A stretch of DNA of 64,000 nt, taken from an uncultured Hormoscilla sp. Lineage in GTDB: Bacteria > Cyanobacteriota > Cyanobacteriia > Cyanobacteriales > Desertifilaceae. The notes under the pieces were generated by a model. It saw nothing but the letters and a program-made list of their open reading frames with translations. It ran no database searches and was not told the origin of the DNA. Positions 1 to 64,000 of this stretch are shown one piece after another. The translations under genes and the position numbers were made by a program. Position 1 is the first letter of the stretch; each line of letters begins with the position of its first letter. The stretch is from assembly GCA_963921275.4 (NCBI GenBank), contig OZ001293.3, forward strand, positions 5,440,001-5,504,000. The letters are read 5' to 3'.

Positions 1-256
1 CGTACTCTTCCTGTGCTTTCCTCGCGTACTCAATCCAATTATATAGGTACTTGCCTACAGTTTCTTTATCGTGCAGGTAGTAGAGAATTGTCGCATAAAC
101 AGATTCCAAATTTAGGGTTGAATACATAGACGCGATCGCCTCTGGAGATTTGCCGTTATAGAGGTATTCGTCCAGAACCGTTTCTATCCCAACGCGGGTT
201 CCTTCGATCCGAATGTCATCGGGTCCTAGAAATTAAAAATAGTCTTCTAATTGCAT
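1..256 (-). pseudogene. DUF433 family antitoxin-like protein, in-frame TAA at codon 8; runs off window edge
   Basis: Manual translation MQLEDYF*FLGPDDIRIEGTRVGIETVLDEYLY...YATILYY. Confidence 0.7.
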
Positions 257-341
257 CGCCCCCTCCTTTTTACAATTGTTAATGGAAGATTGTTAATCAT
301 TAATTCTCCATTAAAAATTCACCATTGACAATTCACCATTC

Positions 342-2360
342 TCAAAGAGTTGATTCCAGGATATGTTGGAAATGAACTACATCTTGGCGGGGGTCGACGT
401 AAGTTACCTTCAGTTCGATCCGATCGCCCGGTTCGACAGAATTAGTAAAACGCATGCCCAACTCCAGACCCAGTTCTTCCAATAATACTAGGGCCAGATT
501 ATCATCTTCTCGCAGCCAGCGCAGCACTAATCCTTGCCACACCCGATCGGGATTACGTCGCAGATATTCCAAACCCCAATAGCGATTTGTCTGGCGTTCT
601 ACCCAGACCGCTTCCTGGGCGATCGGGCCAATACTGACCATCACTTCTCGCAGCTGTTCTTCGGAAAAAGGCGGGGGTTCTCCGCGCAAATGGGCCTTCA
701 ATTGAAAATGAGTCAAGAGGTCAGTATAGCGGCGGATAGGGGAGGTTACCTGAGTGTAGCAATCCAAGCCTAAACTAGCATGACGAGTCGGCGTGATACT
801 CATTTCACTTTTCGGCATGCAGCGGCGGATGGCAGAGGCCCGGACTGGTCCAGCTGGTAATAGTAGCAGTTCTTCTGCTGGAGGCAACTCCGGTTGCGGT
901 TGACCCCGAAAGGGTAAGAGGAGATTGTGGGTTTGACCGTAGCGGGCCGCTACTTCACCCCCCAGAATCATCATTTCGGCCACGGTGCGCCGGGACACCG
1001 AGTCTTCTAAGACCTCGATGGTGATTTCATCATCTTTGACTTTAATTGACGCCTCTGGCATGGAGATATTGATCGCCCCTTGAGAGTCACGCCATTGCTT
1101 GCGCAGTTGCGCTAAGGAGGCGATCGCCTCTATTTCCGGTTCCGCCTTTACCCCCAGTTGCAGCATTTCATCGACCTCATCGTAGGTGAGGCGATAGGTT
1201 GGTTTAATCAGGCTAGCGTGGATGCTATAATCTTGCACGGCCCCTGTCTCATCCAAGACCACGCCAAAGCTGACCGCACAGCAAATTTTCCCCTGAACCA
1301 GACTCATCGGGCCCGTTGCCATCTCTCCGGGAAACATGGGAATCATGCCCGTCGGCAGATACATCGTCGTTCCCCGGCGTCTCGCTTCCAAGTCCAACTC
1401 ATCTCCTGGGGATATCCATCGGGTCGGGTCAGCAATATGGATCCACAGTCGCTGCTGACCATCGGACAACTCTTCCCAACTCAAACCGTCATCTATTTCC
1501 TTCGTGCTTTCATCATCAATGGTGTACACCTTGAGATGGGTGAGGTCTAAGCGATTAGTGTCTAGATCCGCAGGCGTTGCATTCAGATAGCATTGAACCA
1601 CTTCCAGTACCTTTGTAGAGAACTCTGTTGGTATTTGACTCCGCCGCAGAAACAGGTTTTCATGAAGACTCCACACACCTAATTGAACCAATAGATCGAA
1701 AGCTGCTTGGGGGGTTTGCGGGCGTTCTAGGATACTCAGAGTTTCCGTCGCCACCGGGGCCGGTTTGAAACCCTCTGTTACCCCGCCCTTGGCCGCTAAC
1801 TGTTCTAAGGCTTCTAAACGGGGGCGATCGCTACTTTCCCACTCTACTACCTCACCTGTTAATGCCTGCTGCAGGCGAGTCAAAAATTCCTGGGACTCCT
1901 GCTGGCGCTGCTTTTCCACCTCCTGCTGGTGCTTTAGTTCCGCCACCATCGCTACGGAACGCGGTTCGTAGCGATCGCCCTTTTGTTTGAAATACAATTT
2001 ATCCGTACAGAGCATACAATAGGCTGCATAGCATTGGGCAGGACTTTGCTCTGAAAATAGCAGCTGTGCCATCTCTTGGGGGTCGATCGCTTCCGCATCT
2101 TCCACCAGTAACTCCCAGGCCACTTCTATACTTGAGGGGTCTATGTAACCTTCTACTTCCCCCATGAAGCCCGCTATTTCTGCCGGTTTATATGTCTCCC
2201 CCTCCACCTCATAGCTTACCTGCTGCGGTTTGATCGAATGGGCCTGACCTCGTTCATCTACCACGATCCAGTTTTTTTTGCCCTCTGGACGGTCTGCTAC
2301 TGCCAGACGCCGGTCTCCTTGCAGCCTAAATTCTATCAGCCTTCCCTTTTCCAGAGCCAT
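342..2360 (-). CDS. rnb: Ribonuclease II/R family (RNB domain) exoribonuclease
   Basis: Motifs TIDDESTKEIDDGLS, HIADP, YTQVTSPIRRYTDL. Confidence 0.9.
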   Translation of the reverse strand: MALEKGRLIEFRLQGDRRLAVADRPEGKKNWIVVDERGQAHSIKPQQVSYEVEGETYKPAEIAGFMGEVEGYIDPSSIEVAWELLVEDAEAIDPQEMAQLLFSEQSPAQCYAAYCMLCTDKLYFKQKGDRYEPRSVAMVAELKHQQEVEKQRQQESQEFLTRLQQALTGEVVEWESSDRPRLEALEQLAAKGGVTEGFKPAPVATETLSILERPQTPQAAFDLLVQLGVWSLHENLFLRRSQIPTEFSTKVLEVVQCYLNATPADLDTNRLDLTHLKVYTIDDESTKEIDDGLSWEELSDGQQRLWIHIADPTRWISPGDELDLEARRRGTTMYLPTGMIPMFPGEMATGPMSLVQGKICCAVSFGVVLDETGAVQDYSIHASLIKPTYRLTYDEVDEMLQLGVKAEPEIEAIASLAQLRKQWRDSQGAINISMPEASIKVKDDEITIEVLEDSVSRRTVAEMMILGGEVAARYGQTHNLLLPFRGQPQPELPPAEELLLLPAGPVRASAIRRCMPKSEMSITPTRHASLGLDCYTQVTSPIRRYTDLLTHFQLKAHLRGEPPPFSEEQLREVMVSIGPIAQEAVWVERQTNRYWGLEYLRRNPDRVWQGLVLRWLREDDNLALVLLEELGLELGMRFTNSVEPGDRIELKVTYVDPRQDVVHFQHILESTL

Positions 2361-2415
2361 TTTCTAGTTAGCCATAGCGTTTGCCACTAGCTTAGCCCAA
2401 TTTGGGATTTTCTCT

Positions 2416-2452
2416 TGTCAGTTGTTGGTTGTCAGTTGTTGGTTGTCAGTTG
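2416..2452. repeat. Heptamer tandem repeat (STRR-like, GTCAGTT/GTTGGTT)
   Basis: Directly visible; same type at 16233-16292. Confidence 0.7.
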
Positions 2453-2513
2453 ACCGTCTATAGCCTTTGGTGGGCCGTGCCCTAGATTCTTTGGTGGGCC
2501 GTGCCCTCTTCTA

Positions 2514-2732
2514 TTACGCTTCTTTATTCACGAATGGCAACAGTGCCATTATTCTAGCACGCTTGATTGCTTGAGTCAAGTCTCTTTGTTGCTTACAAGT
2601 CAGACCCGTTATCCGGCGCGGCAATATTTTTCCCCGTTCGGTTATATATTTCCGCAACAGATCTACATCTTTATAGTCGATCGGATCTTTTGGTGAAATG
2701 GGGGAAACGCGGTTACGATAGAAACCTGCCAT
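2514..2732 (-). CDS. rpsR: 30S ribosomal protein S18
   Basis: [26 protein letters not shown]. Confidence 0.97.
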
Positions 2733-2782
2733 ATCAGTTGTCCTTTGCTAATTGTCAATTCCTAGGGGTAGTACAGACTATA

Positions 2783-2980
2783 CTACTTGATTTCCTTGTG
2801 GACCGTGTGCTTGTTACAGTGGGTACAGAACTTTTTCAGTTCTAACCGGGCTGTGGTGTTACGGCGATTCTTGGTGGTGGTGTACCGGGATACTCCTTTC
2901 GATCGCTTATCAGTGTTAGTGCGACACTCAGTGCATTCGAGGGTCACGACCAGACGGACATCCTTACCCTTTTTTGCCAT
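2783..2980 (-). CDS. rpmG: 50S ribosomal protein L33
   Basis: LECTEC...[31 protein letters not shown]; adjacent to rpsR. Confidence 0.97.
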
Positions 2981-3014
2981 TTTCCCTTTTTGGTCTAGAA
3001 TTTAACGCAATTTC

Positions 3015-3542
3015 TCATTTTCGCACATCCCGATTAAAATCGGCAAATAATCTTTTCAGTCTCAGGTCGAGGGAGTAACCCCGGCGGGTGCCGACTACAA
3101 TAGTATCGGCGATCTGGTCGTGGAAAGCTTGCCTGAGTTCCCGATCGACATAGGCAAAACCACAGTCTACCAGCAAAGGAATCACCAGCAGGAGGGCCCA
3201 GGCATTCACGGGAGAAAGGTAGGAAATGCCAATCAGAGCTAACATGGCCCCAGTCCCGAGGATGCCCTCCCGCTGGCATAACTCTATAATACCGGGAACT
3301 CTACCGTATTGGGGGTCTACAACCTTCAGATCCAGAGCATAGCGTCATGGGAGACGATGGCCTTTATTTTTGGCCGCGACGATTACCCGCATGCTCAACC
3401 AGGCTAGGATAAATGCTGGTACGAGCAGATTGGCCAAAAATAAGCTTAGCAGTCCTGCGAGGAAAAAGTCAATGCCAAAGGCGGCACTCCGACGCCACAG
3501 CGGTACTCTGGGAAGGCGAGTATAAGCCAGTTCATTCAGCAT
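3015..3542 (-). pseudogene. RDD family membrane protein with one in-frame TGA (3345-3347)
   Basis: LWRRSAAFGIDF at N-terminus, RQAFHDQIADTIVV at C-terminus; the two ORF pieces are in the same frame. Confidence 0.75.
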
Positions 3543-3565
3543 CTTGGGAATTACGAACTATAAAA

Positions 3566-4801
3566 ATGTTACCAGTATTTCAAGCGGAAACGATCATTTT
3601 AGACTTGGTGCAACCCCTGTCCGGACAGGAGGATGTAGAAGTATTAAACTCGCCTGATGTCAGGGGTCGCATTTTAGCTGCCCCGGTAAGCAGTAATCTG
3701 GACTTTCCCCACTGGGATAACTCGGCGATGGACGGGTATGCGGTGCGGTTTGCGGATGTAAGCAGTTGCAGTGCCGAACATCCTGCTGTCTTAGAAGTTG
3801 TCGAAGAAATTCCCGCAGGATATCAGCCTCAACGTACCATTGGCCGGGGACAAGCAGCCATAATTTTGACTGGTTCGATGATGCCCGATGGTGCGGATAC
3901 GGTGGTAATGCAGGAAGAAACGAAACGAGAGGGTACGCGCTTGTTTATCTTCTCTTCTCCAGAGTCGCCGCAAGCATTTGTACGACATCAAGGCGCTTTT
4001 TACCAGGCGGGAAACCCCTTGTTAATGCCAGGAATAGCTTTAAATGCCCCGGAAATTGCGGTGCTAGCAGCGGCCCAATGTACCCAAGTTCCCGTTTACA
4101 GGCGTCTCCGAGTAGGGATTTTATCTACGGGTAGCGAGTTGGTAAGGCTAGAACAACCTTTACAACCCGGTCATATTGTAGATTCTAATCAATATGCTTT
4201 GGCAGCTTTAGTCCGGCAGGCGGGTGCTATTCCCCAAATGTTAGGTATTGTCCCAGACGATCGGGAGGCAATTCAAGAGGAGATCGGGTCGATCTTGCCC
4301 GAGGTTGATATGGTACTATCATCTGGGGGAGTTTCCGTGGGAGATTACGACTATGTAGAGCAAATATTATCAACTCTGGGGGCAGAAATTCAAATTCAAT
4401 CTGTTGCGATCAAACCAGGCAAACCTCTGACAGTAGCAACATTCAAGCAACCCCATTTTGTGTTATACTTTGGTTTGCCAGGAAACCCCGTATCCGCTTT
4501 GGTAAGTTTTTGGCGGTTTGTTCGACCGGCAATTAAAAAAATGTCAGGACTGGCCCGAGGATACTTACCAGAGTTTGTCCAGGCGGTGACCCAGAATGAA
4601 TTGCGTGCAGGTGGCAAACGAGAAACCTATCTGTGGGGGACATTGCATTTGTCAGAGAGTGAATGTGAATTTGAGTTGGCAACAGGCAGTCATAGTTCTG
4701 GTAATTTGATTAATCTAGCAGGAACGAATGCTTTAGCAGTTGTGCCAGTGGGAGAACGGGCGATCGGGCCGGGTTCTGTAGTGCGGGTGTTACGCATGTA
4801 G
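3566..4801 (+). CDS. moeA: Molybdopterin molybdotransferase MoeA
   Basis: WDNSAMDGYAV, STGSELV, SSGGVSVGDYD, GLPGNPVS; start moved to ATG 3566. Confidence 0.93.
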   Translation: MLPVFQAETIILDLVQPLSGQEDVEVLNSPDVRGRILAAPVSSNLDFPHWDNSAMDGYAVRFADVSSCSAEHPAVLEVVEEIPAGYQPQRTIGRGQAAIILTGSMMPDGADTVVMQEETKREGTRLFIFSSPESPQAFVRHQGAFYQAGNPLLMPGIALNAPEIAVLAAAQCTQVPVYRRLRVGILSTGSELVRLEQPLQPGHIVDSNQYALAALVRQAGAIPQMLGIVPDDREAIQEEIGSILPEVDMVLSSGGVSVGDYDYVEQILSTLGAEIQIQSVAIKPGKPLTVATFKQPHFVLYFGLPGNPVSALVSFWRFVRPAIKKMSGLARGYLPEFVQAVTQNELRAGGKRETYLWGTLHLSESECEFELATGSHSSGNLINLAGTNALAVVPVGERAIGPGSVVRVLRM

Positions 4802-4911
4802 GGCACCGCCCACCATCCCGGTAGAGATAAGGAAAAATGGTGTCATAGCTAAAATATCAAGCAAGCATGAAAAATAATGCTTAACTTGAGTTAACAGAGG
4901 AAGGGAAAGCA

Positions 4912-5808
4912 ATGAAAAAGATCATAGACTGGAGTAAGCCTGTGGTTTGCTGGACAATAGTGGCGATCGCCTCCATGCAGGGGACTGCGTTGAGTCAAGT
5001 CCAGAGGGTAGCGGTATCCCCTGGGAGCTTGATGTCCCCCGGACGCACTCCGATGCCTTCGGGATGCTTCGCAAAAACCCCGAAGGCATCGTCGAAACCC
5101 GGGAGACATCATCTGAGCACTACCCAGGGGGATACCGCACAGGCATTTCCGGGAAAATGTGCGATGGCGAGAGAGGAGATATTTGTGTACAACTCCCCTG
5201 CTACCTCGGGACGGAGAATTAGAAGTCTGCGTCCGGAAGAACAGGTCGCGTTGGTAGATGAGGGGATAAATGGATGGATAGCGATCAATTCTCCGATCAA
5301 GGGGTTCGTACAGATAAAAGACCTGAAACCATGCAGCCCGATCGGGGAATGCCGGGCTGCCAAACAGGGGATATTTGTGTACGACAAACCTGACAGTTCG
5401 GGACGAAAAATTAGAAGCATACTGACTAACGAAGAAGTTACCATTGCCGGGACGAATGAGAATGGTTGGATAGCGATTAGTTCTCCGGCGAACGGGTTTG
5501 TCCAGACGGTGGACCTGAAAAGCTGCGAGGGAGGCAATCGGCCCCCTGGGGAGAATACAGGATCCTGTCGCCGAGTTACAGACCTTGTGGGTCAGGGACT
5601 GAATATCCGGGCACAACCAAATACTGAATCTGATATTATCGGATCGTTGTTTGCAGGAGATATAGTCAGACTCAAAAGCACCGAGAACAGGGTAGATCCA
5701 ACGGGGCGGAACTGGGTGGCGATCGCATCCCCTTAAGAAGGGTGGATATCTGAGGGGTTCCGGGACTCCGAGAGGAGAAATCTGGAAGCGGCTGCTTGTC
5801 CGCGTTAA
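4912..5808 (+). pseudogene. Secreted protein with three SH3b-like repeats; premature TAA at 5734-5736
   Basis: Signal peptide, repeats ending NGWIAI.SP..GFV; homology continues P*EGWISEG after the stop. Confidence 0.65.
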
Positions 5809-5839
5809 TTCCAGTATGTTAAAAAGGATCGGATATAAG

Positions 5840-6326
5840 ATGAGCAAAACGGTTTCAGGCGTTAGCGTCAAAGCCATCAATAGGGAGGAAAAGCAAAAAG
5901 CAGTTGGGAGAGTACAAGGTTCTCCTGATCGTGAATTTGGCTTCCTACTGCGGTTACACTCCTCAATACAAAGGACTAGAAGCTTTGAACCAGAAGTATG
6001 CCGATGGGGGTTTGCGGGTCCTGGGGTTCCCCTGCAACGACTATGGCGATCGGGAACCAAAAAGCAATCCCGAAATTCTGGAGTTTGCTACTAAAAACTA
6101 TGGCGTCACCTTTGAACTGTTTGACAAGGTGCATGCAAAAGGTTCCGAACAGCATCCGCTTTATGCTATACTGACCAAAGCTGTAGAACCAACGGTCGAT
6201 GTAGCAGAGAATTTTGAGAAGCTTTTGGTGAGTAAACAAGGTGAAGTCGTGGCGCGATTTAACAGCGGTGCCAGTCCCGACTCCTCAGAATTGATTGCCG
6301 CGATAGAGCAAGAGTTTGCTTCATAG
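5840..6326 (+). pseudogene. Glutathione peroxidase, N-terminal frameshift
   Basis: VNLASYCGYTPQY, LGFPCNDYG; ATG 5840 is out of frame with the body because of an AAAAGCA duplication near 5890. Confidence 0.75.
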
Positions 6327-6339
6327 TCTGACATAATAA

Positions 6340-6431
6340 TAGACCTCTTGCAAAAGTAGATTTAGGCTACGCAATAGCAATACTTTCAGCATCCCGTTTG
6401 GATCCATTTTGGCATTTATGCAAGAGGTCTA
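6340..6431. mobile_element. MITE with TAGACCTCTTGCA terminal inverted repeats
   Basis: 13-bp TIRs, no ORF. Confidence 0.7.
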
Positions 6432-6440
6432 CTATATATA

Positions 6441-7369
6441 ACTCAAGTTGCTACCTATTAAAAAAAAATGTATTACCCACTTAGAGATTTCCGATATTTG
6501 TGTTTTTTGGTAGTCACAGAAATATATTATTTTTATGCTATCAGTAGCCATCCCTGTTTATAGGTTATAATGTACTAAAATAACAGTTGATTGCGGTAGA
6601 TTATGGAAAATATGATTATAACAATTTTTGTTCTTGGCGATGAACTGCTAAAAGCACTCAATATCAAAGAAGATCCACAAGTAAAAATGAATAATGCGGA
6701 GGTGATGACAGTAGGATTAGTTGCTGCTTATTTTTGGGAGGGCGCTCGTCAATTTATGGCAGAACATAACTAGATCAAAAATCTGTCAAGTAAAAGTAGG
6801 TTTAATCGTCGAAAACATAAGATTGATGAAACAATTGTATGGGAGTTTATTTCAAGCAATGGCTCAATCATTCGCTAAATCCGGGTCAAGAATATATTAT
6901 CGATAGTTTCCCTGTGCCAGGATGTGACAACACGATCGATGTAAAATTTATACAGAAGAAGAATATAGAGGATATATCGCCAGCAAAAAACGTTATTTTT
7001 ATTGAGAGTTCATATGTTAGTCAACAAAACTGGTAAACCAATAGAATTTTATTTTGCTCCTGGTAGTTGTAATGATGCGAAAATTATCCAATTGCTTTGA
7101 TTTGCCATCAAAAGTTTATGGAGACAAAATTTATAACAATTATCAAGATTTACTAAAAGAGTCAATGAATATAATGTTCAAACATTTGCGTAAAAAGAAC
7201 GCGGGTTCAATATGTACAGAACGTAACTAGAAAACAAGTAGGAACATGCTTTAGTCGAATAACTAATTTGTTTCCTAAGTCCTGCTGTTACATCCAAAGG
7301 GTTCGAGTTAAAATTAATTCTCTTTATCATAGCTTTTTGTGTTCAATTTTTATAGGTCGCAACTTAAGT
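6441..7369 (+). mobile_element. IS982-family element, degenerate transposase
   Basis: TIRs ACTCAAGTTGC / GCAACTTAAGT, 8-bp TATATATA target duplication, IIDSFPVPGCDN motif, many frameshifts. Confidence 0.8.
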
Positions 7370-7655
7370 TATATATATTAGGGTAGGTGAGCGGCAGGCG
7401 GAGTTTGCAGCCTGGTAACCCACCCACTGGAAAGCCCTAGTGTATGGGGTGGCGCTTGGCATGGAACATTCGGGAAGTCTAGAGGTCTAATGTAAATAGA
7501 CAAGTCCCAGGGGCCGCCGAGGGGTCAAACCCAAAGGCCTTGGGAGCATCTCACTTTTGCATTTTTGCAACAATTATCGCTAATGGCTAATTGCTAATGG
7601 CTAATGGAGAATTGTTTGATTTCACCCACTTTGCCTGCCCAACCTTTCGGAGTCT

Positions 7656-8526
7656 GTGCGATTCGTTCTAGCCTAACGTGGTCAAACACGGAACGCTAGC
7701 CCGGTTTCATTAGCCGGGAACTCTGACCGCATGGGGGTTAAATTCCTCTCCCCCCAGGTACGGGGGTGACACCGGTCCTCGGTGCTACGAAGCGACATCA
7801 TCGTGGTGCTAAGCGAGGACTCAAATGTAGGATAACTGGCAGCCTAAGCCGGTGACGCCGCTAGGAAAGATATCCAAGGTTAGAGCAGGCAAACATGTGC
7901 AAGCCTCGTTATAAGGAACCAGCGAAATAAGGCTATATGCGCTGGCCTAAAAAGGAAATGGTAGCTAGTATTAGTTTTAGACTCTGGCTAATATAGTACT
8001 CAAATAGCTCCCGGGGTATAGTGTGGACCTAAAGGTATCGCGAAATGTTGTTAGGGAACGAAGTAACCTCTCGTGTGCTGTCCATCAGGACAAGTTAGAT
8101 GTTAAGCGCAAGCCACGGGGGGAGGGATGGCCCAAGAAGCGAATGCCCGGGGTAATTCCTGGGATAACATCTACAGTAATGTAGATGATGCTGGGTAGCC
8201 AGCGCTGACGTGGGTCGGTGATACTAGGAAGCTGCTGGAATGAGTAATCCTAAAAAGCCACGGAACTAATCCGAAACGCAAGTGGAGGATAAGGTATGGA
8301 TAACTGGTAAAACTGACTTGAAAATGGTGATACTAACGGTTATCAGAACAACCACTCGCTAAACCAGGAAAGGGAAGAAAAGACAGGCGGCAAGGGCTAA
8401 CGGAAGTAATTCCTATTAAGTCTACCTATGAAAAGGGCCTAGTACCCAGTAGCCGGATGCGGTGAAAATCGCAAGTCCGGTTCCGAAAGGGAGGGTCGGG
8501 AAGCGATTCCCGGCTCGACCCCATCC
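7656..8526 (+). mobile_element. ORF-less group II intron family A, copy 1 (871 nt)
   Basis: GTGCGATTCG 5' end; D5 at 8450-8483 with AGC triad and GAAA loop; D6; EBS1 AGACTC (7979-7984) pairs with exon GAGTCT. Confidence 0.93.
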
Positions 8527-9396
8527 GTGCGATTCGTTCTAGCCTAACGTGGTCAAACACGGAACGCTAGCCCGGTTTCATTAGCCGGGAACTCTGACCG
8601 CATGGGGGTTAAATTCCCCTCCCCCCAGGTACGGGGGTGACACCGGTCCTCGGTGCTACGAAGCGACATCATCGTGGTGCTAAGCGAGGACTCAAATGTA
8701 GGATAACTGGCAGCCTAAGCCGGTGACGCCGCTAGGAAAGATATCCAAGGTTAGAGCAGGCAAACATGTGCAAGCCTCGTTATAAGGAACCAGCGAAATA
8801 AGGCTATATGCGCTGGCCTAAAAAGGAAATGGTAGCTAGTATTAGTTTTAGACTCTGGCTAATATAGTACTCAAATAGCTCCCGGGGTATAGTGTGGACC
8901 TAAAGGTATCGCGAAATGTTGTTAGGGAACGAAGTAACCTCTCGTGTGCTGTCCATCAGGACAAGTTAGATGTTAAGCGCAAGCCACGGGGGGAGGGATG
9001 GCCCAAGAAGCGAATGCCCGGGGTAATTCCTGGGATAACATCTACAGTAATGTAGATGATGCTGGGTAGCCAGCGCTGACGTGGGTCAGTGATACTAGGA
9101 AGCTGCTGGAATGAGTAATCCTAAAAAGCCACGGAACTAATCCGAAACGCAAGTGGAGGATAAGGTATGGATAACTGGTAAAACTGACTTGAAAATGGTG
9201 ATACTAACGGTTATCAGAACAACCACTCGCTAAACCAGGAAAGGGAAGAAAAGACAGGCGGCAAGGGCTAACGGAAGTAATTCCTATTAAGTCTACCTAT
9301 GAAAAGGGCCTAGTACCCAGTAGCCGGATGCGGTGAAAATCGCAAGTCCGGTTCCTCAAGGGAGGTCGGGAAGCGATTCCCGGCTCGACCCCATCC
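8527..9396 (+). mobile_element. ORF-less group II intron family A, copy 2 (870 nt)
   Basis: Near-identical to copy 1, abuts it with no spacer. Confidence 0.93.
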
Positions 9397-10268
9397 GTGC
9401 GATTCGTTCTAGCCTAACGTGGTCAAACACGGAACGCTAGCCCGGTTTCATTAGCCGGGAACTCTGACCGCATGGGGGTTAAATTCCCCTCCCCCCAGGT
9501 ACGGGGGTGACACCGGTCCTCGGTGCTACGAAGCGACATCATCGTGGTGCTAAGCGAGGACTCAAATGTAGGATAACTGGCAGCCTAAGCCGGTGACGCC
9601 GCTAGGAAAGATATCCAAGGTTAGAGCAGGCAAACATGTGCAAGCCTCGTTATAAGGAACCAGCGAAATAAGGCTATATGCGCTGGCCTAAAAAGGAAAT
9701 GGTAGCTAGTATTAGTTTTAGACTCTGGCTAATATAGTACTCAAATAGCTCCCGGGGTATAGTGTGGACCCTCAAGGTATCGCGAAATGTTGTTAGGGAA
9801 CGAAGTAACCTCTCGTGTGCTGTCCATCAGGACAAGTTAGATGTTAAGCGCAAGCCACGGGGGGAGGGATGGCCCAAGAAGCGAATGCCCGGGGTAATTC
9901 CTGGGATAACATCTACAGTAATGTAGATGATGCTGGGTAGCCAGCGCTGACGTGGGTCGGTGATACTAGGAAGCTGCTGGAATGAGTAATCCTAAAAAGC
10001 CACGGAACTAATCCGAAACGCAAGTGGAGGATAAGGTATGGATAACTGGTAAAACTGACTTGAAAATGGTGATACTAACGGTTATCAGAACAACCACTCG
10101 CTAAACCAGGAAAGGGAAGAAAAGACAGGCGGCAAGGGCTAACGGAAGTAATTCCTATTAAGTCTACCTATGAAAAGGGCCTAGTACCCAGTAGCCGGAT
10201 GCGGTGAAAATCGCAAGTCCGGTTCCTCAAGGGAGGGTCGGGAAGCGATTCCCGGCTCGACCCCATCC
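9397..10268 (+). mobile_element. ORF-less group II intron family A, copy 3 (872 nt)
   Basis: Near-identical to copy 1, abuts copy 2 with no spacer. Confidence 0.93.
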
Positions 10269-10486
10269 ATTTACAAATATGAGATGCACCCAAGGCTTTT
10301 AGCTAAAGTCTGTTTTCAACCGACTCAAAAATTTTCTCTGTTAAACGAGATACGAGCGTTCGGGTAAACAAATCATGACGGAACAAATGCGAGATGTCAA
10401 TTAGAAGAGACTCGCTATAGCAATTAGCAATAGCGCTACGCGCACTACATAAAAGCAATTAGCAATTCACAATTCACAATTCACAA

Positions 10487-11305
10487 ATGAAGAACATTGC
10501 AATAATTGGGTGTGGTTACGTAGGGACAGAAGTGGCCCGCTATTGGCATCAGTTAGGATATGTGCTGACTGTAACCACGACGACACCCGATCGGGTGGCA
10601 GAATTAGAAGCAGTAGCCCAAGGAGTGGTAATTGTCAAAGGAAATGATGCGATCGGGCTGCGATCGGTGTTAGAAAAGCAGGATACAGTGGTGGTGACGG
10701 TGGGTGCTGCTAATCGCCAAATGTATGCAGAAGCGTACCTAGAAACGGCCCAAACTCTCGTATCTGTGCTGAGGGAAGTTCCCAGGGTCAGACAAGTTAT
10801 TTATACGGGAAGTTATGCGGTTTACGGGGACAAAGATGGGGTGTGGGTAGATGAATCATCCCCCGTCGATCCTGCTAACCCAAATGTACAGATTCTCTGC
10901 GATACGGAGGAGGTGTTACTGTCAGCAGCAAGGGAAAACCTGCGGGTTTGTATTCTCCGCCTGGGGGGAATTTACGGTCCCGGACGGGAAATTATCAAGA
11001 TATTTCGTCGCGCTGCTGGTACGACTCGTCCTGGAAAGGGCACAGAGGCAACAAATTGGATTCATTTGGATGATATTGTGGGGGCGATCGCCTTTGCCGA
11101 CGATCAGCAATTGGAAGGCATATACAACTTAGTGGATGACGAACATTTGACCAATAGAGAATTTCTGGACAGGGTATTTGCCAAGCATAGCTTACCGAAT
11201 GTTACTTGGGATGCCAGGAGTAAGCGATCGTATAATGCCTGGGTATCGAATCAGAAGATCAAAGCAGCGGGTTATCAGCTAATTCATCCTCAAAGGATGG
11301 TTTAA
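10487..11305 (+). CDS. NAD-dependent epimerase/dehydratase (SDR family)
   Basis: IIGCGYVG Rossmann motif, LRLGGIYGPGR, NWIHLDD. Confidence 0.88.
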   Translation: MKNIAIIGCGYVGTEVARYWHQLGYVLTVTTTTPDRVAELEAVAQGVVIVKGNDAIGLRSVLEKQDTVVVTVGAANRQMYAEAYLETAQTLVSVLREVPRVRQVIYTGSYAVYGDKDGVWVDESSPVDPANPNVQILCDTEEVLLSAARENLRVCILRLGGIYGPGREIIKIFRRAAGTTRPGKGTEATNWIHLDDIVGAIAFADDQQLEGIYNLVDDEHLTNREFLDRVFAKHSLPNVTWDARSKRSYNAWVSNQKIKAAGYQLIHPQRMV

Positions 11306-11464
11306 TGGTATTGTAGAATATGTCAGAATTGAGGAGAGAACCATTAGACCAACTAACGACCAAGCACAATCCCAATACTTCGTAGGCTGACTGCCTGACA
11401 CAAGTGGCTCAAAGCTCGCAATTACGTCGAAAGCGAGAAAAGGGGCAGAGTGCTATGCTTGTGC

Positions 11465-12577
11465 TAGTGGTCTGTCAAGGCAATGATGACGGATAATCTA
11501 ACAGTGTATAAATTCACTTCCATGAAGTCATGCCAGCCAAAAGATATATTGTCTCCCTGACTGTCGATGAGCGCCAAAGTCTAGCAACTTACCAAAATAG
11601 GTAAAGCAGCAGCCAGAAAAATTAATCATGCTCGGATCTTATTAAAAGCAGATATCAACCAACCGAATGGGGGTTGGACAGATCAAGCCATCAGTGATGC
11701 TTTGAATATCAGCACCAGAACGATTGAGAGGGTGAGACAAAGGTTTGTTGAAGAGAGCTTAGAGAACGACCCCTCTCAATCACCACTCATTGAAGCTCTC
11801 TAAGCTAGACGGAGAGGCAGAAGCACATTTAGTAGCACTCGCTTGTTCCAAAGCACCTGAAGGTTATAACCGTTGGACATTACGACTACTTGCAAACCAA
11901 ATGGTGGTGTTAGGATATGTAGAAAGTATTTCTCATGAAACTGTGCGACAAGTGTTAAAAAAAAACCAGCAGCCTTGGTTAAAGGAATGTTGGGTAATTC
12001 CACCTGAAGCGAATGCCTCCTTTGTTTGTCAAATGGAAGAGGTTTTACAAATATACACCAGTACCTATGACTCTGATTATCCGGTAGTTGCTTTGATGAA
12101 AGCTCAAAACAGCTAATTTCAGAAACGAGACAGCAAATCAGCCCCAAACCAGGACAGCTTGAACGTTTTGACTATGAATACCAGCGCGAGGGGTCTGTAA
12201 CATGTTCATGTTTTTTGAGCCTTTAACTGGTTGGAGACATGTAGAAGTAACTGACCGACGCACTCAAATTGACTAGGCTCAACAGATGAAATATTTGGTT
12301 GATGAAGCTTTTCCATTAGCCAAGAAAATTAAAATTGTTCAGGACAACTTAAATACCCATGTGAAAGCGTCTCTTTATCAAGCATTTCAACCGGCTGAAG
12401 CCAGACTGATTCTTGACAAGTTAGAATTTCATTATACCCCCAAGCATGGAATTTGGTTGAATATGGCAGAAATTGAGTTAAGTGTTTTAAGCAGACAATG
12501 CCTTAACCAACGGATTCAAGACAAGGAGCTTTTAATTAAGGAAGTTGCGGCTTGGGAAAAGCGTAGAAATGAAATTT
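11465..12577 (+). mobile_element. IS630-family transposase pseudogene, 3' end replaced by an intron fragment
   Basis: RWTLRLLA, VQDNLNTH, HYTPKHGIWLNMAEIE; frameshifts and stops. Confidence 0.85.
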
Positions 12578-13165
12578 AGTCGGGGTCGAGCCTATTGTCA
12601 CCCCCCAACCTTCCCATTCGGAACCGGACTCTCTTTACCGCATCCGGCTACTGGGAAGCAGGGCATTGTCATTGCTAGGATTACTAAGGATTACTCCCAT
12701 TGTCCCTCATCTCACGAGATTTCTCCCCTTTCCTGGTTGGTAAGTGGCGCTGCCAGATAACCTTAAGTATTACCATTTTTCTTTTCTCTGTTTTACCAGT
12801 CATCCCACCTTCTAGAGGTTTCGGGGCTTCTTAGAGATACTTTTTCCCAAGATTTCCTACTTTCACCAACCCGCGTCTGCATGTTGAGGCAGTCCTCAAC
12901 TTATCCATAGGAATTACCCTAGGCATTAGCTTCTCGGGCTATCTCTCCCCTCGTGGCTTGCGCTATGCGCTGCGCGCACGCTACGCGGACGTACATCTAA
13001 CTGGTTCGGCCCCGTTGAGCCGAACTGCACACAAGAGGTTACTTCGTTCCCTGGTATCATTTCTCGATGCTTTTAAACCCCTGCTATACCCCGGGAGCTA
13101 TTCGAGTGCGATGTTGGCCAGACAATACGCAGAGATATCGAAGTAGCTATTTGGGATTTGGTCCA
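12578..13165 (-). mobile_element. 5'-truncated, degenerate ORF-less group II intron (relative of families A/B)
   Basis: Minus strand shows CCCAGTAGCCGGATGCGG D5, ...CTCGACCCCGAC(T) end, AGGGAACGAAGTAACC and AATAGCTCCCGGGGTATAG motifs; left limit of homology approximate. Confidence 0.8.
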
Positions 13166-13218
13166 TGACTACAATAAATGTTTATCGGGTTAGTTGTGCC
13201 ATCACTATATGTTTATCA

Positions 13219-13504
13219 CTACCCGTCATCATTAGAGCCGGAGCAAGATTTCAAGGTTAGTCCGTAGCGCTTCAGGGTCTGGTCAAATTGGTCCTTTTCT
13301 ATGTCCAGCTCAATTTCCCCGACTTTAATCTCTGCCTCTTTTCGGTTTGCGGGATTATCTTGCAGTCCTAGGGAAATTCTTTTTTGCTGCCCGCCAAAAA
13401 GAAACCGAGGTAGACGCAGACTGAGCATACCCGAGAATGACCAGACCCCTACCTTTCCTTTGTACTGGTGATTGAGTTTTTTTTTGAGATATTTTCTTTG
13501 TCAT
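13219..13504 (-). pseudogene. N-terminal arm-DNA-binding fragment of a cyanobacterial tyrosine integrase
   Basis: LRLPR..FGG.QK.ISLGL.D.P.NRK.AE..IE.DI...FD.TL.RY pattern; no catalytic domain. Confidence 0.6.
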
Positions 13505-13675
13505 GTCAGGTTTGAGTAGGATTATGAAACTCTCCTAAGTTTCCTATCTAAACACCTAGATTCCTTATGTTGTAAGGGTCTCGGGAAAATATTCTCAAAA
13601 GTTTTACTATTTTCCAGCCCGCGCTGGCGGGCTTTGTTCGGTAGGGCTACTACAAACCTGGACTACAAACTTGGA

Positions 13676-14956
13676 CTACGAGTCTACTGGCACCCGCTGC
13701 AATTTAGCGCCCAACTGTTGCAGCTTCAGATCCAGCCTCTCATAACCCCGATCCATGTGATGTAACCCCTCAATCCGAGTTGTTCCTTCTGCGGCCAGTC
13801 CTGCTAGCACCAATGCCGCCGAAGCCCTTAAATCCGTTGCTACCACTGGCGCACCTGATAACATCGGCACTCCCCGGATCGCAGCATTATTTCCTTTCAC
13901 TCGAATATCTGCCCCCATGCGATTTAACTCCGCTGCGTGACGCATCCGGTTCTCAAACACCGTTTCCGTCATCACGCAACTCCCCTGAGACAAGCTCAGT
14001 AATGCCATAAATGGAGCTTGCATATCCGTAGGAAAACCTGGATAGGGCTGAGTTTCAATGTCCGTGGCCTGGTGATTTTCTGCTGGCACGATTCGCAGCT
14101 GGTTGGGAGCTTCTGCGATCGTTTCTGCCCCCATAGCTTGCAGTTTCGCGATTATGGGGGTGATATGCTCTGGCACCACTGGAGCTAAACTGATGGGTGA
14201 GTGGGTAATTGCCCCTGCTATTAAAAATGTCCCTGTCTCAATCCGATCGGGAATGATTGTGTAATCTGTCGAGTGGAGTTTGACTACACCTGAGATGGCG
14301 ATCTTTTTCGTCCCCGCACCCTGAATTTTCGCCCCCATTGACTGACAGAAAGCCGCCAAATCTATCACTTCGGGCTCTTGAGCCGCATTTTCGATCGTCG
14401 TTTCCCCCTCTGCTAGGGTAGCAGCCATCATCAAGGTTTCCGTCGCCCCCACGCTAGGGTAATCTAGATATATTTTGGCACCTTTTAATCCTCCTGGAGG
14501 GGCATAGGCATGGACCATCCCGCCATCGATTTGCACCGTCGCCCCCATCCCTTGCAAACCCCTGACATGGAAGTCCACTGGCCGCGCACCGATCTCGCAG
14601 CCCCCTGGTAGGGGAACCCGGGCTAATCCCAGGCGAGCTAGGATCGGTCCTATACAGAAGAAACTGGCTCTCAGCTGGCTGACTATTTCGTAGGGAGCGC
14701 GATCGGAGCTAATCTGACTGGCATTGATATCCAAAATATCCCCCTGCCGTTCGATTTTTACTCCCAAAGCTTCCAGTATTTGACTCATCCGATTTACGTC
14801 CACCAGGGATGGTACATTCCGCAGACGACAATTTTCCGGACAAAGCAATGCTCCCGCCACGATCGCCAGGGCGGCGTTTTTGGCCCCGCTGATTTTTACC
14901 TGTCCCTGTAATTGGGATTTCCCCCAAATCTCCAACACTGACTGATCGGCCTCCAA
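13676..14956 (-). CDS. murA: UDP-N-acetylglucosamine 1-carboxyvinyltransferase
   Basis: [38 protein letters not shown]; true start may lie slightly upstream. Confidence 0.96.
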
Positions 14957-15509
14957 TGCTTCTCCGGGGGGGGTTGATAGTTTCTGCGTGGGATTAATAG
15001 GTCTATCCTCCGTTACTTAACTTTATCTGTACCATAACTTTTCTCTTCGCTTCTGATTCTACCGGAAAACTTGCATAACGGGACTTTGAGATTTTCTCAG
15101 GCAAAAAACGGCTTCTTAGCTTACCGGGTGTGGGTTTTACGTCGAAGGGTATCAAATGGCAGCAAACCCGCTCCCCTGGGTCGAGGGAGACCAGGGAGAC
15201 CCCACTGTGGCTCTGTGAAAGGGTTTGATGTCATTTTACGCCTATTTTTTCTCAAAGTCCCGATAAAAATGTCTTGACGCCTTTCATTCTGACTATCTGT
15301 GCATTCCCAGATCGGTGCTGTGATCGCCAACCGCTACCACTCCCTCACCCTAAAGGGTGAGGCTAAACAAACAAAGCCCGCCTGCGCGGGCTAGATTACA
15401 TTAAAGAGATAGTCCCGATCGGGTCAAACATGGGTGGCCTGAAAACTATGCTGGGAGGCAGGAGATCGCCTATCGCCTTGAGCGAACGCCACCGATATTT
15501 TAACCTCCC

Positions 15510-15859
15510 CAGTGAGTCAGAGCAACTCTCAGAGATACTCAACGCGACCACTCATCTCTTCGAGCGTAAATTTCTCATAAATTCAGGCGACGGATGATTT
15601 GACCAATCGATCAAGTCCTCTGCTGACAATAGGCGATACCGGGATGTTCGCTAGTGCGGCTAGCAATGCGATGTAAGTCATCATCATGAGTAACGATTAC
15701 GCGCTGTTCTTGGCGGGCAAACTCTAAATGTGCTTCATCCACCTGTGTGCGCAACCCCGCCTCAACTGTTGTTGTCACATCGATGCCGTGACGACGCAAC
15801 CCAATAGCAATAGCAGAGTCTACCTGTTCGTCTAGGTGAAAGCGAAGGCGCGTACTCAT
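15510..15859 (-). pseudogene. DUF5615 family PIN-like toxin, premature TGA at 15611
   Basis: RFHLDE, GIDVTTT, VIVTHDDDL; overlaps the upstream DUF433 stop; 3' limit approximate. Confidence 0.7.
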
Positions 15860-16164
15860 AAGAGCTGTTTCCTCCGTTTTTCCTCCAGAGGCGAGGAATG
15901 AGTACGCTTAAACTCTTCGACAAATGCTTCTCCTTCTGCCGCGCGTCGGTCAATTTTTTCCCGATGATCGTAATAGTATACCATTGCCGCATGAATTGAT
16001 GCCAGGGATAGATCGTATCTGCCCGCAATTTCTTCTACCGATTGCCCCATCCGCAAATACATATCCGCGATCGCTATCACTGACAGGCGCGTACCAGCAA
16101 TACGCGGTTTCCCGAAACATACATCCAGAGTAATTTCAATATGTTCTGAGATTACCGAGTCTAT
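15856..16164 (-). pseudogene. DUF433 antitoxin; start codon reads ATA
   Basis: EHIEITLDVCFGKPRIAGTRL...IHAAMVYYYD; ATA follows an AGGAG RBS. Confidence 0.65.
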
Positions 16165-16303
16165 AACTCTCCTGACTTAGTTTACACCGATTACACTCAT
16201 CTCCTCTATCCTACCACAAAAACATTGCGATCGTCAGTTGTGATTTGTCAGTTGTTGGTTGTCAGTTGTTGGTTATCAGTTGTTGGTTGTCAGGGCTACC
16301 AAC

Positions 16304-18390
16304 TTAAGCCGGGACAGTCAGTCTGGGTAAGGGATTCGGCGGTTGTGCTAAAGATAACTGTCGTGGTCGGGGGAGTTCACCCATATGGTCTACCACCCAC
16401 TCTGAGAGATTTGGAAAAGAATGCCCAAATATTCCTTGTGCAGGCGTGCTACCATCCGCTCGTCTGATGTCAAAATTGTGGATGAGGGTAAGCACGGCTA
16501 AAGTTTGAACAGAGAAACCGCGAGAGCTATGATGGATACCAGACAAATAGCCATTGTGCCCTTCCACGGCTGAGGTGGTGCGTTGATATTTAAGAGCGAT
16601 CCAGTTTGCCCACTCTACCCACTGTTGATGCTTCGCCGCCTCTAATTGTTGAGTGAGAGGGTGAGCAAGCAAGCGCTCCTTGGCTTGCTCCGCAGCCACC
16701 TGATAGACAAGTTTGACTCATTTTTGTCTAGTTTTGTCTGCTTGTTGATGCCAATAGGCCCAGGGCAACAAAAGTTCCACCACCCACTGCTGCAACTCTA
16801 AATCGTCAGTTTTGGCATGGAGCGCTTCGCTGACCCAGCGCACAAGAGCATGAATTCCTTCAGCAAAGGAAGGAATGTGTCGTTCAAAGGTATCAATGGC
16901 GGTTTGGGCTTTGTTGATGCCGTAGCGCATCGCCAGGGAACGCAGCTGTGAGAGGGAAGAACTCAGACAACTAGATAGTTCCGGCCTCAGTTGCCAGCCA
17001 AGGAGTGGTAATGTTAAACGGATGAATCGCCTGGGTGATGGCATGGAGGGTCTGGTGATAGGTGATCTGGGTGGACTTCCATTGCTTGCCGCTGCATAGT
17101 GAGCTGTTCTAGCAGCTCCATGAGTTGAGTACCCTTGGTCTCATTGATAGTCTTGGCCAATTGCTCGCTCAGTTTTTGAAGAAAGTTTTTTCAGTTGGCT
17201 GAGCTGACTACCAATTGCACTGCCCAAGGGTTGGCCTAAATCGCGTAGGGCATGAAACAAGTCCGGCACGCTGGTACAGCTCAAGCCTTCTAGGGCCAGT
17301 TTAATCAGTGATGAAAGCTCCATCACTGACCATGAAGTGACAGTGCCATCCCGCCGTTCGTCCACCACGATTGAATTTGCTGTTGCCACGTTTCGTAGGG
17401 CGTGTCATCAATTAAGCCATATTACAGCTGCCGCGAGGTAGATGGCACCCAAGAAATTGCGAGCGGTTTTATCGTAGCGTGTCGCCAGAGCCCTGTATTG
17501 CTTGAGTTTTTGGAATAGATTTTCAATTAGATGCCGCCACTTGTACATTTCTTCATCGTATTCTCTGTGTTCTGTGCGGTTACTTTTTGGAGGAATGACA
17601 GCCATCCAATCCGCCTCTTTCAGGCGCTCGAGCACACGTTGTTCCGCATCATAGGCTTTATCTGCAAGCAGCGCGCCAATCTCACCGATTTTATCCAATA
17701 GCACGTCAGCGCCTTTCCCGTCGTGGGCTTGGCCAGGGGTAAGATGAAATCCTGTGGGATTGCCTTGGGCAATCGCAAGTGGCATGAATCTTTGTCGATA
17801 GTCCCCCTTTACTACGGCCTATGGCTTGGGTTTCGCACGTATCTGAGGGTGTTTTTTTTTGCACCCGCACGCTCGTTGATGGGCACGCAGGATGGTGGCA
17901 TCAATCGCGGCGTATTCGTTATCGGCGTCTGAGGCCAAGACATCGAATACCTGCTTCCAAACTCCCTTTTCAGACCAACGGGTATGGCGGGTATGAACAA
18001 CCCGAAAATCCCCAAAACACTCCGGTAAATCCCGCCAGGGAATGCCAGCACGATATCGATATAACACGGCAGAACACGAATAATCTATTGTTCTTGGCTG
18101 TAGCGCCTGGGTCACCCTCTTTACCAGGTAAAAGGTGTTCGATCCGTTCCCACTGGTCGTCTCGCAAGCCATAGCGTCTCATATCATGCCCTCTTGATTG
18201 TTATTGCTGGATAAGGACTCCATACCGTATCCATCTATTTCTGTTAAGCAATTTGATTGATGACACACCCTAGGTACGATTGTCACTTTCGACAAGGCGT
18301 GAAAATGTAGCCACGCTCTCAATTCCACCGAAAAACCTGCTTTCTGGTTTCCTGCGCGAATATGCCAGCAGCTTTCATTGAGATGCGGGA
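16304..18390 (-). mobile_element. Fragmented cyanobacterial transposase-like gene (DUF6399-like), interrupted by an IS5 element
   Basis: QRTTSAVEGHNGYLS, HNFDIRRADGSTPA, VPDLFHALRDL in several frames; limits approximate. Confidence 0.6.
17398..18270 (-). mobile_element. IS5-family (IS427-like) element, frameshifted transposase
   Basis: TIRs GGGCGTGTCATCAAT / ATTGATGACACACCC flanked by [29 protein letters not shown]. Confidence 0.85.
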
Positions 18391-18528
18391 GGGATCTCTA
18401 GAGGTCTAGAACGTCGGTCAGAAACCAGGTTTCTTTTGTCAGAGTATTGATATTTCGTTGATGGCCGCACCATAAACCCGGTTTCTAGCTTCTACTTGAC
18501 GGATGTCCTAGGCGCTTTCGCGCCTGGC

Positions 18529-18612
18529 AAGCACTAAAGTGCTTACTACGAACCCGGAAGCACTAAAGTGCTTACTACGAACCCGGAAGCACTAAAGTGC
18601 TTACTACGAACG
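18529..18612. repeat. Tandem 29-bp REP-like palindromes (GCACTAAAGTGCTTACTACGAAC)
   Basis: Three units; same family at 20370-20500 and 46045-46190. Confidence 0.8.
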
Positions 18613-18667
18613 GCAAGTTTATTGCTACACTTGGCTCAGGACTGTAACAGACGATCGTAGTTAAGAT

Positions 18668-20239
18668 ATGTTTTGGGCTGACAAAATCGCGACAGACGCA
18701 CAAGGCGACCAAGTAGTCAACGACTCCAAGACCCCCTCGGGCCGGGTTCATGTGGGATCCTTGCGGGGTGTAGTCATTCACGAGGTGATCTACCGGGCAT
18801 TGAAACAGGCGGCCAAACCTGCTAAGTTCCTATATGGCTGCGATGACTATGACGCCCTGGATACAGTACCTAAATATCTGGACCAGAGCAAGTTTGCCCC
18901 TTATCTAGGCTTTCCCCTCTGCAACGTGCCCTCCCCAGGAGACAGCGCTAGCGATTACGCGAAGTATTTCATGGGTGAGTTCCTGGAAGTGTTTGACTAT
19001 CTGGGCATTAAGCCAGAAGTATACTACCTGCGAGACCTCTATCGGACGGGGAAGCTGAACAATTATATAGATAAGTTTCTGCAAAATGCCCATCTGGTCA
19101 GAGAAGTATACAAACAGGTGTCTAAGGCAGAACGGGCCGAGAACTGGTATCCCTTTCAGGCGATCTGTGAGAATTGCGGCAAAATTGCCACCACCGCCGT
19201 CACGGACTACAATGGTTCGGAAGTATTTTACACTTGCCAGCCGGACGGGACAGATTGGGTGCAAGGTTGCGGGCATTCCGGTTGGGTTTCCTCCTTTGAT
19301 GGCAACGGCAAGCTGCCCTGGAAGGTAGAATGGGTGGCAAAATGGGATTTGTTGGGGGTGACGATCGAGCTAGCAGGTAAGGACCACTCCCAAAAAGGCG
19401 GTTCCAGGGATGTGGCAAACGGCATCTGCCGAAAGGTGTTACAAAAACAACCGCCGTTCCATTCTCCTTATGAATTTATCCTCGTGAACGGCACCAAGAT
19501 GAGTTCGTCTAAGGGTGTAGGTTCTTCCGCTAAGGAGATGGCAGCATTATTACCGGCCGAACAACTGCGGTTTTTGATGCTGCGGACTCAACCCAAAACG
19601 GCGATTAATTTTGCCCCCAACTATGAAACCATCACTCGCCTGTTCCGAGATTATGATACTCTTAATAGTAAGTATCAAGAACGGCCAGAGTTGTCTCAAG
19701 AGCTAATGCCCCTCTTTTATTCCCAGTTGGACTCCGAGATTAAAACTTACCAGCCCTTTGAGTTGAGCACGATTATTTCCCTGTTGCAAATTCCCCGTCT
19801 GGAAATCAAGCAAGAAGTGGCCAAACGGATCGGCAAACCCTTGAGTGAGTTTGACTGGAACATATTAAACCAAAGAATCGCTGTGGCCCAAAAATGGCTG
19901 GCGGATTATGCTGATGAAGAGGAAAAGCTGGTAATATATTGGGATGCGGTGCCCGAACAGGCCCGATCTCTCGCGGCAGAACAGCTGACATACCTGAGTA
20001 AGTTAGCAGAAAAGTTGTCGGCGGCGACAACCTGGGATGCAGAAGATTTGCAAACCACGATCTTTGCCACGGCCAAAGAGTTGGAGATTAAACTCAATGT
20101 GGCTTTTCCGGCAATCTACTTGTCCTTGCTCGGCAAGGAACGGGGTCCGAAAGCAGGAGGACTGCTGTCATACTTGGAAAAAGAGTTCGCGATCGCGAGA
20201 ATAAAAGAGGTAATATCAAATCAGATTGAATACCCATAA
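18668..20239 (+). CDS. lysS: Lysine--tRNA ligase, class I
   Basis: KTPSGRVHVGSLR (HIGH-like), CENCG, GKLPWKVEW, GKDH, KMSSSKG. Confidence 0.92.
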   Translation: MFWADKIATDAQGDQVVNDSKTPSGRVHVGSLRGVVIHEVIYRALKQAAKPAKFLYGCDDYDALDTVPKYLDQSKFAPYLGFPLCNVPSPGDSASDYAKYFMGEFLEVFDYLGIKPEVYYLRDLYRTGKLNNYIDKFLQNAHLVREVYKQVSKAERAENWYPFQAICENCGKIATTAVTDYNGSEVFYTCQPDGTDWVQGCGHSGWVSSFDGNGKLPWKVEWVAKWDLLGVTIELAGKDHSQKGGSRDVANGICRKVLQKQPPFHSPYEFILVNGTKMSSSKGVGSSAKEMAALLPAEQLRFLMLRTQPKTAINFAPNYETITRLFRDYDTLNSKYQERPELSQELMPLFYSQLDSEIKTYQPFELSTIISLLQIPRLEIKQEVAKRIGKPLSEFDWNILNQRIAVAQKWLADYADEEEKLVIYWDAVPEQARSLAAEQLTYLSKLAEKLSAATTWDAEDLQTTIFATAKELEIKLNVAFPAIYLSLLGKERGPKAGGLLSYLEKEFAIARIKEVISNQIEYP

Positions 20240-20369
20240 TAAAAAATTCCCAAGTTGTAGGTTTGGTTTCGTGCCTCAACCCAATCGGTTGCTGGCTTTT
20301 GCTGACGATATCGATGGTGAGAGTCTGGTTTTATTAATTGTGGGGAATTCCCCGGATTTGATCTAATAG

Positions 20370-20500
20370 GTTCGTAGTGAGGACTTCAGTCCTCAAGCAG
20401 TTAGGGGTGAGGGAAGGACTAAAGTCCTTACTACGAACGGAGGGAAGGACTTTAGTCCTTACTATGAACGGAGGGAAGGACTAAAGTGCTTACTACGAAC
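20370..20500. repeat. REP-like palindrome cluster (AGGACTAAAGTCCTTACTACGAAC)
   Basis: One inverted plus three tandem units. Confidence 0.75.
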
Positions 20501-20522
20501 GAGGAGAACGAACAATGAGCAA

Positions 20523-21863
20523 TTGACAATGAGCAAGAAACCAAAGATAATAGTAATAGATGACGACCCCACAGGTTCTCAAACAGTACATAGCTGCTTG
20601 CTGCTGTTGCGGTGGGATGTGGAAACTTTGCAGTTGGGACTTGCTGATGAAGCGCCGATCTTCTTTGTGCTGACGAATACCCGGGCCCTGACACCAGAAA
20701 AAGCTGAGGCGGTGACCTCAATTGTATGCCAGAATCTTAAAGAGGCGATCGCCCTAGAAGGAATAGAAGATTTCCTCGTAGTCAGTCGTTCGGACTCTAC
20801 CCTGCGGGGACATTATCCGATAGAAACGGATGTCATAGCAGCAGAAGTCGGTCCCTTCGACGCCCATTTTCTGGTGCCAGCATTCTTTGAAGGAGGGCGC
20901 ATAACCCGGGATAGCATACATTACCTGACGGCAAACGGCGTCGAGACGCCAGTACATGAAACAGAATTTGCCCGAGATTCAGTTTTTGGCTACCATAACT
21001 CCTATCTCCCAGATTATGTAGAGAAAAAGACAAAAGGAAAAATTCCTGCCGACAAGGTAGAAAAATTTTTACTGGCAGATATTCGCAGCGGTACTCAGTC
21101 GCGCCTGATGCAACTGGAAAAGAACCAATGTGTAGTAGTGGATGGGGAAACCCAAGGAGACTTAGATAAGTTTGCCGCTGATGTCCTGGCAACAGCAGCT
21201 AAGGGGAAACGTTTTCTATTTAGAAGTGCAGCGAGTATTTTAACCTCTCTGGCAGCATTACCACCACAACCAGTAATGCCCACACATATGAATCAATATG
21301 TGCGGGAAGGCAAACCGGGTATAGCGATAGTGGGTTCCCACGTGAAAAAAACTAGCCAGCAGTTAGAACGTTTGCTGCCCCAACCAGGTATAGTAGGGAT
21401 TGAGGTGAAGGTTACCGATCTGCTAACAGAGTCGGCAGGACAACGAGAGGAATTGTTGGATGAGACCCTCATCAAGGTGCGGCAAGTCCATGGCACGGGG
21501 AAAACACCGGTAGTATATACGAGTCGCGAGGAAATTACCTTCTCAGATGTACAGACTAGGTTAGAATTTGGGGCAGCAGTCTCGGGTTTGCTGATGGATA
21601 TCCTGCGGGGTCTGCCAATGGATATCGGTTATTTGATTAGTAAGGGTGGCATTACCTCTAATGATACCTTATCCAAAGGTCTGCTGTTACAATCGGCAAG
21701 GCTACTGGGTCAAATTATCCCCGGATGTTCGATGGTCCGTACACCCATAAACCATCCTCAATTTCCCAATTTGCCAGTAGTGCTGTTTCCTGGTAATGTC
21801 GGAGATGCAGACGCGCTGGTCACAGTTTACGAACGGTTGATGGTTGATGGCAATGAACAATGA
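20523..21863 (+). CDS. Four-carbon acid sugar kinase family protein (DUF1537)
   Basis: VIDDDPTGSQTVH, RSDSTLRGH, SKGGITS, FPGNVG. Confidence 0.88.
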   Translation: MTMSKKPKIIVIDDDPTGSQTVHSCLLLLRWDVETLQLGLADEAPIFFVLTNTRALTPEKAEAVTSIVCQNLKEAIALEGIEDFLVVSRSDSTLRGHYPIETDVIAAEVGPFDAHFLVPAFFEGGRITRDSIHYLTANGVETPVHETEFARDSVFGYHNSYLPDYVEKKTKGKIPADKVEKFLLADIRSGTQSRLMQLEKNQCVVVDGETQGDLDKFAADVLATAAKGKRFLFRSAASILTSLAALPPQPVMPTHMNQYVREGKPGIAIVGSHVKKTSQQLERLLPQPGIVGIEVKVTDLLTESAGQREELLDETLIKVRQVHGTGKTPVVYTSREEITFSDVQTRLEFGAAVSGLLMDILRGLPMDIGYLISKGGITSNDTLSKGLLLQSARLLGQIIPGCSMVRTPINHPQFPNLPVVLFPGNVGDADALVTVYERLMVDGNEQ

Positions 21864-22840
21864 ACAATGAACGAGATGCCGAAAAGCAATTGATTGTCAA
21901 GAATGCCGAACAGGAGTCGGAGGCGGCAGCATCCTCTCTATCCATGGAAACAAAAGAGTCGGCTGAAAATGTGGAGAATAAGGGAGAGGCAGAAAATGCT
22001 GTAGGGTCTGGGGAAGCGGCGACTATTAGCGCCTCGAAGTCGCCGTCGGCACCAGAGTCGGGGGAAAAACTTCCAGAGTCGTCCGAAAAAATCCAGGGAA
22101 AAACAACAGGCGATCTGCATCTGCAAGTACGGTTGAAAGCAGCAGGGGACCACCTGCTGTTAATGCTGCCTCCAGAAACAGAATTCGGGGGAACCTGGAA
22201 CGAGTTGTGGCAGCAGTTGCAACTGCGGTTTCAAGGGGGAGTAAAGTTTTGGCAACCCCAAAGTCAAGTGCATCTGATGGCCAGAGAAAGGTTACTGGAT
22301 GGGCGGCAGTTACAGGCGATCGCGGACGCCCTGTCCCAAGTGCAGTTGCAACTGAAGCGAGTGGAGACAAGTCGGAGGCAAACGGCAGTAGCAGCGGCCA
22401 CCAGTGGCTACTCAGTAGAACAGATATCACCCGATCGTCACCTACAGCAAGCACCAGAGGCAGAACCCCTAGCAGAACCACTATATCTGGAAACAACCGT
22501 GCGATCAGGAGTAGAGATCCGTCACCCAGGAAATGTGGTAATCTTAGGAGATATCAACCCAGGGGGTGCAGTAATCTGCCAAGGAGATATCCTAGTATGG
22601 GGGCGTCTGCGGGGAGTGGCCCATGCAGGAGTAGATGGGAACAGCGACTGCCTCATCATGGCCCTGCAAATGGAACCAACCCAACTGCGGATCGCTAATT
22701 ATTTGGCCAGAGCGCCCCAGGAACCACCAGCCCAATATTACCCGGAAGTTGCCTACGCGACCACAGAGGGGATTAGAATAGCCAGAGCCTCGGATTTTAT
22801 GAAAAAGCCAACGGACGAGCAGCGAAGGAAAGAATCATGA
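21860..22840 (+). CDS. minC: Septum site-determining protein MinC
   Basis: TVRSGVEI, GDINPG, WGRLRGVAHAG; precedes minD. Confidence 0.93.
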   Translation: MNNERDAEKQLIVKNAEQESEAAASSLSMETKESAENVENKGEAENAVGSGEAATISASKSPSAPESGEKLPESSEKIQGKTTGDLHLQVRLKAAGDHLLLMLPPETEFGGTWNELWQQLQLRFQGGVKFWQPQSQVHLMARERLLDGRQLQAIADALSQVQLQLKRVETSRRQTAVAAATSGYSVEQISPDRHLQQAPEAEPLAEPLYLETTVRSGVEIRHPGNVVILGDINPGGAVICQGDILVWGRLRGVAHAGVDGNSDCLIMALQMEPTQLRIANYLARAPQEPPAQYYPEVAYATTEGIRIARASDFMKKPTDEQRRKES

Positions 22841-23637
22841 GCCGTATCATTGTGATCACATCTGGGAAAGGAGGGGTGGGAAAAACCACCTGTACCGCCA
22901 ATTTGGGCATGGCACTAGCGCAGCGGGGTCGGCAAGTGGTACTGGTGGATGCTGACTTTGGACTGCGGAATTTGGACCTACTGCTGGGGTTGGAAAATCG
23001 GATCGTTTACACGGCAGTGGAAGTGATAGCTGGGGAATGCAGGTTGGAACAAGCTTTAGTCAGAGATAAGCGCGAACCCCGGGTGACCCTGCTGCCAGCA
23101 GCTCAAAATCGCACGAAAGATGCTATTAACTCCGAGCAAATGGCCCAGTTGATCGAAAAGTTGGCAGCAGGTGGCTACGATTACATTATCATAGATTGCC
23201 CCGCTGGCATAGAGACGGGCTTTAAAAATGCGATCGCCGCTGCGGAGGAGGCAGCGATCGTGACGACGCCAGAAATAGCGGCAGTCCGGGACGCGGACAG
23301 GGTGGTAGGCTTGTTAGAAGCAAGCAATATCAAAAAAATTAATTTAATAGTCAACAGGCTGAAACCAGCAATGGTAGAAGCGAATGATATGATGTCAGTA
23401 CAGGACGTGCAAGAAATTCTGGCAATTCCCCTCATGGGGGTGATTCCCGACGATGAGTGCGTGATTGTATCTACTAACAAGGGAGAACCTGTAGTCTTAT
23501 CGGCAAATAGTTCCCTCCCGAAGGCGGCATTTGCCAATATTGCTGGCCGTCTGGAAGGGGAAAAGGTTGACTTTCTGGAGCTCAAAGAACAAAATGAAGG
23601 TTTCTTAGCCCGGATCAAACGCCTGTTTTGGAAATAG
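22837..23637 (+). CDS. minD: Septum site-determining ATPase MinD
   Basis: SGKGGVGKTT, DFGLRNLD, DCPAGIE. Confidence 0.97.
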   Translation: MSRIIVITSGKGGVGKTTCTANLGMALAQRGRQVVLVDADFGLRNLDLLLGLENRIVYTAVEVIAGECRLEQALVRDKREPRVTLLPAAQNRTKDAINSEQMAQLIEKLAAGGYDYIIIDCPAGIETGFKNAIAAAEEAAIVTTPEIAAVRDADRVVGLLEASNIKKINLIVNRLKPAMVEANDMMSVQDVQEILAIPLMGVIPDDECVIVSTNKGEPVVLSANSSLPKAAFANIAGRLEGEKVDFLELKEQNEGFLARIKRLFWK

Positions 23638-23700
23638 TGGAACAAGCATTGAAGAGTTCGGTAAAGCAGTGACAAGTTGTAAAAATATCCCCCGCCAGCG

Positions 23701-23994
23701 ATGCTAAGCGAAATATTAGAAAAATTGTTTCCCTGGACAAGCAATCCGAATAGTCGCGAGGAAGTAAAGCGTCGCCTGAAAGTAGTGCTAGCATACGATC
23801 GGGCGGGTTTGAACCCGGAGATGGTGAGGAAAATGAGGGAGGAAATATTAGAGGTAGTATCTCGCTACGTGGAAATTAATTCCGAAGAGTTGGAGTTTTT
23901 GATCGAAAACAACGATCGGGCGACAGCATTAATAGCAAATATGCCAATTAGAAGAGTGAAAGTCAGGGAATTTGAGTCGGAAGCGGAAGGGTAG
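23701..23994 (+). CDS. minE: Cell division topological specificity factor MinE
   Basis: [13 protein letters not shown]...[10 protein letters not shown]. Confidence 0.95.
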
Positions 23995-24010
23995 TAGCAG
24001 AGAGAAGAGG

Positions 24011-24499
24011 ATGACAGATATTAAAGAAACTATGAGTTGCGACTCTTTAGCAGAATGCGTGAAGGCATTGTCTATGTCGGCGATAGAACGTCACGTATTT
24101 ATATGTGCAGATCAGACAGTGCCGAAATGCTGCGATAAAGAAGCGAGTTTAGAATCATGGAATTACTTGAAAAAGCGCCTGAAAGAACTGCAACTTGATA
24201 GGCCCACAGAGGCCCGATCGGGTAGCATATTCCGCACGAAGGCCAATTGCCTGCGAGTTTGTCAACAAGGACCGATTGTAGTTGTTTACCCCGATGGAGT
24301 ATGGTATCATAGCTGCACGCCCGCAGTGCTGGAGCGGATTATCGCATCCCATCTGCTGGGTGGGGAGGTACTGTCGGAATATGCCTTCCTGACCCACCCC
24401 TTACCAGAAGTAGCGCCCGGCCAACAGGAAATGGCCATAGAGGAATCTGAGGAATCTGAGGAATCTGAGGAATTTACAGGTTCAGAGACCGGGGCATAG
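24011..24499 (+). CDS. Thioredoxin-like (2Fe-2S) ferredoxin
   Basis: HVFIC...KCC...[22 protein letters not shown]. Confidence 0.88.
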
Positions 24500-24585
24500 G
24501 AAAAAGAACACGTTAGAATAGGTATAACCCCGTTAATACTGTATAATAGATATAAAGCGAGTAAAGCAAAAAGAGGGAAAAGAAG

Positions 24586-25224
24586 ATGGAAAATCAGAAG
24601 CGACTGCTACTGGTTGACGACGACCCTAACCTAATCTTGCTAGTCAGGGACTATCTAGAATTTCGAGGGTACGGCGTCATGACGGCAGATAATGGTAGAC
24701 AGGCGTTAGAGATTCTAGAACAGGAATATCCGGACATGATTATCTGCGATGTGATGATGCCGGAAATGGACGGATACACACTAGTAAAACAGGTGAGGGA
24801 AAACCCGAAAACAAATTTAATCCCATTTGTATTTCTATCGGCGAAAGGTCACAGTGCAGACAAGGTGAAGGGATTGAATAGGGGGGCTGATGTCTATATG
24901 GCGAAGCCCTTTGAGCCAGAAGAGTTGGTGGCGCAAGTAGAATCATCCCTGAAGCAGGCATTGCGCTTGCTGGTTCACAAGCCTCCGAGGGCAATTTCGA
25001 CAGAATCAATATTCCAGAACGTGCCTGCGGACGTAACCTTGACCCCCACAGAGTTAAAGGTGGTACAATTTGTATCCCAGGGGATGGCGAATCGGGAAAT
25101 TGCGGAGGAAATGAATATCAGTCAGCGGACAGTGGAAAGCCACGTGTCCAATATGCTGGGTAAAACTGGCCTGCATAACCGCACGGAATTGGCTCGCTGG
25201 GCCATGGAAAATAATATGGCTTGA
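24586..25224 (+). CDS. ycf29: NarL/LuxR-family response regulator (Ycf29/Rre1-like)
   Basis: Receiver domain (VDDD, DVMMP, KPF) plus LTPTE...SQRTVESHVSNML HTH. Confidence 0.8.
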   Translation: MENQKRLLLVDDDPNLILLVRDYLEFRGYGVMTADNGRQALEILEQEYPDMIICDVMMPEMDGYTLVKQVRENPKTNLIPFVFLSAKGHSADKVKGLNRGADVYMAKPFEPEELVAQVESSLKQALRLLVHKPPRAISTESIFQNVPADVTLTPTELKVVQFVSQGMANREIAEEMNISQRTVESHVSNMLGKTGLHNRTELARWAMENNMA

Positions 25225-25469
25225 AAATAGGATGACCAGGGATCGGAGTCAGCAATCGCACTCCGATTCCTGCTAAGTACATAGGCAAAATTATTTTGAT
25301 ATTTTTTCCAGCCGTCAATTCCATAGAAGTTAAATCCATGAAAGCCTTATGGGATAGGGATTTCAGTCATAATTTTCTTGCAAGCTCGCCTAAACCACAA
25401 ATATAAAAATAATTTTGCACAACTACTTATGAGATCCGTTCGATCTGGAGCGCCGCGCCTGCGGCCTGC

Positions 25470-26600
25470 TAGTAGACCACGCCGCAAATAATTCCGATAA
25501 CTTAGATGAGCAACGGCTTACCGATATAAGTCCAGCGAAACGGTTTAGCTAAGGTATCATTAAAGAAATCAATGAATGCGAGAATACGAATGCATGAGTT
25601 CTTCAACCTTCGATGTCTCCTGGGATCTCGATGTTCCCCGGGAGCTTGATGTCCCCCCACCAGGGGACGTGCTAGGCGCACCACCCCCAAGACATCATAT
25701 TCGCACTACTTGGGGAACATCGTACTCGCACAAAAGGGGAGACATGGACGTGAAGTTGCCAGCTGTGAGCAAGCGGCGGGTCAAAATCCCAAACCTTCTT
25801 TCCACCTGATTGAGCCATGAGCAATGTTTAAGAGTATACACTTGCGCGGATGCTAGGCTAGCGATTTTGCCAAAAATCTGCACGGGAAGCCATGCTTTGG
25901 AGAATACCCGACTTCCCCTTCAAACCTAATGTCTCTTCAATGCCGCACAACTCAGCCACAAGATTAACCAGACTTTCTTCTTTGTGGGTATTCAACTGGT
26001 CGCAAATAAATATCCATTGACCCTGGGGGTCGGTTTCCACAGCGGATATGGCAGTTCTCATATTACTGTAATATGTCGGAGATTGCGTCGGGGGGGGGTA
26101 ACTCTATGAAGGCATAAGTGACTCGCCTTACTCCCCCCCTCGCTCCGGCCCTGAATATGCCAGGGCTTCCAGGGCGCGGTTTGTCTGCCTTTAGCTTGCC
26201 AATCCGCTACGATGTTTCCCGAGAGCTCGATGTTTCCCGGGAGCGCTAATCGCACAAAAGGGGAAACATCGTAGTCGCACAAAAGGGGAAACATCTACCC
26301 GCAATTCTTTAGACTTACCCGTGAATTTTTCGTTCCTCATGGGCACCCTCTATCCACCTCTTCCGCCAAAGACCGACAGGATCTTCCCACATGTCGTCTT
26401 GGCTAACGTTTTGTTATTATCGCCGGCGGCCGCTTTCAGGACAATCTGTGTCCGCACCACCTGTGCGGCGTTTCACGACTGCGGGCAATCCCTGAGAGCA
26501 GTTCGGGAGTGTTCTGGCATGAGGTTGAGCGGTTTCGTCGGTCGGGCCATGTTCTTTCGTTTTGTGTTTTTGTAACTTAGCTGTGATTATAACACACTAG
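25470..26600 (-). mobile_element. Degenerate IS630-family element carrying palindromic repeat insertions
   Basis: ICDQLNTH, KHCSWLNQVERRFGIL, FNDTLAKPFRWTY fragments; limits approximate. Confidence 0.75.
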
Positions 26601-26830
26601 CCAACATTTGTGCTCTTATTGCGGTAGGGAGCACCACTGAAATTATGGCCCGGCAAGGGTTTCAGCCAATCCTGATGCGAGTTATTGCCTCGGCTAGCTA
26701 TATTATCAGATATATTTGCGGTGTGGGCTACTAGTCATTTATTTTCGCCATGCTATACTAGGGAAGAGCATTTTTACTTTTGACTCGCGTGGGGGAATGT
26801 AAAGAAAAGTAAAATAATCCTGAAATAGGG

Positions 26831-26860
26831 TTGCCGATCGGACCGAGGCTTTGCTATAGT
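26831..26860 (+). promoter_or_regulatory. Putative sigma70 promoter of the tRNA gene
   Basis: TTGCCG-N18-TATAGT ending 12 nt upstream of the tRNA. Confidence 0.5.
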
Positions 26861-26872
26861 GTTTATATAAAT

Positions 26873-26944
26873 GCCGGTGTGACTCAGGGGTAGAGTAGCT
26901 GATTTGTAATCAGCCTGTCGCAGGTTCAAATCCTGTCACCGGCT
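26873..26944 (+). tRNA. trnT: tRNA-Thr(TGT)
   Basis: Acceptor GCCGGTG/CACCGGC, D stem ACTC/GAGT, anticodon arm GCTGA-TTTGTAA-TCAGC, T loop TTCAAAT; no encoded CCA. Confidence 0.9.
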
Positions 26945-27305
26945 TTGTTTCACTGATTCGGATGATTCGTAATTGATTCGTAAGCTAATTGAAAGCGATC
27001 GCATGTTTAACATGCCCACACCTCTATCGGCCGCACCCAAGATTCCAGGGTTTTCTTGGCAGTCGCGATCGCCTCTTGGGTGGGATCTGCTGCGAAGCTT
27101 AACAGGTTAATTAACTCCCAATGTTGATAGACCGGTGATTGCTATGACGCTTCACGCCTCGCTACCTTTGCTAACAGCCCTGTTCTTAGTAATGCCCATC
27201 GCCACCGCTGGGCGGCCATCTCGTCCAGACATTTAACCTCGATCTACCAGAATCTCAATCGCCAGGATATCGATGGGGTCTGAACCGTAGCAATCAGTAT
27301 TCGCA

Positions 27306-27536
27306 CTACTCCGGAGACATCACTCGCTCAATCTGGTGTTGATGATGTTCAACCCAAGCCTTGACGACAGTGCCGTGTAGGCGATCGCGTGTTCCATACC
27401 CAAGGGATAAAGTGACCTCTCTTCCGCAATTATCAAAAGTGAACTGCCTGCCAACTCTGCGGTATTCGACAGGCTTTTTGCCTACTTGAAAATCCTCAAA
27501 GTATTGGCGCTTCAATGGGATAAATAATGGTTTCAT
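27306..27536 (-). CDS. Small ASCH/PUA-like protein, possibly truncated
   Basis: LFIPLKRQYF..F..GKKPVEYR pattern of ASCH domains. Confidence 0.55.
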   Translation of the reverse strand: MKPLFIPLKRQYFEDFQVGKKPVEYRRVGRQFTFDNCGREVTLSLGYGTRDRLHGTVVKAWVEHHQHQIERVMSPE

Positions 27537-27594
27537 AATTTTCTGTTGTTCAGTAGTAGTGCAGCGGCGAGCATCTTTGGAGTAGGTAGGCTAA

Positions 27595-27780
27595 AGAGGT
27601 TAATGTTCAATAGCACCCGAGCGCTCTGAGGAAATAAAAACCTTGGGGCGGTCCGACATCGTTTACCAGGCAATCGGTCCTTCTGTGAACATCAGAGGTT
27701 AATGTTCAATAGCACCCGAGCGCTCTGAGGAAATAAAAACCTTGGGGCGGTCCGACATCGTTTACCAGACAATCGGTCCT
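27595..27780. repeat. 99-bp direct tandem duplication; second unit interrupted by an IS and completed at 29028-29050
   Basis: Units begin at 27595 and 27694. Confidence 0.85.
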
Positions 27781-29027
27781 GGGTGCATCTCACTTTTGCA
27801 TCTGTGACCTATCATAGACTTTTATCATAGATAAAATTTATTGGCTTTTGCCAAGGATGCATCTTACTTTTGCAAAAACATCATGTAGAAAGGGCCCCAT
27901 TTATATAAGCACAACGTCAAGAAAGTATTTGGAAAATGTTGGATATATTCCATTGAGCCTCTGAAATTTTTATCCGTGTTCCAATACGTTTAATCACTGA
28001 TTCTATTGAACCAGAACCGATATAACTCACTGATTCTAACTGATAATACTGATAATCAATTATTCAAAAACGATGTTTTTCCAAATAATTACATAAATTC
28101 TGAGTTTCTTTTTGATCCGATTGAATAATAGTATTGTTTCATCAACTTTTCCCGACCAGAGGATATTTTTAGCTTTTTTTATCCTCGTAGCCTCCCACTT
28201 TATGAAGATTTTGAGATGATACCAATCTAATATTTCTCTTCTCTTGCCTGGTTCGCCTATCTGTTTAAATAATTTCCAAATTCCTTGCATGTCCATCTCC
28301 TAGACAATAAAATGGAGCCAAAAGTTTTTGACAATTTACCCAGTTGGCTTGAAAAAATGCTCCGCAATATATCCCACTGACTGCTTTATAATCTTTCCAT
28401 TCACAAGCTTGTCCTTTTTCTTCTGTTCTAATCCTTGCTTTTCCTCCAGGCGACTTCTTTCACTCCCAATACTGATGTTGGCAACTCAAAATCCTGCCTT
28501 TGAACTAATCTATGTAATGTACTATGACTAATTTTTATTCCCGTGAGCTCTGCTAAATCATCTTTTGATAAGATTCATTCGCACAAATTAACATAGCATT
28601 TTTCTCCATTTTGGGACTGGATTTCACATGAGACTTCAAAATAATTAGCTTGTCGATTGGTGATTGATATCTTTCCCACATGTCAATTGACGTTTTTTTC
28701 CTGTTTTTATCCCCGTATTCAATAATTTGTGAGTTCTGGACCCACTCTTTCGAGCAGAAAATCGTTCAATTTCTAAATCTTAAAAATTTTCCTTGGAAAA
28801 TTTTTACCAGTAGAGCCAAATTTGTTTTTGTCTATACATTCGTCAATTTCAAATTCCTCCATATCAAAAAGTTGTTCTGGGTTCATAGCAGCAAGAAAAT
28901 AACTTCAATCTATCATAGATAATGTATAAATATCCAAAAGACTGCAAGTTTTTATTAGATAAATATCGAAGACTCATCATAGATATTTATCTATGATGAG
29001 TCACAGATGCAAAAGTGAGATGCACCC
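27781..29027 (-). mobile_element. ISKra4-like element, degenerate transposase
   Basis: Long TIRs GGGTGCATCTCACTTTTGCATCTGTGAC, 11-bp duplication CAATCGGTCCT, REILDWYHL and GSGSIES fragments. Confidence 0.8.
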
Positions 29028-29116
29028 CAATCGGTCCTTCTGTGAACATCTCAGCTAAAGCTATGGGGGCCTAGTAGGCCCCGGCTTCAGGGTATCGTCC
29101 GATCGGCGTAGCTACT

Positions 29117-30141
29117 AGACATCTCCAAAAATAAAACCCTTGTCAGCTCTGGGTTTTAAGCTCTACCTCCCATGCTCACATATGTTACTCAAACGGCAGA
29201 ATCGGGGTTTGATAGATTTCCTGTTAATAAAGAGATCCAAAGGTGGTACTGGTTAATCTCAAGTTTTTCAGAGCTATCAACAGATTCTAATACTTCTAAA
29301 ATTCGCGCAATCTAACCAACCCAACTTTTGTCGAAATTACCGATTCATATTTATCAATATTTAACCGAAATCGCTCGCTGGCAACCCGGAAAAATTTTAC
29401 CAATGACCTGTTCAACGAAAACGGGAAGAAAAATCTCTATTTTCTTCTTTTTGTTTAGCTGTTAATTCTTGTTTTTTCGGTTGTTTTTATTTGAGGTTCT
29501 CCAATATAGGCTTTATCCCCTGCAAAAATTTGATCTGGATCGAAAACGACGCTCGCAAGATTTATATCGCTTGCTGGGCCTCTTTCTCCAGATACAACAT
29601 CGACAAGATATGCACGCTACCAGGTAAAACAATTAATTGATTTTTCAAAGTATTTCTTCTTACCTGAGTAAAACTTTTTCTGCTCTTCATAGTCTTTAGG
29701 TCTTGGTATGGCTTGCGCTATCGACTATCAACTCATATTCTGTGTTTGGATAAATATTCTTCTCGATTTTTTTTGTTTGTTCAAGTAAACAGCAAAAGAT
29801 CTTGCCAATAATTAAAAATCTCATTAGCTTTCACCCAAAAAGTATACCTAATACTTGAAATGTTAATCCTTGACACATCAAAGTTTATTTGCTCTTATAC
29901 TAATAATTTAGGTTTCGCCCCCACGACGTATCAATCTAGTTTTGTGTTCTTCCACCTTTTCTTTATGATTTTTATCCAATTTTTTAGCAATTGCAATAAG
30001 TTGTATTAAGTTTTCATAGCTGATACCGATGAGCCGTTTTGCTTCTTTAGGCTTGGCTTGCAAATATGTCCAGGTAATACTCGTCACAAAATTAAATTTT
30101 CAAATCTTATTATAGCATAAATTTCTATTTTGGAGATGTCT
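29117..30141 (-). mobile_element. IS5-family (ISL2/IS702-like) element, degenerate
   Basis: TIRs AGACATCTCCAAAA, 3-bp ACT duplication, RPKDYEEQKKFYSGKKK fragment. Confidence 0.75.
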
Positions 30142-30468
30142 ACTCGGTTGACATCATCTCGATCGAAAATTACAGCAGTAGTTCGACTGAAGCCCGCATC
30201 AGCCGCTTCCATTACATCTCTATATCCATATCCTTAATGGAAATGGCAAAATCGAAATAGTTGGCTGCATTGACGAGGCAGCGAATCTTGTCTCCATCGG
30301 CATAGACCAAAAACTGAGTGCGATTAGCTTTTTTTTCAGACTTGCGTCTAGTTTCTGTTTTCTTTTCTCGAAACTGCTCGCTGTTACCTCCACATCTAGA
30401 TAAATTATAACTCCTGCGTTCCCTCGATTGGGGCTGCGATAGGTTAAAACCGACTAAAAACATGATGC

Positions 30469-32238
30469 TTAAAATGATTGTAGCCACCCTTGACAAAATT
30501 GTCTTGGCAGATGACTGTTATTCAAAATTGCTGAGCACCACTTGCGCACTGAGTTTACGACGTAGATGCGATCGCACTTTGGCAGAGCCTCTAGGGCGAT
30601 CGTTTGTTCCCGGACTTTTCCCCGTGCGAGCAAATGGGCGCGAAAGGTACCGGGCAACAACCCGCACTTGACTGGCGGCGTCAGCAGTTCGCCGTGCATT
30701 TGCACGACAATATTCCCAAAGCAGGTTTCTGTAATCTCGCCCCGATGATTGTACAAGAGAACATCGTCGCAGTCAAGACCAGCAGAACGGGCCCGATCGT
30801 ATACCTGACGATTAGTAGTTTTGTGATATAAAAATGTATTAGTAGCATCAACTGGGCTTGCAGCTAAACTCAGTCTTACTGGTTCAGTAGTTGCATCTAA
30901 GGTCGTCGCCTCCCAGGTTATATTACCATCTTGGGCTACAAGTAGCCGGACCTTATGGGGTTCATGGGGCAAGGATGTTGCCAATGTATCCAGCTGATTT
31001 TTCACCTCTTCGAGCTCGCAGGAGATGCTAAAATAAATAGCTGAATCTTGCAGACGTTGGAGATGATAACTTAGCAAAAAGTAGCCAGTATCCGGCGTCC
31101 ATAGCATGGTCTCTAGCAGGGAGAAGTTGGGGCGATTTATCGTGAGAACTCCCGCCTTTACCTGACATTCTACATACTCCTCCTGACTGACTGAGTCCCA
31201 GACAATGCCACTACCAACACCATATTCGGCTTGGCCTGCTTGTTTGTCAATCAATACAGTTCTAATAGCGACGTTAAATTGAGCCTGACGCTGGGGAGAG
31301 ATAAAACCGATGCATCCGGTATAGATCCGACGTGGTGTCCTTTCCAAATCGCGAATAATCTCCATGGTGCGAGATTTAGGTGCTCCGGTAATAGAAGCGC
31401 AAGGAAAAAGAGCAGCCATGATATTATCTATTGAGGCACTTGTGGTGGCTGTAACGGTAGATGTCATTTGCCAGAGGGTGGGGTAGCGTTCTACATCAAA
31501 CAAACTGGGAACTCCCACGCTGTTGATCTCTGCAACTCGCCCCATGTCATTGCGGATCATATCTACAATCATCACATTCTCAGCCCGGTTTTTTTCGGAA
31601 TAAGCCAACCACTCCGCCATCATGTTATCTTCAGCTAAGGTCAGACCCCGTGCTGCTGTCCCTTTCATCGGACGGCAGGTTAACTGCTTGCCTGATAGAC
31701 GGAAAAATAGTTCTGGGGATGCCGAACAGATGGTAAACCGATCGGTCTCCACATAGGCGGCATAATTGGCCTGCTGCGATCGCGCCAATTTTCCGAACAA
31801 TGAGTAGGGGTTGCCCGCAAAAGGGGCATGGAGGCGGAGGGTATAATTTACCTGGTACGTTTCCCCCCGGGCAATCTGTTCCTTGATAGTTGCGAGCGCC
31901 AGATCGTATTCTTCCCGACTGACTGAAGAATACCAGTTCAGATTATAATTTCCATTAGCCTCTGGAAGTTGAATGACTTTCGGTTTCTGGTAAAGTCCAA
32001 ACCAGAGTAAGGGAAATGAGTCCAGAGAATGGGTATGGAGAGACTCCTCAAAGGCGGGTGCAGCTTCATAACTGATAAAACCCGCCCCATACAGCTTGCG
32101 AGCGCGGATCCTTGCATTTACTTCCGCGAACTTCGGCACTACTTCTGACAGGCGATCTGCCCTCACCACCATTTCCGGAGATCGGAAGCGCAGCCATTGC
32201 TTATTTTCGGCATCATAAATTACTAATTTATTGCTCAT
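30469..32238 (-). CDS. pabB: Aminodeoxychorismate synthase component I fused to an aminotransferase class IV (ADC lyase-like) domain
   Basis: SASPELFF, PMKGT, ENVMIVDMIRND, SITGAPK; C-terminal HKTT and GLLPGTFR. Confidence 0.92.
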   Translation of the reverse strand: MSNKLVIYDAENKQWLRFRSPEMVVRADRLSEVVPKFAEVNARIRARKLYGAGFISYEAAPAFEESLHTHSLDSFPLLWFGLYQKPKVIQLPEANGNYNLNWYSSVSREEYDLALATIKEQIARGETYQVNYTLRLHAPFAGNPYSLFGKLARSQQANYAAYVETDRFTICSASPELFFRLSGKQLTCRPMKGTAARGLTLAEDNMMAEWLAYSEKNRAENVMIVDMIRNDMGRVAEINSVGVPSLFDVERYPTLWQMTSTVTATTSASIDNIMAALFPCASITGAPKSRTMEIIRDLERTPRRIYTGCIGFISPQRQAQFNVAIRTVLIDKQAGQAEYGVGSGIVWDSVSQEEYVECQVKAGVLTINRPNFSLLETMLWTPDTGYFLLSYHLQRLQDSAIYFSISCELEEVKNQLDTLATSLPHEPHKVRLLVAQDGNITWEATTLDATTEPVRLSLAASPVDATNTFLYHKTTNRQVYDRARSAGLDCDDVLLYNHRGEITETCFGNIVVQMHGELLTPPVKCGLLPGTFRAHLLARGKVREQTIALEALPKCDRIYVVNSVRKWCSAILNNSHLPRQFCQGWLQSF

Positions 32239-32449
32239 TTCAACATTTTAGATCGCATCCGAATAATTTATACCAATTTATTTGGCGTTGTGATAGAGAA
32301 AAAACTGCTACCCTCTCGTTCCCAGGTTCTACCTGGGAACGGTCTTCTTCCTGCCTCGTATCCTATCTATGCATCCGTGCAGAGTCAAGTCACCGAATAT
32401 GTTTAATAAAATAGTATTACACTAATACTTTAGGTTGAGTTGAGGCACG

Positions 32450-33320
32450 GGATGGGGTCGAGCCGGGAATCGCTTCCCGACCCTCCCTTTCGGAACCGGA
32501 CTTGCGATTTTCACCGCATCCGGCTACTGGGTACTAGGCCCTTTTCATAGGTAGACTTAATAGGAATTACTTCCGTTAGCCCTTGCCGCCTGTCTTTTCT
32601 TCCCTTTCCTGGTTTAGCGAGTGGTTGTTCTGATAACCGTTAGTATCACCATTTTCAAGTCAGTTTTACCAGTTATCCATACCTTATCCGAAACGCAAGT
32701 GGAGGATTAGTTCCGTGGCTTTTTAGGATTACTCATTCCAGCAGCTTCCTAGTATCACCGACCCACGTCAGCGCTGGCTACCCAGCATCATCTACATTAC
32801 TGTAGATGTTATCCCAGGAATTACCCCGGGCATTCGCTTCTTGGGCCATCCCTCCCCCCGTGGCTTGCGCTTAACATCTAACTTGTCCTGATGGACAGCA
32901 CACGAGAGGTTACTTCGTTCCCTAACAACATTTCGCGATACCTTTAGGTCCACACTATACCCCGGGAGCTATTTGAGTACTATATTAGCCAGAGTCTAAA
33001 ACTAATACTAGCTACCATTTCCTTTTTAGGCCAGCGCATATAGCCTTATTTCGCTGGTTCCTTATAACGAGGCTTGCACATGTTTGCCTGCTCTAACCTT
33101 GGATATCTTTCCTAGCGGCGTCACCGGCTTAGGCTGCCAGTTATCCTACATTTGAGTCCTCGCTTAGCACCACGATGATGTCGCTTCGTAGCACCGAGGA
33201 CCGGTGTCACCCCCGTACCTGGGGGGAGGGGAATTTAACCCCCATGCGGTCAGAGTTCCCGGCTAATGAAACCGGGCTAGCGTTCCGTGTTTGACCACGT
33301 TAGGCTAGAACGAATCGCAC
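32450..33320 (-). mobile_element. ORF-less group II intron family A, copy 4 (871 nt), inserted in a REP palindrome
   Basis: Reverse complement of 7656-8526; flanks rejoin to TAGGTTGAGTTGAGGCACG|AAACCCAACCTAC. Confidence 0.93.
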
Positions 33321-33385
33321 AAACCCAACCTACAGTTGCGCTTTTTATCGCAAGCATAATTGATAATTCTTAACAATATCACTCT

Positions 33386-33866
33386 TCATTTGCCAGCGGT
33401 TAAAGTAACAAGGATGCCTAACAACTCATCTACAGGAGTTAGATAGCGCTCGTTCAAGTCTACCATAGCCTTCAGATCGTTTCTCAGAGCCAAGAATCGC
33501 CTGTCCTGTTTCGCCGACACCACCGCAACCATTGGAGCTTTAATCGTCAGCTTATCTGGGTTATCTGTCAGCATGAAGTCAAAATCTCCAGTCAGTAGTT
33601 GAGTCGACGTTAAAGTTTCTACCAGAAAATAGACTGAGTCTAGAGTCGAGCGCGGTAACTTCGCTCAAAATAGGAGCAATCAAATATTCAGAGCGAGCTT
33701 TTTCTGTGTTAATAGCCGTCGCCAGTGGGACGAAGCGTCTCAGAGCTTCCTTAAGAAAGTCACTCGGGGGAATAGGTTTTGCTTTTATTAACTCAGAAAC
33801 AGTCTCTATAGTATCAATCCCTAAAGAAGCAAGTTGTTCTAGAGAGGTAAATTCGCTGTAGTACAT
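33386..33866 (-). pseudogene. Conserved cyanobacterial hypothetical protein, frameshifted and internally deleted
   Basis: YSEFT...INTEKARSEYLIAPILSEV...SLFSG; continuation in another frame. Confidence 0.55.
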
Positions 33867-34073
33867 CTGCCATTCTCCTTAGCAAGGATTACCTATTACT
33901 TAATTTTTCACTGTTTTGAGAGTAGAGGGCGATCCTGCTGCGTAGTCGCTGCCCGATCGCACCCTCCATCCATCACAAATACCCTACACGACCCACCATT
34001 TCTTCTGAACTGTATACTTCATAAATCAAAACTAGACCTTTGATAATCTCACCAATCGAACGAGTCTTCTGTT

Positions 34074-36238
34074 ATTAAACTAAGCCAGTACGTCACCGTA
34101 CCGACTCGTCTTCAAAACCGGACGTGAGACTTTCACCTCATCCGGCTCCTCAGTTTCGTCATCCTTGTCATGGATACGGCCTTTGCTGCCATCCCTGGCA
34201 GATTTATAATCATGGCAGTAGTCGTGCAGCAACTGTAGGTTGGAGTACCAGTCCTTACCTCCCAGTGAGGTTGGCAGGATGTGGTCCACTTCCCATTTGT
34301 CGCCGTCCTTAAACGTTAGTCCGCAATGCTGGCACTTGCCATCCTGCCTCTTGAGCAGGTTAATCACTCTCATGCTTACGTCCGGGCTCTTTCGTAATCT
34401 CTGGCTTACTTACCACCGTCTTGAAGTAGTTGCTCCATCCCCTTATCATTGGGTTTAGTTTGACTATCAAGGCTGTCTGTGGTGCCGATTTATGGCGGCG
34501 AACTATCTGTGATAGTTGCTCTTTATGATTCCTAATGGATTTATCGCTAGGCTTGATTAGGGTCTTGAATCCTAGGGGGGTTCCGTTGCTGAGTTTGCCG
34601 CTTCTGTGTTTCCCTACTTTGTATTGTCGGATATTGAACCCTAGGAAGTCAAATCCGGGGTTTTCTCCTTCCAGTGTGTGGGATATCTGGTTTTCTCGGC
34701 TTTTAGCTCTAGTCCTATTCCCTTCAACCACTCCTCAATCACTCCTTGTGCTCGCTCAATCATTGACCGGTCATCGTGCATTACCACAAAATCATCGGCG
34801 TACCTGACTATCGTTAGTTTCTTTTCCTCTCTCTTTGTGCGGGCAAGACTCATCACTACCTTTTCCAACCCATGTAGGGCTATATTGGCTAGCAATGGTG
34901 ATATTACTCCGCCTTGAGGAGTTCCGGCTTCTGTGTCCTGCCATATTCCCTGGTCCATCACCCCGGCTTTTAGCCATGCCCGTATCTGTCTACGGATTGG
35001 TGATGTTGTATTCAATTTCTCTAGGAGCGCTGAGTGGTCAATTTTGTCGAAACATTTCGTAATATCCGCATCTAACACCCATTTTGGTTTCTTGTTGGTG
35101 CTGGTGAATATCGTTTCGATCGCATCGTGGCATCCCCTTCCTGGTCTGAATCCGTAGGAATTGGCTTCCATGTACGCTTCCCATTCGGGCTCAAGCGACT
35201 GTTTGACCAATCCCTGAAGTGCGCGGTCGTGCATCGTCGGTCTTCCTAGTGGCCGCTTTTCGTCCCTTCCTGGCTTAGGTATCCATACACGCAGTGTAGG
35301 TTTCGCCTTTGCCTTCCTGAATACTCTGAGCTGACTTACCAGTTCCAGTCGCTGCTCCATAGTCAGTGCTTTCACACCATCCACACCAGCCGCATTCTTT
35401 CCTTGGTTTTGTTGTGTTACCTGTCTCACCGCTATCATCTTCGTGGACCATGACCTATTTAGTAACCCTTGGAGCTTGCGAACTTTCCGCTTGTTGCCTT
35501 CCTGTGCCGCTCTGTAAATTCGCTTTTGTAGCTTGAAGACATGGCTGGCGCCACGCTAGCGCGATCGGCGCTCCAGCTCCTGCCAGGGCACCTCCTTCCA
35601 TTCATACTCTTGCTTTTCGGCTAAGTTCCGTGACATATTAACTACTACTCACAACTTCACAATTGACAAAACCGTGAGGGCGTCAGCTTATCCCATCCAT
35701 TACAGATAGGCGTTTGCTTCTCCACTCAATCTTTCCCAGCTATGACCTGCCAAATGAGAGCAGATGTTGCGTCTTTGGTGACTACTCCATCTATCGACCG
35801 GTGATGGAGAGTGCCTAGCTGGGTTACTTCGTTCCTACAGATGATTAATCGTAGTTTTAGATGGATTCTATATGCCGGGTTTGTTGTCAGTGCTTATTAG
35901 TCGGATTACAACCGCTAATGACCATTATCCTTTCCCTTTTGGGCCAGTGTCTCAGCCTTATTACACTGGTTGATGTTGACGACACTTATGAACCTTTGCT
36001 TGCGCTCATCATGACTACTTGCTCGACGATGACCGGTTTAGGCTACCAGTTAGAGCGCCTTTCCTTCCCGCTTTACGGATTGATGCCATCGCTACCGTTG
36101 GGAGGATGCTGTCACGAGAGCACCTGGAGGGGTGGGCTTTCACCACCATCATCTGTAAGTTGTCAGGGCTATTGAAACCCTGCTAGCGGTCCCATTTATT
36201 GACACGTGTCAAGTCATTTTACTCTAAACGAATCGCAC
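34074..36238 (-). mobile_element. Group II intron (IIB/chloroplast-like) with a disrupted RT-maturase-HNH ORF
   Basis: GTGCGATTCG start, GAGCCGGATG D5, AGTTTAAT end, EBS1 TGTAAT pairs with exon ATTGCA; YADD present. Confidence 0.93.
34080..35636 (-). pseudogene. ltrA: Intron-encoded reverse transcriptase/maturase, inactivated
   Basis: 24-bp insertion with TAG at 35544-35567, frameshift near 34690, roughly 260-bp deletion near 34405 relative to the paralogue at 38921-40699. Confidence 0.88.
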
Positions 36239-36509
36239 TGCAATAGACAATCCCGGGATGCTCCCTGGTCCGACTGGTAATGACTAAAAAATCCCTGTCT
36301 TGAGTAAAAATTACGCGACCCTCTTGACTGATATAGGCTAATTGGAGTTCGTCGCTTGCGCAATCGAGCCTCAACAGTAGTTGTTACATCAATGCCACGA
36401 CGGCGCAACTGAAGTGCAATTTCAGGAGCTACGTGTTCGTCCAAATGAAACCTGATTTTTTCACTCACCTAGAATTGCCCTCCACTTTTCTTGAAAACGG
36501 GATGGAGGA

Positions 36510-36869
36510 CTATTCCGTCTCATTTCTTCTACCAAGGCTTCGCTTTCTGCGGTGCGACGATCGATCCCGATGGTCGTAATAGTAGGCCATCGCTGCATGA
36601 ACTGATGCTATAGATAGATCGTACTCAGCCGCAATTTCTTCTAGAGATTCTCCCATCTCCAGATACATTTCCGCAATAGCCGCCACATACATTCTCCTGT
36701 TGATAATGCGCGGCTTCCCAAAACAATAGTCCGGATGAATGGCAATGTGTTCTTTACTTACCCGTTCCCTGTCATCCCCGATCGCATAACTTTTCCCTGG
36801 TTCCAGTTCCAGTGGTTCGGACGATCGCAGAACTTCACTGTCAAATACAGCCGTTGCGATTTTGCTCAT
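36510..36869 (-). CDS. DUF104-like/DUF433 antitoxin, C-terminus probably frameshifted
   Basis: AVFDSEVLR..EPLELEPG then HIAIHPDYCFGKPRI...VHAAMAYYYD. Confidence 0.65.
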   Translation of the reverse strand: MSKIATAVFDSEVLRSSEPLELEPGKSYAIGDDRERVSKEHIAIHPDYCFGKPRIINRRMYVAAIAEMYLEMGESLEEIAAEYDLSIASVHAAMAYYYDHRDRSSHRRKRSLGRRNETE

Positions 36870-36880
36870 AGTTACTTATC

Positions 36881-37849
36881 TCATTTATCGTATTGTTCGT
36901 AAGCGGCCACGAGCCGCTGCACGAGAGGATGGCGCACCACATCCACCTGAGTCAGCTTACAAAAAGCAATTCCTTCGACATGTTGCAGGATTTTCTGCGC
37001 TAATCCCAATCCTGACATCTGGTTCCCTGGCAAATCAGTCTGAGTGATATCGCCCATTACCACCATTTTAGAACGAAAACCCAGCCTTGTCAGCACCATT
37101 TTCATCTGAGCGGGCGTAGTATTCTGAGCTTCGTCTACAATGATAAAAGAATTATTCAAACTGCGACCCCGCATATAGGCCAGGGGCGCAACTTCTATCA
37201 CCCCTCGTTCCATCAAATTCGCTACTTTTTCTGGCTCGATAAATTCATACAAAGCGTCGTATAGGGGACGCAAGAAAGGATTTACTTTCTGCTGCATGTC
37301 CCCAGGGAGGAAGCCGAGTTTTTCCCCAGCTTCCACGGCGGGACGAGTCAGAATCAGTCGTTCGTACTGATTATCTAGCAATGCTTGGATGGCCAGCACA
37401 GCTGCTAAATAGGTTTTCCCCGTTCCCGCCGGACCAATGCAAAAAGTCATGTCTTGGGTGCGGACTGCTTCTGCGTACCGCTTTTGAGCAAAGGTTTTGG
37501 CGCGAATCTCTTCCCCCCGACGGGTACGCGCCAAGACATTTTTCTTCAGGTCTTGATGTTCCTCTTGGCGTCCCGTATCTAAGGCGTGACGCGCTGTCAG
37601 GATATCCGCCCCAGAAATCATCTTACCTTTGCTCCAGAAATCCGCAAGCGCTCCCACCAACTGGGAGCAGATTTCCACCTGTTTGGCCGTTCCCGAAATC
37701 ACCAAATCCTGTCCCCGCAGCACCAGCTGCGCCCCCGTTTGCCTCATCAGGGTTTTGAGATTTTCTTCTCCATACCCCCCCAGAGCGATCGCGCTATCGG
37801 GACTATTCAGCTCAATTATTGCTCGTTCATCATTGTCTGTATTCATCAC
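36881..37849 (-). CDS. phoH: PhoH family ATPase
   Basis: GPAGTGKT, RPAVEAGEKLGFLPGD, YMRGR, DEAQN. Confidence 0.95.
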   Translation of the reverse strand: MMNTDNDERAIIELNSPDSAIALGGYGEENLKTLMRQTGAQLVLRGQDLVISGTAKQVEICSQLVGALADFWSKGKMISGADILTARHALDTGRQEEHQDLKKNVLARTRRGEEIRAKTFAQKRYAEAVRTQDMTFCIGPAGTGKTYLAAVLAIQALLDNQYERLILTRPAVEAGEKLGFLPGDMQQKVNPFLRPLYDALYEFIEPEKVANLMERGVIEVAPLAYMRGRSLNNSFIIVDEAQNTTPAQMKMVLTRLGFRSKMVVMGDITQTDLPGNQMSGLGLAQKILQHVEGIAFCKLTQVDVVRHPLVQRLVAAYEQYDK

Positions 37850-37858
37850 CCTGATGGA

Positions 37859-38251
37859 CTAATCCGGGGACTGGGACTTGCGAGAAGGCTTAAGAATTGG
37901 CGAACCACGACCTTGATGTTTGGCAACCGTTCTACCTTTGGGCATAATTGGCCCTGCCGAACCATTATTTTCCTCAGCTTCCTTAAAGCCACCGTACACA
38001 TCCAGGTATAAAGAATGACCTGCTGCTCGGGCCGCAGCGGTCAGCACCTTGTTAATTGCCTGCAGATTGCGTCCGCCTCTGCCATAGACTCGTCCTTTAT
38101 CAGCGACATCAAAAGCCAGACGAATCCAAACTCGCTGTCTACTCGATGATTTTTCGCAATCCACCGATAATGCCTCTGGTGACTCTAGAAAGGGTTCCAC
38201 TAAAAACTGGACGAGTCCGGCGTAGTCTGGACCTGGCGACTGGGAAGCCAT
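37859..38251 (-). CDS. khpA: KH domain RNA-binding protein
   Basis: DKGRVYGRGGRNLQAI; directly downstream of rpsP. Confidence 0.85.
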   Translation of the reverse strand: MASQSPGPDYAGLVQFLVEPFLESPEALSVDCEKSSSRQRVWIRLAFDVADKGRVYGRGGRNLQAINKVLTAAARAAGHSLYLDVYGGFKEAEENNGSAGPIMPKGRTVAKHQGRGSPILKPSRKSQSPD

Positions 38252-38255
38252 TTTC

Positions 38256-38519
38256 TTATCCTTCGGCGGTAGTGGCTTTGACTTGTTCGAATACATGGGC
38301 TTTTTCCAGGATGCGACGGACAGTATCGGTTGGTTGAGCGCCTTGCTTGACACGCTTCACCAGTCCGGGGACATTTAGCCTGGTTTCGTCAGTTCTGGGA
38401 TTGTAGAAGCCCAGTTCTTCTAGGGGACGCCCGTCCCGCCTGGCCCGAGAGTCGATCGCCACTATCCGGTAACTGGCTTCCCGCTTTTTGCCGTATCGCT
38501 TTAATCGGAGCTTGATCAT
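38256..38519 (-). CDS. rpsP: 30S ribosomal protein S16
   Basis: [12 protein letters not shown]...[15 protein letters not shown]. Confidence 0.97.
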
Positions 38520-38615
38520 GTTCGTGCTTTGCTGATGAAAAGACCTTGAATTAATTATTCTACCATTTCTGGTGCAGCTATACTGCGAAGGGTCCCTTTG
38601 TTCTTAGGGCCATAT

Positions 38616-38913
38616 GTCATTGCGAGGCAAGTATCACTTGACATAGCGCGATCATATATCATATCACGCATGTCAAGTGATACTTGGGGGGGAGCTAAAT
38701 TTCGATATCCTTGTAAGTTAAGAGTAACACCCCCTGACCTTCGCAGCGGCAGATTGCTTCGTGCCTCGCAACAAGCTCCGGAGGGCTAGCAATCTCCCGA
38801 GCGCTGAGCCTTTGATTGCTAGCGATCCTGCCGTCGCGCCGCTGCGCTAACGGGGGGGTCAAAAGTTGAAGCATACCACAGTTACGGTTTTGGGAGCTCC
38901 CCCTCGCAATGGC
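38616..38913. repeat. Composite palindromic repeat (GTCATTGCGAGG...CCTCGCAATG)
   Basis: Terminal inverted repeats and internal AGATTGCTTC/GCAATCT; relatives at 50349-50512 and 61022-61240. Confidence 0.75.
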
Positions 38914-38914
38914 A

Positions 38915-41304
38915 ATTAAACTAAGCCAGTCCGTCACCGGACCGACTCGTCTTCAGAACCGGACGTGAGACTTTCACCTCATCCGGCTCCTCGGCAACAT
39001 CACCCTTGTCATGGGTACGGCTGTTTTTGCTGCCATCGTTGACAGTCTTTGAGTCGTGGCAATGCTTGTGCAGTAATTGTAGGTTGTCATACCGGTCCTT
39101 ACCTCCTAATGAAAGGGGCTTGATCTGGTCAACTTCCCATTTGTCACTGTCCTTGAATGTTAGTCCGCAGTGTTGGCATTTTCCTTTTTGCTTCTTAAGT
39201 AGCGTTGCTACCCTCTTACTCAATTCGGGGTTTTTGCCTAACCTTGTACTCCAATATGTAAGGTTCCCGTCATATGGGCTTGCTATTCCTTTCACTTTTA
39301 CGTGTCTGACTATCTCAGTTTCGGAGTGTTTGCGCAGCGTTATCTCTCCCTCTCCTGTCTTACATTGGAATCGCCATTTACCATCCTGGTTTACGGACCA
39401 GTACTTACGGGCTATCCAATGACTTGACTTATTAGGGTGCCTCCTTTTGGCCCATTGCCATAGGATGTTCCATAGGTAGTTGTCCATGTCGGCGTAAGTT
39501 TCCTTACTTACCACTGTCCTGAAGTAGTTGGACCATCCCCGTATTGCCGGGTTTAGCTTGCTAATCAGGGCTGCTTGTCGTGCCGTTTTATGGCTGGTTA
39601 CGATTTGCGCTAACCGTTCTTTATGCTTCCCTATGGATTTCTTGCTGGGCTTGATTAAGGTTTTGAAGCCTAGGGGGGTTCCGTTCGACTGTTTGCCGCA
39701 TTTGTGTTTTCCCACTTTGTACTGTCGGATGTTGAATCCTAGGAAGTCAAATCCTGGTTCCTCACCTTCCAGTGTGTGGGCTATTCTTGTCTTTTCGGCT
39801 TTTAGCTCTAGTCCCACTCCCTTTAACCACTCAGCTATTGTCGTTTGCGCCCTTTCTATTACATCCTTGTCGTCGTGCATTACAACAAAGTCGTCGGCAT
39901 ATCTGACTACTGTCAGTTTTTCCTTCTCTCTTTTTGTTTTGGTAAGTTTCATTACTGTTTCCTCAAGTCCATGTAGGGCTATGTTGGCCAGTAATGGTGA
40001 TATGACTCCCCCTTGGGGTGTCCCTGCCTCAGTTGTATGCCATGCACCGTTGTCCATCACCCCGGCTTTTAACCATGCCCGTATCTGTTTACGGATTGGT
40101 GATGTCGTATTCAGTTTTCTTAGTAGCGCTGAGTGGTCAATTTTATCGAAGCATTTGGCAATGTCAGCATCTAGTACCCATTTGGGTTTTTGTTTGATGC
40201 TGTTGAATATTGCCGCAATTGCGTCGTGGCATCCCCTTCCCGGTCGGAAGCCGTAGGAGTTCCCTTCCATATGTGCCTCCCATTTGGGTTCGAGCGCAAT
40301 CTTCAGGAGCCCTTGTGTTGCGCGGTCGTACATCGTTGGTATGCCTAATGGGCGTTTTTCATCCCTTCCAGGCTTTGGTATCCATACACGTCGTGTAGGT
40401 TTGGCCTTGTCTGAGATTTCGATTTGTCCTACCAGTTCTAGACGTTGTTCTGGGGTTAATGCTTTCACACCATCCACTCCTGCCGTCTTCTTGCCCTGGT
40501 TATCTTGCGTTACCTGTCGTACCGCTAGCGTTTTGGCAGCCCGGGATTTAACCAGTAACCTTTGGAGCCTGCGAACCATCCGCTCATTACCTTCCAGTGC
40601 CGCTCTGTAAATTCGTTTTTGCAGCTTGTAGACCACCCGTTCTAGCTTCCGCCAGGGGGTGTCCTTCCATTCATTCATCGGTCTTTCGATCGTGCTCATG
40701 ACATATTCACTGCTACTTGCAACTTCACAATTGACGTTACCGTGAGGGCGTCAGCGTATCCTACCCGTTACGGTAGGTGTTTGCTTTTCCACTCAATCTC
40801 TCCCAGATATGACCTGCTTGATGGAAGCAGAGGTTGCGCCTGTGGTGGCTACTCTACCTATCGACCGGTGGTAGAGAGTGCATATCTGGTTTACTTCGTT
40901 CCTACAGATGATTGGTTGTAGTTTTAGATGGGTTCTATATGCCGGGTTTATGGTCAGTGCTTATTGGTCGGGAGACGGCCGCCAATGACCTGTATCCTTT
41001 CCCTTTTGGGCCAGCGTATAAGCCTTATTCCGCTGGTTAATGGTAACGACATCTATAAACCTTCGCTTTCGCTCATCATGACTACTTGCTTGGCGATGAC
41101 CGGTTTAGGCTACCAGTTAGAGCGCCTTTCCTTCCCGCTTCATGGATTGATGCCATCGCTACCGTGGGGAGGGTGCTGTCACGAGAGCACCTGGAGGGGT
41201 GGGCTTTCACCACCATCATCTGTAAGTTGTCAGGGCTAATAAACCCTGCCAGCGGTCCCCATTCTTGACCCGTGTCAAGTCGGTTTACGCTAAACGAATC
41301 GCAC
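38915..41304 (-). mobile_element. Full-length group II intron (IIB/chloroplast-like) with intact ORF
   Basis: GTGCGATTCG start, canonical D5/D6, AGTTTAAT end; EBS1 CGTCTC versus exon AAGACG (5 of 6 pairs). Confidence 0.95.
38921..40699 (-). CDS. ltrA: Group II intron reverse transcriptase/maturase with HNH endonuclease domain
   Basis: RPLGIP, GTPQGG, RYADD, GFDFLGF, IRGWSNYF, CQHC...NLQLLHKHCH; the first HNH His reads Q (EVDQI). Confidence 0.95.
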   Translation of the reverse strand: MSTIERPMNEWKDTPWRKLERVVYKLQKRIYRAALEGNERMVRRLQRLLVKSRAAKTLAVRQVTQDNQGKKTAGVDGVKALTPEQRLELVGQIEISDKAKPTRRVWIPKPGRDEKRPLGIPTMYDRATQGLLKIALEPKWEAHMEGNSYGFRPGRGCHDAIAAIFNSIKQKPKWVLDADIAKCFDKIDHSALLRKLNTTSPIRKQIRAWLKAGVMDNGAWHTTEAGTPQGGVISPLLANIALHGLEETVMKLTKTKREKEKLTVVRYADDFVVMHDDKDVIERAQTTIAEWLKGVGLELKAEKTRIAHTLEGEEPGFDFLGFNIRQYKVGKHKCGKQSNGTPLGFKTLIKPSKKSIGKHKERLAQIVTSHKTARQAALISKLNPAIRGWSNYFRTVVSKETYADMDNYLWNILWQWAKRRHPNKSSHWIARKYWSVNQDGKWRFQCKTGEGEITLRKHSETEIVRHVKVKGIASPYDGNLTYWSTRLGKNPELSKRVATLLKKQKGKCQHCGLTFKDSDKWEVDQIKPLSLGGKDRYDNLQLLHKHCHDSKTVNDGSKNSRTHDKGDVAEEPDEVKVSRPVLKTSRSGDGLA

Positions 41305-41400
41305 CGTCTTCTCCATTTTGCGCTCGTCGATCCCTTTCAAGGTATATACAGGTGAGCGTCGAGTCTGACAGTGGGCACGGCCCACCCTACTGGCTATAGA

Positions 41401-42855
41401 TTAAAAACTGCCAAAGCCTTTGTTCTTCTTGCTCTTTTTCTTTTTCTTCTTAGGAGTCCCGCCGCTGTAGCCCCGCCATCCCTGCTGGGGCCGTCCGCCC
41501 ATTCCACCTCCGGGCATTCCCCCCATTCCGGGCATTCCGGGCATTCCGGGAAAGCCCCCTCCCATGCTCATTTGCTGCATCATCGATCGCATGCGTTGGA
41601 ACTCACTTACAAGCTTGCTGACATCTGACTCAGAATGACCAGAACCAGAGGCGATCCGGCGTCTGCGGCCTGGAGAACTGGATAATAACTGTGGGTTGCG
41701 GCGTTCTTCTTTGGTCATGGAGTTGATCATCGCCTCCACCTGTTTCAGCCGCACTTCTCCCTGTTCCAGTTGATCGCCAGTCAGCTTATTCATGCCGGGA
41801 ATCAGCTTCATCACATTGCCGAAGGAACCCATATTCTTCAGCAGGCGCATCTGCTTGAGGAAGTCGGTGAAGTCAAACTTGGCCTCTAGAATCTTCTCCT
41901 GCATCTGCATGGCGTCTGCCAAGTCTACTTCTTCTTGGGCCTTTTCTACCAGGGTGAGCACGTCCCCCATGCCCAAGATCCGGGACGCCATGCGATCGGG
42001 ATAGAATGGCTGTAGTGCCTCCACCTTTTCCCCCACACCGACAAACTTGATCGGCTGACCGGAGATCCTGCGCACTGACAAAGCCGCACCACCACGACTA
42101 TCTCCATCCATTTTGGTCAAAATCGCCCCAGTAATGCCAATCTGTTCGTGGAAAGTCTGGGTCAGAGAAGCCGCCTCTTGCCCCGTCATGGCATCTACCA
42201 CTAACAGAGTTTCGTTGGGCTTGACATTTTCCTTTATTTGTGCTAACTCCCCCATCATCTCTTTGTCGATCTGGAGGCGTCCGGCAGTGTCGATAATCAC
42301 AGTATCGATGCCCGTGGCTTGGGCCTGTGCCACCCCTTGACGAGCTATTTCTACCGGGTCTGCATCCGAGCCCATTTCAAACACCGGCACATCGATTTGC
42401 TTTCCCAGGGTCACCAGTTGGTCGATCGCCGCTGGACGATAGACATCTGTAGCCACCAGAAGACAGGTGCGATTCGACTTGTGCAAGTGCAAAGCCAACT
42501 TAGCCGAGGCCGTAGTTTTCCCGGTGCCTTGCAAACCTGCCATGAGTATAATGGTCGGAGGGCTGTCAGCTCGAGCGAGGGGAGCATTAGTTTCTCCCAT
42601 CACCGCTACTAGCTCGTCGTAGACAATTTTGATAAACTGCTGGTCCGGACGAACGCCAGCGATAACTTCCGCCCCCTGGGCTTTAGTTTCGACTTCGGCG
42701 ATAAAATCTTTAACCACTTGCAGGTTAACATCCGCTTCCAGCAGGGCGCGACGGACTTCTCGCAAAGCCTCTTTAATGTTGGTCGCAGATATTTTGTCTT
42801 GTCCCCGGAGTTTTTTCCAGGCATCTTCTAGGCGATCGGCCAGGGCGTCAAACAT
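41401..42855 (-). CDS. ffh: Signal recognition particle protein
   Basis: GLQGTGKTT, DTAGRLQ, TKMDGDSRGG, Met-rich M domain. Confidence 0.97.
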   Translation of the reverse strand: MFDALADRLEDAWKKLRGQDKISATNIKEALREVRRALLEADVNLQVVKDFIAEVETKAQGAEVIAGVRPDQQFIKIVYDELVAVMGETNAPLARADSPPTIILMAGLQGTGKTTASAKLALHLHKSNRTCLLVATDVYRPAAIDQLVTLGKQIDVPVFEMGSDADPVEIARQGVAQAQATGIDTVIIDTAGRLQIDKEMMGELAQIKENVKPNETLLVVDAMTGQEAASLTQTFHEQIGITGAILTKMDGDSRGGAALSVRRISGQPIKFVGVGEKVEALQPFYPDRMASRILGMGDVLTLVEKAQEEVDLADAMQMQEKILEAKFDFTDFLKQMRLLKNMGSFGNVMKLIPGMNKLTGDQLEQGEVRLKQVEAMINSMTKEERRNPQLLSSSPGRRRRIASGSGHSESDVSKLVSEFQRMRSMMQQMSMGGGFPGMPGMPGMGGMPGGGMGGRPQQGWRGYSGGTPKKKKKKSKKNKGFGSF

Positions 42856-42913
42856 AATCGGATATGGCGTACTATTCTTTTGATGTTACCACAAGTCCAT
42901 GAGCTTGCCTGTA

Positions 42914-43540
42914 CTAATCCCACCAAGCTCTGAGGTAATATGGATCCAGGTCTAGTTCGTCTGGATCGCCGACAAATTCCTGGAACTCCACAATCAACTG
43001 ATGGGGGCAACTGCCATTAAATAGAATACCATCAATGCTGACGCGATAATCTCCACGGTCTGGACTAACTGCGTAACCCTCAAAACTGAAATTAAACCCC
43101 TTCGCAGCTTGTTGCTGGCCGAATTCCAGAAATTCCCTAATTGTGGGAGAGTTATTATGTCCTGCTGCTGGGTCGGCAAATCTTTGGGCAATCAGCTGTT
43201 GCAATTTTTCTACACTCAAATTGGTGAAATTCTTGACTCCACCGTAGGTTTCTCCCCATTGAACCGGAGCCCCAAATATCATCCGATCTCTGGTGTCACT
43301 ATAGGTATTGTAGATAAAATTCCGTCTGACCTCTGCTGGCGGATGGTTCCTCTGGGTTCTGCGGTGGTAAGGTCGAGCATTGATTTGCAGTTCTTCCGGT
43401 TTTACTCCTTGATTGAGGTAATAAAGCCTAATTGCCTCCATCCTCAAGAGGGGTGAATTTTCTAAGCATTCGTCCAAGTTGGGGCAGTTATATATTATCC
43501 CCGTCATGGATTTACAGTCAAGTTGCATTGGACAGAACAT
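42914..43540 (-). CDS. Hypothetical protein
   Basis: 208-aa open frame with plausible composition; no family recognised. Confidence 0.55.
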   Translation of the reverse strand: MFCPMQLDCKSMTGIIYNCPNLDECLENSPLLRMEAIRLYYLNQGVKPEELQINARPYHRRTQRNHPPAEVRRNFIYNTYSDTRDRMIFGAPVQWGETYGGVKNFTNLSVEKLQQLIAQRFADPAAGHNNSPTIREFLEFGQQQAAKGFNFSFEGYAVSPDRGDYRVSIDGILFNGSCPHQLIVEFQEFVGDPDELDLDPYYLRAWWD

Positions 43541-43853
43541 TGGATTTTATGTTGATGATAGAATTCAAGGTCGTGACACGGTCATTTCATCGTGCGGGTG
43601 GCTTAGCCGCTAGACCCGTTCTCTGGTCCGCAGCAGGTCGGTCTCTATAATATCATTATATAGGATCTTGTCCTGGGCTGATTATCTCCCCTCTTTACTT
43701 GCTGCCAGCACTGGTTACCCTCTGCCCGATCGGGCTTGGCTCTGGGAAGGTCTAGGTATGGTATAATGCCGCCACTGCTGCCTGACTCTTGGCAGGGGGT
43801 AGATTTTGACAGATCTTTGGTATAATCTAGGGTAAACAAGCACAGATATTCAT

Positions 43854-44143
43854 ATGTCTTCGGAAACAACTTCACCAAACAGCTTGGTGCAGATGCAGTC
43901 GATGAGGCGATCGGCCAAGGACTCGACCTGGACGGTTCGGCCATTCCCCCTGCTAAACTGGAACTGTATCATAAAGTGATGGCCTTGGAGGCGGGCAGGC
44001 AGCGCAGTGGGGTTTCCAATACCATGCGATCGCGCATTGTCACGGGGGCGAAGCACATCGGGCAAGCGGAACTGAATCAAATGCTTCTGGACGCAGACTT
44101 TGCGAAAGACAAGGAAATTGCTTTCTACTATGGCGGCAAGTAG
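43854..44143 (+). pseudogene. DUF4090 family protein (Ssr1528-like), N-terminal frameshift
   Basis: GADAVDEAI..GLDLDGSAIP.AKLELY.KVMALEAGRQRSGVSNTMRSRIV out of frame with ATG 43854. Confidence 0.65.
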
Positions 44144-44150
44144 GATATAA

Positions 44151-45110
44151 ATGGAGAATGGAGAATTGCCTCATTCTCCATTCTCTCCTCGTTCCCTGGC
44201 TCCGGGAACGCCAGCGGCACTTTTGTTAGATTTTTTAGATAGGGTAAAAAATCTGGCTCGTAAGGTTGGCATAGAAGGACTATACTACATAACTCATTTT
44301 GGCAATGTTGTTTCAATTTTGCAAAATGGTATTCTATCTCACGATCTGGTTGAAAAGAAAAAAATTAACTTTACCCCAATTTATAATAGAGAGATTGTCA
44401 ATCTGCGTTCGACGAAGGTTGTTCAAGGAGATAAAACTTTATGGAATTTTGCCAATCTTTATTTTCAACCTCGAAATCCAATGCTATATTCATTGAAAGA
44501 TATAAGAAATGAAATAGCAATTCTTTGTATAAAAAGAAATATTCTGGATCGACAGAATATTTTGATCGCAACTGGAAATGCTGCACATAGAAATTATAAG
44601 ATACTTCCTATAAAAGAAGGTAAACAATATTTATCTAAGATTAGGGATGAAATTGATAAAGAATGGTGGAACGCAGAAGATGGATCTCAAAGAAAAATAA
44701 TGGCTGAATGCTTGGTGCCTGAATTTGTACCAGCAAAGTTTATACATTCTATTTATGTAGCTCATGATGAAGCCAGAAAAAATTAGAAAAAGTCATCATT
44801 GACTCAGGTATTTCAAACAGTCCTGAACTTGTTGTTGAACCTAAAAGTTCTTTTTGGACGATTGGAGAGCCTCTTTAACTAGCAATATAGATATGATTCG
44901 GGGCGATATGTTTTTTTCAGATAAACAAACTCTGACTATTAGTGTTAACTGTGTTGGAGCTATGGGAAGAGGACTTGCATCGACAGCAAAATACCGTTTT
45001 CCCGATCTTTATGTTAAATATCAAGATGCGTGCAAACATAATGATTTACAAATAGGAAAACCATTTCTTTATAAACGCGAATCATCCATTTTTAAGGAAC
45101 TAGGGTATAG
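44151..45110 (+). pseudogene. darT: DarT (DUF4433) ADP-ribosyltransferase fused to a DarG-type macrodomain; frameshifted and truncated
   Basis: LYYITH, GILS, LYFQPRNPMLY, GNAA, MAECLV; then GDMF...VNCVGAMGRGLA. Confidence 0.8.
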
Positions 45111-45354
45111 AATCTCTGGCTTTGCCCGCCCTGGGATGTGGTTTAGGTCAGTTGGAGTGGCAGGATGTTGGTCCTTTAATGTGTAAGTATATAACCGCAA
45201 TGGATATTCCTGTTGCTATATATTTGCCTGGGGATAGGGAACTGTCAAAAGATCTACTATCTCCAAAGTTTTTGCTATAGCCCAGAAACCAGGTTTTGAC
45301 AAAAAACCTGGTTTCTTAATTTGCATTTGTTCTCGGATAGTTAAGATGCCCGTT

Positions 45355-45921
45355 CTACGCCGATCGCCAGTATTGCGTTCCCCACTGACGCTGTTGCAGT
45401 TGATGCATGTGATTGAACAATTTCCAGCAATACTCCTCCGAGAGTCCGCAGGTAACCGCACCCCGCATCACGACATGGAAATACCAGTCGTTGGGGGCCA
45501 GTTCTTGTGGCAGTTTCTGCACCACGACATAGGTCCGCACGTCTTCATATATCTGCCCGCCACATTCTACCGCGATCGCTTCCCGTAGATAGCCGTTACG
45601 GGGAATTTCTTCCCTTTCGTCCAGGCGATCGCTGAGTCGCCAGGGCAGCTGATAAAGCACGCCTTCCACATGGGAAGTGGGGTCTGGTACGATATCGAGG
45701 GCACCACATTGGCGACGAAGGGAACGGCGACTAAAGCGCAGTCGATAGCCTGACACTTTTCCTGGACCAATTACATAACTATGGGTATCTTCTGAGAAGG
45801 TGCGCTTTAAGTCTACTGGGCACATACAGGAACCATAGGCAAAGTAGTAGAATGTTGGCTCACTCATCAATTGAGCTACTTTTCTTTGTGAAGCGTGCAG
45901 TTGTTCAGTATGAATACTCAT
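45355..45921 (-). CDS. Gamma-glutamylcyclotransferase family protein
   Basis: YYFAYGSCM, VEGVLY, LDERE. Confidence 0.85.
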   Translation of the reverse strand: MSIHTEQLHASQRKVAQLMSEPTFYYFAYGSCMCPVDLKRTFSEDTHSYVIGPGKVSGYRLRFSRRSLRRQCGALDIVPDPTSHVEGVLYQLPWRLSDRLDEREEIPRNGYLREAIAVECGGQIYEDVRTYVVVQKLPQELAPNDWYFHVVMRGAVTCGLSEEYCWKLFNHMHQLQQRQWGTQYWRSA

Positions 45922-46044
45922 GAATCTCTCTCCGTGCTAACTTGCATCTTATCAGAGTATTACTGACTATCTAGAAATAACAGTATCCTAATAGACAAAG
46001 CAGAGATTGAAAATCAATCAATCTCTGTTAAGAAATGTAAACGG

Positions 46045-46190
46045 TTTGTAGTAAGCACTTTAGTGCTTCCGAGGTTTGTAGTAAGCACTAAAGTGCTGCC
46101 CCCGTTTGTAGTAAGCACTTTAGTGCTGCCGAGGTTTGTAGTAAGCACTTTAGTGCTGCCCCCGTTTGTAGTAAGCACTTTAGTGCTTCC
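46045..46190. repeat. Five tandem 29-bp REP-like palindromes (TTTGTAGTAAGCACTTTAGTGCT)
   Basis: Directly visible. Confidence 0.85.
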
Positions 46191-46217
46191 CCGCCTCCCG
46201 GGTTTGGGGTAGGATCT

Positions 46218-46599
46218 TCATTGTTCATATATTTCCAGGGGCAAGTCATCTGGATCCTTAAAGAAAGTAAACCGCTTGCCTGTAATTTCATCAAGTCTGA
46301 TTTCTTCTACGGCCACTCCCTGAGATTTTAAGTGCTCAACTGTGGCATCGAGATTTTCGACGGCAAAAGCTAAATGTCTGAGTCCACAAGCTTCTGGGTT
46401 ATTTGTGGGGCGGGTTGGGAAATGAAAACAGTTCAATTTGGTCGCCTGGGCCCACGCGCAGATCTAACTTGTAAGAGTTGCGCTCTTTTCTGAAGGTTTC
46501 TTGGATAATGGAGAAACCGAGAACTTCCACATAGAAGTGTTTTGATTTTTCATAGTTAGAGCAGATGATGGCGACATGATGGATGCCTGTAATTTTCAT
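46218..46599 (-). pseudogene. VOC/glyoxalase family protein (YaeR-like), frameshift near 46410
   Basis: IHHVAIICSNY...IELFSFP in one frame, GLRHLAF...DPDDLPLEIYE in another. Confidence 0.8.
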
Positions 46600-46605
46600 G
46601 GGTCT

Positions 46606-47476
46606 GTGCGATTCGTTCTAGCCTAACGTGGTCAAACACGGAACGCTAGCCCGGTTTCATTAGCCGGGAACTCTGACCGCATGGGGGTTAAATTCCCCTC
46701 CCCCCAGGTACGGGGGTGATACCGGTCCTCGGTGCTACGAAGCGACATCATCGTGGTGCTAAGCGAGGACTCAAATGTAGGATAACTGGCAGCCTAAGCC
46801 GGTGACGCCGCTAGGAAAGATATCCAAGGTTAGAGCAGGCAAACATGTGCAAGCCTCGTTATAAGGAACCAGCGAAATAAGGCTATATGCGCTGGCCTAA
46901 AAAGGAAATGGTAGCTAGTATTAGTTTTAGACTCTGGCTAATATAGTACTCAAATAGCTCCCGGGGTATAGTGTGGACCTAAAGGTATCGCGAAATGTTG
47001 TTAGGGAACGAAGTAACCTCTCGTGTGCTGTCCATCAGGACAAGTTAGATGTTAAGCGCAAGCCACGGGGGGAGGGATGGCCCAAGAAGCGAATGCCCGG
47101 GGTAATTCCTGGGATAACATCTACAGTAATGTAGATGATGCTGGGTAGCCAGCGCTGACGTGGGTCGGTGATACTAGGAAGCTGCTGGAATGAGTAATCC
47201 TAAAAAGCCACGGAACTAATCCGAAACGCAAGTGGAGGATAAGGTATGGATAACTGGTAAAACTGACTTGAAAATGGTGATACTAACGGTTATCAGAACA
47301 ACCACTCGCTAAACCAGGAAAGGGAAGAAAAGACAGGCGGCAAGGGCTAACGGAAGTAATTCCTATTAAGTCTACCTATGAAAAGGGCCTAGTACCCAGT
47401 AGCCGGATGCGGTGAAAATCGCAAGTCCGGTTCCTCAAGGGAGGGTCGGGAAGCGATTCCCGGCTCGACCCCATCC
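46606..47476 (+). mobile_element. ORF-less group II intron family A, copy 5 (871 nt)
   Basis: Near-identical to 7656-8526; 5' exon GGGTCT pairs with EBS1. Confidence 0.93.
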
Positions 47477-47742
47477 AGACCTGGTAAAGGTGATTATATG
47501 ATATACTAAGGGAACTGGAAAAGCTTGCTGCGGGCATATTCGCACCGTTTCCCGTCACCGGAGGTAGGGCCTCCTGGTAGCGCAGCGTGTTACCAGCGGG
47601 ACACGCTCGCTTGAGAGACACTAGAGAATATTTTATCGCCTAGAGGACATTCTGACCCATGGATGAGGAAAGTCGTACTCCCAGAATTACGAAATCAGCA
47701 GCAGTATATCTGTAGCTATATATTGATAACATTATTACTTGG

Positions 47743-48372
47743 GTGCGATTCAACAAAATGGATAAATTTGCTCAAGATAAAGATTTGTCTTTATTGCCAG
47801 AACAAATACTCCAAGAACTGGAGAACTCGATCCTTCTTGAATCCCAAATAACTGGCAATCCTTGGGTTAAGGCAACTAGACTCAGGGAATTATTTTATAA
47901 TAAGTATGGAGCAACACTTGAACAGGAGATAAAATTGAACGGCTATAGCGACAGTTTAGAAAACTTTCTCAAAAGTATTAGCCAACGGTTTTCAATTTAT
48001 AACCATCCAAATCCTCAAGAGTTTTATGTAGCTTTTTTGCATGACATAGTTCCTGATTGTCAAGAGTCACAGTCAACTGCAACATCTTACGAGAGTCAAG
48101 AAGCTGAGGGGAGTGAAGAGAGCCCAAACACCTATTCATCCGAAAATATTATAATAACAGCCTCAGAATATCAACCTAAATTAGTTTCAGAAATTAAATC
48201 TGTAAATGATTTAGAGTCTGTTTTGATAGAGATTATTAAAAGTTTGACGGCAAATAATTCTCAATTAATTGTGACAATTGCAGTACTGAGCCAAAAGTTT
48301 TACTATTATTATGGGCAACCAATACGGGGAAACCAATACGGGGAATTAGACGTAGCTTATGCCCTGACATGA
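47743..48372 (+). CDS. Hypothetical protein, AT-rich, possibly truncated
   Basis: 209-aa open frame; no family recognised with confidence. Confidence 0.5.
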   Translation: MRFNKMDKFAQDKDLSLLPEQILQELENSILLESQITGNPWVKATRLRELFYNKYGATLEQEIKLNGYSDSLENFLKSISQRFSIYNHPNPQEFYVAFLHDIVPDCQESQSTATSYESQEAEGSEESPNTYSSENIIITASEYQPKLVSEIKSVNDLESVLIEIIKSLTANNSQLIVTIAVLSQKFYYYYGQPIRGNQYGELDVAYALT

Positions 48373-48671
48373 CATTGATTGAGTTACTTTCGACTATTCC
48401 TTGCCTCCATGTTGAAGAAGTGGATGATGATTGGCAGATTACTGTAAACGATCGTTAGCTCATTACCAATAACTTCCCTACCCCTTAGCTTGCATCGCGC
48501 CCAGATGTCGGTCGCGGCACCCGTTCGCGTAGGCGTAGCCGTGTGCGCGCAGCGCAATCGCTCCGGGGCATGATTATAATGTACAGGCAAAAACATCTTT
48601 AGGGATGCAAGCGGGCGGGGCGATCGATATGATATCATAACCAATAACTTCTCTACCGCAATGGGAGAGCC

Positions 48672-48977
48672 CTCGGCATCTTCTAACCGCCTCCCTTGAC
48701 GTTTTAACTCTGCATGTATTTCTGATGCTTTTTCCAAAACCTCTATCTCGTTTAACACCGGTAAAACTTGATATTTTCTGCAAAAGAACTCGAAGTCCAA
48801 TAGCTTTCTCGTCGCATTGGTCGCCGGCAATCCTCTTTTTATCTCATAGTATGTAATGCCACTGATAAACATTGACATACCTTGCCGCCGCACTTGCTCC
48901 ATTTTTTGGTCGATCTTCTCATTCTTCCTTAAAATCGCCGAGACGATATTTGTATCCAACAGATAACTCTTACTCAT
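48672..48977 (-). pseudogene. VapC PIN toxin, C-terminally truncated
   Basis: YLLDTNIV, ITYYEIKRG, GRRLEDA then unrelated sequence. Confidence 0.75.
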
Positions 48978-49614
48978 GCCATTTTCACCATCTTTGCCTG
49001 AATACTTCATCAGATGCATATACTTCACTCACGCGATTGCGCTGCGCGCTACGCGAACAGCACAGTTAAAGTCACACAGCATTACCATCTATTTTCCACT
49101 GCGGCATCAAATATTTCTAGTTCTTCTGGTGTCAGATCGTTTAACGTGCCCGAAACTGCATAGAGAGTCAGAATACTATCTATTCTCTCTCTTATATCTT
49201 CATCGCCAATCTCTTTTAATTATTCCGTCGAAAATTCATCAAACACCTCGATCATACGCTCGCTCGTTTCATCTCTATCCAATCTCTCCTGGTAGAAGCT
49301 CTCGGAAGCAATCAATTTCTCTGTCATCTCCGATATCCGGGCGATCGCATCCTCTTTCTCTATCGCTACTTTTACCATAATTTACCTCCTAGTTTTTGAG
49401 TTACTCGCTTCTCTTTTATTCTCCCATATCATTAGCTTTAATTTTCTAGTTTATCGATAACCAGTTCCCCATCAGTCACTTTTCCATTAGCAATTTGTTG
49501 CACATTTTTGGGATGATAGCAGCCAATGGTTGAAAATTGCACTTTGGCTAATTGAAAAGAGTAAATCCATCTATTCATGACAAGATTATGACTATCGAGA
49601 TTAACCATTGAGTA

Positions 49615-49845
49615 TTAGCCATTAGCAGCCCTTATCATCCCGTAATTGTGCAACCCCGCAATTTGTTCTGTCCCGATCGCGATCTTAGCGCGGAGTTCTT
49701 CCAGTCGCCGTTCGTCGTCAGCCCGATCGCGTTCTGAAAGCAGTCGCAGGGCTTCGAGCACCACTTCGTTTGCGGTGGAGTAGCGACCCCTTTCCACTTG
49801 CTCTGCGATCGCCCGTTCCGTTTCTGGAGTTAGCAATAGCGTCAT
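49615..49845 (-). pseudogene. ParD-like RHH antitoxin, truncated
   Basis: LTPETE..I...V..GRY.TANEVVLEALRLL; no ParE follows. Confidence 0.65.
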
Positions 49846-49852
49846 AACTACC

Positions 49853-50195
49853 TCTATAATTTCAACATGTTTCCCGTTCAACTTTGCGAGCAAGTAATCG
49901 ATCACGTAAACCTTGCGGATCGAACTTAGCCTCGTTCATCCTCCGAACTTCTTGGGCTTACTGCTGCCGTTGCTGTAAGTAGGCTTCCACTTCTTGCTGA
50001 TGGTTGAGATAGAAGGCAATTGTCCCGTAAACATCAGCCAGCTTCAGCGACGGATAGCGATAAACAATTTCTTCTGCCGTTGTTCCTTGTTTGAATACCG
50101 CAACTATCGTGTCAAGGGTTACGCGATTTTTGCCTACCCGAACCACATGCCGTAATTTTTAGTGGTGCAGGTTCAGCTACAATTGCGAGTACCAT
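49853..50195 (-). pseudogene. DUF433 protein with frameshift and nonsense codon
   Basis: RVTLDTIV..F.QG.TAEEIV.RYPSL.LADVY..IAFYL. Confidence 0.7.
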
Positions 50196-50313
50196 AAGCA
50201 ATACCAATACATCATAATTTTGCTGCTATCCGACTGGTGAATTAAGAAACTCGGTTGTTTCGTAAAAACCGGGTTTCTAAGTTAACATCTGGTGGGCAGT
50301 GCCCACCCTACAG

Positions 50314-50547
50314 GGAATGTCACTGATTTAAGCTGAAATCTCCTAGAAGTCATTGCGAGGGGGGGGGAACGTAGCGGTTAACTTATACTTTATGAGTTAA
50401 CCCCCCCCCGAAGCAATCTCCCCAGCAACAGCTCCCCAGGAGATTGCTTCGGGGGGGGGATGCTAATGCAAGATGATGATTTTTCGCTTTGGCACCCCCC
50501 CCTCGCAATGACATTAACAACTTTGTTCCTTAAGTCAGTGCCATTCC
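50314..50547. mobile_element. MITE with 9-bp target duplication, containing a nested palindromic repeat
   Basis: TIRs GGAATGTCACTGATTTAAG / CTTAAGTCAGTGCCATTCC; ACCCTACAG on both sides. Confidence 0.8.
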
Positions 50548-50550
50548 ACC

Positions 50551-51219
50551 CTACAGCTTAAATGCTGCTCCAAAACTCTCGCCGTAGAAGACTTTATCCA
50601 ACCCAAAGCGTCCGCCATACAGCTTCAAGGGTTCCTGAGCATAACCCAAAGGTAACAGACAGCAGACATCTACTTCCGCCGGAATATTAAACGCTTCCTT
50701 TACCTGTGCTGCCACAAACCCTTCCATCGGACAGCTGTCAACGCCAAAGCTTTTCGCCACAATCATGATATGGGCAACCGCTAGCATTGTATGGCGATTT
50801 GTCCAAGCTTCTATCGACTCAAAGCAGGGGTGATTCTCAAATAGCTGGGGAATAGCAGAGCGCATAGCATCAGCATACTTATCATTCACCGCACCAGTTT
50901 CTTTCCCCAGGGCGATCGTCTCTTCAATATACTCGCTGCTGTTCGCCCGCCGATCGCCACAGCAGATCAGCACTACAGGTGCTTCCGTTACCTGACGCTG
51001 GTTGAAGGCACAGGCGCTCAGCTTTTCCTTATTCTGTGGCTCCCTGACTACCACAAAACGCCAGGGTTGTAAATTGAATCCAGAAGGCGATCGCACCCCC
51101 AAGCGCAGAATTTCTGTTAAAGTATCTTGGGGAATAGGATCCGGGCGGAAAGAACGAGCCGCACGCCGCTGCTCGATCGCCTCTTGTAAGCTAATTGCAG
51201 GCTGTTGTGTCATAATCAC
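50551..51219 (-). CDS. Nitroreductase family protein
   Basis: RRAARSF, SPSGFNLQPWRFVV, SCPMEGF. Confidence 0.9.
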   Translation of the reverse strand: MIMTQQPAISLQEAIEQRRAARSFRPDPIPQDTLTEILRLGVRSPSGFNLQPWRFVVVREPQNKEKLSACAFNQRQVTEAPVVLICCGDRRANSSEYIEETIALGKETGAVNDKYADAMRSAIPQLFENHPCFESIEAWTNRHTMLAVAHIMIVAKSFGVDSCPMEGFVAAQVKEAFNIPAEVDVCCLLPLGYAQEPLKLYGGRFGLDKVFYGESFGAAFKL

Positions 51220-51225
51220 TCCAAC

Positions 51226-52209
51226 TCAGTCTAAACCTAGTTCGCGCTTCAGCCGTTCGATCGACTGAGAATCGATATAATTCTCGCAGGGATAGATCCG
51301 AGGAGCACGAATAATGTCCTCTCTGGCAGCGGCCACCGCAGCCTTGACCGCATCATAACTCACCATATCAGTAACGATCGCTTGCGCAGCGCGCACTATA
51401 GCATCTAGTTTATAGTTATCTTGGGGCTGAGCCTTCATCACATAGATCTCATCTCCCCTGAGACTATTAATGATCACCTCTGTGGCTCGCAGCACGCCAG
51501 CACTAAGGCAGACGATCCCAAAACAGGTGTCCTTGGGCAAGCTTTTGACCAGCTTAATTTCTTCAGCATAGTCATAGATATCCACCGGAATTACCCGCAC
51601 CGATTGGGGAGCCGCCTGTTTCTGGGCTTCTCCAATAAAATACTTGTTAGTGACCACAGTAGCAGAGGAAATCCGCTCTAGCACCTCAGCCAGATCCTCT
51701 AAAGGCACCAGTTGCACCGGTATTCGCAGGTCTTGTTCCAATTCCTGGGTCATCAACTCCCCGACACCGAGATCATGACGCGGTGCAGTCACCAGTACCC
51801 GAGCACTAGAACGCAAGCGCCAGTCAATTTCTGCCAAAAATAACTCTCTGGCTTCATTGAGAGAGCAACCTTGCCCGAGCAGCTCATTTAAGCTCTGTTG
51901 CACCACCTTTTCAGCATCTGGGTATTTTTCCAACAGATAAGACTTGTGTGACGCTTTTCCGTCCAGTCCTTCGGCCCGCACGAAAATCCCAGAACCCGCT
52001 TGCGCTTCCACTAAACCAGTTTCTTCTAACTGTCGATACACCTTGTTTACCGTGTTGCGGTGCAAACCAGTCTGCATCGCTAGAGCTCGGGTGCTGGGGA
52101 GCCGGTGGCCCGGGGGATATTGCCTGGAGGCGATCACGAACCGGATTTGATTAAACAGCTGGTTGGATGCGGGGATGTCACTATCTTGCTGAATCTGAAA
52201 CTGCACCAT
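51226..52209 (-). CDS. plmA: GntR-family regulator, PlmA subfamily
   Basis: IPASNQLFNQIRF..ASRQYPPGHRLPSTR.LAMQTGLHRNT. Confidence 0.85.
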   Translation of the reverse strand: MVQFQIQQDSDIPASNQLFNQIRFVIASRQYPPGHRLPSTRALAMQTGLHRNTVNKVYRQLEETGLVEAQAGSGIFVRAEGLDGKASHKSYLLEKYPDAEKVVQQSLNELLGQGCSLNEARELFLAEIDWRLRSSARVLVTAPRHDLGVGELMTQELEQDLRIPVQLVPLEDLAEVLERISSATVVTNKYFIGEAQKQAAPQSVRVIPVDIYDYAEEIKLVKSLPKDTCFGIVCLSAGVLRATEVIINSLRGDEIYVMKAQPQDNYKLDAIVRAAQAIVTDMVSYDAVKAAVAAAREDIIRAPRIYPCENYIDSQSIERLKRELGLD

Positions 52210-52266
52210 TCGATAACCTCCAGGCTGGCTGAGAGAGTAATTATGTCTATAGAAAAATGGCACCTA

Positions 52267-52445
52267 GTAAGCTGTCCGGAGCGAGGGGGGGCCAAACTGC
52301 AATTATTGGCAGCACCCACCGGAGTTCCCCCCGAAGCAATCTCCTGGCTACCCGATGTAAGCTGTCCGGAGCGAGGGGGCCAAACTGCAATTATTGGCAG
52401 CACCCATCGGAGTTCCCCCCGAAGCAATCTCCTGGCTACCCGATG
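52267..52445. repeat. Two tandem ~90-bp units of the GAAGCAATCT repeat family
   Basis: Units begin GTAAGCTGTCCGGAGCGAGG at 52267 and 52357. Confidence 0.85.
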
Positions 52446-52558
52446 AGCTTGGTCAGTGCTATTAGTCTATAAAATAATTATGCCTTTTCTGCTGCATGGA
52501 TAGAGTTTTCCTAGCGAGCGCGATAAAATCGATCTAGTCAAACTCGCGCACCAGACCG

Positions 52559-53308
52559 ATGGCCGACCCAGAAATTCGCACCGCCCAAGTCCAAGTACCC
52601 AACGGGGACTTACTCCTCGACGCTTACCTGGCCCAACCCACAGCATTGGGAAGCTTCCCTGCTGTGGTAGTCATACAGGAGATATTCGGAGTCAACGCTC
52701 ATATCCGAGAGGTGACCGAACGGATCGCTATGGATGGCTATGTGGCGATCGCCCCTGCCATCTACCAGCGCATAGCCCCGGGTTTTGAAGTCGGTTACAC
52801 CCCGGAAGATATCAAAATCGGCAAGGAATACAAAGCCCAAACCAAGGCCTCTGAACTGAAAAGCGACATCCAGGCCACCATAGACTACCTGAAACAGCAC
52901 GCAGAGGTGGCCCGATCGGGCTTTGGTTGTATTGGCTTCTGTTTTGGGGGTCACGTCGCCTATCTTGCCGCCACCCTACCCGAGATCCAAGCCACCGCCT
53001 CATTCTACGGTGCAGGCATCACCAACTGGTCTCCCGGGGAAGGCCCGGCCACGATCGCCTGCACTCCCGAGATTAAAGGCACCATTTACGCTTTCTTTGG
53101 CATGGAAGACGCCAGTATCCCAGCTGCACAAGTCGATCTTATAGAGGCCGAACTGCAAAAACATCGAATTTCCCATCGCATCTTTCGCTACGATGGAGCA
53201 GACCACGGTTTCTGCTGCGACCACCGTTCTAGTTATAATCATGAAGCTGCAACTGACGCCTGGAATCAGGTGCAGCAGCTATTCTCCCAAGAACTCCAGG
53301 CAGCTTAA
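52559..53308 (+). CDS. Dienelactone hydrolase family protein
   Basis: QEIFGVN, GFCFGG, HGF. Confidence 0.92.
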   Translation: MADPEIRTAQVQVPNGDLLLDAYLAQPTALGSFPAVVVIQEIFGVNAHIREVTERIAMDGYVAIAPAIYQRIAPGFEVGYTPEDIKIGKEYKAQTKASELKSDIQATIDYLKQHAEVARSGFGCIGFCFGGHVAYLAATLPEIQATASFYGAGITNWSPGEGPATIACTPEIKGTIYAFFGMEDASIPAAQVDLIEAELQKHRISHRIFRYDGADHGFCCDHRSSYNHEAATDAWNQVQQLFSQELQAA

Positions 53309-53323
53309 TTTCTTCTTAGTACA

Positions 53324-54238
53324 ATGAATTCCCAAGAAACAGCACCGCACCCAACCAAAGATTCATTCTCAATGGATGATTTCACCCAGGCCCTAGAAAC
53401 ACATGACTACAACTTTCAAAAAGGGCAAGTCGTGCGGGGCAAGGTAGAAGTATACGATGAGGATGGCGTCTATGTAGAAATTGGTGCCAAGTCCACAGCA
53501 TTCTTACCCATGAACGAAGTTGCCTTTGGCAGCTTAAAGGATAAGGATATCAAAGAAGTCCTGCCCCAAGAAGAGGAACTGGACTTCCTGATCGTCCGCG
53601 AACAGAATGATGAAGGTCAGGTGACCCTCTCCCGCCGTCAGCTGGAAATCAAGCAGATATGGGAAAAGCTGACCGAGATGGAGGAAAATAGGCAATCATT
53701 GCAGGTGACGGTCACGGGATCCAACAAAGGCGGCGTCACTGTGGACGTGGAAGGGTTGCGCGGCTTTATCCCTCGATCGCACCTGATCGATCGAGACAAC
53801 CTGGAAGTTTTGAAAGGAGAATCCCTGAGCGTCAGCTTTTTGGAAGTCAACCAGGAAACGAAAAAAATTGTCCTCTCTCAGCGGATAGCAGCTCAGTCCG
53901 CTAGCTTCAGCGAATTCGAGTTGGGGCAGTTGGTAGAAGGTAAAATTGCTAACATCAAACCCTTTGGCGTATTTGTAGATTTGGGTGGTTCAACAGCTCT
54001 GCTGCATGTCAAGCAAATCAGCCAAAATTACTTACCGTCCCTGTCAGACCTGTTTCAGATTGGTCAGGAAATTAAAGCGATGATTATTAATCTGGATGAA
54101 GGCAGAAGTCGCATTTCTCTGTCAACCAGGTTGTTGGAAAATTACCCAGGAGAAATGCTGGAAAAAATGTCCGAAGTCATGGCAACTGCAGAGGCCCGTA
54201 AAGACAGGGCGGCGAAAAAAATATTGGAAAACCAATAG
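53324..54238 (+). CDS. rps1b: 30S ribosomal protein S1 homologue B (three S1 domains)
   Basis: Three S1 repeats, GLRGFIPRSH, KPFGVFVD. Confidence 0.8.
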   Translation: MNSQETAPHPTKDSFSMDDFTQALETHDYNFQKGQVVRGKVEVYDEDGVYVEIGAKSTAFLPMNEVAFGSLKDKDIKEVLPQEEELDFLIVREQNDEGQVTLSRRQLEIKQIWEKLTEMEENRQSLQVTVTGSNKGGVTVDVEGLRGFIPRSHLIDRDNLEVLKGESLSVSFLEVNQETKKIVLSQRIAAQSASFSEFELGQLVEGKIANIKPFGVFVDLGGSTALLHVKQISQNYLPSLSDLFQIGQEIKAMIINLDEGRSRISLSTRLLENYPGEMLEKMSEVMATAEARKDRAAKKILENQ

Positions 54239-54428
54239 CATCTCAGATTTGGAAATTGAGAATGTAAAATTGAGAATGGCCCCATTTACTATTTGCCATA
54301 GCGCTCGCGTATTGCATACATGCCTTGAGATTGTCAAACCATTAACGGTGATTGCTAATTATTCGGGGTTCATGGTTCGGGAAGGGTGGCAATTAGCAAT
54401 TAGGAAGAAAAAAGCACAGGTTAAATGG

Positions 54429-55141
54429 ATGTCAACTAGTAAGCGGTGTCTGGAGCGTACCGAGTCCTTCAGGACAAGAGTACGCGGAAGACGCCGAGGT
54501 CACGCTGTTTCGCCCAGTCGGGCAAAAGGAAATGGATTTGATTCGGGAAAGTAATTATCGTAACTTTCCACCTCGATGTCTCCTGGGTGCCGTGCCGGAG
54601 GCGAGAGCACCGCAGGAGATATCGAAGTCTCCCGTTTCAGCCAATTTTTTACCCAGTAATTCAGGAATAATATGCAGTGCAGATAAGCTGTCGTGCATTT
54701 AAATTGCATAGGCAGATATTCTGAAAGCATTGCCCTCAATGGGTTTCTCCATTTTGAATTTTTAATTTTGAATTGCTTAGCGCGAGACTGGAATAGAAAA
54801 GATCCAGCTTCTGGATACGCTGGTTATGTCACCAATATTCGCATCGATGCCGAATATATCCAGAAATACCAGATCCAAACAGTAGGGAGTTCAAAGCATC
54901 AAGAATATTGGATTCCGGCAGCAGAGTTAGGAGAGTTTAACGAGGGTGCATCTCACTTTTGCGATATGGCAACAATTCTCGCTGCGCTCTGGCTAATTGA
55001 GAATTATTCGATTTCACCCGCAAGGGTCAGTTAAATTCATCGAAGTCTATTTGCAAATATGAGATGCACCCATTTAACGAAAATATTGTCGGTGCAATAG
55101 AAATAATTGCAGAATTTAAGTGCGAGCCGAGTTCAGAGTAA
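54429..55141 (+). pseudogene. Small conserved protein (often labelled ADP-ribosylation/crystallin J1) broken by four repeat insertions
   Basis: Reconstructed TLFRPVGQKE...FPPRLP.QPIFYPV...ARDWN...GYVT...HQEYWIPA. Confidence 0.7.
54944..55071. mobile_element. MITE sharing ends with the ISKra4-like element
   Basis: GGGTGCATCTCA...TGAGATGCACCC; flanked by (G/A)TTTAACGA duplication. Confidence 0.85.
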
Positions 55142-55154
55142 AGCGGAGGAGAAA

Positions 55155-56126
55155 ATGGGTACGATCTGGGAACTGGATTTTCATTCCCGTCCAATCTTAG
55201 ACGATAACAATAAAAAAATCTGGGAAGTTCTGCTGTGCGAGAGTCCTTTGGATATCCAGCAGGAATCACAGTTTCGGTACTCTCAGTATTGTTCTAGTAA
55301 AGAGGTGAATTCAGTGAAGCTGCGCCAAGCCCTGGAAGAGGCGATCGCCCAAGCAGGAAAAGCCCCCAGCCAAATTCGCTTTTTTCGGCGTCAGATGAAA
55401 AATATGATAACGAAAGCCTGTCAGGAATTAGATATTCAGGCGGTGCCGTCGCGGCGGACGATAGCCCTCAACCAGTTGCTGGAAGAACGAAGCCAGGAAG
55501 TGTATCCCCAGGAGACTGGATACGACCCCCAGGCTGTACCATCAGCATCCGTGCGCTATCAACCCCAAACGCCTCAACGGCTACCAGACGCCCTGATGCC
55601 CAAGCAATGGGCCTTTGTCAGCTTAACAGCGGGGGATCTTCAGGAAATGTCGGAGTGGGAGATTTCCTTTGGCGAAGCCTTCCCGATCCCCCAGAAGGTG
55701 ACACCAGAAACTCCTATCCCGGGAGTGATTTTATTCTCGCCTCGGGCCCTGCCGATGGCGGGTTGGATGTCAGGTATAGAACTGGCGTTTTTGAAGTTTA
55801 TCCCCTTCGATGCACTCGGGGCGCGCTACTCGCACTACCCCTTGATGCCTGAGGGGTTTTTGCGTCTGCGCAGCAGCTGCGCAGCTGCTAGCATCCCGAA
55901 GGCATCGAAGCGCATCGAGTCTCCAGCAAAATTAATCTTGGAAACGGGGGCTAGTGAAAGCTGGATTTTAGCGAACCTGAAGACTAAGCAACTCATCACA
56001 GAAGCAGCAGGATTTGAATCAGCAAAACAGGAAGCGCAGCAAATCCATTTTTTAGCTGTCCAGTCGGATCCGCAGTCCCAATCCTTTGCCGGATTTTGGC
56101 TGTTACAAGAACTGCATCTAGCATAA
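55155..56126 (+). CDS. Tab2/Atab2 family RNA-binding protein with an in-frame repeat insertion
   Basis: IWELDFHSRP, IRFFRRQM, HFLAVQSDP..FAGFWLL. Confidence 0.88.
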   Translation: MGTIWELDFHSRPILDDNNKKIWEVLLCESPLDIQQESQFRYSQYCSSKEVNSVKLRQALEEAIAQAGKAPSQIRFFRRQMKNMITKACQELDIQAVPSRRTIALNQLLEERSQEVYPQETGYDPQAVPSASVRYQPQTPQRLPDALMPKQWAFVSLTAGDLQEMSEWEISFGEAFPIPQKVTPETPIPGVILFSPRALPMAGWMSGIELAFLKFIPFDALGARYSHYPLMPEGFLRLRSSCAAASIPKASKRIESPAKLILETGASESWILANLKTKQLITEAAGFESAKQEAQQIHFLAVQSDPQSQSFAGFWLLQELHLA

Positions 56127-56226
56127 ACAAAATCCGGTACCCGTAATGAAAAAATAAATAAATGTAGGTTGGGTTTCCGCACGAAACTCAACATGACCAA
56201 CAAGAAGCTGAGGAGGAAAGCAGCGA

Positions 56227-57555
56227 GTGACAGATACTGAGGACCGAGAAGGAGAAAGCTTGGCCGAGCAACTGTTAGATATAGCAGGTAAAAATGGCGC
56301 AGAAGCAGCAGAAGTATTTCAAGAGCGATCGCGCTCTTTATCGGCGGCATTCGAGGCGAACAGACTCAAGGAACTGACGAACAGCGAATCAGCAGGTACG
56401 GCCCTCAGATTGTGGGTGGACGAGCGTCCGGGTTTGGCAGTAGCCTACGGTCCAGTGGACCCAAAAGCGCTGGTAGAACGGGCGATCGCTATATCCCATC
56501 TCAACCAGACTCAAACAATAGAATTAGCAGAGAAGGGAGGGAAAAATATAGAGCAAAATATGGGAAAATCTGTGGCAGCAGAGCAGCTGGTAGCCTGGGG
56601 TAAAGAGGCGATCGCCCGGGTCATAGAGGCCTATCCAGAAGTCATCTGCAATAGCGAATGGGATTGTGAAATTGAAACCACTAGCATCATTAACTCCAAG
56701 GGACTGAACCGTAGCTATACAGACAGCACCCTCAGCTGCTATTTAGAAGCAGAATGGGTGCGAGGGGACGATTTCTTGGGCGTGAGTGAAGGTCAAACTC
56801 AGCGGACCCGCCTCGATCCCAACCTAGTAGCAAATGCATTATTACAGCGATTAGACTGGGGCAAATCAAAGGTGCCACCCTCCACAACAGGTCGCCTACC
56901 AATCTTGTTTACTGCCAAAGCAGCAGACCTATTCTGGGAAATTATTAGCAGCGCCCTCAACGGTAAACAGGTAGTAGAGAAAGCATCCCCCTGGAGTGAC
57001 TTCTTAGGAGAAAAGGTAATCTCCACCCACCTCACCCTTTTCCAGCAACCAGAAGCTGGTCCTTACAGTTGTCCCTTTGACGACGAAGGCACGAGCACTA
57101 AACCCTTAGTATTCATCCAAAATGGCATCTTAGAAAACTTCTACGCCGACAGGACCATAGGCTTATTGCTAGGTCAAGGTAAAGGAACGACAGGAAATGG
57201 GTTTCGCCCCGGTTTAGGGAGTTATCCCACACCGGGTATGTTTAACTTACTAATTCAACCCGGAACTGGTCAACTGCCCGACTTAATTGCTCAGCTAGAG
57301 GATGGACTGGTAGTAGATCAAATCCTTGGCGATGCGGCGGGAATTTCTGGGGAATTTTCCATCAACGTTGACCTAGGATATCTTGTCCGTGATGGTCAAA
57401 TAGTCGGTCGAATTAAAGATACGATGGTTGCCGGTAATGTCTATCAGGCCCTGAAACAGTTAGTGGCATTGGGAGGCGACGCAGACTGGAAAGGTTCTTG
57501 CTATACCCCATCGTTGATTGTTGATGGTCTTTCCGTTACCGGAAAAACGGATTAA
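56227..57555 (+). CDS. TldD/PmbA family protein
   Basis: PFDDEG, TTGNG, SGEFS, GRIKDTMVAGN. Confidence 0.88.
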   Translation: MTDTEDREGESLAEQLLDIAGKNGAEAAEVFQERSRSLSAAFEANRLKELTNSESAGTALRLWVDERPGLAVAYGPVDPKALVERAIAISHLNQTQTIELAEKGGKNIEQNMGKSVAAEQLVAWGKEAIARVIEAYPEVICNSEWDCEIETTSIINSKGLNRSYTDSTLSCYLEAEWVRGDDFLGVSEGQTQRTRLDPNLVANALLQRLDWGKSKVPPSTTGRLPILFTAKAADLFWEIISSALNGKQVVEKASPWSDFLGEKVISTHLTLFQQPEAGPYSCPFDDEGTSTKPLVFIQNGILENFYADRTIGLLLGQGKGTTGNGFRPGLGSYPTPGMFNLLIQPGTGQLPDLIAQLEDGLVVDQILGDAAGISGEFSINVDLGYLVRDGQIVGRIKDTMVAGNVYQALKQLVALGGDADWKGSCYTPSLIVDGLSVTGKTD

Positions 57556-57696
57556 GTATGAAATCTCAAAGAGAAAATCGCACTGTACTCTTCAGAACAT
57601 CTTCGGTAAATTTCCCATAATCTGAATTCAGAATGATTCTTTATGGGGAATACGCTCTGATATCATACTTTAGTTGCCTATTGTGCAATCGATGTT

Positions 57697-58630
57697 ATGT
57701 TTAGCCTGAGCCGCTTTCTATCGCCCAAACGCCGCCTCGAAAAGGCAAGTACCTCCCGTGCTGGCACGAACGTAGAAGCTTGCATCATTGGTTTGGTATC
57801 GGGATGCAGCGCAGTTTTACTTCATATTGGCATCGGGCTATTAGGACCAGTCCGCATACAGGTATCTAACTACCTGCCAGTTTGGTTCGTTTTACCAGTT
57901 ATCGGCATCAGTTTTGGCTTCATTGCTGGCTGGTTGATAGAGCAATTTGCACCGGAAACTCGGGGTAGCGGCGTTGCCCAAGTTAAGTCAGCCCTGACTG
58001 GTGGCTCCATCGTGCTGAACTGGCGCGTGGCCCTAGTCAAATTCTCGAGTACCCTGCGATCTGGTCCTAGTCAAATGGGCCAACTGTGTCCCCCGGGAGC
58101 GCTACTCGCACTACCCGGGGGACACAGCCTCCCAGGCCAGAGGCGGGGCTAGCGAGCAGAATAAATCGCTCAATCTGCCCAATCCCTTGTCGAAAAATCC
58201 CGCTCCCAATTATTGTCCCGTCCCCCTCTTTAAACGCTGGCTATTGCCGATGGCGGGTGGTCCCCATAGCGCTGCGGCGGTGCGACTCCTCCCCGCCCTT
58301 GTCAAAGGACAGTTTTCTCCAGAAATCCGCTTGTGCCAGGTTTTTGACCCAGAACTGGACAAGATCGATCGCCACGTGATCGATCGGGCGAGCAAGTTTC
58401 TCAAACCGAAACTGAAGAGTGGTTTTGTCGCTGCCACAGTCCTGCGATCGCCTTCTGTTCCCGAAGCCATAATTGACCAAGCGTCTAATGATAACACCGA
58501 TGTGGTAATGATGGGAGCTAGCCGCGAGGGTTTGCTACAGCAGGCCATTAAGGGCAATATCCCAGAGGCGATCGCCTCTGGCTGTAATTGTACTGTGATT
58601 CTGGTCCGCAGCAGCAATCCTAATAGTTGA
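57697..58630 (+). pseudogene. ClC chloride channel-USP protein with a large internal deletion
   Basis: N-terminal EACIIGL...GSGVAQVK...RVALVK joined via a hairpin to a C-terminal USP domain (GASREGLL...GNIPEAI). Confidence 0.7.
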
Positions 58631-59068
58631 TAAATTATTCACCGTCGCTCTCAACTATTGTGAGAGGGTTTCCAGTTCTTCAAAATGGTATATGGCAATC
58701 AAGGGGCGATCGCCGCATGGTTTCGCATTTAATATCGTCCATTTTTCTTCTGGAGTGGTCACAATACCTCAAGGGATAGCGATCGCATCTGTCGCGCGAT
58801 CTATTTCCACCGACTCCCAAACCCCAACCGTCGGGCCCAACCTACGGGAGTATTCGGTTGTGAAATTTAGAATTGCCAGACCCCACCCCGACAAAGAGTT
58901 AAAATTCTTGGGAACAAATACATCCGCACCTTTCCAAACAGGCGATCGCCGAAAGGTTATAATAGAAACCCGGTTTCTTACCGCCAACCGGCGATCGCCC
59001 TCTTTACCAACTGGTGCAAGACCGCAAATTCCGTGCTAAGATGGTATCGTTGAATTGAGGGAAAAAAT

Positions 59069-59935
59069 ATGGTAGGTTCCACGGTTGATGTTAAGATTTC
59101 TCAAAAGACCCTGAGCTTTGCCGAATACCTAGAGTATTCCGGAAAACCGGGTGTGATGTACGAAATCTATCGCGGTCAATTGATCTAAATGCCAACACCA
59201 ACAGGTTTACACAACCTAATAAGTAAATTTTTAACCGTCGAGTTTCTGCGCTACTTTATATCAGAAAACTTGAACTTGGTAGCGATAGACTTGACGGGAG
59301 TCAGAACGGAAGAAAATACATCGAGGATACCAGATGTAGTCGTTTGTAATCAAAGTTTTTGAAAAAATGTTTGCGATCGCAAAGGCGCAGCAGTGCTGGA
59401 CTTTGAGGAAAAACCACTCTTAGTAGTAGAAGTGACAAGTCAAAATTGGCGCGATGACTACGGAACTAAACGTCCTGAATACGATCGCCTGGATATTCCG
59501 GAGTATTGGATCGTAAACCCAGAGCGGGAGCGAGTGCGGTTGTGTAGTAAAATTGCCGGAGGATCGAGTTACGCAGAGCGAGATTTTTTGCCGGGAGATG
59601 ACGTCAATAGCGCGCAATTTCCGGGATTAATATTACCGGTAGCTCGAATACTAGATCCGCCGGATGTAGACTATTTGGTCCGAGAGGAACTCAGACTGCG
59701 ACAAGAACTAGAAGAACTCGAACAGCAAATAAATGCAGAACGTCAACGTGCTGAGGCAGAACGTCAACGTGCTGATACAGAACGTCAACGTGCTGAGGCC
59801 GCAGATCGCACGTCTGAGGCCGCAGATCGCACGTCTGAGGCCGCAGATCGCACGTCAGAGGCCGCAGATCGCACGTCAGAACAATTAGCGCAATACTTAC
59901 AGGCTCTGGGAATAGATCCCGATACCATTAACTGA
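59069..59935 (+). pseudogene. Uma2 family endonuclease with in-frame stops and a 21-bp repeat tail
   Basis: RIPDVVV, LVVEVTS, IPEYWIVNP; stops near 59186 and 59360. Confidence 0.8.
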
Positions 59936-60299
59936 TATCTCGCGATCGCACCCCCGATCGCCAGGGGCGGTCAGCGGTGAAGCGAACTTCTCACACTTGC
60001 GCGATCAACTATTGCGATTGTCGCAATAGTTTTATTGGCCCAGTCGCCATGGCTTCGGAGCGAGGGACTGTGGCGATCGCCGTTGGAGAGTTCTCCCGCT
60101 GTCGTGCATTAAATTGCACGAGCTGATCCGCTGCGATCGGTGTTCATGGGGGACTTTTCCAATGCCAGCAATTTAGCATAGAGAGAATGCCAGAATTACT
60201 TACAGTTCACATCAACCGCCACAGATAAGGTTACAACCCATAGCACCAGACCACGGAAAAACCAGTAGTCAAGGTCGCGGTGTCTGGCACGGCGACCTC

Positions 60300-60551
60300 C
60301 TAGTCAATGAAATAGCCCCTCAACAGCGGCTCCAACTTTTTCCGCGCCTGGGAGACGCGCTTGCAAACACAGTCGTAGGACATCCCTTGCCGTTCGACTA
60401 TTTCTGTATGGGTAAGCTCCTCATAAAAATGCACCCATAAAGTTTCCCGCATCCGTTCCGGTAAGGAGGCGATCGCCCGTCGAATTACCACCGACTTCTC
60501 CTCGCTCTCCAGAACCATCTCCGGCGACTCCACCGCTGACGCCACGCCCAT
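60300..60551 (-). pseudogene. Sigma-70 region 4 fragment
   Basis: AIASLPERMRETL..HFYEELTHTEI...CKRVSQARKKL. Confidence 0.6.
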
Positions 60552-60589
60552 ATCCCCCGTATCGCCAACCCACTCTATATCTCAACACC

Positions 60590-60965
60590 GACAGCATCGG
60601 CCCGAAGGCACGTTGCAATGTTATTATCAACATCGGCGTCATCACGATATTGGAATATTGGCAGGCAGGATATTACGGCTCATGTGAATTTTACGGCTAT
60701 AGACAAAATGGGAGATTGGTGGGGTTTGATGTTTGTAGATTTTACCCAGCAGGGATTGTTTTTGATGGCGTTGGGTTTGGGGGATAGGTTAAATGAGTTA
60801 TCGAGCGATCGCCTTTTATCAATTACCGATGTTTTGCGACGGCGCTCGGCGTTACATTCCCTGATAGACCCGATGGGATTGGGTGGTTTTGGAGTGTTGG
60901 TGCAAAGCAAGGGTTTGACTGAAGAAGAGGAAGGGATAAAGTTAACAGGTTTGAGGATACCGTAG
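60590..60965 (+). pseudogene. 3' fragment of a MidA/NDUFAF7-like SAM-dependent methyltransferase
   Basis: GTLQCYY, GRQDITAHVNFT, LIDPMGLGGFGVL. Confidence 0.7.
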
Positions 60966-61269
60966 AGAGAATCGACTTATGCCAGAGGTTTACTATACCT
61001 TCTGCACTAATGCCCGTAACTGTCATTGCGAGACGGCGACATAGATCGTCAACCTCAAAGCGCAAAAGCGTCAAACCACGAGCGTTAACGCGCTTATATT
61101 AAGTGGCAATGAATAACCATAATAAATTTCAATATGTCATTGCGAGGGGGGGTGGCAAAGAGATAGGTTATTGGGTTTAGCAATTAAGCCCCCCCGAAGC
61201 AACCTCGATTTGACTCGATCATGGTTGAGAGATTGCTTTGGCTGGTTTAACTTTTTGCTGATAAAGTTT

Positions 61270-61452
61270 AATGAAGCGATCGCTATAGTCAAGCTTTTGA
61301 TAACTCAACGTTTTGGAGAGGTTTCTGAAGGGATTAGTAGTCAGATAGAAGGTTTGCCTTTGGCAGATGTGGAGGGTTTGGTGAAGGCGTTTTTAAGTTT
61401 TAATAGTTTGGAAGATTTGGAAAGTTGGTTGCAGGAACGTTTGAGGTCTTAA
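61270..61452 (+). pseudogene. DUF4351-like C-terminal fragment
   Basis: LITQRFGEV...IEGLPL..VE.L..A.LSF.SLEDL..WL. Confidence 0.6.
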
Positions 61453-61646
61453 TTGAATGAGGCAATCGCGTAGCGTGCCGGAGGCGCATCCCTTTATCGG
61501 ACGGGTCGGGCGGGGGTTCGATTTTTGACGAGCAAAAGAAACAATGAGGGTGCGTCCACAAAGCGGACGCACCCTACCATTCTCCCAAACAGTATTGACT
61601 CAGATTCAGCCTCCCGGTTTTCCGGGATTTTCCTGTCACCGGGCAG

Positions 61647-61740
61647 GTGAGGTTGAAGCGGCCAGTTACCCGACCGCCTCCTCTCAGCCCCCTGCGTGCG
61701 GAATTACCCCACAAGGTTCCCCGGTGTCGCTCGCTTCACA
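61647..61740 (-). mobile_element. Isolated degenerate D5-D6 of another group II intron class
   Basis: Minus strand GAACCTTGTGGGGTAATTCCGCACGCAGGGGGC then GAGGCGGTCGGGTAACTGGCCGCTTCAACCTCAC. Confidence 0.6.
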
Positions 61741-61777
61741 CTCTGCCTGAACAGGAATCAAGGTTTGACTTTCTGGT

Positions 61778-63592
61778 TTACTCCTTTACCACACGCATTG
61801 AATGTGGGTGGGAGAAGTCTAAGTACTCACCATTTTGCGCTTTCACATGTTTTAGATCTTCGTTAGGGACGGTGCCTGTAAAGGTAGCAAGACGGTTGTA
61901 GGATAAATTATCGTAATCAGACAGCATGACCCCCGTACCTTCAGATGCTTGCACATAGATTTGTTTATCGTAGATAAACCCTGGAAGTGAGTATGCTGAA
62001 CGCTTACCTACCGGAAGACAGTACTGGTTTTTCACGTCTAAGAGAACAATACAGCCTAGTGGCTCGCTTGATTCAACTACTCGCATCGAATGCGGATGAG
62101 AGAAATCCAGAACCTCACCATTTTGCGCTTTCACCTCTTTTAGCTCATCGTTAGAGACGTAGCCTGTAAAGGTGGCAAGACGGTTGTAAGACAAATTGTC
62201 ATAATCAGACAGCATGACCCCCACACCTTGAGGAGCGTTCACATAGACGGGTTTATTGTAAATAAACTCTGGAAGTGAGTATCCTGAACGTTTACCTACC
62301 GGAAGACAGTACTCATCTTGCGTGTCTAAGCTAACAATACAGCCTAGTGGCTCGCTTGATTCAACTACTCGCATCGAATGCGGATGGGAGAAATCCAGAA
62401 CCTCACCATTTTGCGCTTTCACTTCTTTTAGCTCATCGTTAGAGACGTAGCCTGTAAAGGTGGCAAGACGGTTGTAAGACAAATTGTCATAATCAGACAG
62501 CATGACCCCCACACCTTGAGGAGCGTTCACATAGACGGGTTTATCGTAAATAAACTCTGGAAGTGAGTATGGTGAACGTTCGCCTACCGGAAGACAATAC
62601 TCTTGTTTTGTCTCGACATTCACTATACAACCTTGCGCTTCTTCCACCGCGTGGGCAGGAGTCATAAAGAACAGGTGCGACTCGTTCTAGCCTAATGTAG
62701 TAAATACAGAACGCTAGCCTAGGAAACTAGGAACTCTGGTGATCATGGGGGTTAAATTCCCCTCCTCCAGGTACAGGAGTGACCGCGTGAGGTGCTGCGG
62801 AGCCACATCGCCGTGGTGCTAAGCGAGGACTTAAATGTAGGATAGCTGGCAGCCTCAGCCAGCAACGCCGCGCTTGTTAGAGGCTCATGGTGAGAACAAG
62901 CGAATCTCTGTAAGTATCGTCATCTGAGACCAGCTCTAAGGCTGATTACGCTGGCCCAAAATGGAAAAGTAGTTCGCGTGTCAATGTTTTGTTTTCATTG
63001 ACAATGTGCCCTCAACAACTACCGGTATATAGTCGAGACCTAAAAGCCTCGTGAAATGATACCAGGGAACGAAGTAACCCCATGTGTGCTGTCCATATGG
63101 ACCAGTCAGATGTAAAGCGTAAGCCACGTGTGGGAAAGATGGCCCAAGAAGCAAATGCCTGGGCGGTGTCTTCCGCATGCTCTTGTCCTGAAGGACAAGA
63201 GCATGCGGAAGACGCCGGGTAATGCCTAGGATAAGCAGACATGGGTCGGTGATAGTAGGAAGTCTTAGGTAAAAGTAGCTCTAAACGTCATCAGCCCATC
63301 ATGTAAATGATGAGGAATGAATTACTGGTAAAACGGACATGATAATGGTGATACTAAAGGTTATCCGGCAGCGCCACTCACCAACCAGGAAAGGAGCCAA
63401 ATCGCATAGGACAAGGAACAACGAGAGTAATCCCTAGTAATTCTGCCAATGATAAGGACCTACTACCCAGTAGCCGTGTGCGGTGAAAGTCGCATGCACG
63501 GTTCCGAAAGGGAGGGTTGGAAAGTGATTTCCAGCTCGACCCCTAATAGTTGTAGCAATTACTGACAAACAGAAAAGCAAAATGCGCTTCAT
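61778..63592 (-). pseudogene. Secreted protein of three StcE C-terminal (X409-like) modules; signal peptide split by an antisense intron (exons 63592-63548 and 62674-61778)
   Basis: Three ~95-aa repeats GCIV...YCLPVG.RS.YSLP...LSDYDNLSYNR...NG..LDFS.P.SMRVV; joined N-terminus MKRILLFCLSVIATTLFFMTPAHA; GAGG RBS. Confidence 0.8.
62675..63547 (+). mobile_element. ORF-less group II intron family B (873 nt)
   Basis: GTGCGACTCG start, colinear with family A, D5 TAGCCGTGTGCGGTGAAAGTCGCATGCACGGTTC, end CCCCTAAT; EBS1 TTGTTT pairs with exon GAACAG. Confidence 0.9.
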
Positions 63593-64000
63593 AATCTTTC
63601 CTCAAAAGTGAATTGGATGAATTTGAGTTAGAGAGCCTAACGCCCAGAGATTAGCGGTGAGGCTGAGTCTAACGATGGAGTTGAGCCGCGACGAAGCAAG
63701 CTTCGAGGGCTAACTTAACCTCAGTTCGACGGAAGCTAAAACCCAGATTATTCTGTAACAAAACAGAAAATTTGGTTTTTATCAAACTGACTTGGCAATT
63801 AAGACGATTTCTAAACATCATTTCTGACAAACTCAAAACAAACTCAAATCATCTAAATCACCAACATTCAAATTGGCCACGGCATCACCAACACCAATAG
63901 TCTCAAATGCCTAATCAAGGAGGCAAAAAACCGACCGATCGCCCATCCTCATGACATAGGCCGGGCGATAGATATGCCCTGGCAAAGGCGCGAGGACTCG

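What the first reader, a model, noticed from the sequence alone, without database searches (positions are those of the whole stretch)
8450..8526. Mobile intron lineage with a non-canonical 3' end (...CCCCAUCC) and altered D5/D6
Seen: all five family A copies end CCCCATCC. Empty-site comparisons show both terminal C's belong to the insert: MITE AGTCT|ATTT (compare 55044-55052) and REP GGTTT|CGTGCC (compare 20265-20275). The putative branch A lies 9 nt from the end, in an A/GA internal loop rather than a single bulge. D5 opens with U (TAGCCG...GGTTC) in families A, B and the 12.6 kb fragment. Family B has the same spacing but ends TAAT. Established: group II introns normally end AY with the bulged A at -7 or -8, as the two ORF-bearing introns here do (AGTTTAAT). 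Inference: this is a distinct ORF-less sub-lineage that is still spreading, with a shifted 3' splice site or a hydrolytic/circle pathway.
Basis: partly seen in the sequence, partly recalled or inferred. Interest (0 to 1): 0.8.

Follow-up and report, generated by a model that had tools for sequence, protein, structure and literature searches.

The report
Protein-less group II introns ending CC
This is the tail of an 871-base group II intron that encodes no protein, is present in about 140 near-identical copies in a cyanobacterial genome, and ends in CC nine bases from its predicted branch adenosine; it likely still splices and spreads as a lariat using borrowed enzymes, and both oddities have separate precedents.

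Summary
Window 7656-8526 is an 871-nt ORF-less IIB2 group II intron with 139 full copies in the genome; 147 of 149 3' ends read CCCCATCC. The end is fixed by four tests: 31 of 31 empty sites, gamma-gamma' pairing in 25 of 25 subfamilies, EBS3 pairing with +1 in 23 of 25, and reading frames.

The novelty claim is only partly right. The -9 adenosine with the A.G loop also occurs in RT-encoding introns ending CGACCCCUAAY (D5-D6 pattern in 38 of 401 cyanobacterial genomes), and curated IIB2 entries already have lengths implying this end. A non-G D5 base occurs elsewhere. RmInt1 ends CC, and published IIB2 introns end UC. What looks unreported is the combination: a genus-wide ORF-less swarm with an 8-nt spacer and CC/CU ends (268 of 302), with no cognate RT found.

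Precise junctions favour lariat retrohoming over hydrolysis or circles (inferred; no RNA data). This scan reported the same feature on other windows of this genome. Verdict: a new variant of a known kind.

The parts
7656..8526 (+). Family A ORF-less IIB2 group II intron, copy 1 of a head-to-tail triplet (871 nt, GUGCGAUUCG...CCCCAUCC)
7642..7655 (+). 5' exon target: IBS2a (A7642), IBS2 (7643-7647, 4 of 5 pairs), IBS1 GAGTCT (7650-7655, 6 of 6 pairs)
7910..7916 (+). EBS2a (U7910) and stem-less EBS2 UAAGG (7912-7916)
   Evidence: covariation with exon positions -14 and -9..-13 across subfamilies
7978..7984 (+). delta (7978, assigned by position) and EBS1 AGACUC in the Id3 hairpin loop
   Evidence: EBS1 against -1..-6; helix at intron positions 315-321/331-337
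8019..8019 (+). EBS3 (U); pairs with the first base after CC
   Evidence: 23 of 25 Watson-Crick with +1; +1 is A in 74% of 117 unique sites
8125..8127 (+). J2/3: gamma (G8125) followed by the catalytic GA
   Evidence: 25 of 25 Watson-Crick with the last intron base, 8 compensatory
8218..8445 (+). Domain 4 without an RT ORF (basal helix at intron positions 565-572/784-790)
   Evidence: covarying helices; no ORF of 100 aa or more
8450..8483 (+). Domain 5: U.C first opposition, intact AGC triad, AA bulge, GAAA loop
8487..8526 (+). Domain 6 and tail: GGG/CCCC basal helix, A.G opposition, predicted branch A8518, 8-nt spacer CCCCAUCC, gamma' C8526
8527..9396 (+). Family A copy 2 (1-nt deletion in D6)
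9397..10268 (+). Family A copy 3; 3' exon begins ATTTAC
32450..33320 (-). Family A copy 4, in a REP-like repeat
46606..47476 (+). Family A copy 5
62675..63547 (+). Family B member of the same lineage (873 nt, ends CCCCUAAU)
12578..13122 (-). 5'-truncated fragment of the lineage, ends CCCCGACU, damaged D5
38915..41304 (-). RT/En-encoding IIB2 intron (ORF 38921-40699, 592 aa; ends AGUUUAAU, 7-nt spacer); candidate trans helper
34074..36238 (-). Second RT-type IIB2 intron with a broken ORF, ends AGUUUAAU

Best explanation
The element is an ORF-less subgroup IIB2 group II intron whose 3' boundary lies after CC, eight bases past a conserved adenosine that is predicted to be the branch point; it likely splices as a lariat and likely retrohomes with reverse transcriptases borrowed from unrelated IIB2 introns in the same genome. 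SHOWN: the boundaries; the targeting rules (EBS1/IBS1, EBS2/IBS2, EBS2a, EBS3/IBS3); gamma-gamma' pairing with the last C; recent precise spread to more than 110 distinct sites; no RT-encoding member of the lineage in G000. INFERRED: descent by ORF loss from the cyanobacterial IIB2 group ending CGACCCCUAAY, followed by drift of the last four bases (UAAY to GACU, GACC, UACC, AGCC, AUCC) because only the last base (gamma') and +1 (EBS3) are read by base pairing. Also inferred: branching at A(-9), and help from resident RTs. HYPOTHESIS for tolerating the extra base: three G's face four C's, so the D6 basal helix can slip between a lone-A bulge and an A-C two-base bulge, as in the strand shift described for other introns.
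For: Boundary: 31 of 31 empty sites at gap 0. gamma pairs with the last base in 25 of 25 subfamilies, and EBS3 with +1 in 23 of 25. gamma also follows the last base in 13 of 13 UAAU/UAAC introns of other genera and in 4 of 4 congener elements. With this boundary 25 of 119 family A sites have 240 nt or more of open frame on both sides, against 3 and 2 if one or two C's are given to the exon. Targeting: IBS1 has at least 5 of 6 pairs at 101 of 113 sites, against 1.7% at random positions. Lariat: both junctions are exact, and linear-intron retrotransposition is described as about 1000-fold less efficient and mostly imprecise (PMC4748821, passages). Splicing: eno (UAAU end), zwf (GACC end) and ectD (family A, AUCC end) have no second copy by tblastn and are split in sense with stop-free exons that together cover nearly all of their NCBIfam models; prfC likewise. 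Origin: the D1-D3 tree puts the ORF-less clade (support 100) beside other 8-nt-spacer introns (90), apart from resident RT introns. Both D6 registers keep three G-C pairs in 19 of 19 sequences. Precedent for mobilisation in trans: TeI3/TeI4 (PMC2882425, passages).
Against: No RNA evidence of splicing, branch point or expression was obtained. Family A sits antisense in open frames as often as in sense (13 against 12), so selection for splicing is not evident for this family. Resident RT introns are only 52-55% identical to family A in D1-D3, much further than the closely related TeI pairs, and the genome is 96.7% complete, so a cognate RT could be missing. The basal D6 helix has only 3 Watson-Crick pairs, while 4 is reported optimal for branching (PMC4748821). 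The tree is a quick FastTree without bootstrap, two 8-nt-spacer introns (L096, L097) fall outside the group, and the RT tree needs 2 changes for that trait. D6 pair covariation cannot choose a register because the G and C runs never vary.
Confidence: 0.72

Rival explanations
1. The 3' end is right, but the intron is excised mainly by hydrolysis or as circles, because the 8-nt spacer and 3-bp basal helix disable branching.
For: 3-bp basal helices correlate with hydrolysis in IIC introns (PMC4748821). RmInt1, with a CC end, makes circles (PMC4238363). A Trichodesmium inner intron gave circles and no lariat (PMC4649490 section 7). Head-to-tail copies look like circle junctions.
Against: Exact 5' junctions at 31 of 31 testable sites, and 148 5' ends against 149 3' ends. 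The -9 A is invariant in 19 of 19 diverse introns. The tandem copies differ at a genome-wide polymorphism (positions 830-831), as separate insertions would and a rolling copy would not.
Confidence: 0.12
2. The introns branch and retrohome but ligate exons poorly (RmInt1-like), so they act as gene-disrupting retroelements in a decaying symbiont genome rather than as tolerated introns.
For: RmInt1 (CC end) has an inefficient second step (PMC4238363). Family A has 13 antisense against 12 sense insertions in long open frames. Many RT genes are interrupted antisense by family A.
Against: eno and zwf, with no second copy found, keep stop-free exons around lineage members. The GACU family and the smaller families are sense-biased (11 against 4, and 6 against 2). 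This reading is compatible with the best explanation for family A alone.
Confidence: 0.13
3. The true splice site is the canonical AU two bases upstream (A at -7), and CC is exon or target sequence carried along.
For: Rfam RF00029 aligns the end at AU, 8524.
Against: Empty alleles lack CC in 31 of 31 cases. gamma is G, pairing with C rather than U. Sister subfamilies have no AY at that place (GACU, GACC). Frames open only with the CC-inclusive boundary.
Confidence: 0.02

Closest known systems
Cyanobacterial subgroup IIB2 (CL2) group II introns: Tr.e.I7 (PMC4649490); N.sp.I4 and the Anabaena variabilis, Acaryochloris and Microcystis entries of Table S3 in PMC8643678
   Same: 5' GUGCGAUUC, extra stem-loops at the base of D1, stem-less EBS2 with EBS2a, EBS3, gamma-gamma'. 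The A. variabilis entry has the same CGA context and ends UCGACUUCAUC, and N.sp.I4 ends GGCAUC, both non-AY. Introns with the table's EBS2 strings end CGACCCCUAAU at 2616 and 2613 nt, the published lengths.
   Different: No ORF. Penultimate C in 268 of 302 lineage ends in G000. U.C at the base of D5. Copy number in the hundreds. The review PMC9294222 gives IIB2 a 7-nt spacer; this lineage has 8.
RmInt1 of Sinorhizobium meliloti (class D / IIB3)
   Same: Ends in CC, with gamma-gamma' and EBS3-IBS3 defining the 3' splice site; mobile (PMC4238363, introduction and passages).
   Different: RmInt1 encodes its own RT without En, belongs to another class and sits in one IS target. The IIB2-type D1, the 8-nt spacer and the relaxed targeting to more than 110 sites are not its features.
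ORF-less TeI3 introns of Thermosynechococcus elongatus (IIB1; PMC2882425)
   Same: ORF-less cyanobacterial introns diversified into EBS families, mobilised in trans, forming twintrons.
   Different: TeI3 are 17 copies closely related to their driver TeI4 introns. Here there are about 305 elements, and the resident RT introns are only 52-55% identical in D1-D3 with a different D6.
Bacillus introns with altered 3' splice sites (B.c.I4, +53/56 nt; B.a.I2, +4 nt alternative site), as reviewed in PMC9294222
   Same: Branch-to-3'-site spacer longer than 6-7 nt, with the site set by gamma-gamma' and EBS3.
   Different: Those carry a large insertion or an alternative site. Here a fixed 1-nt longer spacer is shared by a whole lineage.

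Membership tests
Group II intron | D5 with AGC triad, 2-nt bulge and GNRA loop; J2/3 GA | tested here: met
Group II intron | 5' GUGYG and EBS1/IBS1, EBS2/IBS2 pairing | tested here: met
Group II intron | gamma-gamma' pair with the last nucleotide | tested here: met
   25 of 25; 13 of 13 and 4 of 4 outside G000
Group II intron | Self-splicing with a 2'-5' branch at the D6 adenosine | not testable with these tools
   needs RNA or in vitro assays
Group II intron (typical consensus, not defining) | 3' end AY | tested here: not met
   CC 163, CU 105, AU 32, UC 2 of 302. RmInt1 (PMC4238363) and two curated IIB2 introns also break it, so it is treated as typical rather than defining.
Subgroup IIB2 | 5' GUGCGAUUC and extra stem-loops 5' of the D1 basal loop | tested here: met
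   criteria from PMC4649490 section 7 and PMC8643678 passages; (pairs 32-44, 47-61, 49-60)
Subgroup IIB2 | Stem-less EBS2 with EBS2a-IBS2a, EBS3-IBS3, no linker between D3 and D4 | tested here: met
   EBS2a 21 of 24 and EBS3 23 of 25; D3 closes near 561 and D4 opens near 563-565
Subgroup IIB2 (typical, not defining) | 7-nt spacer from branch A to 3' splice site (PMC9294222) | tested here: not met
   8 nt here; introns matching curated IIB2 entries also have 8 and N.sp.I4 has 6
CL2 autonomous retroelement | RT/X/D/En ORF in D4 | tested here: not met
   No ORF in D4; none of 36 long RT ORFs in G000 belongs to an intron with this D6
Non-autonomous intron mobilised in trans (TeI3-like) | Mobilisation by an RT from another intron | not testable with these tools
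   indirect only: precise recent insertions and intact resident RTs
Class D / IIB3 (RmInt1-like) | IIB3 ribozyme with class D RT | tested here: not met
   IIB2-type 5' end and D1 insertions, no RT; RmInt1 itself was not aligned

The most novel reading that the evidence does not exclude
A genus-wide swarm of ORF-less IIB2 introns has freed itself from the penultimate A and the 6/7-nt spacer rule, absorbs the extra base by slipping its GGG/CCCC branch helix (a strand shift IIB2 introns were said to lack), and is spliced and spread by non-cognate RTs only about 53% alike in ribozyme. It would be a living bacterial model of many passive introns served by a shared splicing machine, even inside core genes such as enolase.
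Probability: 0.35. Interest if true: 0.72.

Novelty: new variant of a known kind. Interest (0 to 1): 0.45.

Why it matters
Practically, rule-based or Rfam-based annotation places the 3' end 1-2 nt too early, which frameshifts the interrupted genes. Mechanistically, reviews state a fixed 6- or 7-nt branch-to-3'-site spacer and that IIB2 introns cannot strand-shift. This lineage offers about 30 natural subfamilies with an 8-nt spacer and at least seven different ends, which makes a direct test of how the 3' site is chosen without a penultimate A. For evolution, hundreds of ORF-less introns apparently served by distantly related RTs would extend the Thermosynechococcus model of a shared splicing apparatus. 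The interest is tempered because each single oddity has a precedent and nothing is yet shown at RNA level.

Tried and rejected
RNA evidence: no RNA holder was listed among 6 runs. Two layings of contig runs showed no joint that skips the whole intron; these blanks are not evidence either way.

Cognate RT: none among 117 RT-like loci and 36 long RT ORFs in G000. The one 508-bit D1-D3 hit upstream of an RT ORF was a nested ORF-less intron. In congeners, 13 of the 18 RT loci fetched from G401-G404 showed a D5-D6, all ending AGUUUAAY or AGUGUAAU; 5 showed none. Only 19 loci of more than 200 matches were fetched.

Uniqueness of the -9 spacing: a strict pattern matched 1 of 401 phylum genomes, which first suggested uniqueness. 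The looser pattern matched 38 of 401, so uniqueness was rejected.

Other checks: Rfam D1-D4 models gave only 19.1 bits against a gathering score of 36. The careful RT tree and the one-clade test did not finish; the quick tree was used. The all-against-all covariation list is noisy, and only stacked pairs were used. Plasmid searches found no full-length relative.

Literature not seen: Simon et al. 2008 and Molina-Sanchez et al. 2011 are not held; Costa et al. 2016, the Candales database and Michel's IIB2 alignments were not seen. Any of them could already show the 8-nt spacer. Paper searches for Hormoscilla + intron and for group II intron + branchpoint + 8-nt + cyanobacterial returned 0; searches returned no listing that describes this lineage. 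bioRxiv supplements were closed.

Full report
OBSERVATION. The stretch 8450-8526 is D5-D6 of an 871-nt element starting GTGCGATTCG at 7656. Rfam RF00029 matches it at 46.4 bits but stops at the AU at 8524. The window holds five copies (three head-to-tail from 7656 to 10268, one at 33320-32450 and one at 46606-47476), a 71%-identical family B (62675-63547), a fragment (13122-12578) and two RT-type introns ending AGTTTAAT. In the genome, 160 matches at 95% identity or more include 139 full copies; 147 of 149 3' ends are CCCCATCC and 2 are CCCCATTC. Of 314 D5-like hairpins opening UAGCC, 305 matched the D6 motif. Three of these belong to another class. The 268 with a detected start fall into 31 clusters ending AUCC, GACU, UAAU, GACC, GGCU, UACU or AGCU. 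Last dinucleotides of the 302 are CC 163, CU 105, AU 32 and UC 2.

THE 3' BOUNDARY. Four tests agree. (1) Flanks were searched separately. Where a paralogous empty site existed, the flanks abutted with no gap in 31 of 31 family A sites, 18 of 20 GACU-family sites, and 16 of 18 sites of smaller families. (2) In an alignment of 25 subfamily representatives (30 aligned; 5 near-duplicate derivatives and one insertion-bearing family A copy left out), one column, the purine before the J2/3 GA (window 8125), is Watson-Crick complementary to the last base in 25 of 25. (3) One D1 column (8019) pairs with the first base after the end in 23 of 25, as EBS3 should. EBS1, EBS2 and EBS2a map the same way onto exon positions -1..-6, -9..-13 and -14. 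(4) Of 119 unique family A sites, 25 have at least 240 nt of open frame on both sides with this boundary, against 3 and 2 when one or two C's are given to the exon. The CC is therefore intron.

CLASS. The 5' GUGCGAUUC, the two extra stem-loops at the base of D1, the stem-less EBS2, the EBS3 and the abutting D3/D4 are the IIB2 criteria given in PMC4649490 (section 7 read) and PMC8643678 (passages). D4 is a 228-nt folded domain without an ORF. D5 keeps the AGC triad, a 2-nt bulge and a GAAA loop; only its first pair is U.C.

HOW UNUSUAL IS EACH FEATURE? Spacer: Costa 2022 (PMC9294222, parts 1-2 of 3 read) and Monachello 2016 (PMC4748821, passages) give 6 or 7 nt, and 7 for IIB2; here it is 8. 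A looser D5-D6 pattern with CGACCCC-N4 matched 38 of 401 genomes in 14 genera. Many of the non-congener matches inspected lie behind RT/En ORFs and end UAAU or UAAC. There gamma follows the last base in 13 of 13, and REP-like insertion sites in G092 rejoin without a gap. Introns carrying the EBS2 strings of Microcystis rows in Table S3 of PMC8643678 (supplement part 1 read) measure 2616 and 2613 nt to CGACCCCUAAU, the published lengths. Two introns carrying a third string measured 2612 and 2617 against a published 2620, and one had a variant D6 and was not measured. So the 8-nt spacer appears to be inside the curated IIB2 set already, unremarked in the texts I could read. A.G loop: also present in 7-nt-spacer introns (L039, L040; A. 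variabilis). D5 first base: U in G410, A in G680, C in G405, and G in some congener members. Non-AY end: RmInt1 ends CC (PMC4238363, introduction and passages), and two published IIB2 introns end AUC at their published coordinates. Only the first matches were listed.

ORIGIN AND HELPER. In a D1-D3 FastTree of 33 sequences, the ORF-less elements of G000 and its congeners plus one ORF-less 8-nt-spacer element from another family (L100) form a clade with support 100. That clade is sister (90) to eight other 8-nt-spacer introns and apart from G000's own RT introns. Two 8-nt-spacer introns fall elsewhere, and the quick RT tree needs two changes for the trait, so a single origin is not shown. None of 36 long RT ORFs in G000 sits in an intron with this D6; those with a D6 in view end AGUUUAAY, and several are full length, including window 38921-40699. 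Their D1-D3 is 52-55% identical to family A. Mobilisation in trans is inferred from TeI3/TeI4 (PMC2882425, passages), but across a wider gap.

ACTIVITY. 61 of 121 871-nt copies equal the majority sequence and 108 differ by at most 2 nt. IBS1 has at least 5 of 6 pairs at 101 of 113 sites (1.7% at random), and +1 is A or G at 100 of 113. This reads as relaxed retrohoming. Exact junctions and equal numbers of 5' and 3' ends argue for a lariat, since linear introns are described as integrating rarely and imprecisely (PMC4748821). The triplet is best read as repeated insertion at one site: copy 1 carries the minority allele at positions 830-831 and copies 2-3 the majority allele. Lineage members split eno, zwf, prfC and ectD in sense with stop-free exons; eno, zwf and ectD have no second copy by tblastn. 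That suggests splicing, including at CC ends. Against this, family A is as often antisense as sense in long open frames (13 against 12).

D6 GEOMETRY. In 19 diverse D5-D6 sequences, GGG faces CCCC. Register a (A bulged alone beside A.G) adds an A-U pair in 14 of 19 below a mismatch; register b (A-C bulge) adds little. Both keep three invariant G-C pairs. Slipping between them would be the strand shift that PMC9294222 says IIB2 introns appear unable to make. This is a hypothesis; invariant columns cannot test it.

VERDICT. This is a new variant of IIB2: an ORF-less, genus-wide swarm with an 8-nt spacer and mostly CC/CU ends. Earlier notes of this scan on other windows of the same genome describe the same end. 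They gave me the RmInt1 lead, which I checked, and they are not independent support. Interest 0.45.

Noticed in passing
window 7656-10268: Three head-to-tail family A copies that differ at a genome-wide polymorphic site, consistent with repeated insertion at one target. Copies 2 and 3 lack their own IBS1 and could only splice after the upstream copy leaves.
   Followed up: partly
window 8485-8486 (intron positions 830-831): The D5-D6 linker is CUC in 101 of 121 copies and CGA in 20. The majority form could make a competing CCUC/GAGG hairpin, yet it is the commoner one.
   Followed up: partly
G000 C1, e.g. 1059808-1060678, 1148426-1149296 and 3090001-3090871: Family A repeatedly inserts antisense at one site inside resident RT genes, truncating its putative helpers.
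   Followed up: partly
G000 C1 near 1540346, 2265896, 6223455 and 1326651: Some subfamilies target D1 of their own lineage, and family A targets its own D4, giving nested twintrons.
   Followed up: no
L107, L109, L111, L112, L113: eno, prfC, zwf and the ectoine genes ectD and ectB are split by lineage members.
   Followed up: partly
window 32450-33320 (intron positions 618-631): Copy 4 has a block of about 10 substitutions in D4 not shared by the other window copies.
   Followed up: no
window 12578-12660: The fragment's D5 has lost part of its upper stem, so it is probably dead.
   Followed up: no
L104, L106: Two curated IIB2 introns end AUC, not AY, at their published coordinates; N.sp.I4 has a 6-nt spacer.
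   Followed up: yes
L152 (AP018284.1 near 17300), L068, L081, L082: The named plasmid record matches the D5-D6 region with no RT gene annotated nearby; about 830-930-nt ORF-less introns with the 8-nt spacer and UAAC ends occur in other cyanobacterial genera.
   Followed up: partly
window 61778-62665: An ORF with a 288-nt internal repeat lies directly upstream of the family B intron on the opposite strand.
   Followed up: no
window 15370-15393 and 26873-26944: A marginal single CRISPR-DR28 match and a tRNA.
   Followed up: no
window 42467: An isolated GTGCGATTCG followed by unrelated sequence; chance or a remnant.
   Followed up: no
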